Below, in pieces: positions 1-64,000 of a stretch of 64,000 bases of DNA. The notes under the pieces are model-generated. The model was given only the letters and a program-made list of their open reading frames with translations, did no database searches and was not told the DNA's origin. Position 1 is the first letter of the stretch. Every line of letters starts with the position of its first letter. The position numbers and the translations under genes are program-made. The stretch comes from Candidatus Woesearchaeota archaeon (GTDB lineage Archaea > Nanobdellota > Nanobdellia > Woesearchaeales > UBA583): contig JAQICV010000049.1 in assembly GCA_027858315.1 (NCBI GenBank), positions 4,928 through 68,927 on the forward strand. Reading direction: 5' to 3'.

Positions 1-103
1 TAGTGGTCTTTAAAGTACTTAAACAGTAGTTCTCCTAAAGAGGAGAGTATTTAATCATTAACATAATAATATTAATAAACTAAGAAAAATTAAAAGAAAA
101 AAA

Positions 104-829
104 CTAATTAGAATTAGTCCAAATAGTATCCCACAACTTGTGATACTGGCCAGCCAACTCCTCGGACTCAATTAAAATTGCAGAAAACTCTTCAGCAAAA
201 GTCATTAAAAGTACTTTATTCTTAAAAATAGACATAGCAGGAGGGATTTCCAAAGAAGTAAACCTTAACTCAGAAGAATTATAATCTTCTAATTCCTTTT
301 TATTTTCAATTTTAGAAATACCTTTTACAACCAACTCAGCAGCTTTTCTCCTAGTGTCAAGTATTTCAAAAAAAGTAATAATGTCTTCATTTAAAACATC
401 ATGAGCCACACCAAAATATTTATGTAGTTCACCACTCTCAGCATCCTCAAATAGTTTCAAGGAAGCGCCCATCATTCCCTTTTTACCTATAAATACCTCA
501 ACTTTAGGACAAGATATTTGAATTTTAGACTTCAACAATTCCAATTCAGGAATAATTTTTACAAATTTCTCTTTTTTTACTTCAATATATTCTTCAATAT
601 TTTCAGGACCTGTTGCAAAATAGTGTTTAACATTATTCTTCAAAACAAATGAAACAAAACCTTTCTCAATCAAAGACAAAATAGAATTGTGAATAACTGA
701 GCTTTGAATTCCAGTTTTTAGAATAATTTCTCCAGATTTACATTCACCAAGTTTTAATATCGCTAAATAAATTTTTGCTTGAGAATTAGTCATACCAGAA
801 GTTTCAATTAAAGTTTTTTCTATATCCAT
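104..829 (-). CDS. TrmB-family winged-helix transcriptional regulator
   Basis: 241-aa ORF. The N-terminal wHTH SQAKIYLAILKLGECKSGEIILKTGIQSSVIHNSILSLIEKGFVS is typical of archaeal TrmB regulators. A C-terminal effector-like domain follows. Confidence 0.7.
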   Translation of the reverse strand: MDIEKTLIETSGMTNSQAKIYLAILKLGECKSGEIILKTGIQSSVIHNSILSLIEKGFVSFVLKNNVKHYFATGPENIEEYIEVKKEKFVKIIPELELLKSKIQISCPKVEVFIGKKGMMGASLKLFEDAESGELHKYFGVAHDVLNEDIITFFEILDTRRKAAELVVKGISKIENKKELEDYNSSELRFTSLEIPPAMSIFKNKVLLMTFAEEFSAILIESEELAGQYHKLWDTIWTNSN

Positions 830-891
830 ATTAAATTATAAAATAACTCACTTATATAATTTATCAAAAAAAGAATAAAAAATGTTTTATT

Positions 892-1359
892 TTATTGAAG
901 CCACTCAGGAAGCTTTGAAGTAATTCCTTCTAAAGGGCCATTTAATAATACAATATAAAATGGTGCAAATCCAATTAATGCTGCAACAACCAATTTATGC
1001 CAAAACTTCTCACTAAAACCACCACCACTAATACCTTTAATAGCATGTGATGAAACTATTTTCAAAAGCATAAATGCCATAATAATCGCTGATGCAACAA
1101 TACTATTTCCACTTGCATCTACAAAAAGGATTCCATTAAGCCACACAGGAAACCATTCTTGAAGTGTAAACCAACTAACATTTGATGCAATAAGTACACC
1201 CACAACCGAAAACAAAAGGCCGTGCCACATATCCCCTAAAAAATCTTTTCCACTAGTCATATTCTCATCTTCATAAACGAAAAATGCTTCGAGTATTCCA
1301 ACTAAAATACCTACAACTAAAGGTAACGCCAAACTAAATGTTATTTCTTCTACTGCCAT
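892..1359 (-). CDS. hypothetical multi-pass membrane protein
   Basis: 155-aa ORF with 4-5 hydrophobic segments. No family recognised. Confidence 0.45.
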   Translation of the reverse strand: MAVEEITFSLALPLVVGILVGILEAFFVYEDENMTSGKDFLGDMWHGLLFSVVGVLIASNVSWFTLQEWFPVWLNGILFVDASGNSIVASAIIMAFMLLKIVSSHAIKGISGGGFSEKFWHKLVVAALIGFAPFYIVLLNGPLEGITSKLPEWLQ

Positions 1360-1387
1360 TTTTTATTTTTATCTGTAATAGTTTTAT

Positions 1388-2191
1388 TTATTCTTCATCC
1401 TCGCAAGGACTAATATTTATATCTCCAAAATGTTCTTCTTGCTTAAGTTTCAACTTAGAATTATTATGTAAATGTAATAGAGGAATAAACCTGTCCAAAA
1501 TTTCCATTTTCTCTTCAAGACCATCAACTAAATGATTAAAACATAAATGTCCTTTCTTTGAAGAAAATTCAGATTTTACTAAATCATATAATTCCTCTAT
1601 TAATTGTTTCAAATCCTTAGGTCTTTTTTCATACATAGGACCATCATATTTCGTATCTCCAGATCGTTGAAAAAAATTAGTTCGTCTCCTATTACTTTGC
1701 TCAAAAGTTTTCTCCAAAGTTTTAATTAAATCAAAAATAGTAACTTTTCTCTTTCTTGCAATAGGATTCCTATACTTAAGCACATACTTCTTCTTTTTCA
1801 AATCAATTTCATCAAGTTCTAAATCAAGTCCTTCTAAAGCATCAAGCTCATCAAAACCATTACTATCAGATTGAACTTGTGCAATTTTATCCTCAATTCC
1901 TCTAATATCTCTCTCAAGTAAAGTCTCTGTTTTTGTCTTCAAAAGAAACACTGCAACAGTTAAAAACTTGCCAGAAACATCAAAATCAACATCTTTTAAC
2001 TCTTTTAAAGATTGAATATATTTGTTAGTTAAAAGACTCAAATCAATATCCCAAGGATTTAAACCCTCTTTATGAATTAACTCATACAAAAAGCTCTTCC
2101 AATCAATCACATCTTTATTAGTTGCAACATCATAAATTCTCTCTTCAGGTTTAATATAAACTAATTCCTCTTGATTTGACTGAGAAGGCAT
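1388..2191 (-). CDS. scpA: segregation and condensation protein A (kleisin ScpA)
   Basis: 267-aa ORF. The ScpA signature NPWDIDLSLLTNKYIQSLKELKDVDFDVSGKFLTVAVFLLKTKTETLL is present, with an acidic linker and a C-terminal winged helix. Confidence 0.75.
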   Translation of the reverse strand: MPSQSNQEELVYIKPEERIYDVATNKDVIDWKSFLYELIHKEGLNPWDIDLSLLTNKYIQSLKELKDVDFDVSGKFLTVAVFLLKTKTETLLERDIRGIEDKIAQVQSDSNGFDELDALEGLDLELDEIDLKKKKYVLKYRNPIARKRKVTIFDLIKTLEKTFEQSNRRRTNFFQRSGDTKYDGPMYEKRPKDLKQLIEELYDLVKSEFSSKKGHLCFNHLVDGLEEKMEILDRFIPLLHLHNNSKLKLKQEEHFGDINISPCEDEE

Positions 2192-2212
2192 ACTAAATAC
2201 CTCTAAAAACCC

Positions 2213-2220
2213 TTTATAAA
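2213..2220. promoter_or_regulatory. palindromic TATA core TTTATAAA in the scpA / 2283 divergent intergenic region
   Basis: The core lies 21 nt from the scpA ATG (2191), the same spacing seen at other leaderless genes in this window. Confidence 0.5.
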
Positions 2221-2228
2221 TATTTGTA

Positions 2229-2242
2229 CTTACTTAAGTAAG
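2229..2242. repeat. perfect 14-nt palindrome CTTACTTAAGTAAG
   Basis: Read directly from the sequence. It sits just downstream of the TATA core, between divergent genes. Confidence 0.8.
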
Positions 2243-2282
2243 AGAATGATATATTATAAAAATATAAAAAAAAGAAAAAGGT

Positions 2283-3548
2283 ATGATAAAGAAAATTCTA
2301 TTAATTTTATTCTTATTTTTTATAGGAATTAACATCACAAATGCTGGTTATGAGTTTAACGAATCAAATCAAAACCTCACACTAGAAAGAGTTGGGTGGT
2401 GTACAGACCTTGAAGTAATATTTACTGCATGGAATGAAAATCAATACGAGGATATTGAAAATATACAAGAAAACCTTTGTGAAGAAGATGAAACTCCTGA
2501 AGATGACCATTGTGATGAATTTTTAGATATAACTGGAACATACACAATCTACAATGGACCTCTAGATAGCTTACCTATATTTGAAGAAGGAACAATTGGA
2601 GATGATGGTATCTTTAAAGTATTTTTTACACAAGAACAAAAATATTTAATTGAAGTATACTCCGAAGATAATGAAGATAATAGCTACAATGACCATCACG
2701 AACTATATGATATAATGGAATGCAAAGAAGCTGACCCAACAAAAGTAGAACAAACTCAATACAATTTAGAATATTTTAATCATTCATTTAATTTTCCAAA
2801 CTCAGAACTTACAGTAAATATCGAAAATACACCAATAAAAGAAAGCGCAGAAATAAAAATTGAAGACTTATCAAGCATCGAAAATAAACCTTCAGATGCA
2901 ATAAAAACTCTCAAAATTTCAGCTGTTAAAGACTCATTCATAGATAAAAATTATAGTAAATTAGACTTTGAATTTGATTTAGATTTTACTAACTCAATTA
3001 TTAAAGTATACAAATTCGATTCAGCAAAACAATCGTGGAATGAAATAACATATACTAATACATCTAATAAATTAATTCTTGAAAGCATAGATTTTGGAAT
3101 TTATTCAATAACAAAAGAAAGTACAATTATAATTGAAAATTCAACTAACACAGCAATAAACAATGAAGAAACAAATAATGATGAATTAGAAACTGAAGCT
3201 GAAACAACAAATCTTGTTGATGAAACTGAAATTGAACAAGAAGAAAGTAAAGCGAAGTTATTTGGATTTGTCTTTTTAGGATTAATTGGAGTAATAATAT
3301 TAATTATTACAATCTTAAAAATAAGCCATAAAAAAGAAATTCAAACTTATAATCAAAAGATAGGAGAAAAAGAAACTAGTAATCCAATTCAAGATGTACT
3401 TACAACATATAATGACACCTACAATAGTACAAAACAATACATTTTGCAATACAAAGCAAGTTACACCAAAGAACAACTAATCACTGCTCTAAAAACCTCC
3501 AATGTGCCTACAGATATAATTGATAAAGTAATTAGTGAAGAATATTAA
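2283..3548 (+). CDS. secreted, C-terminally membrane-anchored acidic surface protein (hypothetical)
   Basis: 421 aa. N-terminal signal-like ILLILFLFFIGINITNA, a D/E/N-rich body, a C-terminal TM LFGFVFLGLIGVIILIITILKI and a short tail. Confidence 0.5.
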   Translation: MIKKILLILFLFFIGINITNAGYEFNESNQNLTLERVGWCTDLEVIFTAWNENQYEDIENIQENLCEEDETPEDDHCDEFLDITGTYTIYNGPLDSLPIFEEGTIGDDGIFKVFFTQEQKYLIEVYSEDNEDNSYNDHHELYDIMECKEADPTKVEQTQYNLEYFNHSFNFPNSELTVNIENTPIKESAEIKIEDLSSIENKPSDAIKTLKISAVKDSFIDKNYSKLDFEFDLDFTNSIIKVYKFDSAKQSWNEITYTNTSNKLILESIDFGIYSITKESTIIIENSTNTAINNEETNNDELETEAETTNLVDETEIEQEESKAKLFGFVFLGLIGVIILIITILKISHKKEIQTYNQKIGEKETSNPIQDVLTTYNDTYNSTKQYILQYKASYTKEQLITALKTSNVPTDIIDKVISEEY

Positions 3549-3573
3549 TCTTCAATTATTATATCTAAATTCT

Positions 3574-3768
3574 TCAATTAAAAAAAGCAATAAAAAATAT
3601 TCCAACTAATATTATTATAGTTGCCAGTATTCTTTGAGAAGTATTTTTTTCTTTAAATAAAATATATGCTCCAACTACAGAAAATAAAATACTCATCCTT
3701 TTTATTGAAAATACATAAACTACTAAATTTAAATTCACTGCACTCCATTGAAAAATCGAAGTTAAACC
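3574..3768 (-). pseudogene. possible remnant of an EamA/DMT-type transporter C-terminus
   Basis: A 64-codon open frame with no start codon until M at 3696. It translates as [64 protein letters not shown], which resembles the last two helices of an EamA domain. It overlaps the lonB stop codon. Confidence 0.3.
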
Positions 3769-5732
3769 TTAAAATAATTTTTAATATTATCTTTAGTTTT
3801 TTTATCAACTTTTTTCCAATCAAGAGCAACTTCTAAAACTTGATCAAAAGTTTTAACTGGCACAATTTTAATCTTAGCTTTAGTTTCATCAGATATAACA
3901 ATATCTTTCAAATTACTCGCAGGAACAATAACAGTTTTAATCCCACTCATAATCGCACCTTCAATCTTTGCAGAAATTCCTCCAATAGGAAGTACTTCTC
4001 CTCTAATTGACAAAGACCCAGTCATTGCAACTTCTTGTCTAATTGGTATAGATTTAAGCGCAGAAACAATTGCAGTTGCAACTGCAATAGATGCACTATC
4101 ACCTTCAACACCACTATGAGTTTGAATAAATTGAATATAAATACTATAATCCTTTGTCAAATCCTCCCCAAAAATTTTTTGAATAAGAGCTGAAATATTA
4201 GTTACACTCTCCTTTGCAATCTCTCCAAGCTTACCTGTAGCAATAAATTGGACTCCTTTTCCACCCTTTACTACTTCTGCCTCAATAGTTAAAACCATAC
4301 CTGAATAAGGCGGACTAGAACCAATAACTGCCAAACCATTAACTCTTCCAATAGAAACTCCTTTTGTTATAATAATAGAATACTCTTTCTTAACCTCAGT
4401 GTATCTTGAAATCATTTGCTCTTCAATAGACTTCACTTTCTCAAAAGCCATTTTAATATCTTCTACCTCTGTAAGTAAAGCTCCTCTCTCAATTGCAATA
4501 TCTCCTGCAGCACGCACAATACCACCAAGCTCCCTAAATCTAGTAGTTAATTTATTTGCTTTATCACCTCTTTTTTTAGCTTCCATGACAATATAATCAC
4601 AAGCTGCAGAAGTAAAATGTGGAATCTTACCATCATTTTTAACTTCTTGAGCAATGAATTGCATAATTTTTTTCCTATTCTCCAAATTATCATCCATTAC
4701 ATCATTCATATAAATTTCATACCCATAACCCCTAATTCTTGATCTTAAAGCAGGATGCATATGATTTAGAGTCTCTAAATTACCTGCCGCAACTAAAATG
4801 AAATCAGTAGGAACTGGAGTCGAACGAACCATCGCTCCAGCACTCCTCTCAGACCTTCCAGTAATAGGCATCTGTTTTTCTTGAATTGCAGTAAGAAGTT
4901 CTTGTTGCATTTCAGGTTTAAGAGTTGCAATTTCATCAATAAATAAAACTCCACCATTAGCTTTATGTATCATTCCAGAAACAACTCTTTGATGTGCAGG
5001 AGTTCCCATTCCACCACTCTGAAAAGGATCATGTAAAACATCACCTAAAAGTGCACCTTCATGAGCTCCAGATGCATCTTCAAAAATCATTTTTCTACCA
5101 GTATTATCAACTATAAGTTTAGGAGTAGAATTATCATTCCCACCAGGAAGTCCAGCCCTTTTACCAATACTAGAAAACAAAGCAAACGCCAAAATCAAAA
5201 TTCCGAAAAATGCAAGTTGGCCTATAATTGCTGCTGCATAAATAACATCTGAAATTCCTCCACTCTTCCACAAATAATGTAAATAAATCGACATAACAAC
5301 TGATAAAATAAAAATGAAAATGAAAACCATTCCTTGACCCTTACCAATAGATTTAATTTGGGAAAATTTAATTTTATCAATAATTTTTTGACCATCTCCA
5401 GCCTCAGTTACCTTAACAATAGGATTATTATCATCCTTAGGATTAGGATAAGATAAAACATCAAGAGCATTTTTAGTAGATAAAATCTCTGCAATGGCCT
5501 TTCCAAGCATACTCTTCCCAGTACCAGGCTCACCTAATAATAAAACATGTCTCCTCTGAGCTGCAGCTTTATTAATTATTTCAAGAGCTTGTTCTTGTCC
5601 AATCACATTCTCTACAATCTTTTCAGAAATCTTAATCTCTCCAGTATGTTTAAAATTAAGATAATCTTTCTTACTAATTTCTTTATATTTCACATCAGAA
5701 CTCTTAGAATTTTTTTTAGAAGATTTTTCCAT
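3762..5732 (-). CDS. lonB: archaeal membrane-bound Lon protease (LonB)
   Basis: 656 aa. Walker [19 protein letters not shown]. Two TM helices are inserted in the AAA+ module ([21 protein letters not shown] and [20 protein letters not shown]). The protease Ser-Lys dyad context is [19 protein letters not shown] and [12 protein letters not shown]. Confidence 0.9.
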
Positions 5733-5753
5733 ATAGAATAATATAACACTAGA

Positions 5754-5761
5754 TTTAAAAA
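5754..5761 (-). promoter_or_regulatory. TATA-like element upstream of lonB
   Basis: The minus strand reads CTTTTTAAATC, and the core ends 21 nt from the lonB ATG at 5732. Confidence 0.4.
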
Positions 5762-5791
5762 GATTTCCAATATATAATAAATATAATCTAG

Positions 5792-6217
5792 TTACATCTT
5801 TTTATGTAATAAATGATAAAGTTCAAATACCCTGGATAAAATCTCAGAACTTAAATCATTATTAATAACTCTTATTAAAAGTAAATTATATGCATCCTTA
5901 TACTCTTTAGGTTCAAGCCAGAATGTCAAATTCACATAATCTACAGCCCTTTTATTTGAAACTTGAATTTTTGCTGCCTTAAACAAAGAATTCTCAAAAG
6001 TTAAAAATGAACTAAACTTATCATCTTTATCTAAAAATAAAAAATCACACTCAAAACTCTTAAAATTAGACCTACTTACAACATAATTTCCTTTTACATC
6101 ATCTCTAGAAACAAAAACAACAAATTTTCGAGAACTAAGCTTAATTTTATCAACAAAAGAACTATTCTTCTCATAAAACTCATCATCAATCTCAAATAAA
6201 AAACCTAAATTACCCAT
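5792..6217 (-). CDS. hypothetical protein
   Basis: 141-aa ORF in a compact gene context. No recognisable motifs. Confidence 0.4.
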
Positions 6218-6238
6218 TAAATATAAAATTCAAAAAAA

Positions 6239-6247
6239 CTTTATAAA
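6239..6247 (+). promoter_or_regulatory. BRE/TATA element CTTTATAAA of the uracil-DNA glycosylase gene
   Basis: The motif ends 21 nt upstream of the ATG at 6269, which implies a leaderless mRNA. Confidence 0.5.
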
Positions 6248-6268
6248 CTATTACAAACAAATATACCT

Positions 6269-6898
6269 ATGAATAAAAAAGAGGAATTAGAAAAAGTAAA
6301 ACAAGAAATTTTAACAAAATTAAAATGTCCTCTAAAAGATGCAGCCCTAAATCTAGTATTTGGTAAAGGAAATGAAAATGCTAAAATACTATTCATTGGT
6401 GAAGCTCCAGGCGCAAAAGAAGATGAAATTGGTCTGCCGTTTGTTGGAAGAGCAGGGAAAAAACTAGACAAACTACTAAATCAAATTGAACTAACAATTG
6501 ATGAAGTATATATTGCAAATATCCTAAAATATAGACCTCCAAAAAATAGGGACCCAAATAAAGAAGAAATCCGAAATCATACACCATACTTAATTGAGCA
6601 AATAAAAATAATAAAACCTCAAATAATTGCAACGCTTGGAAATTATGCAACAAAATTTGTTCTTGCAAACTTCAACCCTGACGAAATGAAAAAAGTAAAA
6701 GGAATTGCTGAAATTCATGGACAAAAACACGAAATTGAATTCGAAAATGAAAAATTTTTAGTAATCCCAATATATCACCCCTCCGCCATGATGTACAAAC
6801 CATCCCTAAAAGAAGATTTCGAAAATGACTTCAAAATTATGGCAAAAATAATTGGTACAAAATTCAAAAAAGAAGAAATACAAAAATCATTAATTTAA
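6269..6898 (+). CDS. udg: family 4 uracil-DNA glycosylase
   Basis: 209 aa. Motif [30 protein letters not shown] and motif B HPSAMMY. Confidence 0.85.
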
Positions 6899-7161
6899 TT
6901 CCATCTCATATTACAAACATTTCCAAAAGTTACACCTTCTGATTGAGAATTTATTATATTAACATGACCTTTACCAAATACATCATTCTTAGCATGAACC
7001 ATCTCTACCTCATTTGTATCAAACAAACTACTATCATAAACATAATAAGTAGCACTACAGCCACAATCAGTGGTTTTATATTCAATCAAGACTGCTCCAA
7101 AAACTCCTCCCAAAGATACCATAAAAAATATCAAAATTATAAATATAAATTTTTTAATCAT
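6895..7161 (-). CDS. small secreted protein (hypothetical)
   Basis: The likely start is the internal Met of the 120-aa ORF, giving MIKKFIFIILIFFMVSLGGVFGA as a signal peptide. Two Cys residues are present. Confidence 0.4.
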   Translation of the reverse strand: MIKKFIFIILIFFMVSLGGVFGAVLIEYKTTDCGCSATYYVYDSSLFDTNEVEMVHAKNDVFGKGHVNIINSQSEGVTFGNVCNMRWN

Positions 7162-7278
7162 TTTTTTCTTAAATAATGAAGTAAAATTATGAATTTTTAA
7201 ATTTATAAAACTATCTAATTTTTGAAAAATTAAATTGTTCTTAATACAGCAAAGCAAATGATAGAACTATCTAAAATA

Positions 7279-8112
7279 TTATTTATCCCAATCATTAATC
7301 ATCTCAAACTGATCCTTATAAATTAAATTTTTCTCAGAAGTTTCAAGAATTAAAGGTATGTTCCTTTTCTTAAAAAATAATCCTATTTTTTTCAAACTCT
7401 CAACTCCAATATTCCCATATCCAATTTCTCTATGACCATCAATTTTTGAATTGAATTCATTTCTTGCATCATTAAGATGTATACAAAAAAGATTTTCATA
7501 CCCAATATTTCTTTCAATATCAAAAAACCATTTTTCAATAAATTCAAACTTAGACAAATCATAACCAGAAACAAAAAAATGACAAGTATCTAAACAAAAT
7601 CTAATTCTCTTTTTTTGCTCATCAGAAAACAAATTATAAACCTTTTTGATCCCTTCAAGATCATATCCTAAATCTCCTTTTGAACCAGGAGTATTCTCCA
7701 AAACTAAATATAAATCCTTAGGGATATTTTCTAAAATATAATCTACATTCATTTTAATATTTTCAAATGCCAAAGAATCAACTTCTTTCCCAATATGTAA
7801 AATAATTCCTTTTCCACCTAGAGCTGAAATTTTATACATATCAAGTACAAATAAATAAATCTCATCCAAATTATTCGAGTAATTTTTAGCTAAATTTAAA
7901 GCACCATGACCAATCAAAAAAATTTCATTTTTCAAAACATAATTCTTAACTCTTAAAAATTCATATTCATCAATAACATCAAAATTATGCAAAGAACTTT
8001 TCAAAAAAACCTGTATCGCATTGCAACCAATTAAATTTGAAAATTCAATAATTTCATTAAATAAATTATTCGGCCTAGAAATATGAAAACCTAAATGAGA
8101 TAATTTTACCAT
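7279..8112 (-). CDS. nfo: endonuclease IV family AP endonuclease (TIM barrel)
   Basis: 277 aa. Metal-ligand motifs ENTPGSKGDLGYDLE, CLDTCHFFVSGYD and IHLNDARNEFNSKIDGHREIGYGNIG. Confidence 0.75.
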   Translation of the reverse strand: MVKLSHLGFHISRPNNLFNEIIEFSNLIGCNAIQVFLKSSLHNFDVIDEYEFLRVKNYVLKNEIFLIGHGALNLAKNYSNNLDEIYLFVLDMYKISALGGKGIILHIGKEVDSLAFENIKMNVDYILENIPKDLYLVLENTPGSKGDLGYDLEGIKKVYNLFSDEQKKRIRFCLDTCHFFVSGYDLSKFEFIEKWFFDIERNIGYENLFCIHLNDARNEFNSKIDGHREIGYGNIGVESLKKIGLFFKKRNIPLILETSEKNLIYKDQFEMINDWDK

Positions 8113-8141
8113 ATCAATAATAGATTTTATAATTTATAAAA

Positions 8142-9055
8142 TTATTCTAAACTAAGATTAAACTTGTCTAATATATATTGAATCTCAGAATTAGTAGTCT
8201 TTATTTGATCATTAATTGCTTTAATTTTCCTCAATTCATCTTTTTTAAAAGGTGCTTTCTCAATTAGAGCTGCATCATCAATATATCCTTTATCAACATC
8301 ATCTAATTTTTGAAGAATATCTTCTTTAGTCAAACCATAAGTTTTCTTAGCAACTCCAAGTAAAAAACTATTTTTTTCAATCTCAACTATACGCCTATCT
8401 TTCAAAGATTGAACTCTTTCAATATTTGCTTTTAATATTAGTTCTATTTCTTCTCTACTAACTTGAGCTCTAATAACTTCTTCTTTAGTAGCTATTCCTT
8501 TATCATACTTTAAGAAAGATTCTTCATTATTTTCTCCTTTAAATAAAACCTCACCACTCCTAACAAATAAAATCTCATTCTCCTCGCCAACATGAATATC
8601 AAAGGAAGTACCATAAACCATAGCCATAGCATTAGTTGTAATAACGGAATAGAATATTCATTATTCTTAGAAAAACTATTATGCGTTGTTCCATTTAACT
8701 GATTAATACTTAAATTATCTTTAATCAAAGATACAATCTCAATTGAAGTGTTAGATTCTAAATCAATACTTGCTCTTCCATACAAAATAATCTTAGCATC
8801 ACCATCTAAAGTTCTAATCTTCTCATTTAAGAATAATTCTTGATTCTTATCAACCATAATCCAAGTATCATTTCTATAAACTTCAACATCTCCACTAAAA
8901 CTATTCAAAGCTGCAGGTTTTGCTGGTATTGATATTTTTTTAATTGGTTCAGAAGAAAAAGAATATAAACTAAAAATAATTAGAACAAGAATTATTAATC
9001 CAAAAATCACTCTTAATCTTTTATTTTTTAATAACTTTTTAAATTTAGTTTTCAT
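8142..9055 (-). pseudogene. FecR-domain membrane protein, apparently interrupted by a frameshift
   Basis: ORF 8510-9055 has a TM helix plus a FecR-like region (DGDAKIILYGRASIDLESNTSIEI) and then degenerates. The FecR-like sequence resumes in another frame as FYSVITTNAMAMVYGTSFDIHVGEENEILFVRSGEVLF (ORF 8142-8627, frame open from 8657). Confidence 0.5.
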
Positions 9056-9056
9056 T

Positions 9057-9635
9057 TTATTCCAAATTATCTAACTCATAATTAATAATAGTAATTGATT
9101 GAGAAGTAAAATAGATTTGAGGACCTAATGACAATCTAGTAGTATTCTTCTTTAAAAATTTTTTAACAGGTCTTGAAAATCCATCATGGTCTCCTAGAAC
9201 AAAAGTTGCATCAACTAATTTATCTGGAGTCAAACTCTTAATTCTATCACCAACAAAATCCAAAACATAAATATTCTCTGAATCTTTTTTCAACTCTTCA
9301 ACTACTTTAACAATAGATTTATTATCAACAAATACACCAGGATGAACTTGTTTAGTCTCTCCTTCCTTGTACCTTCTTAAAGCAATTTCAATTAAAGTTT
9401 TCATATCTTTCTTAGAGATAGTACTCTTTTCATCATACTTAATAATAATATGTCTAGGCGAAGTTGGAGGACCCATTAAAATCAAATGCAATTCAACATC
9501 CTCTCTAAAAGTATTCGATGCAAAAAGTGATGAAATAATACTATGTAATAACACATCAATTCTCCCCGCAGCTTTCAAATTTTTAATAACTGGATAAGTA
9601 TGGGCAGTCCCAGAATACACTATAAATCTTCTCAT
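9057..9635 (-). CDS. trmY: tRNA (pseudouridine54-N1)-methyltransferase TrmY (SPOUT, DUF358)
   Basis: 192 aa. MRRFIVYS...AAGRIDVLLHSIISSLFASNTFREDVELHLILMGPP matches the TrmY N-terminal pattern. Confidence 0.7.
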   Translation of the reverse strand: MRRFIVYSGTAHTYPVIKNLKAAGRIDVLLHSIISSLFASNTFREDVELHLILMGPPTSPRHIIIKYDEKSTISKKDMKTLIEIALRRYKEGETKQVHPGVFVDNKSIVKVVEELKKDSENIYVLDFVGDRIKSLTPDKLVDATFVLGDHDGFSRPVKKFLKKNTTRLSLGPQIYFTSQSITIINYELDNLE

Positions 9636-10141
9636 TCTAATAATAAAACCTCCTCATAATTTAAAACATTATCTTTTCCTATAACTCTTTTTAAACTATT
9701 AAGAAACACTCCATTAGTTGCCCCATCCTGAGCCGTAACGCAATCCGAAACAACTCTTACTGGAATTCCTAAATCAAACAAATCAATAGCACCATAAAAT
9801 ATAGATACATCCGTATAAACACCACAAAGTAAAATCTCATCATACTCATTCTCTTCCATAAACTCAAATAACTCTTCAGAAAAAACTGAATAAGTATTAT
9901 GTTTAAACTTCTTAAAACTTAAATCTGAAAGTTCCTTTAAAAGTTCCCTATCATATTCGTTCTGAAATACTTTCCAATTCAAAACTCTCTCAAAATTAGA
10001 GTCTTTCTCATTCTCAAAACAAGAAAAAACTACATCCCCATTAAAACTCATAACTAAATTTCTAATACTTGAAACAAGCTTTAAAATATTATCATCTCTA
10101 AATCCTTCTTGCATATCAACAATAATTAATAAACGATTCAT
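9632..10141 (-). CDS. isochorismatase / cysteine-hydrolase family protein
   Basis: 169 aa. LLIIVDMQEGF and LLCGVYTDVSI are present, but the usual nucleophile Cys position reads Ser. There is a 4-nt overlap with trmY. Confidence 0.65.
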   Translation of the reverse strand: MNRLLIIVDMQEGFRDDNILKLVSSIRNLVMSFNGDVVFSCFENEKDSNFERVLNWKVFQNEYDRELLKELSDLSFKKFKHNTYSVFSEELFEFMEENEYDEILLCGVYTDVSIFYGAIDLFDLGIPVRVVSDCVTAQDGATNGVFLNSLKRVIGKDNVLNYEEVLLLE

Positions 10142-10190
10142 AACAATACAAAGAAATACTTATTTAAATAGATAACCATTAAATATTTTT

Positions 10191-11192
10191 ATGGCTAAAA
10201 AGAAAGACAGATTTGAAAATGTTCCACTAAAAGACCAAATCAAACCTGTTTTTGAAAAAAGATTTCGTGAAATGTTGAAAACAGACGAAAATTATAAAAA
10301 ATTTATTGAAACAATTCTAACTCCACAAAGAAAATCTTTCAGAATAAATAAACTAAAAGAAAAGAATCCTGAAAAAGCAATTAAAATCTTAAAAGAAAAA
10401 GGTTTAATTCTAAATCCAGTTAATTGGTCAAAAAATGCTTACTTTGCAGAATTTAGTGAAGAAGTTAGAACCGATTTAGGAAATCTCTATGAACACTTCT
10501 TAGGGAAAATCTATGTACAAGAAGCAACTTCTATGTGTCCTCCAGAATTATTAGAGATTCCAAAAGAAATTGATGATGATTTCAAAGTCTTAGACATGGC
10601 AGCATCTCCAGGTTCAAAAACAACCCAATTAGGAGATATGATGCAAAATAAAGGAACTCTTGTTGCAAATGAAATTGACTTTAAAAGATTAGGTCCTCTA
10701 AAAATTAATCTTGAAAGATCAGGACTTACAAATGTAATAATTTCAAATCTTGATGGAAGAAATGTAGAAGGCGAAGAAATATTCGATAGAATACTACTTG
10801 ATGCACCATGTTCAGGTTCAGGAGTTATTAGAAAATCTCCAAAAACAATTAAAACATATAACCCTAAAAAACTAAGAGGAATGCAACACCTTCAACTACA
10901 ACTAATGCAAAGAGCATATCATTTATTAAAAAAAGGAGGAATCATGACTTATTCAACCTGCTCAATAGACCCTGAAGAAAATGAATTTGCAATTCAGAAA
11001 TTCTTAGAACAAAATCCTGAAGCAATCCTTGAAAATGCAAAACTTAAAGGATTAATTCTAAACAACAAATTAGAAGAATTTGATGGTAAAAAAATTCCTA
11101 AAGAAATTACACAAAAAACAATTAGAATCTGGCCTCAAGACAACGATACTAATGGCTTCTATGTTGCAAAAATATCAAAGCCAAAACTTTGA
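10191..11192 (+). CDS. NOL1/NOP2/Sun-family RNA cytosine-C5 methyltransferase
   Basis: 333 aa. SAM motif DMAASPGSKTTQL, and catalytic Cys motifs DAPCSGSGVIRKSP and YSTCSIDPEENE. Confidence 0.8.
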   Translation: MAKKKDRFENVPLKDQIKPVFEKRFREMLKTDENYKKFIETILTPQRKSFRINKLKEKNPEKAIKILKEKGLILNPVNWSKNAYFAEFSEEVRTDLGNLYEHFLGKIYVQEATSMCPPELLEIPKEIDDDFKVLDMAASPGSKTTQLGDMMQNKGTLVANEIDFKRLGPLKINLERSGLTNVIISNLDGRNVEGEEIFDRILLDAPCSGSGVIRKSPKTIKTYNPKKLRGMQHLQLQLMQRAYHLLKKGGIMTYSTCSIDPEENEFAIQKFLEQNPEAILENAKLKGLILNNKLEEFDGKKIPKEITQKTIRIWPQDNDTNGFYVAKISKPKL

Positions 11193-11203
11193 TGCTTAAA
11201 AAC

Positions 11204-11219
11204 TAGTCCCACCTGGATT
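11204..11219 (-). repeat. partial duplicate of the tRNA-Gln 3' end (15/16 nt)
   Basis: tagtcccacctggatt here compares with tagtcccacccggatt at 11308-11323. It is the 3' end of a 77-nt tRNA-sized unit (11204-11280) that also begins with AGTC, as the tRNA does. Confidence 0.75.
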
Positions 11220-11307
11220 GTTAGATAACAATTTTTATTAAAAATTTTAGATAACTGCCGAAGATACTTAGTATCTGACTGCACAAGAACTCGGTTAGAA
11301 TACGAAG

Positions 11308-11380
11308 TAGTCCCACCCGGATTCGAACCGGGGTCTGCGGACCCAGAATCCGCAATGATAGTCCACTACACTATAGGACT
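11308..11380 (-). tRNA. tRNA-Gln (anticodon CUG)
   Basis: Folded by hand. Acceptor stem AGTCCTA/TGGGACT, anticodon stem GCGGA/TCCGC with loop TTCTGGG, T-arm CCCGG-TTCGAAT-CCGGG, discriminator A. No encoded CCA and no intron. Confidence 0.85.
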
Positions 11381-11492
11381 GCAATTTTAAACAGTGGCTC
11401 GAACAAAGCGAGACCACAACACTCGATTTGTGAATCGACTTAGGGACTGTAAAACTGTTATTAATATTAAGAATCTAAATTGATTTAAAAAA

Positions 11493-11684
11493 TTATTTTA
11501 AAATTCCTAAAGTATCTTCTACATTTGAAGCTTGCCCAGTAAAATTTGGGACAATATAAAAAATAATAATTCCTAAAAGAACTACCAATAATACTGCATA
11601 AATTAACATCTTCCCAAGCTCTTCCATCTCAATTGCTCCAGACTTATCCTTAATCATATATTTAATTATCTCAAACATTTTCAC
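11493..11684 (-). CDS. small class-III-signal (pilin/Flp-like) protein
   Basis: 63 aa. KDKSG|AIEMEELGKMLIYAVLLVVLLGIIIFYIV shows a charged N-terminus, Gly at -1, Glu at +5 and a hydrophobic helix. Confidence 0.45.
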   Translation of the reverse strand: MKMFEIIKYMIKDKSGAIEMEELGKMLIYAVLLVVLLGIIIFYIVPNFTGQASNVEDTLGILK

Positions 11685-12535
11685 ATCACATAAATTTTAA
11701 ATTTACCTTTGTTAATTTCTTTCTTAAAACCTGAAACATCACTAAAATCCTCAGTTGCAATAACAAATTTCTCTGAAATCAACTTAAAACTTTTTTTCTT
11801 AGCAAGTCCTAAAGTAAAAACCTCCATTAAAAAACCCATATCAAAACTACCTTCAATACTTAATACATTATCTTTAGAATTTTCAATTTCTTTCACATAA
11901 GAACTCTTAACGACATCCTTTAATTTATCAATCTCTTTCTTTTGTTCTTTCCACTCATTAAAAAACTTCTCAGAAGTCCTAACCAAAGAACCCTCATCAA
12001 CACTAAACACTTCCTTAACTGAATCAACAATTTCTTGTTTCTTTTCCACAAGTTCAAGCGCAAAATCATTAACAACAAATCTTAGTCTTACAACTCCATC
12101 TTGAATCTTTTGTGAATCAACAATTTTAATAAGACCTATCCCACCAGTAGATTCCATATGAATTCCACCACAAGCCTCAATATCATTCTCTTCAACAGAA
12201 ACAACCCTTAAAACTTTCATAGGAATTGCTCCTCCTTGATATAGTGTGAATCCGTATTTAGCTTCAGCTTCTCCTCTCTCAAGTTCTTCAACCTTAACTA
12301 GTTTGTTTTCAAAGACAACTTTATTTGCTAACTTTTCAATCTTAAAAATCTCATCCAAACTCAAATTATCATAATGAGTAATATCTAAACTACCAATATC
12401 GGCCTTTAAATTAGAACCATTTTGCCAAATATGAGAACCTAAAACTTCTCTTGCAGAAAAATTTATAATATGAGTTGCAGTATGAAGTCTTTTCAACTTC
12501 TCCCTATTATCTAAATCAACTTTAATCTTTACCAT
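11681..12535 (-). CDS. alaX: alanyl-tRNA editing protein (AlaX-like; editing core plus C-terminal helical/C-Ala-like region)
   Basis: 284 aa. Zinc/editing motifs HTATHIIN and CGGIHMESTG (tRNA_SAD domain). Confidence 0.7.
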   Translation of the reverse strand: MVKIKVDLDNREKLKRLHTATHIINFSAREVLGSHIWQNGSNLKADIGSLDITHYDNLSLDEIFKIEKLANKVVFENKLVKVEELERGEAEAKYGFTLYQGGAIPMKVLRVVSVEENDIEACGGIHMESTGGIGLIKIVDSQKIQDGVVRLRFVVNDFALELVEKKQEIVDSVKEVFSVDEGSLVRTSEKFFNEWKEQKKEIDKLKDVVKSSYVKEIENSKDNVLSIEGSFDMGFLMEVFTLGLAKKKSFKLISEKFVIATEDFSDVSGFKKEINKGKFKIYVM

Positions 12536-12545
12536 TTTAAATAAA

Positions 12546-12809
12546 TCATACCTTCAAACTAAAACTTACAATCAAAAAAACTACTCCAATAATCAAGTAA
12601 TTAAAACCTGTATCTAAAATAGGATAATAACTTCCAAGTAAATTTGCAAGACCAAAACTAATCAAAATAAATCCCAAAATAATCAAAAGAGAAATCTCTC
12701 CAACCCTTAAAGCTTTACTCTTAATTTTATCTTTAACAAAATTCCCTGCTTCTTCTACAACTTGAGCCTCAAGAGTTTCAAAAACTCCTTTTTCTGCCTT
12801 TTTTATCAT
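12546..12809 (-). CDS. small two-TM membrane protein (hypothetical)
   Basis: 87-aa ORF with two hydrophobic helices. Confidence 0.4.
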   Translation of the reverse strand: MIKKAEKGVFETLEAQVVEEAGNFVKDKIKSKALRVGEISLLIILGFILISFGLANLLGSYYPILDTGFNYLIIGVVFLIVSFSLKV

Positions 12810-12842
12810 AATATTTATATTTAAAATAATATTTATAAACTT

Positions 12843-13436
12843 ATGGAATTCATAAATGAAGGGGCAGAAGCTAAAATATTCAAAATAGACAATTATACAT
12901 TAAAGAAAATAAGACTCCCTAAATCATATAGAATCGAACTTCTAGACACAAAACTAAGAAAAAAAAGAAACAAAAGAGAATTCAAAGTACTAACAAAATT
13001 ACACGAAAATAAGCTAAATGTACCAAAACCAATGGAATTAATTGAAAAAAAAGGAGAAGAGCTCTCATTTACATTCCAATATCTACAAGGAGATGTTCTA
13101 AAAAATTCAATAAATGAAAAATCATTAACAAAAGCATTTAACCAAATAATCAAAATGCACAACCTAGATGTAACTCATGGAGACTTAACAACCCTAAATA
13201 TGATTGAAGAAGACTCTAAAGTATATTTGATAGACTTTGGACTATCAGAATTCTCTCATAGAATGGAAGACAAAGCAGTAGATTTAAATCTATTTTTCAC
13301 ATGCATAAAAAATGAACACCATGAACTATACAAACAAAAAGAAAAATTAGAACAAACTTACCTAAAAAAAGCTACAAATGGAGAACTAACAATAGAAAGA
13401 CTTAGAAAAGTAGAACTAAGGGGCAGAAACAAATAA
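12843..13436 (+). CDS. bud32: KEOPS kinase/ATPase Bud32 (Kae1-associated kinase), stand-alone
   Basis: 197 aa. GAEAKIF, catalytic loop HGDLTTLNMI and VYLIDFGLS. Confidence 0.75.
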   Translation: MEFINEGAEAKIFKIDNYTLKKIRLPKSYRIELLDTKLRKKRNKREFKVLTKLHENKLNVPKPMELIEKKGEELSFTFQYLQGDVLKNSINEKSLTKAFNQIIKMHNLDVTHGDLTTLNMIEEDSKVYLIDFGLSEFSHRMEDKAVDLNLFFTCIKNEHHELYKQKEKLEQTYLKKATNGELTIERLRKVELRGRNK

Positions 13437-13437
13437 A

Positions 13438-14023
13438 CTATTTAATTCTTTTTATTCTATCAAAACTTACATCATATACTGCAACACCAGTTACATCTTC
13501 TCCTTTTTCTCTCGGCACTAAAACTAAATATTTCATAAGTTCAATCAAAGCATCATCATACCCCTGAAATTTCTCAATATCGATAACTCTCCGTTCTTCT
13601 GGAGAAGAAAAAAATAAAATAAAATTATTATTTGGTTTGTTTTTTTCTACCATGTAAAACAATTTAGCCTTTGCTTTCCTAGCATCGTTAATCTCATAAA
13701 ATTCGATTCTATCTCCCAAAAATTTAATTAAAAGTAAATTAAACAAGCTAGTTCTTGCTAAAAATGGAAGATCACCAAAATATTTATCATCAATTATATC
13801 TTCAAATTCTTTTCCAGAAACAACAATTTTTTTTATGAAAATCCTGATGTCTATTCAAACCAAATTCACCTTGACAAAAACCTACAATATTATTATAATT
13901 AAAACTTTTATCAATTAGAGTATTTTCTCCAGTAGATTCTTGTGCCAAAGTATCACACCCTGCAATAAATCCTAATAACATATTATTATTATCAAAATAA
14001 GGCACTATGCAATGATATGTCAT
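13438..14023 (-). pseudogene. hypothetical gene split by a frameshift at an A8 (plus-strand T8) homopolymer
   Basis: ORFs 13802-14023 and 13438-13746 are joined by an open frame (VVSGKEFEDIIDDKYFGDLPFLARTSLFN...). Removing one A from the run at 13827-13834 gives one ORF of about 195 aa. Confidence 0.55.
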
Positions 14024-14055
14024 ATAATTAAAAATTAGATTAAAAGTTTATAAAT

Positions 14056-14802
14056 TTATTTAAAAATTTTACCTAAATCAGTTGGGTAAAATATAAACTT
14101 AGCAGATGGATCAGATGAAATATCATTAATCGTTTGAAGTGTCCTCAATTGCATTGCGCCAGGATACTTAGCTAAAACCATTGCAGCTTTTGCTAAATTG
14201 TGTGAAGCAGTAACCTCTCCTTCTGATTTAATAATAATTCCTCTCTTCTCCCTCTCAGCTTCAGCCTCTCTAGCCATAATTCTTTGCATGTCTTGAGGTA
14301 ATTCGATATGTTTTAGTTCAACTCTTTCAACTTTTAATCCCCAAGCATCAGATGCATGGTCAATAATTTTTCTAATTTTATCTGAAATTTGATCTCTATT
14401 AGCTAAAAGCTCATCCAATGAAACTTCACCAACAACATCTCTCATTGTAGTTTGAGATAATTGTGAAATCGCATAATAAAAATCTTCTACATCAAGAATT
14501 GCTTTCTTTACATCAAACACATAATAATAAGTTACAGCATCAACATTAACTGAAACATTGTCCCTTGTAATACAATCTTGTTTTGGTACATCAACAGTTT
14601 TTACTCTAATATCAATCTTTTGAGCACTTTGAAAAACAGGCACTACAATATTAATACCAGGAGTAAGTAATCCTGAATACCGTCCTAAAGTAAATTTAAG
14701 ACCTCTTTCATATTCCATAACTTGCCTAATTCCAGAAATGATTAAAATAAACACAACTACAATCGCAAAAATAATAACACCGATAAATCCTTCTACAGCC
14801 AT
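14056..14802 (-). CDS. SPFH/band-7 (stomatin/prohibitin-like) membrane protein
   Basis: 248 aa. N-terminal TM, then an SPFH core (QDCITRDNVSVNVDAVTYYYV...) and the coiled segment REAEAEREKRGIIIKSEGE. Confidence 0.85.
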   Translation of the reverse strand: MAVEGFIGVIIFAIVVVFILIISGIRQVMEYERGLKFTLGRYSGLLTPGINIVVPVFQSAQKIDIRVKTVDVPKQDCITRDNVSVNVDAVTYYYVFDVKKAILDVEDFYYAISQLSQTTMRDVVGEVSLDELLANRDQISDKIRKIIDHASDAWGLKVERVELKHIELPQDMQRIMAREAEAEREKRGIIIKSEGEVTASHNLAKAAMVLAKYPGAMQLRTLQTINDISSDPSAKFIFYPTDLGKIFK

Positions 14803-14845
14803 TTTTTATAATACAATAATATTTTTTATATAGAAATAAAAAGAA

Positions 14846-15928
14846 TTAGAAAACAGTTCTAATTCCTAAATCACTCGAAACTTTTCTACCAGCCTCAATT
14901 TTTTCTTCTTTAGTTTCATTACCTAAAATATGAGGTGATGCAACTCCAGTCATAATAGTCATAACAGTAACTCTCTTAGAATGTTGATCATCTACTCTAG
15001 CACCCCAAATTACATTTGCATCAGGATGAATAGATTCAGTAATTAAATTACCTGCTCTCTCAATTTCTTCCAAAGTCATATCTTTACCACCAGTAATATG
15101 GATTAAAGCACCATTAGCACCAGAGTAATCAATATCAAGTAAAGGATTAGATAAAGCTTCTTCAACAGCTTCTTCAACTCTTCTATTAGTATCAGAAGTT
15201 CCAATACCTACTGTTGCAACTCCACCTGAAGTCATAATAGCTTTTACATCTGCAAAATCTAAATTAACTAGACTTGGAGTAGCAATAATTTCTACAATAC
15301 CTTTAATCATAACAGAAACCAATTCATTAGCAACAGCAAGTGCTTGCTCTACAGGTAATTGACCAGCAATTTGAACTAATCTATTATTATCAATAACAAT
15401 AACAGTATCTGTTGTTGCTCTTAATTGTTGTAAACCAAATTCTGCTTTATCAATTCTTGCTCTCTCAATACTAAAAGGCATAGTTACAACACCAATAACA
15501 ATAGCACCCATATCTTTTGCAATCTTACCAACAACTGGCGCAACTCCAGTTCCAGTACCACCACCAAGACCAGCACAGATAAAAACCATATCTGATCCTT
15601 GCACTGCTTCCTTAATCTCAGAAGAACTCTCTTTTGCAGCTTCAGCTCCTTTTTTAGGATCTCCACCAGCACCTAAACCTCTAGTTACTTCTTTACCAAC
15701 TAAAATTTTTTTGTCAGCATTCTTTAACTTAAGGTCTTGTAAGTCTGTATTCACAGCTACAATTTGAGCTCCTTCAATTCCCTTGTTGTATAACCAGTTA
15801 ACCATATTTTGGCCACCACCTCCACAACCTACGACAGTCATTCTTGCCTGTCCAACTTCATATTTGTCTACATCATCATCAGACATATTTTGTAAAGCGT
15901 TTTTAACTAAAAAGTCCATTTTTCTCAT
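14846..15928 (-). CDS. ftsZ: cell division GTPase FtsZ
   Basis: 360 aa. VVGCGGGGQNMVNWL and the tubulin signature GLGGGTGTGVAPVV. Confidence 0.95.
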   Translation of the reverse strand: MRKMDFLVKNALQNMSDDDVDKYEVGQARMTVVGCGGGGQNMVNWLYNKGIEGAQIVAVNTDLQDLKLKNADKKILVGKEVTRGLGAGGDPKKGAEAAKESSSEIKEAVQGSDMVFICAGLGGGTGTGVAPVVGKIAKDMGAIVIGVVTMPFSIERARIDKAEFGLQQLRATTDTVIVIDNNRLVQIAGQLPVEQALAVANELVSVMIKGIVEIIATPSLVNLDFADVKAIMTSGGVATVGIGTSDTNRRVEEAVEEALSNPLLDIDYSGANGALIHITGGKDMTLEEIERAGNLITESIHPDANVIWGARVDDQHSKRVTVMTIMTGVASPHILGNETKEEKIEAGRKVSSDLGIRTVF

Positions 15929-16040
15929 CGAACTAAAACTAGAATATCGAGATCTAGTCTTATTACATAAATTGGAAATTTTCCAGTATTAAATATAATG
16001 TATTCTCTACCTAGTAGTGTACCTACTAAAAGAAAAGAAC

Positions 16041-16628
16041 TTAATTTTCAGAAGTTTCAGTAATTTCAGTTACTTTTTCCTCTAAAAAAGTTGTAATATT
16101 TTTGTTTGCAGCCTCTCTAAACTCATCTTCATTTTCAATTTTAAAATAATCAAAAAACTTCTTTGTAACTTTATAATATTTGCCAATTCCTTTCTTCTCA
16201 TAATAAACAAACTTAGCCTTATACAAATAATCTACTTCTTGTTTTACTGACTTCCCTAAAATCTCAAAAAGTCTAGTTTTAGTTACTGGCTGCTCATATG
16301 CAATTACTGAAAGTACCTTTAAAACACTTTTAGGTATCTCTACATTAGAAATTAACTCTGAAACTAATTCCTCATACTCTCCATAAAGAGCCATTCTCCA
16401 TTTAGAATCTTCATTTTGTTCAACTCTAAAGGAATATCCTTCCTTGTATATCGATTCAAGTTCTTTCAAACTATTATTAATAAGCATCTCAGAATCAAGT
16501 CCTAAAGAAGACATTATTTCAGAGACACTAATCCAATCACCATAAGAAAATAAAATCGCTTCAACTTTCCTTTTTACCTCATCAAAATTTGCTTTAGACA
16601 TTTTAATCATAAAAACTGTTGAAACCAT
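16041..16628 (-). CDS. scpB: segregation and condensation protein B (ScpB)-like
   Basis: 195 aa. KVEAILFSYGDWISVSEI and a second wHTH (LKVLSVIAYEQPVTKTRLFEILG). Confidence 0.7.
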   Translation of the reverse strand: MVSTVFMIKMSKANFDEVKRKVEAILFSYGDWISVSEIMSSLGLDSEMLINNSLKELESIYKEGYSFRVEQNEDSKWRMALYGEYEELVSELISNVEIPKSVLKVLSVIAYEQPVTKTRLFEILGKSVKQEVDYLYKAKFVYYEKKGIGKYYKVTKKFFDYFKIENEDEFREAANKNITTFLEEKVTEITETSEN

Positions 16629-16761
16629 AAAATTTGGTCAACATTTATAGATATAAAGTAAAAAATACGCTTTATAAAGGTTTTTCACTTTTAAGAAGTA
16701 TTAAATAATAAGTTCATAAACCAAACAACAGTGTTATAAACAAAAAAAGATTAACTAAAAT

Positions 16762-17292
16762 ATGAAAATTATAGAAGAAAAAAATCTAAGTATTGAAAAA
16801 TTCAAAAAACAATACAAAAAAGAAAACATCAAAATCGAATATCTGAAATTTGATAATCTATTCTATGTCGAAAGTTTCTTCTCAAATAAAGACTTGCCAT
16901 TCACAGAAGAAAAATTCTATGAAACTCTAATTGAAGTAGTCTCAAATACTCTAAAAAGCTACATACAAGAACTAGAATATTATGTAAATATAAAACCCTC
17001 AACACCTCAAATGAGTTCAGACTCAGAAATAATATTCAAAGAAAAAGATAAATTACAAAAATTTTACCTAAACTTACACATATATTACAAAAAATATCAT
17101 TTATTATATCTAAAATCAAAATTAGACACAAATGAAGTAGTAAATTTTCTTGAAGAAATCTTTGAAAAAGTAAGTGAATTCAACAAGTATTCAATAAAGC
17201 TCCAAACAAAATTAATCACAAATCTAAAAGAAAAACTTGAAGAAGTAAGCAAAGAAAAAGTAGTCCAATACGAAAGTTCAATATTTAATTAA
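16762..17292 (+). CDS. hypothetical K/E-rich helical protein
   Basis: 176-aa ORF. No recognised motifs. Confidence 0.4.
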   Translation: MKIIEEKNLSIEKFKKQYKKENIKIEYLKFDNLFYVESFFSNKDLPFTEEKFYETLIEVVSNTLKSYIQELEYYVNIKPSTPQMSSDSEIIFKEKDKLQKFYLNLHIYYKKYHLLYLKSKLDTNEVVNFLEEIFEKVSEFNKYSIKLQTKLITNLKEKLEEVSKEKVVQYESSIFN

Positions 17293-17361
17293 ATTCCAAA
17301 ATAAAAAATATTACTTTATTTTATTGTGATAAGCAACGATTAAAAATTCAATTTAGAATTT

Positions 17362-17823
17362 TTATTTTATTTCCAAATATTTCCTTTGTCTCAAATACAA
17401 AACACGACAAGCTTTATTTTGAATCTCTAATTTTAATTCTTTATCATTTGTTGCAATTAACACATCCTTACTCAAATTAGATAATATTTGATCATCAATA
17501 TATCTTTCAGATGATTTAATCACCTTAAAACCGTAAATATGAAGCATTTTTACAATAAGGGAAAGATATACCTTATTTTTATCTCCTTTCCTCTCTACAC
17601 TCTCAAGTTCACCAATAGTACCCTCATAAATGTATAATTTATAATTAGAACCAACAACTCTTCTAAGTTCAGCAACAACATCAATATTAAATTGAAAAGT
17701 TACAAACAAAAAATTAGTATCAAAAATAATTGAATTCTTATTTTTCAAAACATCTTCAAAATCAACTCTATCTAAATCAAAAGTCGAATTCTTAATAGTA
17801 AATTTTTCAAATTTTTCTACCAT
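17362..17823 (-). CDS. PIN-domain nuclease (Fcf1/VapC9-like)
   Basis: 153 aa. Acidic PIN residues occur in IIFDTNFLF, YEGTIGELE and LIATNDKELK. The start codon overlaps the upstream gene by 1 nt. Confidence 0.65.
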   Translation of the reverse strand: MVEKFEKFTIKNSTFDLDRVDFEDVLKNKNSIIFDTNFLFVTFQFNIDVVAELRRVVGSNYKLYIYEGTIGELESVERKGDKNKVYLSLIVKMLHIYGFKVIKSSERYIDDQILSNLSKDVLIATNDKELKLEIQNKACRVLYLRQRKYLEIK

Positions 17824-19478
17824 TACCCCTTACTCCTACCTGGTGCCTGACCAGGAATTTCACTCTTAAGCATATGTTTATAGACAATCTCACTATTAGG
17901 ACCAAGACTCTCAAATAAAGAAGAACTATACTTTTTCTTATCATCTAAAAGATGAATTGCCGAATTTCCTGCTGTAATCGAACCTGGATTTATATGATAA
18001 ATACCATCCTTTTGATGCGGAGTAGGCGAATGTTCATGACCTCCTAAAACTAGTGCTCCCTCATATCCACTATCTTTCTTACTCATAAGATCATGTGCAT
18101 AAAACTCCTCAAGACCAGCTCTTTGAGGATCATCAATAACACTATGATTCAAAATAACATCTGCTCCTTTCGGCAATTTAATTGAATCCAACCCAGTTTT
18201 TAATTTTGTCTCCAGTAATTTTTTAGTATTATTTTCTATATAATTTCCCAAAGCACCCGAACCTATACCCATTGCAGCTCTTTGAAGTGAAATCTCTACA
18301 TATTTTTTTAACTCTTTTTCAGAAATATTCATATTACTACCCTCATTAAGCTTATATAATATATCTTGAAAAGGTTTTGATTCAACTTTTTCTTTCTCAA
18401 GTTGTTCCCTTAGACCAGCATACCCGAAAACTTCATCAAAATCAGGCCCTTGCGTAAAATTACCATTAGCACTTTTAACAATATTTCCAAATCTTATTCC
18501 TGAAACATCCCTAGTTTCACCTGGTTTTACAATATATTCTCCCAATACATCTTCTAAAACCGAATGTACATCATGATTACCTCCAACCATAACAACATTT
18601 TCAGGTCCTAGTCCAAACTCCTTTAAAATATTTTTAATTTCACCATACTCATTTCTAGCATGATGATACATTCCTTGTTTAAGCATATCTTGTACTTTTT
18701 TTTGAGTATTTCTAAATTCTAATTTTTGTTCATTAGATAAAAATCTAGGGTCTTGCATACCAAAGATAAAACCCATGAATTTCTCTAAAGGATTATTTTG
18801 TTGTGAACTAAGAGAAGAACTTCTCTCAGTAATCATCTCTTCACTTAAACCAGCAAGTTTCATTAAAAAATTATAATTAGTTTGAAACTCTTTCTTCTCA
18901 CTCTTTGAAAAACCTGCTTTTTTAAAAATACTCTTTGTCAGAAAAGCTTCAAGACCCTCTTTAGATTGATCAAAAAAATCGCTGCCAATATCGCCCGTTA
19001 AAGCAACAGCAACATTTTTCTTAATCCCAGTAGGTTTCCCTTTTTTATCAAATTCTAAATGTCCTTTAGTTTGCAACTCATTAAGTAATCTACCTTTAAA
19101 CTCTTTAGGTGTTGCATGTAAATCCGTAATATGATTAATCTCGAATTTTGCATCACTTCTAACTCTATTAAATCTCCCCTCATTCTCATGACTTTCAGGT
19201 GAAAGAGGTAAAGTTTTTTTATTTTGTTTATTAGCTTGAGCAACCTGAGATTTTACTTCTTTGGGTAACTGAGAATTCTCGACAAAGTTAATTTCATCTT
19301 TATCTAATACTTTACCTGATTTTAATTTCTCTTCAATCCCTTGCATATTAGCTTGAAAATTATGAAATTCTGCATATTCTCTCTCTTCAGTTGTTAGATC
19401 ATTTCCCTTTTTGCTTTGAATAGAACTAACCAAACTATTAATTTGTTCTTCAGAATAACTAGAAAAATCTTTTACCAT
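17823..19478 (-). CDS. calcineurin-like metallophosphoesterase with a long N-terminal extension
   Basis: 551 aa. Motifs ITDLHA, LTGDIGSDF, VGGNHDVH and LGGHEHSP. Confidence 0.7.
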   Translation of the reverse strand: MVKDFSSYSEEQINSLVSSIQSKKGNDLTTEEREYAEFHNFQANMQGIEEKLKSGKVLDKDEINFVENSQLPKEVKSQVAQANKQNKKTLPLSPESHENEGRFNRVRSDAKFEINHITDLHATPKEFKGRLLNELQTKGHLEFDKKGKPTGIKKNVAVALTGDIGSDFFDQSKEGLEAFLTKSIFKKAGFSKSEKKEFQTNYNFLMKLAGLSEEMITERSSSLSSQQNNPLEKFMGFIFGMQDPRFLSNEQKLEFRNTQKKVQDMLKQGMYHHARNEYGEIKNILKEFGLGPENVVMVGGNHDVHSVLEDVLGEYIVKPGETRDVSGIRFGNIVKSANGNFTQGPDFDEVFGYAGLREQLEKEKVESKPFQDILYKLNEGSNMNISEKELKKYVEISLQRAAMGIGSGALGNYIENNTKKLLETKLKTGLDSIKLPKGADVILNHSVIDDPQRAGLEEFYAHDLMSKKDSGYEGALVLGGHEHSPTPHQKDGIYHINPGSITAGNSAIHLLDDKKKYSSSLFESLGPNSEIVYKHMLKSEIPGQAPGRSKG

Positions 19479-19532
19479 AGAATTAACTAAATCTCAAAAA
19501 TATATAAAACTATCTAAAATAAAAATAAAAAA

Positions 19533-20066
19533 TTATTTTTTTGATTCACAAGAATCATCTGCACAACTACCACAACTACCTGTTGAACAACCTTCTTCTC
19601 CACCCATAGGGCCAAGAATTCTAGCTTTATCTTCTTCAGTTGCTTCAGCAACATTAACAACTTCAACTTCAAAAGTTAAATCTTTACCAGCTAAAGGATG
19701 ATTGAAATCAACTTTAACAGTCTCTTCTAAAATTTCTGCAACCTTTACAGGAATAACTCCTTGAGGTCCTTGAGCAGCTAATTGCATACCCACTTCTAAT
19801 TTAATTTCAGCAGGAAATTGGTCCTTAGGGACTTCTTGCATTGCTGTATCCATAACAGGTCCATAAGCATCCATTGACTTAATCTCAACAGTTTTCTTAT
19901 CCCCTGTTTTCATTCCTTCAAGACCTGAATCTAAACCAGGAATAACCATACCAATACCAGAAATAAACTCTAGAGGCTCTTTACCCTCACTAGTATCGAA
20001 AACACTTCCATCTGAAAGCGTACCTTTATAATGAATTTTAACTAATTTTTCTTTAGAAATTTCCAT
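19533..20066 (-). CDS. slyD: FKBP-type peptidyl-prolyl isomerase SlyD-like with a Cys-rich tail
   Basis: 177 aa. VKIHYKGTLSDGSVFDTS, an IF-domain insertion, and the C-terminal CSTGSCGSCADDSCE. Confidence 0.85.
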   Translation of the reverse strand: MEISKEKLVKIHYKGTLSDGSVFDTSEGKEPLEFISGIGMVIPGLDSGLEGMKTGDKKTVEIKSMDAYGPVMDTAMQEVPKDQFPAEIKLEVGMQLAAQGPQGVIPVKVAEILEETVKVDFNHPLAGKDLTFEVEVVNVAEATEEDKARILGPMGGEEGCSTGSCGSCADDSCESKK

Positions 20067-20087
20067 AGAAAAAACAATAAATATTCT

Positions 20088-20096
20088 TTTATAAAG
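20088..20096 (-). promoter_or_regulatory. BRE/TATA element CTTTATAAA of slyD
   Basis: The minus-strand motif ends 21 nt upstream of the slyD ATG (20066). Confidence 0.5.
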
Positions 20097-20117
20097 TTAA
20101 TTGTTAAGAATTAAACT

Positions 20118-20125
20118 AAAAAAAA
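20118..20125 (-). terminator. oligo-T (T8) terminator after the SRP RNA candidate
   Basis: The minus strand reads ...CCAACCCATTTTTTTT. Confidence 0.5.
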
Positions 20126-20275
20126 TGGGTTGGCTACCCCGAAAGCATCGTCCATCCCGCACCTCTTAAGCATCCACAAAAAAGCTTAGTGCTGCTTAGT
20201 TCCCCATCTGACACATTTCACTTAGTTGCAAACCATAAAAGACAGAACTTCTACCTTATCTTTCAAGACCAACCC
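20126..20275 (-). ncRNA. signal recognition particle RNA candidate, unusually short (about 150 nt)
   Basis: An island richer in GC than its AT-rich intergenic surroundings. The termini GGGTTGG...CCAACCC pair. The internal GTCAGATGGGGAACTAAGCAGCA aligns with the helix-8 core GUCAGGUCCGGAAGGAAGCAGCC of E. coli 4.5S RNA, with compensatory changes in the stem closing the GGAA tetraloop. A TATA core lies 22 nt upstream and a T8 run follows. Confidence 0.65.
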
Positions 20276-20297
20276 AATAAATACAAAGAAAAATCTT

Positions 20298-20305
20298 TTT
20301 ATAAA
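20298..20305 (-). promoter_or_regulatory. TATA core TTTATAAA of the SRP RNA candidate
   Basis: 22 nt upstream of the predicted 5' G at 20275. Confidence 0.5.
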
Positions 20306-20365
20306 TATTGTGTATGCATTTTATTTTCAAAAACAAAAACAAAAATTTAAATATAATAAGAATAA

Positions 20366-20385
20366 TTTTATACTTAGTATAAAAT
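20366..20385. repeat. 20-nt palindromic element TTTTATAC-TTA-GTATAAAAT (copy 1)
   Basis: Identical 20-mer to 50799-50818, with 8-nt arms and a 3-nt spacer. Confidence 0.85.
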
Positions 20386-20423
20386 TAAAAAATTAAAACC
20401 AAAAAAAATAAAATTAAAATTAA

Positions 20424-21257
20424 TTAATTCTCCGAATCATTATCAGAAGAAAACAAATTAACTATTGTACTTACAGGTAAAAGTTTCACAATATTAAACG
20501 AAAACCTATCAGGATAAACTTCAACTTCTTCATCCTTAAATCCTTCAAAAATTGTGGCAACATCTTCCGAATCTACATCAGTAAAAGTAGTTGTAAATAA
20601 CACTTCACCTAAACTAGCATTAGGAAGAGCTTCTTCGATATAATCTTCAATTAAAGATTCTGGGTCAACTCCAGGAATATTTGGAAAATCATTATTCTCA
20701 ATTACAATATCCACATATACTTGATTAGAATCTTCTGAATTAACAACTTCTAAAACTTCATCTTTAGAAAGCCCGAATTCTACCTCAAAACCCATAACCT
20801 CAATATCCTCTGTTCCAGGTAAGTAATATGTAGTATTATGATCTAAAATAGATTCAAATTGCTCCTCAGGAACATAAATATAAAAACCATCCTCATCTCC
20901 AAGATTATCCAAAAAAACAACATCTACATCCTCGACAATAACACTCTCCACATTAGATGAATCAAACCCATTTTCATCTACAACAAAACCTAAACCCAAC
21001 TGAGGGTCTTCAGGAGTACCATAAATCAAATTAATATTATAATTCTCTTGTTCAACAATAGATTTATAATCCATATAAACAAGTCCTCCAACTCCTGCAA
21101 AAATTAAAATTACTAAAAAAATAACCGTAAAAACTGCAGCAATAATCTTCTTAATAAACTTAAATATAAGTACAACTACTACAATAAATAATATCGTGTA
21201 TATCCAAAAACTTAATGCCATCGTAAATAAAAAATAAAATACAAAGTATATAAACAT
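20424..21257 (-). CDS. membrane-anchored, highly acidic extracellular protein (hypothetical)
   Basis: 277 aa. Two or three N-terminal TM helices, then a D/E/V-rich domain. Confidence 0.45.
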   Translation of the reverse strand: MFIYFVFYFLFTMALSFWIYTILFIVVVVLIFKFIKKIIAAVFTVIFLVILIFAGVGGLVYMDYKSIVEQENYNINLIYGTPEDPQLGLGFVVDENGFDSSNVESVIVEDVDVVFLDNLGDEDGFYIYVPEEQFESILDHNTTYYLPGTEDIEVMGFEVEFGLSKDEVLEVVNSEDSNQVYVDIVIENNDFPNIPGVDPESLIEDYIEEALPNASLGEVLFTTTFTDVDSEDVATIFEGFKDEEVEVYPDRFSFNIVKLLPVSTIVNLFSSDNDSEN

Positions 21258-21290
21258 TTATTTTAACTAACAATCACAAAAACTACAAAA

Positions 21291-23726
21291 CTAAAAAAAA
21301 TTAGTACCAGACCAATCCCCTTTTTGTTGACCTTGTTGTGGCGCTTGATGTTTAAAAGTACTCTCATTCATACCATAAGAAGAAAATTCTTGCCTAGAAT
21401 TATAATTTCTATCAACACTAACCCAATCAGAAATTCCGCTCGATGTAGAACTGCCATAAGAATTCAAACTCGGATTAAACAAATCAAACGCAGCACTAAT
21501 ATGTGAACTTCTACCTCCAGCTTCAATAATCATTGCCTCATTGACTCCTGCCTTCCTTAAAGTATGCCTTAAATCATGCATATCAAGCATACCTGTACCA
21601 ATAGTATTATGGTCATCATCCTTACCTTGAGTATCATTAAAATGAACATGCTTTACTAATTTATCTTCAACAAGTTCCTTAGCTTGTCCTTTAAGCCAAC
21701 TATTAAATGCATCAGCTCTCAACTCTTCAGCAAGAGGTTTTCCAGTATTAGGATCAATTGGATTAAAATGTTTAAACCATGAACCTGCGTGTGCTGTATC
21801 AAGAGTACCTATTAAATGATTTTGAGCAACTTTTAGAGCATCTTCTTTACTATTAATCTTCTTACCTGTCTCTTTTTCATAATCATCCTTAATAGACTTA
21901 TAAAAATCCTCTTTCCCATTAAGTAATTTATCTGCAAAATCACTCTGACCTACTCTAATTACTGCCTTAAACTCTTCAAGTGATGTCAAATTTCCCATTC
22001 CAGGAAGCATATTCTCAGGAGAAATGTAAAGAGGATTCTTCAAAATATCAATATCTGAATAATCTTTCATACCTATCCATTTTCGAATCTCCCTCTTCTT
22101 CTTAGACATCTCATGATTAATCTCATCTTTCTCATCAAAAGTTTTAGCACTATTATACTTCTTCTCCAAATTAGATAGCTCAGTTTTAAGTGCTGGCAAT
22201 TTAGTAACTGATTCTTTAGACTTTTTTTTCATATCTAATTGATACTTCAAACCTTTAAATGCAACATGAGAAAGGCCCGAAATATTCTTATCAAAGCTAT
22301 CTTCTGCAAGAGACTTTGCATTAACTGATGCTTGCTCAATATCTTTAATTTTTTTATTAAAATCTGCTATTTGTTCATCATAATTAGAAAGCATATGATA
22401 ATCTTCTTGACCAATTGAATGATGTTTTAACTCAATAATCTGTTGATTTCTCTCAGAAATATCTATTTTAATTCCATCTTTAGCAGCTTCATTCTCCTCA
22501 TTATCTTCCTTAAAATCATTAATTTTTATAAGTGCATCCCTATTATCTTTCTCAAGTTTCCTAACTTTAACAAGCTCATCTTTAAACATATCATGCTTCA
22601 TCTCAAATTTCTTTTTCTGTAACTTAATTGACTCTTTCTCAACACTCTTTATCTTTTTATAAAATTCAGTATCTGCATTTGAATACACATTATCTTTAAT
22701 ATCTAAAATTTTATCATAGGTTATCAAATACTTGTCCCTTATTTCTTTGAAATTCTTTTCAGAGAATCCTTTTTTAGTAAACTCTGTAGGTGGTTTTTCA
22801 CTAGACAAAATTCCTTGAACTTTTTGAAAATCATCAATAGACAAATTTTTCCCTACATTAACATTAAAAAAATCAAAAAACTTCTTTTCATTATCATTAA
22901 AATCTTCTCCATTCAATAAATTAACATCTACCAATTCCGATTTCCTATCAACTTGAGTCAATTGATCTCCAATAGCTATATGACTAGAAACATTAGAAAG
23001 CTTAATCTTATCCTTTTGAGTCTTAATAAAATAATACTCAGCAGCACTCTTTCCATCAAAATCACCTTTATTCTCTCTTTCAAACTTAGACTTAGTATCA
23101 TTATCTAAACTAGAATACTCATGTTCAATCTGATTAATCTTAGAAGGGTCATCAACAAACATTCTCTTCAAAGGATCATCAGAAAGATAATCTTTTTTTA
23201 ATTTATCTAGTTCATCTGTTTTTTTATTATCAATAAGCCATTGTTTGTACCTATCCGTTAAAGTTAATTGCGTTCTTGAAGTCTGATTATGAGATTCTCC
23301 TTGTAAATGCATAACAACAGCACCACCCTTAGTAGTCTCTGCTGCAAACTTCATAGTCTCATCCATCTCTTTAATTGAATCCCATCTCGAAGCTGCATCA
23401 TAACCTTCTCTACCCATTCCAGCAAAAGAAGTAACATCAACAGAACTATGTACACTAAGAGATTGATTATTTAATTTCGCAAGCTGCATAATTGTTCTTC
23501 TATGTTCAAAACCATACTTATCAGGAACATCATTAGCATTAAACTCACCCTTACCACTCCTATTCAAATGAAGCTCGACATGTTTAACACCTTGCCTAAT
23601 CTTTGTTTGAAGTTCTGAGAGTTGATTCTGACCAGGAACTGTAGTTGTTCCAAAAGTTCCTAAAGTTTCTCGAAACCTTTTAGGATCATGTTGATCAAAA
23701 TCAGAAGAATAAGATTGCTTTGTCAT
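21291..23726 (-). CDS. xylose-isomerase-like (AP-endonuclease-2 family) TIM-barrel protein split by a roughly 480-aa charged, coiled-coil-like insertion
   Basis: The N-terminal part has GVKHVELHL, LSVHSS and GGAVVMHLQGE. The C-terminal part has GTLDTAHAGSW and HVHFNDTQGKDDDHNTIGTGMLD. A K/E/D-rich region lies between them. The start is placed at the internal Met (MTKQSYS); the ORF itself extends to 23813. Confidence 0.55.
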   Translation of the reverse strand: MTKQSYSSDFDQHDPKRFRETLGTFGTTTVPGQNQLSELQTKIRQGVKHVELHLNRSGKGEFNANDVPDKYGFEHRRTIMQLAKLNNQSLSVHSSVDVTSFAGMGREGYDAASRWDSIKEMDETMKFAAETTKGGAVVMHLQGESHNQTSRTQLTLTDRYKQWLIDNKKTDELDKLKKDYLSDDPLKRMFVDDPSKINQIEHEYSSLDNDTKSKFERENKGDFDGKSAAEYYFIKTQKDKIKLSNVSSHIAIGDQLTQVDRKSELVDVNLLNGEDFNDNEKKFFDFFNVNVGKNLSIDDFQKVQGILSSEKPPTEFTKKGFSEKNFKEIRDKYLITYDKILDIKDNVYSNADTEFYKKIKSVEKESIKLQKKKFEMKHDMFKDELVKVRKLEKDNRDALIKINDFKEDNEENEAAKDGIKIDISERNQQIIELKHHSIGQEDYHMLSNYDEQIADFNKKIKDIEQASVNAKSLAEDSFDKNISGLSHVAFKGLKYQLDMKKKSKESVTKLPALKTELSNLEKKYNSAKTFDEKDEINHEMSKKKREIRKWIGMKDYSDIDILKNPLYISPENMLPGMGNLTSLEEFKAVIRVGQSDFADKLLNGKEDFYKSIKDDYEKETGKKINSKEDALKVAQNHLIGTLDTAHAGSWFKHFNPIDPNTGKPLAEELRADAFNSWLKGQAKELVEDKLVKHVHFNDTQGKDDDHNTIGTGMLDMHDLRHTLRKAGVNEAMIIEAGGRSSHISAAFDLFNPSLNSYGSSTSSGISDWVSVDRNYNSRQEFSSYGMNESTFKHQAPQQGQQKGDWSGTNFF

Positions 23727-23918
23727 AATAAAAATTAATAAAACTAATATATAAAACTTTGTAAACCCCAAAGGTTTACAACATCTATGAATGAAACATT
23801 CATACGATACCAAAAATTTATTTTATAAATTATTGAACAGCTTAGGAATTGAAAATTCATTGACTTTGTGAGAACTGTCTAACAATAGCTCAAAAAATAT
23901 CAAAAAAATAAAAAATAA

Positions 23919-24386
23919 TTATAATCTATGTTTTCTTCTATATTCATCCCCTTCTTTCTTAAGATGGGATGCAGCTTTAAACTCTTTTGAGATCTTAGAT
24001 ATTCTTGAAATCTTTTGAACTCTTAAAAGTTTTGTAAGTCTTGCAAGTTTCAAAACTTCAAAAGTAACCAAACCATTTGCAATTAAACCAAAAGGAATAG
24101 TTGCTAAAACATCAAGCCAATTATGCATGAAAAAATCTTTAGGACCATTAGATTCAATCCACAATCTAATTAAATCTGCAAAGAAAATTATGAAAACGAC
24201 AATGTTAACATAAAAATAAATTCCTGATAAACTATCAAAATCAATTGATGTCTTTCCAGTCTCACTAAAAATCTCAAGTAACAAAAAGATTGTTACTGCA
24301 AAAACTGCTAAAAAGACTAAAAAATCCAAAAGTCTATCTATCCCAGTTTTTTCCTGAACGAAATACTCGTCAAAACTATTATCCAT
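23919..24386 (-). CDS. voltage-sensor-domain-only protein (S1-S4 of the ion-transport family, no pore)
   Basis: 155 aa. S2 YVNIVVFIIFFADLIRLW, S3 HNWLDVLATIPFGL and S4 LKLARLTKLLRVQKISRISKISK with basic residues every third position. The ORF ends about 25 aa after S4. Confidence 0.6.
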   Translation of the reverse strand: MDNSFDEYFVQEKTGIDRLLDFLVFLAVFAVTIFLLLEIFSETGKTSIDFDSLSGIYFYVNIVVFIIFFADLIRLWIESNGPKDFFMHNWLDVLATIPFGLIANGLVTFEVLKLARLTKLLRVQKISRISKISKEFKAASHLKKEGDEYRRKHRL

Positions 24387-24446
24387 TTTATAAAAAAATC
24401 ATCAAAATAGAATATATACTTTACTAACCACTAAAAAGTAACTCAA

Positions 24447-26879
24447 TTAATAATAACCAAGCCTAATAAGACTTGAACAATCATTAGTTCCTACTTGTAA
24501 AGTATTAATATTAATAAGATTAGTAGTAATATTTTCGTCATCTTCTTGATAACCAAAAATCGAATAAGCATCCGCTAAACACTTATCTAAGACCAAATTA
24601 TAATAATTGTCAGTAGTTACACTAGAAGTAATATTTGTAATATTATACAGTGCAACTTCAGGCAAAGATTTAGACCTTTTAAAGATATCATAAAAAAATT
24701 TAGAAGAATATGAATGATTCCCATCATATGCAGCATTATTATAATTCATAGTATTAGGATTAATTAAAGTAATATAATTGCAACAGCCCTTACCAAATTC
24801 AGCATAATTAAAATAATTCCTTTGAATCTCTTCATCAGTTAAAGTTCGATTATAAATCTTAACTTCATCAATTATACCTTTAAAAAATTGTCCTCCAGCC
24901 CCTAAATTCATATGTGGATCCATACCAAAAAAAAGGTTCGAACTTGAAGAAACACTTCCAAAAGAAATATTTGTAGATTCCAAATAACCATTGACAAATA
25001 ATTTACTAATTTTCGCTTCCCTCACCACACAAGAATAATACCACTCATAAGATTCCAAAATTGTAGTTGAATAATTAAATGAATCAGTTATCAAATATTT
25101 TAATTTTTTAGAAGAATTCTCGAGCTCAAATTCAAAATTACCATTAATAATAGAACTATTTCTTTTTACAATAATTTGTTGATACAAATTTAATTGTCCT
25201 TCAAAATTTGGTTTAAACCATGCACATAATGAAAAATCATCAATACCAAACTGAAATTTATCCGAAGAATTAATAATCTCAACATAATCATCAACTCCAT
25301 CAAATTCAATTCCTCTACCATGCAATGAATCTTTATAATCTACATATAATGCTTTCTTCTCCCTATATAAATCTGCAATTTCATTATCTGTAAGCTCTTT
25401 GGAGTAAATCCCAACCTCATCAATTGTTCCATTCAAAAAATTTCCACCTGCGCCCAAAGAACCAATATACAAAGGAAAACTTGAACTAACATTATAATTT
25501 CCCCTAACACTAGTATTTTTTTTAATTCCATTAACATACAAACTCATAATCTCCAAATTATAAACTGCTACAATATGATTCAAACCACTATCTAAATTTT
25601 CAATACTAAGTCTAGGTTCATAATCTACTCCATCCCATATAAAAAAATCAGTACTATTAGAGTCTATATCCTCACTTCTCCTCAAAATAAAAGCTTCAGA
25701 TTTAGAAATAATATTTTCATGATCTCCTATCGAAAAACTCTCATTAAAATCAACCCATACAGAAATAGAAAAACTAGAATTAGTGAAATTTAAAGATTCA
25801 TTGTCGAGAATTTCAATATAATCATCAATACCATCAAACAAACAACCATTACCTCTAATCCCAACAACAGAACAATTCACTCCATTAAAAATAGTCCCAT
25901 TATTCTTATACGCACTCAAATCTAAAACTTCATTACCAATCAAACTTACAGAATCAAAACTCATAAGCATTCTAGAATTCCCATAATGATTTGCCAAAGG
26001 AGAATAAATCGAAGAATCAACAACTCCAAAATTCTCTTCATCATAATCAAAACTCCAAAAACCTAAAACATCCTCATAAGAATTAACTGAAACATTCATA
26101 AACCTAGACAAATAACTACCACCCAAAGTATACTTATAAGTTGGCTCATAAAAAACGAGAGAATAATTCTCAGTTAAAACTTCCTTAAGCATATCATGAG
26201 TCCAATTACTTTCCGATAAATACCTCTCAGAAGGCCTAATTGTAACATTAAGGTCATCAAGTAATACAAACTCAGGATCATATAAAGAATCAATAGGAAT
26301 CGATACAACAAACTTATCTTCAAAATTCCAATTAGAAATATTATCTATAGTAGTAATATTATATTCAACCAACATCTGCGCAGAAACATAATAAGGTTTA
26401 TCTTCAAACAAATAAAGATCCAACACTCTAAAACTAAAATTTCCTTTATACGCATCATAAAAATTTGCAGAAAATTCATCCATAAAATAATTAATAGTCT
26501 TATTTTCAAGACTACCTTGAGCCTCAGAATCAAAAGAACCATTAATCATACCTTCAACAACAAACTCCTGAAATTTAGAATAATTATTCGAATATTTCAA
26601 ATAATTAGTATCAATTCTAGAATAATTTGTGAAAATATCAAAAGAACTAAATAATGAATATGATAAAATTGAATTAACATAACTATTCTTAAAATATTTT
26701 ATTTCATCATCAATGTAAGAAATTCTTGCATCTTTAAATTCATTATCTTTTGTAAAATCACTTTTATTCATATTAATTGCAACAAAAGAAAAGACAACAA
26801 CAGACAAAAAAAATGCTAAAAATGTAAAAGCAAATGCTTTTTTACTATTCCTCAAAATATTTTTTCTTATCATTTCCAA
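24447..26879 (-). CDS. large surface protein with a class-III-signal-like N-terminus and two tandem LamG/concanavalin-A-like lectin domains
   Basis: 810 aa. N-terminus RNSKKA|FAFTFLAFFLSVVVF. LamG repeats are FDGIDDYIEI...FSISVWV...GTIDEVGIYSKELTDNEI and FDGVDDYVEI...FSLCAWF...GIIDEVKIYNRTLTDEEI. Many N-x-S/T sequons. Confidence 0.7.
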   Translation of the reverse strand: MEMIRKNILRNSKKAFAFTFLAFFLSVVVFSFVAINMNKSDFTKDNEFKDARISYIDDEIKYFKNSYVNSILSYSLFSSFDIFTNYSRIDTNYLKYSNNYSKFQEFVVEGMINGSFDSEAQGSLENKTINYFMDEFSANFYDAYKGNFSFRVLDLYLFEDKPYYVSAQMLVEYNITTIDNISNWNFEDKFVVSIPIDSLYDPEFVLLDDLNVTIRPSERYLSESNWTHDMLKEVLTENYSLVFYEPTYKYTLGGSYLSRFMNVSVNSYEDVLGFWSFDYDEENFGVVDSSIYSPLANHYGNSRMLMSFDSVSLIGNEVLDLSAYKNNGTIFNGVNCSVVGIRGNGCLFDGIDDYIEILDNESLNFTNSSFSISVWVDFNESFSIGDHENIISKSEAFILRRSEDIDSNSTDFFIWDGVDYEPRLSIENLDSGLNHIVAVYNLEIMSLYVNGIKKNTSVRGNYNVSSSFPLYIGSLGAGGNFLNGTIDEVGIYSKELTDNEIADLYREKKALYVDYKDSLHGRGIEFDGVDDYVEIINSSDKFQFGIDDFSLCAWFKPNFEGQLNLYQQIIVKRNSSIINGNFEFELENSSKKLKYLITDSFNYSTTILESYEWYYSCVVREAKISKLFVNGYLESTNISFGSVSSSSNLFFGMDPHMNLGAGGQFFKGIIDEVKIYNRTLTDEEIQRNYFNYAEFGKGCCNYITLINPNTMNYNNAAYDGNHSYSSKFFYDIFKRSKSLPEVALYNITNITSSVTTDNYYNLVLDKCLADAYSIFGYQEDDENITTNLININTLQVGTNDCSSLIRLGYY

Positions 26880-27412
26880 ATAATTGTTTTAAATATATAT
26901 GGCCCATAAACTTGCGAATTATTAAAACCAAAAATAATCCTCTGTCTAGAAGACACAACTGAACTATCATCATATTCTATTTGAGGACGATTCAACTTTA
27001 CAAACAAAACATCCACAACTCCACTATCTTCCTCTTCAATAGTTAAATTAAAATTCATTTGTTTATCCAAATAATCCTCAACAAAAACTTGTGTCAAATC
27101 ACTAGCCAAAACCATATCATTAATATAATAAAATTCTGCTACTTGTTGCGCCACAGTATTCTCAATGTTTTTTATCTCTCCTGCAATAAACATATCTCTT
27201 ATTTCTTTATTATTCAAAGAATTAATCTTAGTATTTGTAAATCCATCTAAAATATTTTTATTAAGTTCATAAACATCATCTCCAATATCAACATTTAAAT
27301 AATAATTATAAATCAAACTAACACTTAAAATTAAAACAATAAAAGATAAAATCAAATCAAACATAAATATTTGACCACTCTTTTTCCTAATTAAAATCAA
27401 CTTGAAACACAT
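26870..27412 (-). CDS. type IV pilin-like protein (class III signal peptide)
   Basis: 180 aa. IRKKSG|QIFMFDLILSFIVLILSVSLIY. It overlaps the downstream gene by 10 nt and the upstream gene by 16 nt. Confidence 0.55.
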   Translation of the reverse strand: MCFKLILIRKKSGQIFMFDLILSFIVLILSVSLIYNYYLNVDIGDDVYELNKNILDGFTNTKINSLNNKEIRDMFIAGEIKNIENTVAQQVAEFYYINDMVLASDLTQVFVEDYLDKQMNFNLTIEEEDSGVVDVLFVKLNRPQIEYDDSSVVSSRQRIIFGFNNSQVYGPYIFKTIIWK

Positions 27413-27804
27413 GGAACATCATTAACAATAATACTACTTGAACCAACCCCAGTAACATTAGAATCTGAGTCTATCTTTACCAAATTACCATCCTTTTCAA
27501 AAACAATACAAAAATCATCTCTAATATTTAATTCTTCTCGTAATTGTTCAATATCTATTTGTAATAAATTTTCAACTTGAATATTATTCTCCTCATCAAT
27601 AATTTCAGTATTTTTAAATTCATCAACAATTGCATTAGAATATACTGAAGCTTCAGCATATAAAGCATCAACATCAACATCAGAAGTATTATTAACCTTT
27701 GTTGCAACTAAAAACAAAGCCCCAAAAAGCACTACAACAATCACAACTAAAATATCTGTCGAAATTGCTTGACATTTTTTATTTAAATTATTTCTCTTTT
27801 CCAT
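27397..27804 (-). CDS. type IV pilin-like protein (class III signal peptide)
   Basis: 135 aa. NKKCQA|ISTDILVVIVVVLFGALFLVA, followed by a small globular domain. Confidence 0.5.
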   Translation of the reverse strand: MEKRNNLNKKCQAISTDILVVIVVVLFGALFLVATKVNNTSDVDVDALYAEASVYSNAIVDEFKNTEIIDEENNIQVENLLQIDIEQLREELNIRDDFCIVFEKDGNLVKIDSDSNVTGVGSSSIIVNDVPCVSS

Positions 27805-27812
27805 CTTTCATA

Positions 27813-28754
27813 TCAATCATTATCACTACATACGTAGATTTTCATAGTTACTGGCTCATTATTTAAAAAAACTGTATACTTTTGCGCAATCAAATTCTCA
27901 CACTCACCTTCTGCACTCTCAACAACAATTTTATCATCTGTAAACATTTTACTTCGATAATTATCCCAAGTAGGACTACATTGAACTTCTCTACTAGGAT
28001 CCAGAATATCTACAACCCAACTTTCCAAAATAGCACCATCACAACTAAGAGGAACATTTCTACAAGTATTTACCTTTTGAGAGCATAAAGAATAAACTCT
28101 CCCATCAAGTTTACTAGTACAATCCAAATTACATTCAAGAGATGCAAGACTCTCAAACATTCTTCCCCATACAGTATATTCATATTGATTTGTACCATCA
28201 AAAGTAGCATCACAAGAACTAACTACTCCATTTTCAATATCACTAATTTTGAACATACAAGTATAAAGTGCCCTTGAGTAATCATAATTACTAGCTACTA
28301 TATCAAATGTAGAAAATTGGTCTGGAACATCTACACATAATTTTTTAGTATAATACTGCAAAGACGGATTAGAAGAAACAGCAGAAATCAAAAACCTTGA
28401 AGGAGCAATACCAACACGAGAATTAAACTCTGAAGCATAATACAATACATCAACTCCACCATCAGGACAAGATGAAGTAACATCTTCAACACTATAACTC
28501 AAATTTCCAAAATCAGAACCACAACAAAGTACTTCATTATAATACCCTCCATAATTATAAGTTGCAACATTTGAACTCAAGGCTTCAACACCACTTAAGT
28601 CTTTAAAAAAATCATTCACATGAAAAATTTTAACTTCTCCTGTCAAACAACTCGGCTTATATTCACAGGTAACGCTCTCTCCAGCAGAAAAAGAAGAAAA
28701 CGACACCATACTTAGCATGATAAACAAAATAAAAAGCTTTCTAATCATAGTCAA
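27813..28754 (-). CDS. secreted cysteine-rich protein (hypothetical)
   Basis: 313 aa. Sec-type signal MIRKLFILFIMLSMVSFSSFSA and 16 Cys residues. It is the first gene of the pilin-like operon. Confidence 0.5.
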   Translation of the reverse strand: MTMIRKLFILFIMLSMVSFSSFSAGESVTCEYKPSCLTGEVKIFHVNDFFKDLSGVEALSSNVATYNYGGYYNEVLCCGSDFGNLSYSVEDVTSSCPDGGVDVLYYASEFNSRVGIAPSRFLISAVSSNPSLQYYTKKLCVDVPDQFSTFDIVASNYDYSRALYTCMFKISDIENGVVSSCDATFDGTNQYEYTVWGRMFESLASLECNLDCTSKLDGRVYSLCSQKVNTCRNVPLSCDGAILESWVVDILDPSREVQCSPTWDNYRSKMFTDDKIVVESAEGECENLIAQKYTVFLNNEPVTMKIYVCSDND

Positions 28755-28799
28755 ATCCCTAATAAATTATATATATACATTTGTAACTACTTAAAAGAA

Positions 28800-31694
28800 T
28801 CACTTTTTAGAATCTAAACAGATTTCATTAAAATCACAATAAGTACAATTAAAAAAAGAAGGAGTAGGTAAAAATACTTTTTTCTCAATATTACTAATCG
28901 CATCCAAAACTTCTGCCTTCATTTTATCAAAATCAATCTCTGAAACTTCAACCTCAACAAGTTCATCATGAATCAAATACCAGAGTCCAACTTTACTTGG
29001 AAGTTTGCCTCTCAAATGTTCAATTGCAAGTGCATAAACAAAAAGTTGAATGTTCTTTTTTAACTGCATTTTTGTCTCCATACTATTAGAAGTTTTATAA
29101 TCTATAATCACAAAATTATCTCCAACTTTATCAACTCTATCAATAAATCCTAAAATCTTTTTACCTTCAAGATTAATCACAAATTTATCTTCAATTCCTA
29201 TAACTTCTCTAGTCTCATCTTCAGAAAAAAGTTTCTCCTTAAAAATAAATTTCTTAATTACTTCTAATCCTTTTTGAAAATACTCTTTCTCCTGGTCTGC
29301 AGAAGCATAACCTTTTGAAATCCATTTCTCTTTAAGCATAGCAGCAGCCCTCCCATAACAAATCTCAGAAGAAAATTTTCTTATATCAAAAACAAATTCC
29401 TCTAAAACACTATGAACTGAAGTTCCAAAATCAAAATAATGTTTAGACTCTCCAGGAACTCTATAAACATACTGGTATAAATACTTTTTAGGACAAGACT
29501 GATAGGTTTTAATTTGAGAAACAGAATAAACATGAGAAGAAAAATCTACATCAACATCATAAAAAGGATCTTTTTTTTCAATTCTTGTAAAATCTAATTC
29601 ATCTTTATTAAAAAAATAATTCAAATCTTTTTTCGCATACATAAGTTTTAATTTTTCCATATCAGATTTTGCCAAATCAAAATTCTCTGAAATCAAATGT
29701 GAAGTTATTTTATCAATCATTTTAACTTTAATATCTTCTTTAAAATCAAGTTTTAATTCATCAAATTCAACATCATACTTTTCAACATTTAACCCTAAAA
29801 CTTCTAAAAAATTTGAAGGTTTAGAATCAAGTTTATTATCTACAAACCTTCTCACATAAACCAAATCAAGTTCTTTTCTAGACCTTGTAATCCCAACAAA
29901 AAACAATCTATTCTCTTCTTCAACAAATGATTTTTTATCTTCAACACCCAAAATATCAAACTTAGATTTCATGAAATTAGAAGGGAATTTTCTCTCATTC
30001 AAATTAGGCATAATCACATAATCAAACTCTTTTCCTTTAGACGAATGCAATGTCAAAAGTTCAACTTTACTGCCAGATTTCTGTTCAAATTTAATATCAA
30101 GCCTCTTCGAGTTCTCACACACTTTCAAAAAACTAGACAAATTCGAATTTCTATAAACTTTAATATAATCTCTTGCAAACTTAACAAAATTATTAAGTGC
30201 AGAAACTCCCTCAAAATTATTTCCTAAAAATGCTCTTTGAAAATTTCCAAATTTAAAAATTGTCTCCCTTAATAAATCATCAAGTTCCCTTTTAGAATCT
30301 TTAAACTTTATTAAAAAATCTAAATCAGAATAAATCTTTTTCAACACTTCAAAATCTATACCATAATCATCTGATTCTTTCAAATTCATTAAAGTCTTAA
30401 AAATTGATTTTTCATTAAAAGAACTTTTTCTCATAATTTTTCTAACATTCTCATATGAAACAAAGCAATCAGATAAAAATTTAAAATACTCTGAAGTACA
30501 ACCTCGAGGATTTTCAATAATTTTTAATTTATTCAAAACATCTTTAATAATATCTTGTTCAAAAAAATTAATCGCCTCATTCGCATTAAAACTAATCCCT
30601 AAATTTTTCAAGAATTTTGCAGTATTTGTAAGTTCAAATTTCCTCCTAAACAAAACTCCAATTTTTGCTTCAGGTTCTTTTTCTAAAATATTTGAAATTC
30701 TCTGAGCAATAAATGAATCTTGAGAATTAGAATTTGATGCTTCAATTAAAGAGACCTCCCCTTTCTCTTCAAAAACATTTTCTAGAACTTCATCATTTGA
30801 AGCAATATCTAAAACTAATTTATTAATATTATTTAAAACACTCTTAGAAGACCTATAATTCTTATGTAAAAAAACCTCTTCATAATTTTTATAATGCGCT
30901 TTAAAATCTCCTAAATTTGAAAAATTTGCTCCACGAAAAGAATATATGCTCTGTTTTTGATCACCAACAATAGTAATATTTTCTCCAGAAATAAGTTTAA
31001 TGATATCTAATTGAATCTTATTAGTATCTTGAAACTCATCAACTAAAATATATTTATATTTGTTCTTAATCTCATCTCGAACTTCTAAATTATTTTTTAG
31101 TAAATCAAAAACATACAAAAGTAAATCTCCAAAATCCAGATAATTATTCTCTCGTTTATACAATTCATATTTTGAATAAGCTTGAATCAAATCCGATTTC
31201 AAATTAATATCTTCAACTTTTAATTTAACTAAATCTTCTAAAGAGTAACCAAAATCTTTAAGTTTAGAAATTGTTCCAACAATTTCATGTGCAATTTGAA
31301 CATAATTATTCTTCATCTCAAATGAAGTAAATTTCATATCTTTCAAATTATCTAAAAAAAATAAAAGTTGATTAGTCTCATCAATCAAACTAAAGTCTTT
31401 ATCAATCATAGAAATTTGATTCTGATAAGTATCAATAATTTCAAGTGCAAACTCATGAAATGTTTTTGCAAAAAAAGGTCTACTAGTTTTAATCTCAACC
31501 CTCTCAGACATTTCAGCAGCAGCTTTTTTAGTAAAAGTAATCGGAAGGATTTCATCTTCGGAGTATTTTTTTTCTTCAAGCAAAAAATTAATTTTCTCAG
31601 TAATCATGTGAGTTTTGCCAGTACCAGGTCCAGCAATAACTACAAGAGGTTTATCTATAATTTTAACTGCATTTTTTTGCTCAGAATTTAACAT
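28800..31694 (-). CDS. UvrD/PcrA-type SF1 helicase fused to a Cas4/AddB-like PD-(D/E)XK nuclease with a Cys cluster
   Basis: 964 aa. Walker A VIAGPGTGKTHMI, ILVDEFQDTN, LHSSKGKEFDYV and VGITRSRKEL. The C-terminal nuclease has SCPKKY, GFIDRVD...VIIDYKTS, QLFVYALA and CTYCDFNEIC. Confidence 0.85.
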   Translation of the reverse strand: MLNSEQKNAVKIIDKPLVVIAGPGTGKTHMITEKINFLLEEKKYSEDEILPITFTKKAAAEMSERVEIKTSRPFFAKTFHEFALEIIDTYQNQISMIDKDFSLIDETNQLLFFLDNLKDMKFTSFEMKNNYVQIAHEIVGTISKLKDFGYSLEDLVKLKVEDINLKSDLIQAYSKYELYKRENNYLDFGDLLLYVFDLLKNNLEVRDEIKNKYKYILVDEFQDTNKIQLDIIKLISGENITIVGDQKQSIYSFRGANFSNLGDFKAHYKNYEEVFLHKNYRSSKSVLNNINKLVLDIASNDEVLENVFEEKGEVSLIEASNSNSQDSFIAQRISNILEKEPEAKIGVLFRRKFELTNTAKFLKNLGISFNANEAINFFEQDIIKDVLNKLKIIENPRGCTSEYFKFLSDCFVSYENVRKIMRKSSFNEKSIFKTLMNLKESDDYGIDFEVLKKIYSDLDFLIKFKDSKRELDDLLRETIFKFGNFQRAFLGNNFEGVSALNNFVKFARDYIKVYRNSNLSSFLKVCENSKRLDIKFEQKSGSKVELLTLHSSKGKEFDYVIMPNLNERKFPSNFMKSKFDILGVEDKKSFVEEENRLFFVGITRSRKELDLVYVRRFVDNKLDSKPSNFLEVLGLNVEKYDVEFDELKLDFKEDIKVKMIDKITSHLISENFDLAKSDMEKLKLMYAKKDLNYFFNKDELDFTRIEKKDPFYDVDVDFSSHVYSVSQIKTYQSCPKKYLYQYVYRVPGESKHYFDFGTSVHSVLEEFVFDIRKFSSEICYGRAAAMLKEKWISKGYASADQEKEYFQKGLEVIKKFIFKEKLFSEDETREVIGIEDKFVINLEGKKILGFIDRVDKVGDNFVIIDYKTSNSMETKMQLKKNIQLFVYALAIEHLRGKLPSKVGLWYLIHDELVEVEVSEIDFDKMKAEVLDAISNIEKKVFLPTPSFFNCTYCDFNEICLDSKK

Positions 31695-31715
31695 AATAAA
31701 AAATTAAAAAAGAAA

Positions 31716-31724
31716 CTTTATAAA
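31716..31724 (+). promoter_or_regulatory. BRE/TATA element CTTTATAAA of the NUDIX gene
   Basis: Ends 22 nt upstream of the ATG at 31747. Confidence 0.5.
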
Positions 31725-31746
31725 GATTTGGAAGAATAAATTTTAT

Positions 31747-32142
31747 ATGAAAAAAACTTCTAGAATGATAATTATAAAAGATAATAAAATCCTTTTATTT
31801 CATAGATTTAAATTTGGAAAAGAATTTTATGCAATTCCTGGAGGCACAATTGAAAAAGGAGAAACACCAGAAGAAACTGTAATTAGGGAAATAAAAGAAG
31901 AAACAACTCTAGATTTAACAATAGATAAATTTTTATGGAATTCTAATGATGAAATTGGAGCTCATCATTATTTCTTTGCTAAATCGTTTGAAGGAATTCC
32001 AAAACTATCAGGAGAAGAACTAGAAAGACACAATGATACAAACAATAAATATTATTTAGAATGGATAGAATTAAATAACTTGAAAAATATCCCACTCCTG
32101 CCAGAAGAAATTAAAGAAAAAATAATCAAAGAATTTAATTAA
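31747..32142 (+). CDS. NUDIX hydrolase
   Basis: 131 aa. Nudix box GGTIEKGETPEETVIREIKEETTL. Confidence 0.8.
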   Translation: MKKTSRMIIIKDNKILLFHRFKFGKEFYAIPGGTIEKGETPEETVIREIKEETTLDLTIDKFLWNSNDEIGAHHYFFAKSFEGIPKLSGEELERHNDTNNKYYLEWIELNNLKNIPLLPEEIKEKIIKEFN

Positions 32143-32156
32143 AAAAAATTAAAACT

Positions 32157-33941
32157 TCACATTCCCCAAAGACTATTCTCTTTTCTCATAACTTCTGCAA
32201 GTTCTCTCATTGCACTCTTCTCATCAGAAGATAATAAATCAGCACTTTTTTTTAGATTCCTAAAGTTTCCTTCTCCCATAAAAGAATACAATACTGAATC
32301 TTCCTGAGCATGTCTTCCAATAACTAAATCGTCCATAGATACAGCAGCACTCTTACCAAAAGCTAAAGATTTTAAATTTTCTTCTTTATCTTTAATTCCT
32401 TTAATCTTACCTACTTTCTTTCCATAATCTGTAACCAAAGTAACTCCCGATTTTAAAGTTCCACCCATTACCTCAATACCCACAATTGCAGGAGAAGATG
32501 TTCTAAATATACAATTATTCAAGATTTTAATTTTAAAAGGCATTATTAAATTTTCAAGTTTTAATCTATTAATTTCTTTCTCTTTCTTCTTCATCCACTC
32601 AACAGAATCTTCAACTAATTTATATATAATATCATTTGAAATAATATCTACCTTATACTCTTTAGCCATAATATGTAACTCATCATCAATTTTTTGAGAA
32701 AAATTAAGTAAAAGAGCATTCTTAGGAGATCTTTCAACATCAGAACCAACATCAATAATATCTTTTTTACTAATTTTGCCTATTTGCGCTTTTCTAATTG
32801 GAATTTCATGTTCAGCCAAAATATTAGATAAAGCCTCCAAACTTCCAAGTGTATCAGCTTTAACCAAAACTCCTTCATCCTCACTACTAATTGTAATCTC
32901 AGCCTGCTCAGCCTCAAGTTCTAAGATATATTTTTCAACAATTTCTGCTTTTGCATTCTTTCTCAATGTAATAATAGGCATTCCAGCTTTAATATCATTA
33001 AATTCTGGACAGGCAAATTTAATTCCTGCAGCTGCATGAACCTCTTTTACAGCTTTAAATTTTGTAGAACTATCTCTAATCTCCTTTAATTCTCCAGGTT
33101 TTAAAATAGATTTAAGTCTAGATCTTTGAACACAATCAATATCAAGGACTAAAACAATATCGTCGACTTTTGCAACACCATCATATAAAATAACATCAAT
33201 AGTTTTACCCAAACCAACATAATCCTTAACTTCTAAAATAACTCCTTTAGACATCTCCTCATTCTCAATAGTAAGTTTTTTCTCCATATACTTTTGAGTA
33301 AGACCAACTAAAGTTGTCAAAAGTTCAGTAACTCCTTCACCTGATTTTGCAGAAATTGGAACAATTGCAATTTTTTTTGTAAAATCATCCACCCTATCAA
33401 ATCTATCACACTCATATCCATACTCTGAAATCTTTCCTACAATTTCATAAACTTTTTCTTCAACCCTATAAATAACTTCTTGTCTTTGAGACTCAATATT
33501 TTCAATAAGTTTTTTCTTAGAATCACTCTGAAATCCAGGAATATTATCCAACTTATTTGCAGCAACAATAAATGGAGTTTTCATTGATTTTAAAATCTCA
33601 ATTGCTTCAATAGTTTGAGGCATAAAACCTTCATTAATATCTACAATTAAAATTCCAATATCTGAAATAGAACCTCCTCTTTTTCTAAGTGAAGTAAATG
33701 CTTTATGGCCAGGAGTATCAATAAATAAAAGACCAGGAATTTTTACAGCTTCTTTTGGTAAAACTCCTTTAACAATTTTTAAAACATCTTCTTTTGGAAC
33801 TTCAGTTGCACCAATATGCTGAGTAATACCACCTGCTTCTTTTGCAATCATTTTAGAATTTCTAATATAATCTAAAAGAGAAGTCTTCCCATGATCAACA
33901 TGCCCCAGAATTGAAATAATTGGTTGTCTTAAGTAAGCCAT
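32157..33941 (-). CDS. infB: translation initiation factor aIF5B (IF2-type GTPase)
   Basis: 594 aa. ILGHVDHGKTSLLD, FIDTPGHKAF and AANKLD. No intein. Confidence 0.92.
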   Translation of the reverse strand: MAYLRQPIISILGHVDHGKTSLLDYIRNSKMIAKEAGGITQHIGATEVPKEDVLKIVKGVLPKEAVKIPGLLFIDTPGHKAFTSLRKRGGSISDIGILIVDINEGFMPQTIEAIEILKSMKTPFIVAANKLDNIPGFQSDSKKKLIENIESQRQEVIYRVEEKVYEIVGKISEYGYECDRFDRVDDFTKKIAIVPISAKSGEGVTELLTTLVGLTQKYMEKKLTIENEEMSKGVILEVKDYVGLGKTIDVILYDGVAKVDDIVLVLDIDCVQRSRLKSILKPGELKEIRDSSTKFKAVKEVHAAAGIKFACPEFNDIKAGMPIITLRKNAKAEIVEKYILELEAEQAEITISSEDEGVLVKADTLGSLEALSNILAEHEIPIRKAQIGKISKKDIIDVGSDVERSPKNALLLNFSQKIDDELHIMAKEYKVDIISNDIIYKLVEDSVEWMKKKEKEINRLKLENLIMPFKIKILNNCIFRTSSPAIVGIEVMGGTLKSGVTLVTDYGKKVGKIKGIKDKEENLKSLAFGKSAAVSMDDLVIGRHAQEDSVLYSFMGEGNFRNLKKSADLLSSDEKSAMRELAEVMRKENSLWGM

Positions 33942-34013
33942 TTTTTAATAAAATCTCAACATAAGAGATAAATCTAGAAAAAATAAATATACAGATATTT
34001 ATAAATAGTGTGG

Positions 34014-34661
34014 TTAGAATTTTAGAATATAATCAAACAAATCTTTATGACTCTCAAATATTTTATTTGCATTAGTCAATTCTTTCTTCTTTAAAGTTGT
34101 AGTTAAAGCAAAAACATCAATCCCTGCTCTATTCCCAGCCAAGATTCCAGAAGGAGCATCCTCAATAATTACACATTCCTCTCCTTGAGCTTTAAATTTT
34201 TTTTGCGCCATCAAATAAGGTTCAGGATTTGGTTTCCCCTGGGTTACATCATCGGCAGAAATAAGAAAATCAAACATATCCTTAAAATTTTCAAGCACCA
34301 CTCTATCTACTACTTGTCTAATTGCTCCAGAAACAATACACATCTTAACACCTCTAGTTTTTAACTTATTTAAATTTTCAAAAACTCCATCAAAAACACT
34401 TACATGATAATCTCGATTAAAATGAGCAATTTTAGACTTTTTAATTTTTAGTAATTCTAAATCACTAAAATTTTTATTATATTTTTTTGACAATATACTT
34501 ACAGTATCAACAAAGGAAACTCCTCCTAGATGAAATAAGTCATCATCTGAAACATTTATTCCAAATTCTGATAATGCTTTTTTCCAAGCACCTACATGAC
34601 ACTTCATAGAATCAATTAAAACTCCGTCCATATCAAAAAGGATATACTTTTTTTTATTCAT
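34014..34661 (-). CDS. HAD-superfamily hydrolase (beta-phosphoglucomutase-like subfamily IA)
   Basis: 215 aa. ILFDMDGVLIDS, IVSGA and IIEDAPSGILAGNRAG. Confidence 0.8.
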   Translation of the reverse strand: MNKKKYILFDMDGVLIDSMKCHVGAWKKALSEFGINVSDDDLFHLGGVSFVDTVSILSKKYNKNFSDLELLKIKKSKIAHFNRDYHVSVFDGVFENLNKLKTRGVKMCIVSGAIRQVVDRVVLENFKDMFDFLISADDVTQGKPNPEPYLMAQKKFKAQGEECVIIEDAPSGILAGNRAGIDVFALTTTLKKKELTNANKIFESHKDLFDYILKF

Positions 34662-34683
34662 ATAATAAATAGTAATAAAAAAA

Positions 34684-34692
34684 CTTTATAAA
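34684..34692 (+). promoter_or_regulatory. BRE/TATA element CTTTATAAA of the PAP2 gene
   Basis: Ends 21 nt upstream of the ATG at 34714. Confidence 0.5.
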
Positions 34693-34713
34693 TATTCCTC
34701 GTCCAAACTAATT

Positions 34714-35184
34714 ATGATAAATTTAAATTCAATGATAAAAAATATATTCGAAAATACTCTAAATGAACTAGGTCCGCTAGGATCATACCAATTTCATGGA
34801 ATAGTAATAATCTTATTTCTACTAACAAAACAATACACAGAATTTACATTTCTAATTCTTGGATATTTTCTAATTAAAATTTTTGCAATTCCATTTAGAA
34901 TATTAATGTTTAAAGAAAGACCAAAAGCAAAAAAATATACAAATATATTTGAAAAAATCTCTGCAGCATCATTTCCTTCTCTGCACACTGCAAGAACATC
35001 ATTCCTATTATTATTCTTAATAAACTATTTCAATAAAGATTTATACTTCTCATTATTTTTTTCAATAATTACAATTTTAATACTCTATTCAAGAATCTAC
35101 TTTAAGAAACATTACCTCAAAGATATTTTTGTAGGAATATTTTTTGGAGCAATACCCTACTATATCTTGAAATTTTACTTATAA
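34714..35184 (+). CDS. PAP2-family membrane phosphatase
   Basis: 156 aa. Motifs KERPK, FPSLHTA and SRIYFKKHYLKD in a multi-TM protein. Confidence 0.7.
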   Translation: MINLNSMIKNIFENTLNELGPLGSYQFHGIVIILFLLTKQYTEFTFLILGYFLIKIFAIPFRILMFKERPKAKKYTNIFEKISAASFPSLHTARTSFLLLFLINYFNKDLYFSLFFSIITILILYSRIYFKKHYLKDIFVGIFFGAIPYYILKFYL

Positions 35185-35277
35185 AATGCCATACTTGAAG
35201 TACTAACAAACCTTTATATACGCTTTTAACAAAAATATAAATAAGAAGTTGAAAATAATTGCTTCTATTAATCAAAA

Positions 35278-36321
35278 ATGAAAAACATACTAAAAATATT
35301 ATTAATGATATTCCTATTATTTGGTGGAGTTTTAGGGTCAGTTTTTGCTGAAAATGAAACTATCAATGATACAAACATTATAACTAAAATTGTTGAAAAC
35401 CCAATTTTAGAAGAAGATTTAGAAGACGAAGTAGAAGACGAAATGCCAAGTCCTGAAGTTAGAGAAACAAGAGATTTACCTCTTCTAAGACCTGAACAAA
35501 TTGAAGAACAGGAAAGAATAAAAGAAGAAGCTAAAGAAAGAGCTGAAGCATTAAGAGAAAACTATCAAGAGAAAAAAGAAAATTACAGAGAAGCTCAAGA
35601 AAGATACACTAATGCTAAAGATGAATACGAAAAAGCTAAAAATGATTTTGTAGACATTAGAAAAAGTCTTATTGCAAACATAAATAATCCTGAAAAACTT
35701 GCAAAAGACATTGAAAAAGCAAAAGAATTTACAAATAAAGCTCTTGAAAGATTAGTATCCCACTTAGAAAATTTAAAAGAAAGAATTGCTGAATCCGATT
35801 TAGAAAATAAAGAAGAAGCAATTACTGAAATCGATAAAAAGATTGATGAACTAGAAAATGGATTAAAAACTCAAATTAATGAAGCTCAAACTCTTATTGA
35901 ATTAAGAAATGCTGGAATTGAAGTTAAAAATGAATGGGCAAAAACACAACTAGTTATTAAAAAGAATGCAGGAAAATATCTTTGGGAAAAATCAAATAAA
36001 GCTGCAAATACGATTAATGGTTTCACCAATAAACTAGAAACTAAAATCGAAAATTTAAACGAACAAGGAGAAGATACAGCAGAACTAGAAAAATTATTAG
36101 CACAATTACAAGAGAAAAATAAAAACGCTAATACTAAACTAGAAGAAGCAAAAAATAATTTTGAAGATGTATCTGATGCTAAAGAATTTGATAAAGCTCT
36201 AAGAAATGCTAATGAATTAATCAAAAAGACAAATGAAGAACTAAGAGAAGCGCATAAACAAATTAGAGAAATTATGAAAAAATTAGGAAATCAAACTCCT
36301 GAAGAGGTAGAAGAAGAATGA
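35278..36321 (+). CDS. secreted coiled-coil protein (hypothetical)
   Basis: 347 aa. Signal ILKILLMIFLLFGGVLGSVFA, then a long E/K-rich heptad-like sequence. Confidence 0.5.
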   Translation: MKNILKILLMIFLLFGGVLGSVFAENETINDTNIITKIVENPILEEDLEDEVEDEMPSPEVRETRDLPLLRPEQIEEQERIKEEAKERAEALRENYQEKKENYREAQERYTNAKDEYEKAKNDFVDIRKSLIANINNPEKLAKDIEKAKEFTNKALERLVSHLENLKERIAESDLENKEEAITEIDKKIDELENGLKTQINEAQTLIELRNAGIEVKNEWAKTQLVIKKNAGKYLWEKSNKAANTINGFTNKLETKIENLNEQGEDTAELEKLLAQLQEKNKNANTKLEEAKNNFEDVSDAKEFDKALRNANELIKKTNEELREAHKQIREIMKKLGNQTPEEVEEE

Positions 36322-36566
36322 AACTAAAAAATACAATTATGATATTACTAACATTAACATTATTATTATTTGCAGGATGTTCAAAAACTCAAGATGTAAC
36401 TGAGAATAACATTGTTACTGATGAGAATACAAATAATCAAGTTGAAAATGCTAATGTAGAATTAAATGATGAGAGTTTAGATCAACTTGAAGCAGAATTA
36501 GCAGAACTTGATGCACTAGACGAAGAATTGTCCTTAGATGAAGATTTCGATTTAGGATTAAATTAA
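36318..36566 (+). CDS. small acidic lipoprotein-like protein (hypothetical)
   Basis: 82 aa. Lipobox-like LLLFAGCSK. ATGA overlap with the upstream gene. Confidence 0.45.
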   Translation: MKLKNTIMILLTLTLLLFAGCSKTQDVTENNIVTDENTNNQVENANVELNDESLDQLEAELAELDALDEELSLDEDFDLGLN

Positions 36567-36824
36567 TAATAATTTAATATTTTTTATACACGATTTTCTA
36601 TCACACTTAAAATGCTTAGTAACCAAATTTAATTTTTTTGACTCAGACATATCAAGTATATATTGAAACCTTTTCTCATTAGGCATTTTTCTTAATTTTG
36701 TAATCTCACAAATATGACAATAATTTTTATCAATAACTAAAGGACATATAGAAATCTTAAAAAGAATATCATCTATATTAGAACTAGACGAACAAAAAAA
36801 TTTCGGAAATGTATAAGACCTCAT
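36558..36824 (-). CDS. hypothetical Cys-containing protein
   Basis: 88-aa ORF with no recognised motifs. Its 3' end overlaps the convergent upstream gene. Confidence 0.3.
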   Translation of the reverse strand: MRSYTFPKFFCSSSSNIDDILFKISICPLVIDKNYCHICEITKLRKMPNEKRFQYILDMSESKKLNLVTKHFKCDRKSCIKNIKLLLI

Positions 36825-36879
36825 AACTTCGTATGGAATTTAGAATTTATAAAGCTAATTTAATTGAAATTATAAAAAA

Positions 36880-38271
36880 TCAATCCTCATCATCAATTTC
36901 AAATAATTTCTCAGCAACGATTTTCGCATCAAACTTTACCAAATCATCATAACCCTGTCCTATTCCCAAATAATAAATTGGTTTATCTATAGAATAAGCA
37001 GCTGTGACAATAGACCCTGGTCTCTCATCAGTATCAGTCTTTGTTAAAATCATCCCATCAATTCCAACAATCTTATCAAAAAGTTCAATTTGATCAATCA
37101 AATCATTCCCCGAAACACTATCTCCAACAAAAACGCTAAGTTGCGCAGAACTCACTCTCTTAATTTTTTCAAGTTCAAGCATCAAATTAGAATTATTTGG
37201 CATTCTTCCAGCAGTATCAATTAAAACAACATTTAATTTTTTAGCATTAGCATGTTCAATAGCATCAAATGCAACTGCTGCAGGATCGCTACCTCCTTTA
37301 TGTTGGACCAATTTAAAATTTAATCTCTTAGCATGTTCTCCTAATTGTTCAATTGCAGCAGCCCTAAAAGTATCCGCAGCAGCAACAACAACACTCAAAT
37401 CATTCTTTTGAAATAAATTAACAATCTTTGCAATACTTGTAGTTTTTCCAGTACCATTAACTCCCAAAACTAAAATTTTAGCAATCTCACCATTCCTATT
37501 AAGTTTCTTAATTTGACTCAAAAAATCACCTTCTCTTGAAATCAAGACTTTCTCAACTTCATCAATTAAAACCTCTCTAATAACTTTAGAAAGCTTAAAT
37601 CTATCATAAGAATTATCAATTAAAGTCTTCTTTAATCTAGTCTCAATACTTTGAACAATTTCATATGCAATATTAATCTCAAGTAAAAACATCTCCAATT
37701 CAGTCCATATTTTTAAAAAATCATCACCAGTAACTTTCTTAGCTTTTAATTTCTTAAAAGTTTTCGAAAATACACCTTCTGAAACTTTAGGTTCAACAAT
37801 TTCTTCATCTTTTTCTTCCTCGACAGCTTTCACAAGTTCTTTTTTTTCTACTTGCTCTTCTTTTTCAATTGCCTTATCAAGTTCTTTTTTATTTTTTGAA
37901 GTACCTTCTAATTCAGTTTTTTCTTTAATCGCTTTCTTTTCTTCTTCTGGAGCTCCTTCAAGCATCTCATCTTGAAGTTCTTCTAACTCCTCTTCATCTT
38001 TTTCTTCCTTAGACTTACCAAAAACTTTTGAAAAAAAACCTTTTGAAGCTTTAGTTTCTTCTTCTTTCTCACACGGAGTTTCTTCTAAAACTTCTTCAAT
38101 TATTTTTTCTTCAACTTCAAGTTCTTCCTTTTTCTTCTCTTTCTTAGGTTTTTCTTTCTTCTTTATTATTACTTCTTCTTCAACAACCGTTTCTTCACCT
38201 TCACTCTCATCAATAATCTCTTCATGAGTTTCAAAAATACTCTTCAACTTACCTTTAATCTTATTAAACAT
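36880..38271 (-). CDS. ftsY: signal recognition particle receptor FtsY
   Basis: 463 aa. Long E/K-rich A-domain, then an NG domain with LGVNGTGKTTSIAKI, IDTAGRM and LTKTDTD. Confidence 0.9.
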   Translation of the reverse strand: MFNKIKGKLKSIFETHEEIIDESEGEETVVEEEVIIKKKEKPKKEKKKEELEVEEKIIEEVLEETPCEKEEETKASKGFFSKVFGKSKEEKDEEELEELQDEMLEGAPEEEKKAIKEKTELEGTSKNKKELDKAIEKEEQVEKKELVKAVEEEKDEEIVEPKVSEGVFSKTFKKLKAKKVTGDDFLKIWTELEMFLLEINIAYEIVQSIETRLKKTLIDNSYDRFKLSKVIREVLIDEVEKVLISREGDFLSQIKKLNRNGEIAKILVLGVNGTGKTTSIAKIVNLFQKNDLSVVVAAADTFRAAAIEQLGEHAKRLNFKLVQHKGGSDPAAVAFDAIEHANAKKLNVVLIDTAGRMPNNSNLMLELEKIKRVSSAQLSVFVGDSVSGNDLIDQIELFDKIVGIDGMILTKTDTDERPGSIVTAAYSIDKPIYYLGIGQGYDDLVKFDAKIVAEKLFEIDDED

Positions 38272-38395
38272 TTTTATATAAAAAAAGTACCGAACAAATT
38301 TTTAAAAAAATTGTACTCGCATCTTAAAAAAATAAAAACTATATAATTTATATAATTTTGTTAAAAATATGTGAAAAAACAAATAAAATAAAAAA

Positions 38396-39181
38396 TTATC
38401 TGAATCCGAAACTTTTCAGAACAGATTTTAAAAATGTATTCTCTCTCTCAAGTTCATCAATTCTTCTTCTATATTGACCTGAATGAACTCTTTTTGCCAA
38501 ATGGTGATATTGTTGCGCAGTCTTTGAATTAGGTTTCACATGAACCAGTGGCTTCTTTTTATATAAGGCCATTCTCATATTTTTATCATCTTCAATAACT
38601 GTTGTAATTGGAGTCTCAAGTAAACCCTCAATTGCTCTAAATCCTAAATCAAAATTATCCTTCCTAACTTTATTTAAAACAATCCCCTTAACAGGAATTC
38701 CAATTTCTTTTGCAAGAGTTACAATCTTAAAAGCATCAGTTACTGCAGGCAATTCAGGATTAGTCACAATAATAATCTCATCTGCATTTTTCAAAACAGA
38801 AAGTGACTCATTTCCAAGTCCTGCTGCACTATCAACGATAACATATTCAGACATCTCTTTTAAATCATCAAAAATCTTCTTTAGCTTTCTAGAATTAACT
38901 TCAGAAAAACTTCTAATATTCAAACTACCTGGAACTAATTTAAATCCTAAAGGATGTAAATAAACTGCATCAGTAAGTCCTGCCTCTCCTTTTAAAACAT
39001 CATTTAAAGTGATCGGGAATTTAGTTAAACCTAAATGAAGACCAATATTTGGGGTAGTTAAATTACCATCCACCAAAATAACATTTTTTCCGTGTTTTGC
39101 TAAAGCCGAAGCTAAATTAACACTAGTTGTTGTTTTTCCTACTCCTCCTTTACCCGAAGAAATTACAATAAGTTTACCCAT
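38396..39181 (-). CDS. minD: MinD/ParA-family P-loop ATPase
   Basis: 261 aa. Deviant Walker A SGKGGVGKTTTSVNLA. Confidence 0.85.
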   Translation of the reverse strand: MGKLIVISSGKGGVGKTTTSVNLASALAKHGKNVILVDGNLTTPNIGLHLGLTKFPITLNDVLKGEAGLTDAVYLHPLGFKLVPGSLNIRSFSEVNSRKLKKIFDDLKEMSEYVIVDSAAGLGNESLSVLKNADEIIIVTNPELPAVTDAFKIVTLAKEIGIPVKGIVLNKVRKDNFDLGFRAIEGLLETPITTVIEDDKNMRMALYKKKPLVHVKPNSKTAQQYHHLAKRVHSGQYRRRIDELERENTFLKSVLKSFGFR

Positions 39182-39241
39182 ATTCTATTTACTATATTAT
39201 TTATTTTATATAAAATTATAACTACAAAATAGTTAAAATAA

Positions 39242-39697
39242 TTATAAAGCGAACTCATCAACATTTGAAAGTCCTGCTACAACTTGTTTTAAATTTGCAT
39301 AAAAATCTAAAAGTTTTGCCATATTAATTACATATTCTTCACCATCAACATATGAAACCATACATAAATTCTTCCTATATTCTCCAATACCTTCAAAATC
39401 AGAAAGAAGTAATCTCTTAAGTAAAAAATAATCGGATAAATCCAAACTATTTCCCTTACTCAAAAAACCATCCTTTAAAATTTGAATTCTATCATGTACT
39501 GTATGCTCAAAATCGCCACCTTCAGAAAACATTTGATAAGCTACTCCAAAAAATTGTTCATAACCATAAACAACTGTTTCCATAACTTTTCTTAACATCT
39601 CTGTAGTTCTAGTGAATTTACATGATACATAAATCATGTGCTCAATTGAGTTCAAGTGTCTTTTTAAATCCCTATAATTTCCAACTATTTGTTCCAT
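39242..39697 (-). CDS. hypothetical protein
   Basis: 151-aa ORF beginning 3 nt downstream of nac. No recognised motifs. Confidence 0.4.
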   Translation of the reverse strand: MEQIVGNYRDLKRHLNSIEHMIYVSCKFTRTTEMLRKVMETVVYGYEQFFGVAYQMFSEGGDFEHTVHDRIQILKDGFLSKGNSLDLSDYFLLKRLLLSDFEGIGEYRKNLCMVSYVDGEEYVINMAKLLDFYANLKQVVAGLSNVDEFAL

Positions 39698-39699
39698 CC

Positions 39700-40038
39700 T
39701 TATTCGCTTAATTTAACAATTGCCTCAGCAATATCTCCTTCCACTTGCTTCAAAGTCTCCTTTGCAACATCCAAGCTAACACTTGCTTGTTCACTAACCA
39801 TTTTAATATCTTCCTCAGAAATTACAATTTCAGCTTTAGTCTCATCCTCAGAATAAGCTCCAGCAATTTGAAATGTAGTCTGACCCTTCATAATAACTTT
39901 TTGAACACTTGGATTCTTAAAAACTAAAACTTTATCAGTAGTCTTAATAATTACTTCAACAGTATCCAAATCTACTTGAGACATACCCATCTGTCTCATC
40001 ATACTCTTCAACTGCCTTGGATCAACTCCAGGAATCAT
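39700..40038 (-). CDS. nac: nascent polypeptide-associated complex protein (NAC alpha, with UBA domain)
   Basis: 112 aa. NAC domain VEVIIKTTDKVLVFKNPSVQKVIMKGQTTFQIAG and C-terminal UBA-like EEDIKMVSEQASVSLDVAKETLKQVEGDIAEAIVKL. Confidence 0.85.
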   Translation of the reverse strand: MIPGVDPRQLKSMMRQMGMSQVDLDTVEVIIKTTDKVLVFKNPSVQKVIMKGQTTFQIAGAYSEDETKAEIVISEEDIKMVSEQASVSLDVAKETLKQVEGDIAEAIVKLSE

Positions 40039-40099
40039 TTTTGGTTACCTCGAACATACAATTGCCTAAATTTATTATCTAATATTAATTCAACCATCT

Positions 40100-40258
40100 T
40101 TAAGTATTAAATAAAACCCACACAAAAATCACAACTGCAATAGAAAAATAAACTACAAACTTTGGCCCAAAATCAAATTTGGTCTTATAAGAACTTGCAA
40201 CTCCTCCAATCAAACCACCTTGACCGGAAGGAAGGGAAACTGAATTACTTTTCGCCAT
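40100..40258 (-). CDS. secG: preprotein translocase subunit Sec61-beta (archaeal SecG)
   Basis: 52 aa from the internal Met. MAKSNSVSLPSGQGGLIGG followed by a single C-terminal TM. Confidence 0.6.
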   Translation of the reverse strand: MAKSNSVSLPSGQGGLIGGVASSYKTKFDFGPKFVVYFSIAVVIFVWVLFNT

Positions 40259-40481
40259 TATATTAAGTAATACTTCATTATATATAAACATTTCGAGAAA
40301 AAACTACTTGAAAGACCTGCAAACATAGATTAATTTATAAATTTACACTTCTTTTAAAAATTATATATGGAAAAAATATTTTTTTTAAGAAAAATTTTTT
40401 GTGACAAAATTTTGAAAAACTTTTTCTCAAACAACTTAGAAATTTATAATTTCTTAAAATTGACTAAGGTGATTTTTGAGC

Positions 40482-41357
40482 ATGGAAATTAGACTATCAT
40501 TAAATAAAAGTGTGAATGATAATGCAAACCTTTATTTTGAAAAATCAAAAAAACTAAAATCTAAACTTCCAGGAGTAGATGAAACTATTGAAAAAACGCA
40601 AAAAGAAATAGATGAATTTGAAGAAAAAAAAGAAACTTATATTCTAAAAAAACAAACACAAGAAAAAATTCAAACACATAAGAAAAAAGAATGGTATGAA
40701 AAATTCAGGTATACAAAAACAACTTCAGGATTTTTATGTGTATTAGGAAAAGACTCAGGAACAAACGAAATTCTAATAAAAAAGCACTTAGAAAAAGATG
40801 ATATTGTAATTCACACTCAAGCTTCAGGAAGTCCATTTTGTATAATCAAAAATGCGAAAGATTCTTCAAAAAATAACAAAGTTAATGATGAAACCGAAAT
40901 TTATAATTCTTTAAAAATTCCAAAAGAAGAAATAGAAGAAGCAGCTCAAATAACTTGTTGTTTTTCTTCACAATGGAAAAAAGGATTTGGAACTGCAGAT
41001 GCATTTTGGGTCTATCCTGAACAAGTATCTAAAAAAGCTGTAAGTGGTGAATATATGACAAAAGGAGCATTTATGATCTATGGTCAAAAAAATATTATAA
41101 AAAATATTCAATTAAGAATCTGTCTAGGAGTAATTAAAAATACAATTAAAACTGAAGATGATGAAACAATAGAATATGAAGAACTATTTTCAGGATCAGA
41201 AAAAACATGCAAAAAAATATGTAACAGATTTATAAAATTAGAACCTGGAAATCAAACTCTCAAATCACTAAACAAAGAAATAAAAAAACAACTAAAAACT
41301 CACATAGAAGATCTACCTAAATACATTCCAAACAATTGTAAAATATTAAAAAAATAG
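40482..41357 (+). CDS. NFACT-R/DUF814-domain protein (Rqc2/FbpA-related, truncated form)
   Basis: About 291 aa. DIVIHTQASGSPFCIIKN and WVYPEQVSK are typical of DUF814. The Shine-Dalgarno-like AAGGTGA lies 9 nt upstream of the ATG. Confidence 0.6.
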   Translation: MEIRLSLNKSVNDNANLYFEKSKKLKSKLPGVDETIEKTQKEIDEFEEKKETYILKKQTQEKIQTHKKKEWYEKFRYTKTTSGFLCVLGKDSGTNEILIKKHLEKDDIVIHTQASGSPFCIIKNAKDSSKNNKVNDETEIYNSLKIPKEEIEEAAQITCCFSSQWKKGFGTADAFWVYPEQVSKKAVSGEYMTKGAFMIYGQKNIIKNIQLRICLGVIKNTIKTEDDETIEYEELFSGSEKTCKKICNRFIKLEPGNQTLKSLNKEIKKQLKTHIEDLPKYIPNNCKILKK

Positions 41358-41367
41358 AAAAATATAT

Positions 41368-42111
41368 TCAATAAATAATTTTTGGAACTTCTAACTTAGT
41401 AGAACCAAATGAAAAAATCTCAACTCCTGAAACAGATATCTCTTCAAGAATCAAATCCATATTTCTAATTTGTGCTGTAGTAATTTGACCTCTCTCATTC
41501 CTATTATCATATCCATACCTCTCCTTACCCAAAGGATTAAAAAATTCACAACCAAAAAGATTAATTCTTGATGCCCCAAACTTATAAGCAAGTTGAGTTC
41601 CAACACCAGTAATAGTAGATTTGCCACATAAAGGACCATCGTGTCTATTTATAGCACCAATATTCAAATCACAAACTCTAAATGAAATCCCATTAATATC
41701 CAAATTATCAATATCAGGATTAAAATAAATAATCTCACTTTCTTTAAAATGAGAATCTTTAAATAAATTCAATTTTGAAGCTAAATCTTTTCTACTTCCT
41801 TCATCTTTCAATACCCTTAAATCAAAAGGTAACATATAAGTAGGTATTACTCTTTTAACTTTTTCCCCATTTTTATTCACAAATAAATCTGACTTATAAA
41901 ACCAATCTCTTAAAGAAGACCTAGAATCATAATATACAAAATAATCTACGAAATTTTTTTTGGGATCTAAGCATTTTACTGCTCCATTACAAGCAATAAC
42001 AACATCACACTCCGAATTAATTCTGTCAACATAAGAAGTTATAGAAGGAGCTGAACCAATAACCCCTACACTAGCCCCTTCATGTTTACCAATCAAATCA
42101 GAAAATCTCAT
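41368..42111 (-). CDS. DUF115 / MptE-like family protein
   Basis: 247 aa. VGVIGSAPSITSY...CDVVIACNGA and TITGVGTQLAYKFGASRINLFGCEF resemble the MptE/MAF_flag10 pattern. Confidence 0.5.
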   Translation of the reverse strand: MRFSDLIGKHEGASVGVIGSAPSITSYVDRINSECDVVIACNGAVKCLDPKKNFVDYFVYYDSRSSLRDWFYKSDLFVNKNGEKVKRVIPTYMLPFDLRVLKDEGSRKDLASKLNLFKDSHFKESEIIYFNPDIDNLDINGISFRVCDLNIGAINRHDGPLCGKSTITGVGTQLAYKFGASRINLFGCEFFNPLGKERYGYDNRNERGQITTAQIRNMDLILEEISVSGVEIFSFGSTKLEVPKIIY

Positions 42112-42204
42112 AAAAAGGAAGTTATATCTAAACTTATAAATTTATCTCTAAAAAGTGACAAAAATGAAGAAAATTTTTTAAATCCACAAATATAAGAAAA
42201 ATAT

Positions 42205-42639
42205 ATGAAAAGAAGATATACTACAGGAATAGTTATTACAAACTCAAAAAAAGAGTATTTACTTCACTTAAGAGATAATATTCCTGGAATTTGGTCTCCT
42301 GGACAATGGTCAATATTTTCTGGAGGTTATGAAACTGAAGATGGACCAACAAACAAAATTGAAACATTTGTAAAAACTGCACAAAGAGAAATCAAAGAAG
42401 AAATTGGATTAGAATTAATCTTGAAGATATTTCACCATGATTTAATTACTAGCAGAAATGTTTCCAGATATTTACTTCATGGAAATTATGATGGAGAAAT
42501 TTCTAAAATAGAATTAAAAGAAGGTCAAAAAATTCAATTTTTTCCTTACAATAAATTACCTATTGAAAACATACCTTCAAGTATTTTAAAAATAATAATA
42601 ATGCACAATAATAATTATAATAATGAAATTAAAAAATAA
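42205..42639 (+). CDS. NUDIX hydrolase
   Basis: 144 aa. Nudix-box-like SGGYETEDGP...TAQREIKEEIGL. Confidence 0.65.
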   Translation: MKRRYTTGIVITNSKKEYLLHLRDNIPGIWSPGQWSIFSGGYETEDGPTNKIETFVKTAQREIKEEIGLELILKIFHHDLITSRNVSRYLLHGNYDGEISKIELKEGQKIQFFPYNKLPIENIPSSILKIIIMHNNNYNNEIKK

Positions 42640-42644
42640 TAAAT

Positions 42645-42878
42645 CTAACCTAATCTCTTTCCAAAAATTTCTTTATACTCATCTTGAGAAATCTCATAAA
42701 CAACTTTCTTACTACCATCAAGTATTTCTAACATAATAATTAAACCTTTAATTTTCTCCATAGAATATTTTGAAATGTGAATCCCACCATCATTTGTTCG
42801 AGATCCAATATTTAAATTACCTTCTTCTTCCTTTCTTAAAATCAGATTCTTAAAAACTCCTTTATTCTCACTCATCAT
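42645..42878 (-). CDS. hypothetical small protein, translationally coupled to gatD
   Basis: 77-aa ORF whose start overlaps the gatD 3' end by 11 nt. Confidence 0.35.
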   Translation of the reverse strand: MMSENKGVFKNLILRKEEEGNLNIGSRTNDGGIHISKYSMEKIKGLIIMLEILDGSKKVVYEISQDEYKEIFGKRLG

Positions 42879-44151
42879 CTATCTCCAAACTTCTAACATC
42901 AAAACCTTCTAAATTTTCATTCCAAGAATCTTTAAAAGATTTATCTTTTTGTGATAAACAATATGCAGCTCTCAAAAATAAACTCTCAGTAGTCAAATTC
43001 ATATGATTTCCTAAAACTCCTGATTCTTTAATATATCTTCCAGAACTATAAACATTCAAATTAGTCTCACCGTAAACAGTCTGAACTCCAACAATTACAT
43101 TTATTTTCTTACATAAATTCTTCAAAGATTCTAGATTTTTTTTATGAATTAAAGTTTCTTTATCAACTTCATTAACAGCCAAATGACCAAGTCCAGTCCC
43201 TTCAATAATCACAGCATCATAAATTGACAAAGCTTCAATTTCCTCAGGAAATAAATTTGGATGCGCTTTAAAAAAACCAATTTTCAAATTAGTATTATAT
43301 TCTACATAGCTAAAATTTTCCTTAGTCTTTAAAACAAACAAATCCTTCCTTATAATTTCTATTTTTTTAGATTTAATTCTTGCTACAGGCAAATAATTAA
43401 TCTGTTTAAATGCATCTCTTCGAGTTGAATGCATTTTCTTAACATTAATACCATCTAAAATTAAATAAGAATCATCTGAAATCTTCTCATGCATACAAAC
43501 ACCAACTCGTTGATATTTTAAATCTAATTTGGAATTCTCTAAAATAAAATCCACTGCTGCATTCAAATTAGTATAAGCATCACTACTTGGCCTATCACTA
43601 CTTCTCTGAGCTCCAACTAAAATCACTGGAATTGACAAATTTTTCAAAGAATACTGTAAAGCAGCTGAAGAATAATGTAGAGTATCAGTCCCATGAGAAA
43701 TAATAACTCCCTCAGATTTATTCTCAATTGCTAACTTAATCTCTTTAAGAATTAAATTATAATGCGCAAATCTCATATCTTCAGAAAATAAATTACCAAT
43801 CATTTTTGCATCAATTTGAGCAACAGAATTTAATTCTGGAAAAATACCTAAAAGCTCATCTACAGTAAATTTAGAACTTACAGCACCCGTAACATAATCA
43901 ACTTTTGAAGCAATAGTCCCGCCAGTATGCAAAATAGTTACCTTAGGTAAAACTTTTTTTGAGTCTAATTTCTCTTTTTTAGAAACCTCTTTCTTCTCAA
44001 TTTTATTTTTAGACAAAATTTCAACTTCTTTTTTCTTCAAATTAGCATTATAGCCAGAAGAAAGTTTTAAAACTATAAACTCCTTATCCTCATTAATCAA
44101 AATCCCTTTTAAAATTTTATTTTGAAATTTAACTTCAACTTCATAATCCAT
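42868..44151 (-). CDS. gatD: glutamyl-tRNA(Gln) amidotransferase subunit D
   Basis: 427 aa. N-terminal AD1-like domain plus an asparaginase fold with ILHTGGTIAS and ISHGTDTLHYSSAAL. Confidence 0.85.
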   Translation of the reverse strand: MDYEVEVKFQNKILKGILINEDKEFIVLKLSSGYNANLKKKEVEILSKNKIEKKEVSKKEKLDSKKVLPKVTILHTGGTIASKVDYVTGAVSSKFTVDELLGIFPELNSVAQIDAKMIGNLFSEDMRFAHYNLILKEIKLAIENKSEGVIISHGTDTLHYSSAALQYSLKNLSIPVILVGAQRSSDRPSSDAYTNLNAAVDFILENSKLDLKYQRVGVCMHEKISDDSYLILDGINVKKMHSTRRDAFKQINYLPVARIKSKKIEIIRKDLFVLKTKENFSYVEYNTNLKIGFFKAHPNLFPEEIEALSIYDAVIIEGTGLGHLAVNEVDKETLIHKKNLESLKNLCKKINVIVGVQTVYGETNLNVYSSGRYIKESGVLGNHMNLTTESLFLRAAYCLSQKDKSFKDSWNENLEGFDVRSLEIDDE

Positions 44152-44190
44152 AAATAAAACATAATAAATATAATTTATATAGTTTATGTA

Positions 44191-44667
44191 TTACTTTTGA
44201 AAAAATATTTTCGAACAAATTTCAAATTTAGGTTTAATCATAGAGTTTATATTTATTTTATGTCCTGAAGAAGTCTTATCTTCTAAACTTAATTCAGTTT
44301 CATAAAAATGACTTTTAAATGATTGAGAAGAAGTACCATTGATGACTCCCACCTCAGATTCAGACAATCTCAATACTAATCCTTTATCTAAATTTATACA
44401 ATTATTAAATAATTCTGTAAAATTTTTTCCAAGCTTAATTAAAGAACCATAAGAATTAGATAATTGCATTGAATTAGAAAAACCAGGAAAAATACTCAAA
44501 TCTTCATCTAAAAAAATTCTTTTATATTCAATATTTGAATTTATAACAACTTCTCCTGATGATTTAAAATATACTTTTTCTCCTATTTTCATAGAATCTA
44601 TGTTCTCAAACATAGAATATATTTCATCTGCATTCATCTCTTTAAATCCTATTTCATTTCCACCCAT
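44191..44667 (-). CDS. hypothetical protein
   Basis: 158-aa ORF between the 16S gene and gatD. No recognised motifs. Confidence 0.4.
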   Translation of the reverse strand: MGGNEIGFKEMNADEIYSMFENIDSMKIGEKVYFKSSGEVVINSNIEYKRIFLDEDLSIFPGFSNSMQLSNSYGSLIKLGKNFTELFNNCINLDKGLVLRLSESEVGVINGTSSQSFKSHFYETELSLEDKTSSGHKININSMIKPKFEICSKIFFQK

Positions 44668-44827
44668 ATAAATAACTAGGTATAGAAAATATATAAAACT
44701 TTACAAATTAAAATCAGGACATATCAAAAACAGGACTACTAAAATCTTGTAAATCATTAAATAATATGCATAGAAAAATTTCAAGTTTGATATAAATTTT
44801 AAGAATTTTAACGGGATTCTTTTCTTT

Positions 44828-44835
44828 AAAAAAAA
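44828..44835 (-). terminator. T8 run abutting the 16S rRNA 3' end
   Basis: The minus strand reads GGATCACCTCCTTTTTTTTAAAG. Confidence 0.45.
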
Positions 44836-46284
44836 GGAGGTGATCCATCCGCAGGTTCCCCTACGGATACCTTGTGACGACTTAACCCCCCTCACAGAGC
44901 TCAGATTTGATACACCCAAAAAGATGCACCTCATCTCAACCCTACTTGGTTGGTTTGACGGGCAGTGTGTCCAAGGAGAATGGACATATTCACCGGACGC
45001 TGATAACGTCCGATTACTAGCGATTCCAATGTCACGAGGCTGAGTTACAAACCTCGATCTAAACTAAGATTCAGTTTCGGGATTAGCTCCTCCTTTCGGA
45101 GTGGCGACTCATTGTCTGAACCATTGTTGCGCGCGTGTAGCCCAGGAGATTCGGGCTATACAGACCTACCGTCGCCTACACCTTCCTCCTTGTTTCCAAG
45201 GCAGTCTCTATAATGTGCTCCAGTTAACCTGGTTAGCAATTATAAACATAGGTCTTGCTCGTTTCCTCACTTAAGAGGACACCTTACAGCACGAGCTGAC
45301 GGCGGCCATGCAGCACCTCTCAGCGCCTTAGGTAAAACCTTTAATCTGACCTTCATAGTGCTGTCGCCCCTGGTAAGTTTCTCAGTGTACAGTCTAATTA
45401 AACCGCACGCCGCACCGCTTGTAGTACTCCCCCGGCAATTCCTTTAAGTTTCGGCCTTGCGGCTGTACTTCCCAGGTGGCGGGTTTAATGCCTTCGCTTC
45501 CCCCTTGCTAAATCTCATAGATTTAGCAAAGCGTAACCCGCAGCGTTTACGGCTAGGACTACCCGGGTATCTAATCCGGTTCGCTACCCTAGCTCTCGTC
45601 CCTCACTGTCAGATCCGTTCTAGTGTGATGCCTTCGCATTAGTTAGTCCTGTAAGGATTATAACATTTTACCGCTACCCAAACAATACTTCACACCTCTC
45701 CCGGTCTCAAGTTAAACAGTTTCTCTTGCAGTTTCTAGGTTAAGCCAAAGAAATTTCACAAGAGACTTATCAAACCAGCTACGGACACTTTAGACCCAAT
45801 AAAAGTGATCTCCACTTGTGGCGCTGGTATTACCGCGGCTGCTGGCACCAGTCTTGCCCACCACTTATTCGTTATGCTCATTACACATAATAAAAGCCTA
45901 CCTTTCGGTAAGCACGAGGGGTTGCCCTATCACACTTGCGTGCATTGTAGAGGTTTCGCGCCTGCTGCACTCCTTAGAGCTAGGACCCTTATCTCAGTGT
46001 CCTTCTGGGGGTCATTGCTCTCACAACCCCTACCGATCTTAGACTTGGTGAGCCATTACCTCACCAACAATCTAATCGGCCGCCACCCCATCTTATATTC
46101 ATTATCAAAACATTCCAGTTTTTGATAACTATAACTTTTACACTCAATTTCTCGAGATTATTAGAAACTATAAGGCAGGTTAGTGACGTGTTACTCAGCC
46201 TTCCGCAGTCAGAACAAGTCTAACATACTTACATGGCTTAATCCAACCCCTCTAGCAGAAATCTCTCGCAGGATCAACGAGAAT
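44834..46284 (-). rRNA. rrs: 16S ribosomal RNA (archaeal type), about 1450 nt
   Basis: 5' end ATTCTCGTTGATCCTGCGAG and 3' end GGGGAACCTGCGGATGGATCACCTCCTT. Internal universal blocks GTGCCAGCAGCCGCGGTAA (45830-45848) and ATTAGATACCCGGGTAGTCC. GC is far above the local background. Confidence 0.95.
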
Positions 46285-46390
46285 TCAATTTTTTAAATAA
46301 TTGCTACTAAAGTTTTGTACTACTGTCGTCGTTGTTCATAAGCTGTCATTCGACCTGCTTACACCCGTAAGTATAGATAACGCAAATGCC

Positions 46391-46398
46391 TTTATAAA
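46391..46398 (-). promoter_or_regulatory. proximal TATA core (CTTTATAAAG palindrome) upstream of the 16S rRNA
   Basis: Lies about 105 nt upstream of the mature 16S 5' end, implying a leader of about 80 nt. Confidence 0.45.
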
Positions 46399-46432
46399 GA
46401 TTTTGATGCGGAGCAATCTCAAGCACACAGTA

Positions 46433-46440
46433 TTTATAAA
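46433..46440 (-). promoter_or_regulatory. distal TATA core (CTTTTATAAATA) upstream of the 16S rRNA
   Basis: A second TATA-like element about 40 nt upstream of the proximal one, immediately after the stop of the Trm112-like ORF. Confidence 0.4.
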
Positions 46441-46445
46441 AGAAA

Positions 46446-46619
46446 TCAACTTCTGAGCTCTTCTTCCAATTCTTTAGAAATCAAAACTAAAATTCCTTCC
46501 TTTTCACGATACTCTAAATTACATTTAGAACAAAAAATAACTAACTCAGATTTGACCTTCAAATCCGAATTACAATTAGGACAACAAACTATATCCAACA
46601 AGCCTTTATCTAGTGTCAT
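46446..46619 (-). CDS. Trm112-like zinc-ribbon protein (not in the ORF track)
   Basis: Hand translation gives MTLDKGLLDIVCCPNCNSDLKVKSELVIFCSKCNLEYREKEGILVLISKELEEELRS (57 aa). The LLDIxxCPxC...CxxC...YxxxxGIxxL pattern is typical of Trm112/UPF0434. The start overlaps the upstream gene by 14 nt. Confidence 0.6.
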   Translation of the reverse strand: MTLDKGLLDIVCCPNCNSDLKVKSELVIFCSKCNLEYREKEGILVLISKELEEELRS

Positions 46620-47286
46620 ACTCAATCTCCTCTTGAATTAAAGTATAAATAAACTTATCAACTAGATTAGGAATCTCCTTTGAATCATTAGTTAAAAATT
46701 CTACGCAACCATTAGTCTCATCAAAAAAAACTCCAGTCTTTGAAGCATTAACATCAAAAGTAATAACTTTATCCCTCTTAGTAGAATTCACACAATTAAA
46801 ATCCTCATAAAATACAACATCTTCAAATTCAATGTTAAAATGATAAACTCTTTTCAAAAAACTAAGAAGTTTTGCAGAAGGCTGTCCAACAAGAGCATTA
46901 TCATCCCCAGTATAATTCATTAAAGAAATTTTAAAAGTTACAGTATTTAAAACATCTAATCTATCTGGCTCAACTACATAATCAAACTTTTCAATATCTG
47001 AAGGAGGACTATTAAATTGTATTTTATAAGAAACATTCCCTTCAATATAATCATATATATAATAAGAACTAGTATTCCCAATATTTGAATCATCATAATA
47101 AAAAGAAAACGCAAAAACTAAAAGTAGAAAAAACCCTACTATACCTCCAAGAATAATTGCATAATGATACCATGAAGGTTCACCATCATCTTCTGGTACA
47201 ATTTTTTCAATATTCTTAACTTCTTCATTAATCTCTTTATTAGAAACAAGCAATTCCTCATCTTTATTCTTATCTAATTTAATCAT
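46606..47286 (-). CDS. single-pass membrane protein with an extracellular domain (hypothetical)
   Basis: 226 aa. TM YAIILGGIVGFFLLLVFAFSF. Confidence 0.45.
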   Translation of the reverse strand: MIKLDKNKDEELLVSNKEINEEVKNIEKIVPEDDGEPSWYHYAIILGGIVGFFLLLVFAFSFYYDDSNIGNTSSYYIYDYIEGNVSYKIQFNSPPSDIEKFDYVVEPDRLDVLNTVTFKISLMNYTGDDNALVGQPSAKLLSFLKRVYHFNIEFEDVVFYEDFNCVNSTKRDKVITFDVNASKTGVFFDETNGCVEFLTNDSKEIPNLVDKFIYTLIQEEIEYDTR

Positions 47287-47408
47287 ATAAGTAATTAAAT
47301 AGAATTAATATATAAATATTGCTTTTAAAAATTAAGAAAAATAAAAAATAATTACTTGAAAAGGATCTCTAATTTATCTTTTCATTTATTAAAAGATGAT
47401 TCGAAATA

Positions 47409-47768
47409 TTATTTAAATAAAATTTCGAGCTTATTAGGATCCATCTTAATCTCCTTAATAATCTTAGAAGGACCAACAACAGTAATCCCTATCCTATCCT
47501 TTGCCAGAACATTAATTAAAGTATCTTTAACTCTACCTAAAATCGTCGTAGACCTTGATGAATTTAAAAATGCAACCTCAATTCCAGTAAATCTTCCTGA
47601 AACATTTGCAAGCGCTCTTGAAATAAGCTCTGTCTCATCTTCAGGTGCAAGCTTACCTTCAAGCATTACAACATCCCCGCCCTTAACAATTATTAAAATC
47701 TTCTCAAGCTTTTCAGCTCGAGACCAATTTTTAATTAATTCATAGGATAAAACTTGTACTCCCGTCAT
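47409..47768 (-). CDS. DUF2073-like protein (archaeal GTPase-associated)
   Basis: 119 aa, directly downstream of the GTPase gene. The family assignment is from memory of this conserved archaeal gene pair. Confidence 0.45.
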   Translation of the reverse strand: MTGVQVLSYELIKNWSRAEKLEKILIIVKGGDVVMLEGKLAPEDETELISRALANVSGRFTGIEVAFLNSSRSTTILGRVKDTLINVLAKDRIGITVVGPSKIIKEIKMDPNKLEILFK

Positions 47769-47852
47769 TTTAACAATTCACCTCATTGAATTTTAAAATG
47801 ATACCGAAAAAATAGAGATTTAATTTGCTTAAAATTTTTGACTGCATCATCC

Positions 47853-48488
47853 TCAATAAAACTCCGTAAAAATTGCATCATACAATTCTTCAACACCTTC
47901 ACCAGTCTTTGCCGAAATTCCAACCAAAGTATAATCTGGAAAAACAAGTTGAATCTTTTCAATACTAGAACTCTTCAAATCAGACTTATTTGCAACAATA
48001 ATAAGTTTCTTTTTCTTTGCAACCAAATTTGCAATAAGTGTAATATTTACTTGATTATAAGGATTAAGTGTAGAATCAATGACAACAAGAACTGCATCAA
48101 CATTATCCAACCATTTAATACTCTCAATAACTCCTTGAGTAGCTTCCTTTGCCCTCTCTTTTGCATCCGATTTTTTCATACCTTTCTTAACAAAATCTTC
48201 AAAATCAATTTTAGTAGCAATACCAGGAGTATCAATTAAAGAAAAATTAATAGTTTTTCCTCCTTTTTTCATCTCAAGTTTTTCAACCTTTTGAACAGAT
48301 CTAGTTTCGTGTTCAACAGATGAAGTTTCAAACTTACCTGCATCTTCTCCTAAAATATCAAATATAATTTTATTTGCAAGAGTAGACTTCCCAGCATTAG
48401 GAGGACCATACAAACCTAAACTTAATTTTTTACGCTTTTTAAAAAAAAAAAGGTAATTAAAAAACCCTTTTGAAAATAATTTGACCAT
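47853..48488 (-). CDS. small GTP-binding protein (Era/EngB-like)
   Basis: 211 aa. G1 GPPNAGKST, G3 IDTPG, G4 NKSD and G5 SAK. Confidence 0.8.
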   Translation of the reverse strand: MVKLFSKGFFNYLFFFKKRKKLSLGLYGPPNAGKSTLANKIIFDILGEDAGKFETSSVEHETRSVQKVEKLEMKKGGKTINFSLIDTPGIATKIDFEDFVKKGMKKSDAKERAKEATQGVIESIKWLDNVDAVLVVIDSTLNPYNQVNITLIANLVAKKKKLIIVANKSDLKSSSIEKIQLVFPDYTLVGISAKTGEGVEELYDAIFTEFY

Positions 48489-48571
48489 AATAATAAGACA
48501 ATATATATAGTATATAAACTTTTTCTTTAATCAACTAAAGGTTTATGAATTTTCAAATTATAATATTAACA

Positions 48572-48808
48572 CTAAATTAAACTCTCAATAATAGAAATAG
48601 CATTGTAAACTTCATTTCTAAGGTAAGAATTAACATTACCCATACTACTAATTACTTCTAATTGTTCTTGGATTTTTATCAAATCCTCTTGACCATTTGC
48701 AACTTTAATCAAAGCAATCACAGATGATAACTCAACTTTAACTTTATTTGGAGCATCTTCAACCAAACTCTCAAGTACCTCTGCAATCTCTAAAATCTCT
48801 TCAATCAT
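48572..48808 (-). CDS. UPF0147-family small helical protein
   Basis: 78 aa. The helical repeat pattern resembles archaeal UPF0147 (from memory). It lies in the conserved L37ae-RpoP neighbourhood. Confidence 0.45.
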   Translation of the reverse strand: MIEEILEIAEVLESLVEDAPNKVKVELSSVIALIKVANGQEDLIKIQEQLEVISSMGNVNSYLRNEVYNAISIIESLI

Positions 48809-48811
48809 TTT

Positions 48812-49045
48812 TCAAACATTTCGAGTCTTTTCAATAATTTCTAAACTCTTTATAAAAGCACTAACTCCTATTTTTAAATCCGTAACACTATTACAAATAA
48901 CATCAATTTCAAGTGATTCGTTTTTATTAATTTCAATTTTAATATCTTTAGATCTAAAATCAAAATCTTCTTCAATCAATAAATTATAATAAAAAATATT
49001 TAAATCTCCAAAATCTAACTTAAAATTTGAAGAGAATTTACTCAT
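48812..49045 (-). CDS. pcc1: KEOPS subunit Pcc1-like protein
   Basis: 77 aa. ESLEIDVICNSVTDLKIGVSAFIKSLEIIEKT matches the Pcc1/CTAG beta-beta-alpha pattern. Confidence 0.5.
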   Translation of the reverse strand: MSKFSSNFKLDFGDLNIFYYNLLIEEDFDFRSKDIKIEINKNESLEIDVICNSVTDLKIGVSAFIKSLEIIEKTRNV

Positions 49046-49182
49046 CTTGCTTTGATAATATCTAAAACTCTATCTTGTTTTTTCTCAAGAGCTTTTGATG
49101 AACAATAAGGACATCTAATTTTTCTCTCAACTAAAACACCGTTTACAGTTTTTTTACAAACACTACATACATATTCAACCAT
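49042..49182 (-). CDS. rpoP: DNA-directed RNA polymerase subunit P (Rpo12), not in the ORF track
   Basis: Hand translation gives MVEYVCSVCKKTVNGVLVERKIRCPYCSSKALEKKQDRVLDIIKAR (46 aa), a CxxC...CxxC zinc ribbon. ATGA overlap with pcc1, and immediately downstream of rpl37ae. Confidence 0.7.
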   Translation of the reverse strand: MVEYVCSVCKKTVNGVLVERKIRCPYCSSKALEKKQDRVLDIIKAR

Positions 49183-49187
49183 TTTAA

Positions 49188-49403
49188 TTAATAAGGTTTG
49201 TACGCTTTTCCAACGAACATTTTTTCACAACCAGCACATCTCCAAATACCATATGCTTGCCTCTTAACTTTATCCTCTTTACCACAGAAAGGGCATTTAT
49301 GTTTTCCTCTTGAGTTTTTTTCAATCTCACTAACTTTCTTTCTAAGAATGTTACCGTATCTAACTCCAAATCTTCCAGCACTACCTTGTTTTTTTGTTGC
49401 CAT
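49188..49403 (-). CDS. rpl37ae: 50S ribosomal protein L37ae (eL43)
   Basis: 71 aa. GSAGRFGVRYG and the zinc ribbon CPFCGKEDKVKRQAYGIWRCAGCEKMFVGKAY. Confidence 0.9.
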   Translation of the reverse strand: MATKKQGSAGRFGVRYGNILRKKVSEIEKNSRGKHKCPFCGKEDKVKRQAYGIWRCAGCEKMFVGKAYKPY

Positions 49404-49506
49404 TTTATCATATATACAAATTATACTCTTGCCGAGTATTAAACTATAAATAAAGAAATGAAATTTGGTTTATAAAAGTTTTGGGAAAATTTAAAATCCG
49501 AAAAAT

Positions 49507-49878
49507 CTATTTTAAAACTATAATCTTGATTATAAATAATATATATATCAAAATAATGAAAATTAAAACTCTTGAAAATGTAACAAAAATCAATAATTTT
49601 TTCTTACCTTTAAGATAATCATCTAACATATATCTCTCACTAAATATATATTTGAAACCAAAAAGAAAACTTCCTCCAGACATAAAAAACATTTTAATAG
49701 AATCATTAGGATTCAACTCGACATAAAAAGCATTAAATTCCTCCTTTAAGTGATTAATTATTTTTGAAATAATATGAATTCGTATAATTGAAAAAAAACT
49801 AAAAAAAATAACCATCAGAATTCCAAGCTTATTCAAATCATAAACGAAATTATCTAAGAACATTATAATGATAAACAA
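49507..49878 (-). CDS. hypothetical membrane protein
   Basis: 123-aa hydrophobic ORF of low complexity. Confidence 0.35.
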   Translation of the reverse strand: MFIIIMFLDNFVYDLNKLGILMVIFFSFFSIIRIHIISKIINHLKEEFNAFYVELNPNDSIKMFFMSGGSFLFGFKYIFSERYMLDDYLKGKKKLLIFVTFSRVLIFIILIYILFIIKIIVLK

Positions 49879-49997
49879 AAAAAGTAATTTATAATACTTT
49901 TTAATACAGTTATATAATGAATTAATATCAAACTAACTTCAAACAAACTAGAAACTATCACAAACTACTTATATATAATAATACTTATATCTATTAT

Positions 49998-50600
49998 ATG
50001 AACAAGAAGAAATTCCTGTTATTATCTCTAGAAGATAATAAAGCAAAGAAAATTGCAAACGCAATCACAAACAAAACATCTACACAAATACTAGACTTCT
50101 TAATAGAAAAAGAAGCAACAGAGAGCGAGATTGCAAAAAAACTAAGCCTTCCTATTTCTACAATACACTACAATCTAAAACAACTAATGCTAGCAAAACT
50201 TGTAGAATGGGAAGAAGCCCACTACAGCGCAAAAGGAAAAAAAGTAAAACACTACAAACTCGCAAATCAGTATATTATTATAGCGCCAAAAGAAGACAGA
50301 GAATCTATGCTTGAAAAATTAAAAACAATAATCCCTACATTTATAGTATCTATATTAGGAGCTGGCTTAATATATATATACCCTAGACTAACCATGGACT
50401 CCGCAGGACAATTATCAGCCAAAGTTGCAAATGACATTATAATGGAATCTCAAATGGAAAAAGCTGCACCAATGATTGCAGAAGTCGCTCAAGAAAGCTT
50501 TTGGACTCTAATAAATAACTCTAATGCTTTCTGGTTCTTACTTGGATCTATATTTACTTTAATAATATATATAGTAATTAATAGGATAAGAAAAAAGTAA
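49998..50600 (+). CDS. ArsR-like winged-helix regulator fused to two C-terminal TM helices
   Basis: 200 aa. wHTH STQILDFLIEKEATESEIAKKLSLPISTIHYNLKQLMLAKLV, with TM segments IIPTFIVSILGAGLIYIY and FWFLLGSIFTLIIYIVI. Confidence 0.6.
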   Translation: MNKKKFLLLSLEDNKAKKIANAITNKTSTQILDFLIEKEATESEIAKKLSLPISTIHYNLKQLMLAKLVEWEEAHYSAKGKKVKHYKLANQYIIIAPKEDRESMLEKLKTIIPTFIVSILGAGLIYIYPRLTMDSAGQLSAKVANDIIMESQMEKAAPMIAEVAQESFWTLINNSNAFWFLLGSIFTLIIYIVINRIRKK

Positions 50601-50798
50601 ATTTTCTCACAAATCCTTAAATGTGAATTTTATTTAGGGATTTGATAAAATTTCAAAACATTTATAAATAATTATGGCTTAATGTTTCTATCAAAAACTT
50701 AAAATTCATAAGAAATTAAGATAAAAATAAAAAATGATACTATTTAAATCACTTAATGATTAAATAGTTCGTGAATTTGTTTTTTAAATTTCTTAGAA

Positions 50799-50818
50799 TT
50801 TTATACTTAGTATAAAAT
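50799..50818. repeat. 20-nt palindromic element TTTTATAC-TTA-GTATAAAAT (copy 2), overlapping the dnaK start codon
   Basis: Identical to 20366-20385. Its last bases are the AT of the dnaK ATG (50817-50819). Confidence 0.85.
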
Positions 50819-52682
50819 GACAAGCAAAGAAAAAATATTAGGAATTGACTTAGGTACAACAAACAGTTGTATGTCAATCATCGAGAACGGAAAAGCGGTA
50901 GTTATCCCTAACGCAGAAGGTGCAAGAACAACTCCTTCAGTAGTACACATCACAGCATCTGGTGAGAGAATCGTAGGAGAACCTGCAAAAAAACAAGCAA
51001 TAGTAAAACCAAAAGAAACTATTAGTTCAATCAAAACTCACATGGGTGAAGATTATAAAGTTAGTATTCATGGAAAAGAATATACTGCTCAAGAAATTTC
51101 TGCTATCATACTTACAAAATTAAAAAAAGATGCAGAATCCTATTTAGGTCAAGATATAAAAAAAGCAGTAATTACTGTTCCAGCTTATTTTACAGATTCC
51201 CAAAGACAAGCAACAAAAGATGCAGGAAGAATTGCAGGCTTTGAAGTTGAGAGAATTATTAATGAACCAACAGCAGCTGCATTAGCTTATGGTATTGATA
51301 AAGATACAGCACATACAGTACTTGTATTTGATTTTGGAGGAGGAACATTTGATGTATCCATTTTAGAATTAGATGATGGAGTATTTGAAGTAAAAGCAAC
51401 AGCAGGAGATAATCACTTAGGTGGAGATAACATTGATGAACTATTAATTAATCATATCGCTAGTGAATTTAAAAAAGAACATGGAATTGATCTAAAAGCA
51501 GATGCTCAAGCAACTCAAAGATTAAAATCAGCAGCTGAAAAAGCTAAGATGGAATTATCCTCAAAATTAGAAACGGATATTTCAGAGCCTTTCATCACAG
51601 CAGATGCATCAGGTCCTAAACATCTAGAACTAAAAATCACAAGAGCTAAATTTGAAGAATTAATCTCAGGTATTCTAGCTAAATTAAAGAAACCTACTGA
51701 GCAAGCAATTAAAGATTCAGGTTTAAAACAATCTGAAATTGATAAAGTAATCTTAGTTGGTGGTTCAACAAGAATCCCTTCAGTTCAAGCTTTAGTAAAA
51801 AGTTTATCTGGAAAAGATGCAGATAAATCAGTAAACCCCGATGAAGCTGTTGCAGTAGGAGCTTCAATTCAAGGTGGAGTTTTAGCAGGAGATGTTACAG
51901 GAATATTATTATTAGATGTAACACCACTTAGTTTAGGAATTGAAACTCTAGGTGGAGTTTGTACTAAAATGATTGAAAGAAATACAACAATCCCTACTAA
52001 AAAATCTCAAGTATATTCGACAGCTGCTGACAACCAACCTTCTGTAACAATTAGAGTAGGTCAAGGAGAAAGAGCAATGTTTAATGACAACAAAGAAATT
52101 GGTAAATTCGATTTAAATGGAATTCCACCAGCTCCAAGAGGTGTACCTCAAATTGAAGTAACATTTGATATCGATGCTAACGGAATTGCACATGTTTCAG
52201 CTAAAGATATGGGAACTGGAAAAGAACAATCAATTAAAATTGTTGCATCCTCAAACCTATCTGAAGAAGAAATTAAGAAAATGCAAGATGACGCCGAAAA
52301 GCATGCAGAAGAAGATGAAAAGAGAAGAGAAGAAATCGAAACTGGAAATCAAGCAGAACAATTAGTTTACCAAACTAAAAAAACATTTGAAGAAAACAAA
52401 GACAAAGTTGACCAAAAGAAAGTTGGTCCAATTATGGCTAAAATCAACGATTTAGATGAAGAACTAAAAAAAGAAACTAGAAATGTTGAAACTATGAAAA
52501 AAATGATGGAAGATATCAATAAAGACTCACAAGAAGTCTTTACTGAAATGTACCAAAAAGAAGCCCAAGCTCAAGAAGCTTCAGGTGGACAAAAAGAAGA
52601 AAAATCTGAAGAAACAGTAGTTGATGCTGAAGCAACAGAAAAAGTAGAAACAAAAAAAGAAGAAACAAAAGATAAAAAATAA
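50817..52682 (+). CDS. dnaK: molecular chaperone DnaK (Hsp70)
   Basis: 621 aa. [20 protein letters not shown] and [10 protein letters not shown], with an E/K-rich C-terminal tail. Confidence 0.95.
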
Positions 52683-52712
52683 ATTTTATTTTTTCTAATT
52701 TTAACAACAAAT

Positions 52713-53252
52713 TTATAATTTAAGGATTTCAATATTTGGAAAAACTTTAATTAGGTTATTATTCTCTAAATTTTCAGACATAATAACTTTAACAATATTC
52801 TCAGGAGAAATCTTTTCTTTAGTTACCAATCTAGTAGAATAAAATTTCTGAAAAAATTTCAACAAAATTGGCTCACCTTTAACCATAGAAATATTCTTCA
52901 AGAATACAGGATCTAAATCTAGCTCCAATATAACTAAATTTTTATTTCTAACAACATTACTCCTAATATAATTAAGTATTGAAACTTTTCTATTTTGTTT
53001 TCTTGCACGGCTTTTGGCTTCTTTTAAATTAATAAAAAACCAAATATAACTGTATCTTTCTTTTAAATTATATTCTTTTTGATTAAAAATCTCAGTTGCT
53101 CTTTCTATATCTTCTTTAATATTATATTTATTTTTAATATATTTGTAATAAATTTTTTCTATAATTCTTTCCTTTATTTCCATACCAGGAATTAAACCAA
53201 TTTTCAGAATAGAATCTAAATTTTCATATTCTGTAACATGATAAACTCTCAT
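52713..53252 (-). CDS. hypothetical protein
   Basis: 179-aa K/N-rich ORF. See noticed_but_rejected for the weak ART-fold resemblance. Confidence 0.4.
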   Translation of the reverse strand: MRVYHVTEYENLDSILKIGLIPGMEIKERIIEKIYYKYIKNKYNIKEDIERATEIFNQKEYNLKERYSYIWFFINLKEAKSRARKQNRKVSILNYIRSNVVRNKNLVILELDLDPVFLKNISMVKGEPILLKFFQKFYSTRLVTKEKISPENIVKVIMSENLENNNLIKVFPNIEILKL

Positions 53253-53263
53253 CTTAAAATAAA

Positions 53264-53584
53264 TTATCTGTACTCACGCCATTGATGTTTACACTTCTCA
53301 CATTTATAGAACTGTGTTTCAGGCTCATCACCAGCCCTAGTTTGCTTAGTCCAATAAAATGCTTTCATATGTCCACACTCAGGACACTCTTGATCTGCAA
53401 TAGGATGAATTTCTGCAGAACTATCATTTTTATTAATAACTTCTATTTCTTCTGCCTTGCCAATTTTCTCTGACAACTTAACAGTTCCTTTAGGTTTTTG
53501 AACAAAACCACAAGCAGAGCACTTAACCTCTTCTCCCTTCTTCCCAATAATTATCGCATCACAATTTGAACAAAAATCTACCAT
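53264..53584 (-). CDS. tfs: transcription elongation/cleavage factor TFS (RpoM-like)
   Basis: 106 aa. N-terminal zinc ribbon CSNC...CSAC and C-terminal CPECGHMKAFYWTKQTRAGDEPETQFYKCEKCKHQWR with the acidic DE loop. Confidence 0.85.
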   Translation of the reverse strand: MVDFCSNCDAIIIGKKGEEVKCSACGFVQKPKGTVKLSEKIGKAEEIEVINKNDSSAEIHPIADQECPECGHMKAFYWTKQTRAGDEPETQFYKCEKCKHQWREYR

Positions 53585-53692
53585 TTTTTCATACCTATAA
53601 AAACAATTGAAATTTGAATTTATAAACTTTGTGAAAAAATTAAAATTTTAAATTATTCCTTAAAAACAATTATTTTAAGGAATGACTAAACA

Positions 53693-54085
53693 TCATTGCT
53701 TAATGATTTTTAATTTCTCTAAATATTTCTCTGCCTCACCCTCAGAATACTTTTTAACTCTATTGAAATCAAAAATTTCAACATTATCTGTTATAGGGAA
53801 AATATGGACATGAACATGTGGAACATCCATACCATAAACCAATGTGCCAATTTTAACTCCCAACTTTTCTCTCAAATTCTTTACTAATTTTAAAACAACC
53901 CTTTGAAGCTCTAAATACTCCCCTTCAGGCATATCAGAGATATTATCATACTCTTTTTTTGGAATAACTAAAGTGTGTCCTTTCTCAAACGGAGAAATAT
54001 CTAAAAAAGCTAAATGATTCTCATCCTCATAAACTTTAGATGAAGGAATCTCACCCTTAATAATTTTACTAAAAATTGTTACCAT
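53693..54085 (-). CDS. HIT-family nucleotide hydrolase
   Basis: 130 aa from the internal Met. MVTIFSKIIKGEIPS and the histidine triad HVHVHIFP. Confidence 0.85.
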   Translation of the reverse strand: MVTIFSKIIKGEIPSSKVYEDENHLAFLDISPFEKGHTLVIPKKEYDNISDMPEGEYLELQRVVLKLVKNLREKLGVKIGTLVYGMDVPHVHVHIFPITDNVEIFDFNRVKKYSEGEAEKYLEKLKIIKQ

Positions 54086-54173
54086 AAAATACTCCAAAAT
54101 TAGAAATTTAAAAACTTTTCTCAAATCTAAAATTAAAACAAAATTATATAAACAAAATAAATAAAAATAATCT

Positions 54174-54692
54174 ATGGAGAAAATTGGAAATATTATTATT
54201 ATGAAATCACACTTCATAAATACCTTAATGCCTAAATTTATAAAACACTTATTTTGGAATTCAATAGTATTCTTAATTTTATATGGAATATATTATTTAT
54301 TAGACAATTCTGCAAAATATGATTTTGACACAATTATCATACTATCCTTAATTTTTTTAACAATTATATTCTCGATAATTAAAATATCAAAAGATTTAAT
54401 TAAAATATTAAACACTACATATGAATTTCATCCAAATCATCTTGAAGTAAAATACAAATTCATTAAAGAAGAAACGCACTCAATAAATTACAAACAAATA
54501 ACTGATATAAAAGTAAATAAAACAATATGGGATAGAATATGTAAAGTTGGTGATATAGAAATTCATACTGCAAATGATTCTTTTCATAATGAAAAAACAA
54601 CTGCTTTAATCCTTAAAGACATAAGACATGCTGACAAAATAGAAGATGAAATAACAAGAAAAATTCATTCATATAAAACTCCTCATCAATAA
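54174..54692 (+). CDS. membrane protein with a bacterial PH-like (bPH_2/YdbT-like) domain
   Basis: 172 aa. Two TM helices, then YEFHPNHLEVKYKFIKEETHSINYKQITDIKVNKTIWDRICKVGDIEI. Confidence 0.55.
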   Translation: MEKIGNIIIMKSHFINTLMPKFIKHLFWNSIVFLILYGIYYLLDNSAKYDFDTIIILSLIFLTIIFSIIKISKDLIKILNTTYEFHPNHLEVKYKFIKEETHSINYKQITDIKVNKTIWDRICKVGDIEIHTANDSFHNEKTTALILKDIRHADKIEDEITRKIHSYKTPHQ

Positions 54693-54701
54693 ATAGAATA
54701 A

Positions 54702-55469
54702 TTATTTAAATGAAATTTTCAAAGGTAAATGGTCTGAAACTTCTTCTTTTAAAACACCAAAGTTCAAAACTTCAATATCTGAACTTACAAATACATAATC
54801 TGCAAACTTATCCTCTCTATCATAATAAGAACTTCGAGTAGTTTTTATATCATAAATATTAATCAAATTAACTAAATTCTCCTCTAAAATTTTAATACTT
54901 GTAGTGTCAGGAAGTAAATTAAAATCACCACAAATTATTTTTTTACCATCTATCAAATCTAAAAAAGACTTAATTTTATTAGATTGAAAAATTCTTTCAG
55001 CATTATCACCTTTACCAAAACCCCTAATCCAAACTCCATGCAAATTACAAATTGTGAAAATTTCATTATTAATTTCTAATTTAATACTCTGAAAATTTCT
55101 TGAATCTTCCTGAGTTTTCCCTTCAGTTCTAGAATTAAAATAACCATAAGTAAAAAAATAATTATAATCTATCACTTTCAAACTTTTCCTAACAAAGATA
55201 ACATTTCCATAAGAAAAATCTGCTCCTTCATAAACACCATTATGTGTTGGAGCAAAATAACATTCAAAATCAAAAAGAACAATTTTTAATTCCTCAAGCA
55301 AATTCAATCTTGAAACTCCCCTATACAAAATATTAACTTTACTACTTAAAATTTCTTGAAAACAAAAAACATCTCTTTTTTTAGATTCATCGAAAATAAA
55401 TCTAATTAATTCATCAAATATTTTTCCTCTCCAAGTATTTAAAGAAAGTAATCTTATTCCTTCAATTAT
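54702..55469 (-). CDS. endonuclease/exonuclease/phosphatase (EEP) family protein; N-terminus extends beyond the listed ORF and lacks a canonical start
   Basis: Listed ORF 54702-55328 has CGDFNL and SDHLPL. The same frame stays open to 55472 and encodes IEGIRLLSLNTWRGK...RDVFCFQEIL (EEP motifs I and II). That extension has no ATG, GTG or TTG. Confidence 0.6.
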   Translation of the reverse strand: MIEGIRLLSLNTWRGKIFDELIRFIFDESKKRDVFCFQEILSSKVNILYRGVSRLNLLEELKIVLFDFECYFAPTHNGVYEGADFSYGNVIFVRKSLKVIDYNYFFTYGYFNSRTEGKTQEDSRNFQSIKLEINNEIFTICNLHGVWIRGFGKGDNAERIFQSNKIKSFLDLIDGKKIICGDFNLLPDTTSIKILEENLVNLINIYDIKTTRSSYYDREDKFADYVFVSSDIEVLNFGVLKEEVSDHLPLKISFK

Positions 55470-56734
55470 TTTTCATACAAAGGATATTTCTTACAAAGCT
55501 CCAAAACCTCTCTTTTAACCTCAAACATAATTTTTTCATCAGAAATATTTTTAATAACTTTAGCTATAAATTCTCCAACTCTATATGAATCCTCTCTAGA
55601 AAATCCCCTAGAAGTAATAACTGGAGAACCAATCCTAATTCCCGAAGGATTAAAAGCAGTTGCTAAATCAAAAGGAATCATATTCTTATTAGTACAAATA
55701 TTTACTTCATCTAATTTAAGTTCTACTTCTTTCCCTCTCAAATCAAAAGGAGTCAAATCAATAAGCATTAAATGGTTCTCAGTTCCACCACTAACAAGCT
55801 TAATCCCGTTATCAAGTAATCCTTGTGCAAGTGATTTATTATTTTCTAAAAGTTTCTTTTGATACTCTTTAAACTCAGGTTTCAAAACTTCTCCAAAAGC
55901 AACCGCCTTTGCAGCAATAACATGTTCAAGAGGCCCACCTTGAATTCCTGGAAAAATTTGTCTATCTACATCTTTTGCATATTTTTCTTTACACAGAATA
56001 ATTGCTCCACGAGGTCCACGCAAAGTTTTATGAGTTGTCGTAGTAACAATATCGCAAAAGGGAACAGGATTTTGATGCAGTCCAGCTGCAATCGAACCTG
56101 CAATATGAGAAATATCTGCAAGTAACATAGCAGAACATTCATCAGCTATTTCTTTAAACTTTTTAAAATCAACATCCCTTGGATAAGCACTAAAACCAGT
56201 AACAATTAACTTTGGTTTTTCTTTTAAAGCAACAATTCTAAGTAAATCGTAATCAATAAGTGAGCTCTCTTTATTCAACTCATATTGAACAAAATTATAC
56301 AACTTACCTGAAAAATTTAAATGATGCCCATGAGTTAAATGTCCTCCCTGGTCTAAATTAATTGCAAGAACTTTATCACCAGGTTCAAGGACCGCCATAT
56401 ATGCAGCCATATTAGCTCCACTACCACTATGGGCTTGAACATTAACATGATCTGCTCCAAAAATTTCTTTAGCTCTATCAATTGCAAGTTGTTCAACTTT
56501 ATCAACAACCTCATTCCCCCCATAATATCTTTTTCCAGGATACCCTTCAGAATATTTATTTGTAAACACACTACCTTGGGTCTCCATAACTGCAGGAGAA
56601 ACTGCATTCTCAGAAGGAATAAGCTCAATCGTTTCTTCTTGTCTTTTAATCTCATCCAAAACTAAATTATAAACCTCTGAATCAGATTTTTTAAGCTCAT
56701 TTAAATGCTCATCAAAACTAATTTTATACACCAT
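55466..56734 (-). CDS. glyA: serine hydroxymethyltransferase
   Basis: 422 aa. GGHLTHGH and the PLP-lysine motif TTTTHKTLRGPRG. Confidence 0.95.
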   Translation of the reverse strand: MVYKISFDEHLNELKKSDSEVYNLVLDEIKRQEETIELIPSENAVSPAVMETQGSVFTNKYSEGYPGKRYYGGNEVVDKVEQLAIDRAKEIFGADHVNVQAHSGSGANMAAYMAVLEPGDKVLAINLDQGGHLTHGHHLNFSGKLYNFVQYELNKESSLIDYDLLRIVALKEKPKLIVTGFSAYPRDVDFKKFKEIADECSAMLLADISHIAGSIAAGLHQNPVPFCDIVTTTTHKTLRGPRGAIILCKEKYAKDVDRQIFPGIQGGPLEHVIAAKAVAFGEVLKPEFKEYQKKLLENNKSLAQGLLDNGIKLVSGGTENHLMLIDLTPFDLRGKEVELKLDEVNICTNKNMIPFDLATAFNPSGIRIGSPVITSRGFSREDSYRVGEFIAKVIKNISDEKIMFEVKREVLELCKKYPLYEK

Positions 56735-56911
56735 ACTAATAAACTACAAAAGGAGTATATAAAACTATTTGAAACTATTTCAAAAGAAAAAGAAAACAAA
56801 TCTTTAAAAACAAAAAAGCTAAACTATTATTATGATACGAAAATTTAACATAAATAACTTTTTGTTAAAGAAAAAAATTAAAATTTTCCAAATTTTAGAG
56901 GTAGTCCTAAA

Positions 56912-57847
56912 ATGATACTAACAAAAGATAATCTTTTAAGATATGTTAGAGATAAAAAAGCTGTAACTCCGACAATGGTAAGTGAAGCATTTGACACAAC
57001 TACTATGATTGCTTCAGCAGCACTCTCCGAAATAGCAAAAGATAAATCTATTGCAATAACAAATCTAAAATTATCTAGTTCCCCTTACTACTATGACCCA
57101 AAACAAAAAGAGTGTCTTATTGAACTTGCTGAAAAACATTTTTCAAAACATGACAAAGACATCTACTTAAAACTAAAACAAAACCAAGTTCTAAATCATA
57201 GCTCTCTAAACATCCAAGAAACACTTGCAATAGAGAGAATCAAAGACTTTGCAATTCCTCTAGAAATTAGTGAAACAGAAAATGAATTGAAATTCTGGGT
57301 TTGGTATCTAAGAGACATATCCGAAACAAAATCACAAATAATGGATGCAATTAAAGGAAATAACTCTACTCCTAAAAAAACAAACAAAGAACCTGAAATG
57401 CCAAAAGTCCAAGAAAGGTTAGTAAGAGAAATAAGAAAAGAAATAGCACCTCAACAAATACAAAGACAAACTCATCAACCAAGAATACAATCACAAGCAA
57501 ATCATCAACAAACTCTAAACTCTCCAAAATTTACTCAACAATCCGTCCAAGAAGAACAACAAAACAAAGAAGAAATGTTTATTGAAAATTATTTCAGACA
57601 AAATTATCTAAATATCGAAAATAAAAACAAATCAAATAAAGAAATAAGATACAATTTAAGTCTTAACATAAATCAAATTAAAATATTAATTGATAGTATT
57701 TACTATTATAAAAAACCTAATGAAACAGACATCATGCAATTCTATACTTCTTCATTAAAACCTAAGATAATATTCGTACAAAATGCTCCTAAAAAATTAT
57801 TAAAAATGAATGAGACTCTAGAAAACTTAACAATAATTAACATTTAA
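56912..57847 (+). CDS. hypothetical protein with an N-terminal wHTH-like region and a Q-rich linker
   Basis: 311-aa ORF. The SD-like AGAGGT lies upstream. Confidence 0.4.
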   Translation: MILTKDNLLRYVRDKKAVTPTMVSEAFDTTTMIASAALSEIAKDKSIAITNLKLSSSPYYYDPKQKECLIELAEKHFSKHDKDIYLKLKQNQVLNHSSLNIQETLAIERIKDFAIPLEISETENELKFWVWYLRDISETKSQIMDAIKGNNSTPKKTNKEPEMPKVQERLVREIRKEIAPQQIQRQTHQPRIQSQANHQQTLNSPKFTQQSVQEEQQNKEEMFIENYFRQNYLNIENKNKSNKEIRYNLSLNINQIKILIDSIYYYKKPNETDIMQFYTSSLKPKIIFVQNAPKKLLKMNETLENLTIINI

Positions 57848-57848
57848 A

Positions 57849-58496
57849 ATGATAGAAGAAATATACACCCAAGCATTAAACTTCCTACTAGTAAATATAT
57901 TTAATCTAGGATATTTTGGAATTTTCTTACTAATGACAATCGAGAGTTCATTTATTCCTTTCCCTTCAGAAGTAATTTTAATTCCAGCTGGAGTTCTAAT
58001 CGCACAAGGAAAAATGTCATTCTCAGTAGTTCTCCTAGTAGCTACTCTTGGATCTTTATTAGGGGCCGCAATAAATTATTTCCTAGCATTTTATTTGGGA
58101 AGAAAAACTATAAATATGATTTTAGAAAGATATGGAAAAATATTTTTAATTGACAAACATAAAATTACAAAATCCGAAAATTTTTTTAAAAAACATGGAG
58201 AAATCACAACTTTTATTGGAAGATTAATTCCAGTAATAAGGCAATTAATTTCAATACCAGCAGGTTTCTCTAAAATGAATTTTTTCAAATTTAGTCTATA
58301 TACATCCCTAGGAGCAGGAATTTGGAGTTTAATCTTAATCTATCTAGGAATAATCTTTGCAAACAATCAAAATCTAATAGAAGAAAATTTAACAAAGATT
58401 ACTCTTTTAGTATCTCTTTTTGCAATATTAATAATAATTACATACATACACTTTCAAAAAAATAAAATTCATAAAAAAAGTAATCATTATGAATAA
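57849..58496 (+). CDS. DedA-family membrane protein
   Basis: 215 aa. ESSFIPFPSEVILIPAG and the GRLIPVIRQLISIPAG re-entrant motifs. Confidence 0.8.
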   Translation: MIEEIYTQALNFLLVNIFNLGYFGIFLLMTIESSFIPFPSEVILIPAGVLIAQGKMSFSVVLLVATLGSLLGAAINYFLAFYLGRKTINMILERYGKIFLIDKHKITKSENFFKKHGEITTFIGRLIPVIRQLISIPAGFSKMNFFKFSLYTSLGAGIWSLILIYLGIIFANNQNLIEENLTKITLLVSLFAILIIITYIHFQKNKIHKKSNHYE

Positions 58497-58499
58497 AAA

Positions 58500-58898
58500 T
58501 TAAAAAAGTTCTTCTTGAGGAATATATTTCTCATCAAGTAATTCAACTTCCTTTATTTCATTATTTTCAGAATAAACAAATCTCAATCCAAGGCCAGCTT
58601 TAAGAACTGAACTTAAAACAATCATATGTTCAATCCCTGAACCTGAAACTAAATTAAGTCCAACCTCAAAATCTTGTACTTCTTTTTTTAAAAAACCTGA
58701 TAAAATTCTCAAACTCTTTTCAATATTTTTTTCATCAATCTTAAGCTTAATTATATTTTGAGATTTAACTTCAAAATTATCATAGGAAAAATCATTACAA
58801 ATAAGATAAACTCTATCCCACTTCCCTAAACTAATCAAAGAATTAACATGTCCCCATGTTCCCTTTCCAGAACTAAGCATTGCAATAAGTGTAGCCAT
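58500..58898 (-). CDS. hypothetical protein
   Basis: 132-aa ORF. No recognised motifs. Confidence 0.4.
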   Translation of the reverse strand: MATLIAMLSSGKGTWGHVNSLISLGKWDRVYLICNDFSYDNFEVKSQNIIKLKIDEKNIEKSLRILSGFLKKEVQDFEVGLNLVSGSGIEHMIVLSSVLKAGLGLRFVYSENNEIKEVELLDEKYIPQEELF

Positions 58899-58938
58899 AT
58901 AAATATAAAATATAAAATATTTATAAAACTATTCCATA

Positions 58939-59382
58939 TCAATTAGTTGTCAATAACTCAATTTTAATATCTTCACTCTCTTTTAAAAAATTAATTACAG
59001 TAATATTTTGTCCATTCCCTGCAATTTTATGACCAACAGTAATATTTAATCCTACAGGAATATTGTAATAATAAGTCATATTCTCATCATATAAATCTTT
59101 AATAATAATCATTTCATTTAAAATCTCAATATGATAATCTTGAGAATAAACATCTAAATTTCGAGAATACCCACCATTAACAGTATTTAAAATCTCAATC
59201 TCTTTCACAATATTTTCCAAAAAATTTTCTGCAACATTTTTTTTATCTTGCTCAACAAAATCACCTAAAAGAGAACCAGTAATATACATAACTCCTGCTA
59301 TAATAGTTAAAACAAACATTAAAATTAACATGAATTCTACTGCTTGTTGTCCTCTCTTTGATTTAAACATATAAAAATACAC
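58939..59382 (-). CDS. type IV pilin-like protein (class III signal peptide), isolated copy
   Basis: 147 aa. KSKRG|QQAVEFMLILMFVLTIIAGVMYI, with Glu at +5 after the predicted cleavage site. Confidence 0.55.
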   Translation of the reverse strand: MYFYMFKSKRGQQAVEFMLILMFVLTIIAGVMYITGSLLGDFVEQDKKNVAENFLENIVKEIEILNTVNGGYSRNLDVYSQDYHIEILNEMIIIKDLYDENMTYYYNIPVGLNITVGHKIAGNGQNITVINFLKESEDIKIELLTTN

Positions 59383-59637
59383 TAAAAATCATTTAAATAC
59401 TTTTCTTATCACTTATTTTAATTTCATTAAAATAATCGCCTAGAAATTTCTAATCTATTTGATAATTTGTAACCAATTGGTGCAAAATATAAATGAAAAA
59501 AAGTAAGACTTCTCCTTTTTGTGAAACCAGCAATAATTCTAATCCATTCTCAACAAGAATAGTTAAATCAATATAGAAAAAAAAGATTTAGAATCATTTC
59601 TTAAATAAGCATCTGTAAGAGGTTCCATTTTATTTCT

Positions 59638-62184
59638 TTAATCTTTTACAATTTCAATCAAGACTTTCACATCTTGACTCTCAATTGACCCATTACCAAA
59701 TTCAACTACTCTTGCGCCAGTCACTGCCTTCAAATCAGCAATAGAATCTTCAATAAACTCTTTAAGTTTATCATCACATTCAATAACTAATCTAGAAAGT
59801 TCAGTCTTCATTGAAACTTGATTCTCAGACTTAAATTTCCTAACTGCTCCAACAATATCAACATATTTATCTCCAAGAAGAACAATTTCTTCATCATCAA
59901 AATTTTTATTATATTCGGGCCATGAAGTTCTATGAACACTCTCTATCTCTTCAAATTGTTTATAGAAATTTTGATAAACTTCTTCACTCATATAAACTAA
60001 AAACGGTGCAAGTCCCCTAAGCGCAGAATATAAAGAATAATACAAAGCTTTTTGAGCTTTCTTTACTTCAACAACACCAAAATTCTCAGGTTTCCATAAT
60101 CTTTGTTTTACAATCTCAATATAATTATCAGCAATATCTCTCATAAAATAATCCGCAAATAAACTCTTAACTTTAGCATAATCATAATTATCAAATGCAA
60201 CAATTGAATCTTTAATTACACTTTGAACTTTAGCAATAATCCATTTATCGATTGAATTTAAATCTTTAAACTTAAAATCTCTATCCTTAGCTTCAAAATT
60301 CTCAAAAAGCATTGAAGCAAATTTATTTGCATTGTACAATTTATTTGCAACTTTTACTCCGGTTTGAACTTCTTTCTCTTGAAATGGAATATCACTCCCT
60401 AATTTCGTTGAAGCTGCAGCAAATCTTAAACCATCATTTGAATGTTTAGAAACTACATCTTGAGGAACAATAGTATTTCCTTTCGACTTACTCATTTTCT
60501 TTCCTTTAGGGTCTAAAACAAAACCCGACACCATAACATTTTTAAACGGATTTTCATCATAAAGTAAATTAGTTTTTGCCATAGTATAAAACAACCAAAA
60601 ATTAATAATATCATGCGCTTGAGGTCTCAAATCCATTGGAAATAATTTCTTTTTCATCTCTTCATTCTTCACTAATTCAATTGCTAAAAATGGAGATGAA
60701 CCTGAAGTAAACCAAGTATCCATGATATCTGTCTCTCCTTCAAATTCCTCACTACCACAAGAACATTTATCTAAAGGCTTAGTTGAAGTAGGATCAACAG
60801 GCAATTGTAATTCTTTAGCATACTTAGTTTCACCACATTTACTACAATACCAAGCAGGAACAGGAATCCCAAAATGTCTCTGTCTTGAAAATCCCCAATT
60901 CCAATTTAATCCTTTAATCCAATTTTCAAGCCTGTGTTTCATAAATTCAGGATGCCAGTTAAACTTTTGAGCCATCTCAAAAAAATACTCTTTCTTATCT
61001 AAATAATTCACATACCATTGCTTTGTAACAATAAACTCTACTTCAACTCCTGACCTCTCACCAAGATTTACAACTTGTCTTATCTTCTCAGATTTAATTA
61101 TCGAGCCTTCCTCAGTCATATCTTTAATTATTAATCTCCTAGCATCATTAGTAAGTTCACCCTCATATTTCAAACATTTACTATTAAGTCTACCATCTTT
61201 TGACAAAACTTCAATTGGGTCAAGCCTATGTCTAGCAAAGTATTCAATATCTTCTGCTCCACCATAAGAACAAAAATAAGCAATCCCTGTTCCAAAATCA
61301 GCTTTTACTGCAGCATCATGAGTCACTTCAATTTCCTTATTAGTTACTGGAATAATAACCTTATCACCAATAACATTTTTTCCTTTTAATTTTTCAACAA
61401 CTTCATATTCAAAATCAGCAAACTTTTCTTCATATGTTGCTTTACTAGTAATCCAAAATTCTTCTCCTACTTTTAATTTCACATACTCGCCTTCATCTTC
61501 CACACTAAATCCTGCACAAGCAAATAAAAGCTCAGGTCTAGTTGTAGCATAAATCATAAAAGTATTTGTTGTTCCAACAACCTTAGCTTTAACATAATTC
61601 ATCAAACTCTCCCTTTCATCATCTTCAAGTTCAGCTTGAGCAATAGGAGTTTGAAAAACTCTATCCCACATAACAGGTCCTTCAGTCCTAGTAATCAAAC
61701 CCTTTTCAACAAGCTCTAAAAATGTATTTTGAGAAATTTTCCTGGAATGATCATTAATAGTAGAATAAGCCAAATCAAAATCACAACTAAGTCCTACATT
61801 CTTAAAATCTTCAATAAATTTTGGTCTTTCTTCATTCAAGTAATCAACTACAATCTTAATTGCCTCTGCTCTATCAACCTTTCTTAAATTGACCTTCTTC
61901 TCTTTTTGAACAAGCTTCTCTGTCGCAAGTCCATTATCATCAGTTCCAAATGGATAGAAGACTTCAAATCCTCTCATTCTCTTATATCTTGCAATAAAAT
62001 CTGCCTGTGAGAAAGAAAATGCGTGCCCAATATGCATTTTTCCAGAAATAGTTGGTGGTGGAGTGTCAATTGAAAAGACGACTTTAGAGGAGTTTTCATC
62101 AAACTTGAATATATCATTTTCATCCCAGAATTTTCTAATCTGAACCTCTCTTTCTTTCGCATCGTATTTATTTTCAAATGTCAT
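59638..62184 (-). CDS. valS: valyl-tRNA synthetase
   Basis: 848 aa. TPPPTISGKMHIGHAF (HIGH) and KMSKSKGN (KMSKS), with a CP1 editing insertion. Confidence 0.93.
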   Translation of the reverse strand: MTFENKYDAKEREVQIRKFWDENDIFKFDENSSKVVFSIDTPPPTISGKMHIGHAFSFSQADFIARYKRMRGFEVFYPFGTDDNGLATEKLVQKEKKVNLRKVDRAEAIKIVVDYLNEERPKFIEDFKNVGLSCDFDLAYSTINDHSRKISQNTFLELVEKGLITRTEGPVMWDRVFQTPIAQAELEDDERESLMNYVKAKVVGTTNTFMIYATTRPELLFACAGFSVEDEGEYVKLKVGEEFWITSKATYEEKFADFEYEVVEKLKGKNVIGDKVIIPVTNKEIEVTHDAAVKADFGTGIAYFCSYGGAEDIEYFARHRLDPIEVLSKDGRLNSKCLKYEGELTNDARRLIIKDMTEEGSIIKSEKIRQVVNLGERSGVEVEFIVTKQWYVNYLDKKEYFFEMAQKFNWHPEFMKHRLENWIKGLNWNWGFSRQRHFGIPVPAWYCSKCGETKYAKELQLPVDPTSTKPLDKCSCGSEEFEGETDIMDTWFTSGSSPFLAIELVKNEEMKKKLFPMDLRPQAHDIINFWLFYTMAKTNLLYDENPFKNVMVSGFVLDPKGKKMSKSKGNTIVPQDVVSKHSNDGLRFAAASTKLGSDIPFQEKEVQTGVKVANKLYNANKFASMLFENFEAKDRDFKFKDLNSIDKWIIAKVQSVIKDSIVAFDNYDYAKVKSLFADYFMRDIADNYIEIVKQRLWKPENFGVVEVKKAQKALYYSLYSALRGLAPFLVYMSEEVYQNFYKQFEEIESVHRTSWPEYNKNFDDEEIVLLGDKYVDIVGAVRKFKSENQVSMKTELSRLVIECDDKLKEFIEDSIADLKAVTGARVVEFGNGSIESQDVKVLIEIVKD

Positions 62185-62416
62185 TTTTAATATTTTTAAA
62201 TAAAATTAATACACAGCAACATAAGTTGTGACTGTATCATTTTTATTATCATATAATACACTCCTGATTGTATCATACTAAAAATAAAGACACTTAGTAT
62301 ATAAATATTTTGAAAAAAAAAATCTAAAATAAATAAAAGTAATGTTCATTTTTACCAGTTCAAACATATCTTTATAAAGTTAAAAAACCATAAATTAGAA
62401 CCGAGGTGTATTCTAA

Positions 62417-63535
62417 ATGTTAAAAAATTATTTTGAAGTAGACGAGAACCTTAATATGCAAGGGTTCCTAAAAGAAATTAAAGAAAAGAAGAACTCACAT
62501 TACATCATTTTAAACACAAATCCTAAATCTTTCGTAGATGTGAGAACAATTGCATTAAAAGTAACAAATTTAAATGAAAAATTAAAAGGCCTCAAAAAAA
62601 CCCTATCTGAGAGCAAAGGAAAAAACACAAACGAACACATAAATTTCTTAATAGAGAGTGGAGATAGAGTAATCAAAATTGGAGATTTATACTATAGTTT
62701 CATAGATGCTTTATTGGATATTTCAAATCAAGATTTAGACTTTCTAAACGAAAAAAATGAAAGCATTGAAAAAAGAGAGATTTACGCATTAAATAAAAAT
62801 GATAAAGTCTCATCTGCAAGAAACCTATTCTTACAAAAAAGAGTTAATTTATTACCAGTAATTGAAGGATTAAAAATCTCAGGTGAATTAAGACCAATAG
62901 ATTTATTGGTTACAGATTTATTCGAAGTTGACAATGAAAAAGGTAATTACTATAACAAAAAAAATCAAGAAAATATACTAAATTCCAATATTGAAAATTT
63001 AATTAACACAAGACCATTAACACTAAATAAAAATCAAAAAATAAGTGATGCTTTAAAACTTATGATAAGTAAAAAACTCCCATCAATTATAATAACTGAT
63101 GAAGAAGGTCTACTTTACTCAATATTATCATATAAAGATATATTCAAATTATACCAAAAAACTAATGAACTTTCAAAATTCAAACTAGAATATGTAGGAT
63201 CTCAATCCCTCTATGATGATGATTTTGATTTAATACAAGACTATGCTGAAAAAACTATGAAAAAAATTTCTAACATTAGTAAATATGACACTCTAAAACT
63301 CTCATTTAAAACAATTGGAGACAAAGACGCAGGTCATAAAACACGAATTCAAGTAAAAATGTTATTATCTGAAGGAAATAAAATAATCCAAGTTGAAAAA
63401 GAAATTTCAACAGGAACTTCAGATGAAGAATTCAATGATAAAATTAAAGGAAAATGGAATATTCCTCAAATGATTCAAGAAACACTAAATGCACTTGAGA
63501 AAAGAGTAAAAGAAGAAAAATCAAAAAATAATTAA
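62417..63535 (+). CDS. CBS-domain-containing protein
   Basis: 372 aa. CBS-like segments are ALNKNDKVSSARNLFLQKRVNLLPVIE and LNKNQKISDALKLMISKKLPSIIITDEEGLLYSILSYKDIFKLY. SD GAGGTG lies 10 nt upstream. Confidence 0.6.
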   Translation: MLKNYFEVDENLNMQGFLKEIKEKKNSHYIILNTNPKSFVDVRTIALKVTNLNEKLKGLKKTLSESKGKNTNEHINFLIESGDRVIKIGDLYYSFIDALLDISNQDLDFLNEKNESIEKREIYALNKNDKVSSARNLFLQKRVNLLPVIEGLKISGELRPIDLLVTDLFEVDNEKGNYYNKKNQENILNSNIENLINTRPLTLNKNQKISDALKLMISKKLPSIIITDEEGLLYSILSYKDIFKLYQKTNELSKFKLEYVGSQSLYDDDFDLIQDYAEKTMKKISNISKYDTLKLSFKTIGDKDAGHKTRIQVKMLLSEGNKIIQVEKEISTGTSDEEFNDKIKGKWNIPQMIQETLNALEKRVKEEKSKNN

Positions 63536-63555
63536 TTCTTATTTTTTTCAATAAT

Positions 63556-63564
63556 CTTTATAAA
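63556..63564 (+). promoter_or_regulatory. BRE/TATA element CTTTATAAA of rpoE'
   Basis: Ends 25 nt upstream of the ATG at 63590. Confidence 0.45.
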
Positions 63565-63589
63565 TACTATAGCACTTTTTTTCTATAAG

Positions 63590-64000
63590 ATGTTCTATAA
63601 AGTAAAATTAAAAGATTACGTAGATTTAAGTCCAGACTTATTTGAAGGAGATTTAAATGAATCAGTTAAAGAGCAATTAACAAGAGATTACTCTGAAAAA
63701 ACAACTGAAGAATTCGGACTAGTAATTAGTGTTATTAGTGTAGATGGAATCGGACAAGGATTCAAACTACCTGAAGACTCTTCTAGACACTATGTTGTAG
63801 AATTCACAATATTATCATACAAACCTGAGATTCATGAAGTAATTGAAGGAGAAGTATCCTCCGTTACAAATTTTGGAGTATTTATCAACATGGGAATAAT
63901 TGATGGACTTGTTCATTTATCTCAAACAATGGTAGATCAAGTATCATTTAGTAAAGTTGGAAGCATACAAGGTTCTCAAACTGGTCAAACACTAAAAACT
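63590..64000 (+). CDS. rpoE: DNA-directed RNA polymerase subunit E' (Rpo7), 5' partial; runs off the window and is not in the ORF track
   Basis: Hand translation gives MFYKVKLKDYVDLSPDLFEGDLNESVKEQLTRDYSEKTTEEFGLVISVISVDGIGQGFKLPEDSSRHYVVEFTILSYKPEIHEVIEGEVSSVTNFGVFINMGIIDGLVHLSQTM... This is the Rpb7-like N-domain plus the start of the S1 domain. Confidence 0.8.
   Translation, partial: MFYKVKLKDYVDLSPDLFEGDLNESVKEQLTRDYSEKTTEEFGLVISVISVDGIGQGFKLPEDSSRHYVVEFTILSYKPEIHEVIEGEVSSVTNFGVFINMGIIDGLVHLSQTMVDQVSFSKVGSIQGSQTGQTLKT

Follow-up and report, generated by a model that had tools for sequence, protein, structure and literature searches.

The DNA analysed here, a 64,000-nt window of contig JAQICV010000049.1, comes from a Woesearchaeota MAG, and the initial annotation, made from the letters alone, was thus right in assuming an archaeal source. 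An ORF check recovers its four minus-strand reading frames at unchanged coordinates, in the order cys313-pil135-pil180-lamG808. The features are listed below, an arrow marking the predicted cleavage site.

28767..28791, minus strand: operon promoter, in which a conserved AGTAGTTACAAA motif runs directly into the TATA box TGTATATATATAA; distance to the gene 1 ATG 43 nt
27813..28748, minus strand: gene 1, cys313, 311 aa from the ATG (listed ORF 313 aa), with a Sec signal, disulfide-rich, secreted, no membrane anchor
27397..27804, minus strand: gene 2, pil135, small pilin-like protein of 135 aa, leader MEKRNNLNKKC↓QAISTDILVV...
26870..27412, minus strand: gene 3, pil180, small pilin-like protein of 180 aa, leader M(CFK)LILIRKKSG↓QIFMFDLIL..., alternative TTG start at 27400
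24447..26873, minus strand: gene 4, lamG808, modular pilin-like protein of 808 aa, leader MIRKNILRNSKKA↓FAFTFLAFF..., its ATG overlapping the gene 3 stop (ATGA)
25374..25835, minus strand: LamG domain 1, aa 349-502 (810-aa numbering), best PF13385 stretch, full profile 1-151/151
24810..25307, minus strand: LamG domain 2, about aa 525-690 (approximate bounds), second PF13385 stretch
24450..24797, minus strand: C-terminal four-Cys domain of lamG808, KGCCNY ... C ... C
24433..24437, minus strand: candidate archaeal terminator, a T5 run 10 nt past the lamG808 stop codon
24410..24432, minus strand: promoter motif, second copy, AGTGGTTAGTAA + TATATATT, 46 nt ahead of tm155
23919..24386, minus strand: tm155, a stand-alone voltage-sensor-domain protein, the next gene after lamG808
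58939..59382, minus strand: canonical class-III pilin, candidate major pilin, MFKSKRG↓QQAVEFMLIL...

The four genes form one operon. The 8-nt gap reported between the first two is indeed present; it is followed by a TTGA or 16-nt overlap and then by an ATGA overlap. Within the operon, gene 1 alone is preceded by a TATA promoter, whose upstream motif is conserved. This motif also stands at 43-45 nt in loci L001, L003, L005-L007 and L009-L011 of related genomes; of about 189 other gene starts, just 3 carry AGTRGT at -60..-35. As the DNA is 28% GC, the T5 run that closes the operon is weak evidence of termination. Although the reading frames stand as first listed, the TTG starts of genes 1 and 4 probably do not, an ATG two codons inside being most likely the start of each; the database copy of the large protein (P0001) has 808 aa against 810 in the listed ORF. 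Given that lamG808 starts at this inner ATG, the 10-nt overlap described for the last two genes is replaced by the ATGA stop/start overlap seen in the junction sequence. The 16-nt overlap of genes 2 and 3 is possible, but a TTGA overlap via the TTG at 27400 is equally so. The NCBI start of pil180, at M17 (P0031), would remove the signal.

The arrangement is not a product of chance. Full-length related loci come from 11 GTDB genomes and from one JGI contig, with proteins 29-50% identical, and every one of the 12 has the identical cys-135-180-LamG order and equally tight spacing, so the conservation for which the initial annotation proposed to look does exist. Different flanking genes upstream or further downstream, as in L002 and L004, leave the order intact. 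However, most of these genomes keep gene order well beyond the operon, and synteny alone therefore says little about function. In L013 and in each of the 11 genome loci, tm155 (56-69% identity) stands directly after lamG; its best PDB matches are the isolated KvAP voltage sensor 1ors_C (E=2.6e-3) and 2kyh. The promoter motif precedes its ATG by 43-53 nt in 8 of 10 other scorable loci (L001-L007, L010) and by 103 nt in L008 and L011. Because this motif is common to both, tm155 may be co-regulated with the operon.

The two tandem LamG domains assigned to the giant protein are confirmed by the Pfam profile search: lamG808 matches Laminin_G_3 (LamG_3) in two stretches with E=7.3e-43 and 146.7 bits, against a cut-off of 27.6, and its PDB profile matches are confined to LamG-type domains. 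For domain 1 these are 4qvs (E=1.3e-15), the pentraxin PTX3 and pappalysin; for domain 2 the arabinanase C-terminal domain 5hon matches profile positions 515-680 (E=3e-10), and a G..IDEVKIYN motif is conserved. The C-terminal domain has no PDB or Pfam match, and its C697, C698, C765 and C799 are invariant in 13 lamG808 sequences. The abundance of N-x-S/T sequons noted earlier goes beyond composition, with 32 found against 12.3+-3.1 in shuffles (z=6.4). There are 13 full-length orthologues at 32-42% identity.

The reading of the first protein as a Sec-signal protein with 16 Cys also holds. All 16 are conserved across 11 orthologues, 14 being invariant and 2 nearly so. No Pfam, NCBIfam or PDB entry matches cys313, and relatives of about 300 aa number about 55 among 1.84 billion cluster representatives. 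More generally, the statement that no characterised homologue exists agrees with the NCBI names, which are hypothetical or 'LamG domain-containing'. In the pil135 family the mature part has exactly 2 Cys in 34 of 34 distinct sequences, the invariant C-terminal Cys having its partner at either of two mutually exclusive positions (18+13), which suggests a disulfide that relocates. Together with the sequon excess and the 16 conserved Cys, this points to an extracellular character.

That all three hydrophobic-start proteins carry class-III-like N-termini is strengthened by the orthologues, where these are kept across each family. The leaders are short (roughly 5-15 residues) and basic, with K at -2/-3 and a small residue at -1. 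Among 31 distinct pil135 N-termini, -3 is K in 28, -1 is G17/S8/A4/C2, and Q+1, S+4 and D+6 occur in every one. The invariant Q places the likely cleavage at KKC↓QAISTD, two residues from the KKCQA↓ISTD first suggested. The 23 distinct pil180 N-termini have K at -2 in 19, S16/G4/A1/T1/C1 at -1, Q+1 in 23, F+3 in 22 and D+6 in 23; the two families align in one register (hhalign) as K-K-[G/A/S/C]↓Q....D. For lamG808 (20 distinct) the motif is K-K-[G/A]↓F-x-F, with K18/R2 at -3, G13/A6/C1 at -1, F17 at +1, F at +3 in all 20, and no acidic residue. We take such patterns to be maintained by selection. The small families are non-canonical in having D at +6 instead of E at +5 and, in pil180, mostly Ser at -1 (16/23). 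The AF2 model of pil180 (pLDDT 86.8, pTM 0.71) has an unbroken 49-residue helix, 12-60, which begins at the predicted cleavage site and leads into three short helices and a sheet of four strands; the modelled protein is lollipop-shaped, the shape defined for type 4 pilins (PMC9934059). The pil135 model (mean pLDDT 67) has residues 1-41 below 50, no confident N-terminal helix, and a break or linker separating the membrane helix from the one that follows.

Direct tests of pilin membership were largely negative. Pfam Class_IIIsignal and Pilin_N and the NCBIfam pilin models match none of the 24+23 family members even at E<=10, the sole exception being one Pilin_N match with E=0.15. The initial annotation had named the lack of a predicted class-III signal beforehand as a result that would count against it, and the absence of a Class_IIIsignal match to the operon proteins does so in part. 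Most members do not fit a FlaFind-type pattern, owing to F at +3 and, in the pil180 family, to S at -1. PDB profile searches return no pilin, and Foldseek of the pil135 and pil180 models against the PDB finds no solved pilin and nothing below E=1e-2. Half of the pil135 family weakly matches the first TM and loop of ABC2_membrane_3 (best E=5e-4). The window was said to lack an assembly ATPase, platform protein and prepilin peptidase, and this proves correct: no T2SSE-type Walker A, GxGD[..]K peptidase motif or polytopic platform candidate is found in it or in 20 loci (300 kb). Archaeal pilin genes commonly lie apart from the assembly operon (PMC4858521). The 58939-59382 protein satisfies the loose N-terminal rule and matches Class_IIIsignal weakly (E=6.6e-4, 20 bits against a cut-off of 23.7, residues 9-34 on profile 1-26/27), as well as TadE; since a canonical class-III pilin is present in the same window, we infer that a prepilin peptidase exists somewhere in the genome.

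We put at about even odds the explanation that the operon is a lineage-specific minor-pilin/tip-adhesin set with a modular lectin pilin, serving as a cell-surface attachment device, possibly towards a host. The adhesion pilus or tip complex originally proposed is favoured by the operon, the motifs, the LamG domains, the synteny and the lollipop model, and disfavoured by the pilin-model and Foldseek results and the pil135 helix; because of the latter we treat it as the leading hypothesis, not as demonstrated fact.

Known systems offer partial parallels. Sets of minor pilins are encoded in operons, with Glu5 missing from the subunit that caps them. The GspH-I-J-K and FimU-PilV-W-X (+PilY1) sets of type II secretion and type IVa pili are such operons, in which the largest, K/X-type member without the acidic residue caps the complex and a large non-pilin adhesin can be attached. 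These have, however, four pilins with E+5 and G↓F/M where the Woesearchaeota operon has three, with D+6 and [G/S]↓Q, and neither HMM, hhalign nor Foldseek detects homology. In the bacterial Tad order, TadE-TadF-TadG, whose pseudopilins are related to the EppA-dependent pilins described below, two small pseudopilins precede one large adhesive one, as here, but no ATPase or TadC gene adjoins this operon. In the tip complex formed by Streptococcus sanguinis PilA, PilB and PilC, the last is a modular type 4 pilin that places a concanavalin-A-like lectin module at the pilus tip (PMC9934059). The PilA/PilB/PilC operon resembles ours in its several pilins, in one oversized pilin with a ConA/LamG-superfamily module behind the pilin moiety, in one subunit lacking the conserved acidic residue and in one class 3 signal too degenerate for prediction tools. 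It is bacterial, however, with adjacent assembly genes, and PilC has the canonical Glu5 and one lectin module, whereas lamG808 has two LamG and two unknown domains and no acidic residue; our operon adds a Sec-secreted 16-Cys partner, and no sequence or fold similarity is detected.

The EppA-dependent (Epd) pilins of Methanococcus maripaludis (Class_IIIsignal, DUF361, PF04021) share the short basic leader, small -1 residue and Gln+1, the last being a determinant of EppA processing and required for cleavage (PMC4390842). Their Q-x-S-x-E-like motif recalls Q-x-x-S-x-D in the pil135 family, which is one residue longer and uses Asp; PF04021 matches the 58939-59382 pilin weakly but not the operon proteins. 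The only named NCBIfam match of lamG808 is TafC (NF052521, E=1.9e-19), a minor Tat-fimbria subunit from haloarchaea whose C-terminal region is of LamG type (PMC11821415). That match spans the LamG part only (profile 191-364 of 373) at 70 bits against a cut-off of 410, and Tafi subunits are Tat-exported and assembled by strand donation, not through class III signals (PMC12337348). LamG jelly-roll proteins are also expanded in DPANN archaea such as Mia14 ('ARMAN'), where some adjoin T4P loci and a role in host contact has been proposed (PMC5498576). Mia14 belongs to another phylum, its LamG proteins are described without pilin-type N-termini or a four-gene unit, and T4P genes are absent near our operon.

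The most serious alternative, which we nevertheless consider rather unlikely, is a signal-anchored surface complex with no filament: uncleaved type II anchors and secreted cys313 would make a membrane-tethered glycosylated lectin complex (cell coat or adhesin) without type IV machinery. The failure of pilin HMMs and structural searches, the absence of assembly genes within +-10 kb at every locus and the non-canonical Ser at -1 and Asp at +6 would all follow. So would the linker between membrane segment and globular part of pil135, and its ABC2_membrane_3 matches would mark this region as an ordinary anchor followed by an ectodomain. Such a complex leaves unexplained, however, why Gln and Asp are invariant at fixed positions and why a strictly small residue follows two Lys in three families whose members are just 30-50% identical. 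Moreover, the modelled pil180 helix extends far past the membrane span, and the N-termini differ as those of tip and body minor pilins do, with the acidic residue in two and missing in the largest.

The same N-terminal evidence could serve a class-III-dependent pseudopilus, a 'bindosome'-like short envelope assembly whose LamG modules capture polysaccharide or glycoprotein nutrients instead of attaching cells to each other. Sulfolobus sugar-binding proteins indeed have class III signals without long pili, and the PDB relatives of LamG_3 include appendages of carbohydrate-active enzymes (arabinanase 5hon/5ho0, sialidase CBM). But the conserved block contains no transporter or glycosidase gene, no substrate-binding-protein fold is detected and the lineage is generally considered host-associated, so we regard this as improbable. 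A competence-like DNA-uptake pseudopilus working with the UvrD-helicase/PD-(D/E)XK nuclease seems very improbable to us. The helicase-nuclease gene is the immediate upstream neighbour in L013 and in 9 of the 11 genome loci, but in L002 and L004 the helicase is missing or other genes intervene, with the four-gene unit still intact. Moreover, the operon is served by a promoter of its own, its surroundings contain no ComEC or ComEA-like gene, and LamG with heavy predicted glycosylation suggests glycan and not DNA binding.

Returning to the minor-pilin/tip-adhesin set, the four genes, kept among small-celled Woesearchaeota archaea, would build an extracellular, glycosylated, disulfide-stabilised lectin device on the minor-pilin/tip-complex logic of type IV filaments. 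pil135, pil180 and lamG808 would be inserted N-in via the short basic leader, and an EppA/FlaK/PibD-like prepilin-type peptidase encoded elsewhere would cut after the small -1 residue, allowing the subunits to stack by their hydrophobic N-terminal helices. lamG808, acid-less near its N-terminus and bearing two LamG domains, would sit on top like GspK/PilX-type or modular pilins, with pil135 and pil180 (Q+1/D+6) below and cys313 joining as a non-pilin partner. The complex may prime and cap a filament of a separate major pilin (e.g. 58939-59382) or form a short pseudopilus; in either form it would bind glycans on a partner cell or surface.

The initial annotation described four tightly packed same-strand genes as an operon of pilin-like proteins ending in a giant with two LamG domains. 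All four open reading frames are indeed found at the places claimed, and the spacing of 8 nt between the first two is correct.

The four operon genes
27813-28754, minus strand: ORF of the Cys-rich protein (313 aa), first of the four operon genes
27397-27804, minus strand: ORF of the 135-aa protein, second of the four
26870-27412, minus strand: ORF of the 180-aa protein, third of the four
24447-26879, minus strand: ORF of the LamG giant, last of the four

The window has a GC content of about 28%, its GC skew is strongly negative, and it contains archaeal housekeeping genes. It also holds a complete archaeal 16S rRNA gene (44835-46284, minus strand, 1322.7 bits) and no match to 23S rRNA anywhere, thus the rRNA operon is unlinked. 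The NCBI entry for the giant, 'LamG domain-containing protein [Candidatus Woesearchaeota archaeon]', lies on a 161-kb contig. Since this database copy (P0001) is 808 aa long, we take the start of the giant to be an ATG two codons inside the TTG ORF of 810 codons; in this way the end of the 180-aa gene and the start of the giant share the tetranucleotide ATGA. The 135-aa gene would likewise share TTGA with its successor if the 180-aa protein starts at the TTG found there; the other possible start, an ATG 12 nt upstream of that TTG, is kept in the closest relative. The NCBI call of the 180-aa protein (P0031; window 26870-27412, minus strand) begins at Met17 and gives 164 aa, with the whole conserved K-K-S-G↓Q leader lost (↓ marks the predicted cleavage site). 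The same trimming affects 5 of its 23 database homologues, hence automated annotation hides the signal.

The pilin-like character of the last three proteins depends on their N-termini. A class 3 signal is by definition a short basic leader with a small residue at -1, followed by a hydrophobic stretch of about 22-26 residues (PMC9934059); in the canonical form the leader is hydrophilic, its last residue is Gly or Ala, and the hydrophobic tract behind the cleavage site has about 21 residues. In all three families the leaders are short (roughly 5-15 residues) and Lys-rich, the residue at -1 is always small, with Ser dominating in the 180-aa family, and the predicted site is followed by 22-26 mostly hydrophobic residues.

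N-termini of the three pilin-like families (distinct orthologue N-termini only)
135-aa family, 31 N-termini: K at -3 in 28; at -1 G in 17, S in 8, A in 4, C in 2; Q+1, S+4 and D+6 each in 31 of 31
180-aa family, 23 N-termini: K at -2 in 19; at -1 S in 16, G in 4, A, T and C in 1 each; Q+1 in 23 of 23, F+3 in 22 of 23, D+6 in 23 of 23
Giant, 20 N-termini: at -3 K in 18, R in 2; at -1 G in 13, A in 6, C in 1; F+1 in 17 of 20, F+3 in 20 of 20; no acidic residue

One detail had to be corrected, as the cut in the 135-aa protein, originally placed after QA, moves two residues, to before the invariant Gln. Gln at +1 is needed by the Methanococcus pilin peptidase EppA (PMC4390842). The two small families carry the motifs Q-x-x-S-x-D (135-aa) and Q-[ILV]-F-x-[FLM]-D (180-aa), the Epd motif being Q-x-S-x-E, and the members scanned gave no match to PF04021 (DUF361). 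The canonical acidic residue at +5 is absent: both small families have an invariant Asp at +6, and the giant has no acid. A subunit without the acidic residue is typical of capping minor pilins (PMC9934059). The pattern seen here is analogous, following the same logic as in canonical pilins at a position other than the canonical one.

Judged by sequence, the three N-termini form a consistent putative signal class, K-K-small↓Q....D and K-K-[G/A]↓F-x-F, which goes unrecognised by Pfam, by NCBIfam and by a FlaFind-type pattern. The class-III assignment made by the initial annotation finds no backing in the existing pilin models: Class_IIIsignal, Pilin_N, N_methyl, TadE and the NCBIfam models gave no match at E<=1 for the operon proteins of the window, and among 47 family members searched at E<=10 the only match was a single Pilin_N at E=0.15. 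Most members also fail the FlaFind-type pattern, because of the Phe at +3. These failures, the Asp at +6 in place of Glu at +5, and the prevalence of Ser at -1 in one family count against formal membership. When the two small families were compared by hhalign, only the N-terminal 27 columns were common (same register, probability 24%), and neither matched the giant. The shared register, the form of the leaders, the Gln at +1 and the lack of an acid in one subunit speak in favour of prepilin-type N-termini. Because this similarity reaches no further than the N-terminus, paralogy of the globular parts of the pilin-like families lacks support.

The AlphaFold2 model of the 180-aa protein (23 homologues; pLDDT 86.8, pTM 0.71) has an unbroken helix from the predicted cleavage site (residues 12-60), then three short helices and a four-stranded sheet. 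In outline the model matches the pilin lollipop, an N-terminal helix of about 50 residues with a globular head. The model of the 135-aa protein (pLDDT 67) is unreliable over its first 41 residues (pLDDT below 50), with a break before the next helix. The resemblance to pilins does not extend to known structures, for Foldseek against the PDB returned no solved pilin or pseudopilin, and no significant match of any kind, with either model. The best match of the 180-aa model was ribosomal uS3 (E=1.1e-2, TM 0.26), and the 135-aa model gave nothing below E=2.6. PDB profile searches with the whole proteins and with the N-terminal segment of the 180-aa protein produced one N-terminal match, 'FlaL2' (E=0.012), a spirochete flagellar protein, which we rejected as chance. 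In the 135-aa family the mature part has exactly two Cys in each of 34 distinct sequences, and the partner of the invariant C-terminal Cys stands at either of two mutually exclusive positions. That the disulfide has been relocated in this way favours a head that is folded and lies outside the cytoplasm.

The giant does carry the two LamG domains attributed to it: Pfam Laminin_G_3 matches two stretches (E=7.3e-43; 146.7 bits against a cut-off of 27.6), and its family profile matches nothing but LamG-type or pentraxin domains in the PDB, down to E=1.3e-15, with no PDB match for residues 1-308 and 690-808. Its reported richness in N-x-S/T sequons is also borne out (32, against 12.3+-3.1 in shuffles, z=6.4), and the cytoplasmic proteins encoded in the window have as many sequons as expected or fewer. 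We rejected an identification of the giant as TafC (NCBIfam NF052521; 70 bits against an equivalog cut-off of 410, profile positions 191-364 of 373), since it is like the haloarchaeal protein in the LamG part only.

The Cys-rich protein has the Sec-type signal and the 16 Cys ascribed to it, and all 16 are kept in 11 orthologues. Neither this protein nor the 135-aa and 180-aa proteins have a sequence match in Pfam, NCBIfam or the PDB. Two of its distant database matches, P0137 and P0139, were rejected as low-complexity repeats. A third, P0136 (771 aa, from another low-GC organism), is genuine but has just the C-terminal half of the Cys-rich protein (residues 183-311), preceded by some 640 aa of unrelated sequence; this half is therefore a separable module.

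Full-length orthologues of the giant number 13, at 32-42% identity. With each GTDB species represented by one genome, scanning turned up 11 loci; they belong to Woesearchaeota/Nanoarchaeota MAGs and include L004, on a complete genome of 1.54 Mb (CP060218.1). The order Cys-rich, 135-aa, 180-aa, LamG giant was found with equally tight spacing in every locus long enough, at protein identities of 29-50%; a JGI contig (L013) has the same arrangement. The flanks are largely syntenic too, hence synteny alone is weak evidence of function. In two of the GTDB loci (L002 and L004) the upstream neighbour is different and the four-gene block is still intact. Downstream, the loci compared always continue with the gene of a small membrane protein and that of an 840-aa TIM-barrel protein. 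With only about 55 clusters for the Cys-rich family, out of 1.84 billion representatives, the module is narrow in distribution. A metagenome scan with the 135-aa profile gave at least six loci, mostly short, which contributed nothing further. Five of the loci (L001, L006, L007, L009 on CAXPJQ010000021.1, and L010) carry the archaeal operon and flanks under records named 'Bdellovibrionales bacterium' or 'uncultured Methanosarcinales archaeon', and are probably mis-binned or mislabelled MAGs.

A promoter element points to the regulation of the block. The sequence AGTAGTTACAAA followed directly by a TATA box lies 43 nt before the ATG of the first gene, and a second copy, AGTGGTTAGTAA with its TATA box, 46 nt before the gene that directly follows the giant.

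The AGTRGT-N6 element with abutting TATA box in the window
28767-28791, minus strand: before the Cys-rich gene, conserved element
24410-24432, minus strand: before the voltage-sensor gene, second copy

In eight of the other loci the first copy occupies the same place, 43-45 nt upstream, and the genomes with it are far too diverged for neutral intergenic conservation. No such element precedes the three downstream genes, and behind the stop codon of the giant comes a T5 run; the four genes therefore make up one operon. The second copy is found 43-53 nt upstream in eight other loci, while L008 and L011 have it at 103 nt. Across the window and the loci, AGTRGT occurs at -60 to -35 of 21 out of 211 gene starts; 18 of these 21 belong to the Cys-rich gene or the voltage-sensor gene, and only 3 fall among the roughly 189 other starts. 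It is not the generic promoter of the lineage, an explanation that we rejected since in the window it precedes the operon and the voltage-sensor gene only; the next gene (p840) has just the generic ACAAA+TATA part. The pattern suggests a dedicated transcription-factor site, and the operon and a stand-alone voltage-sensor protein are probably under common control.

The product of that second gene (23919-24386, minus strand), 155 aa with four helices, an S4-like helix LKLARLTKLLRVQKISRISKISK with K/R at every third position and no pore domain, looks like a pore-less voltage-sensor domain. In the PDB it best matches the voltage sensor of KvAP in isolated form (1ors_C, E=2.6e-3), and its orthologues, 56-69% identical, always stand directly after the LamG gene. 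The 840-aa gene (21291-23813, minus strand) comes next in 10 of 10 loci long enough, nine from GTDB plus L013. Its product, with a true start near Met30, has a xylose-isomerase-like TIM barrel (AP_endonuc_2 at residues 670-767), apparently interrupted by some 450 residues of inserted coiled coil.

The most likely reading, to which we give an even chance, is that the operon encodes a lineage-specific minor-pilin-like set, capped by a modular subunit with two lectin domains and accompanied by a secreted partner rich in disulfides. Type IV machinery from genes elsewhere would assemble the set, which would serve in glycan-mediated attachment. Assembly by such machinery, which we infer, is central to this reading. 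The lack of assembly genes in the window, pointed out by the initial annotation, was confirmed at the motif level: the window and 20 loci, together 300 kb, yielded no T2SSE-type Walker A, A24-type GxGD motif or polytopic platform candidate. Archaeal pilin genes are commonly located away from assembly operons (PMC4858521), hence this is no refutation. It is possible, and in our view somewhat doubtful, that the same proteins form a signal-anchored surface lectin complex with no filament at all. The window holds, alone and far from the operon, a separate, canonical class-III pilin of 147 aa (58939-59382, minus strand; MFKSKRG↓QQAVEFMLIL...), a candidate major pilin. It matches Pfam Class_IIIsignal weakly (E=6.6e-4), and TadE weakly as well; given the former match, the organism very probably has a prepilin pathway.

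That the operon encodes a pseudopilus for nutrient capture is quite improbable. Immediately upstream in 9 of the 11 GTDB loci is a gene (28800-31694, minus strand) whose 964-aa product joins, in one chain, a UvrD-type helicase to a PD-(D/E)XK/Cas4-like nuclease at the C-terminus (AddA/AddB-like); a role in DNA uptake linked to this helicase-nuclease is very unlikely indeed, because two genomes break the adjacency and because the operon is served by a promoter of its own.

The systems closest to the attachment reading are the PilA/B/C tip complex of S. sanguinis, which includes a ConA-like lectin pilin; the GspHIJK and PilVWX sets; the Epd/Tad-type pilins; and, as far as the LamG part goes, haloarchaeal TafC. 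LamG proteins alongside pili in DPANN have already been published (PMC5498576). The general idea of modular lectin pilins, and of LamG near pili in DPANN, is thus known, and the advance would be a new variant and a new lineage, with no new principle. We found no literature specific to pili of Woesearchaeota or Woesearchaeales.

A stronger proposal is that Woesearchaeales possess a lineage-specific, non-canonical type IV filament tip organelle; we consider this unlikely. If it were true, a heavily N-glycosylated double-LamG 'cap pilin' without acidic residue would be joined by a secreted partner with 16 Cys and by two Q+1/D+6 minor pilins whose folds have not been seen before, and AGTRGT-N6-TATA would couple their transcription to that of a stand-alone voltage-sensor-domain protein. 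The organelle would then serve to attach to a host, with its deployment tied to a membrane-potential sensor, and its signals would constitute a new pilin signal class missed by current predictors and HMMs.

Because the putative signal class escapes the models, the number of archaeal pilins counted in DPANN genomes is probably too low. For Woesearchaeota, an abundant group with no cultivated members, a conserved, extracellular, lectin-bearing operon, read as co-transcribed, gives a testable candidate for the attachment apparatus, and the common promoter motif offers a handle on its regulation that brings in the pore-less voltage-sensor protein.
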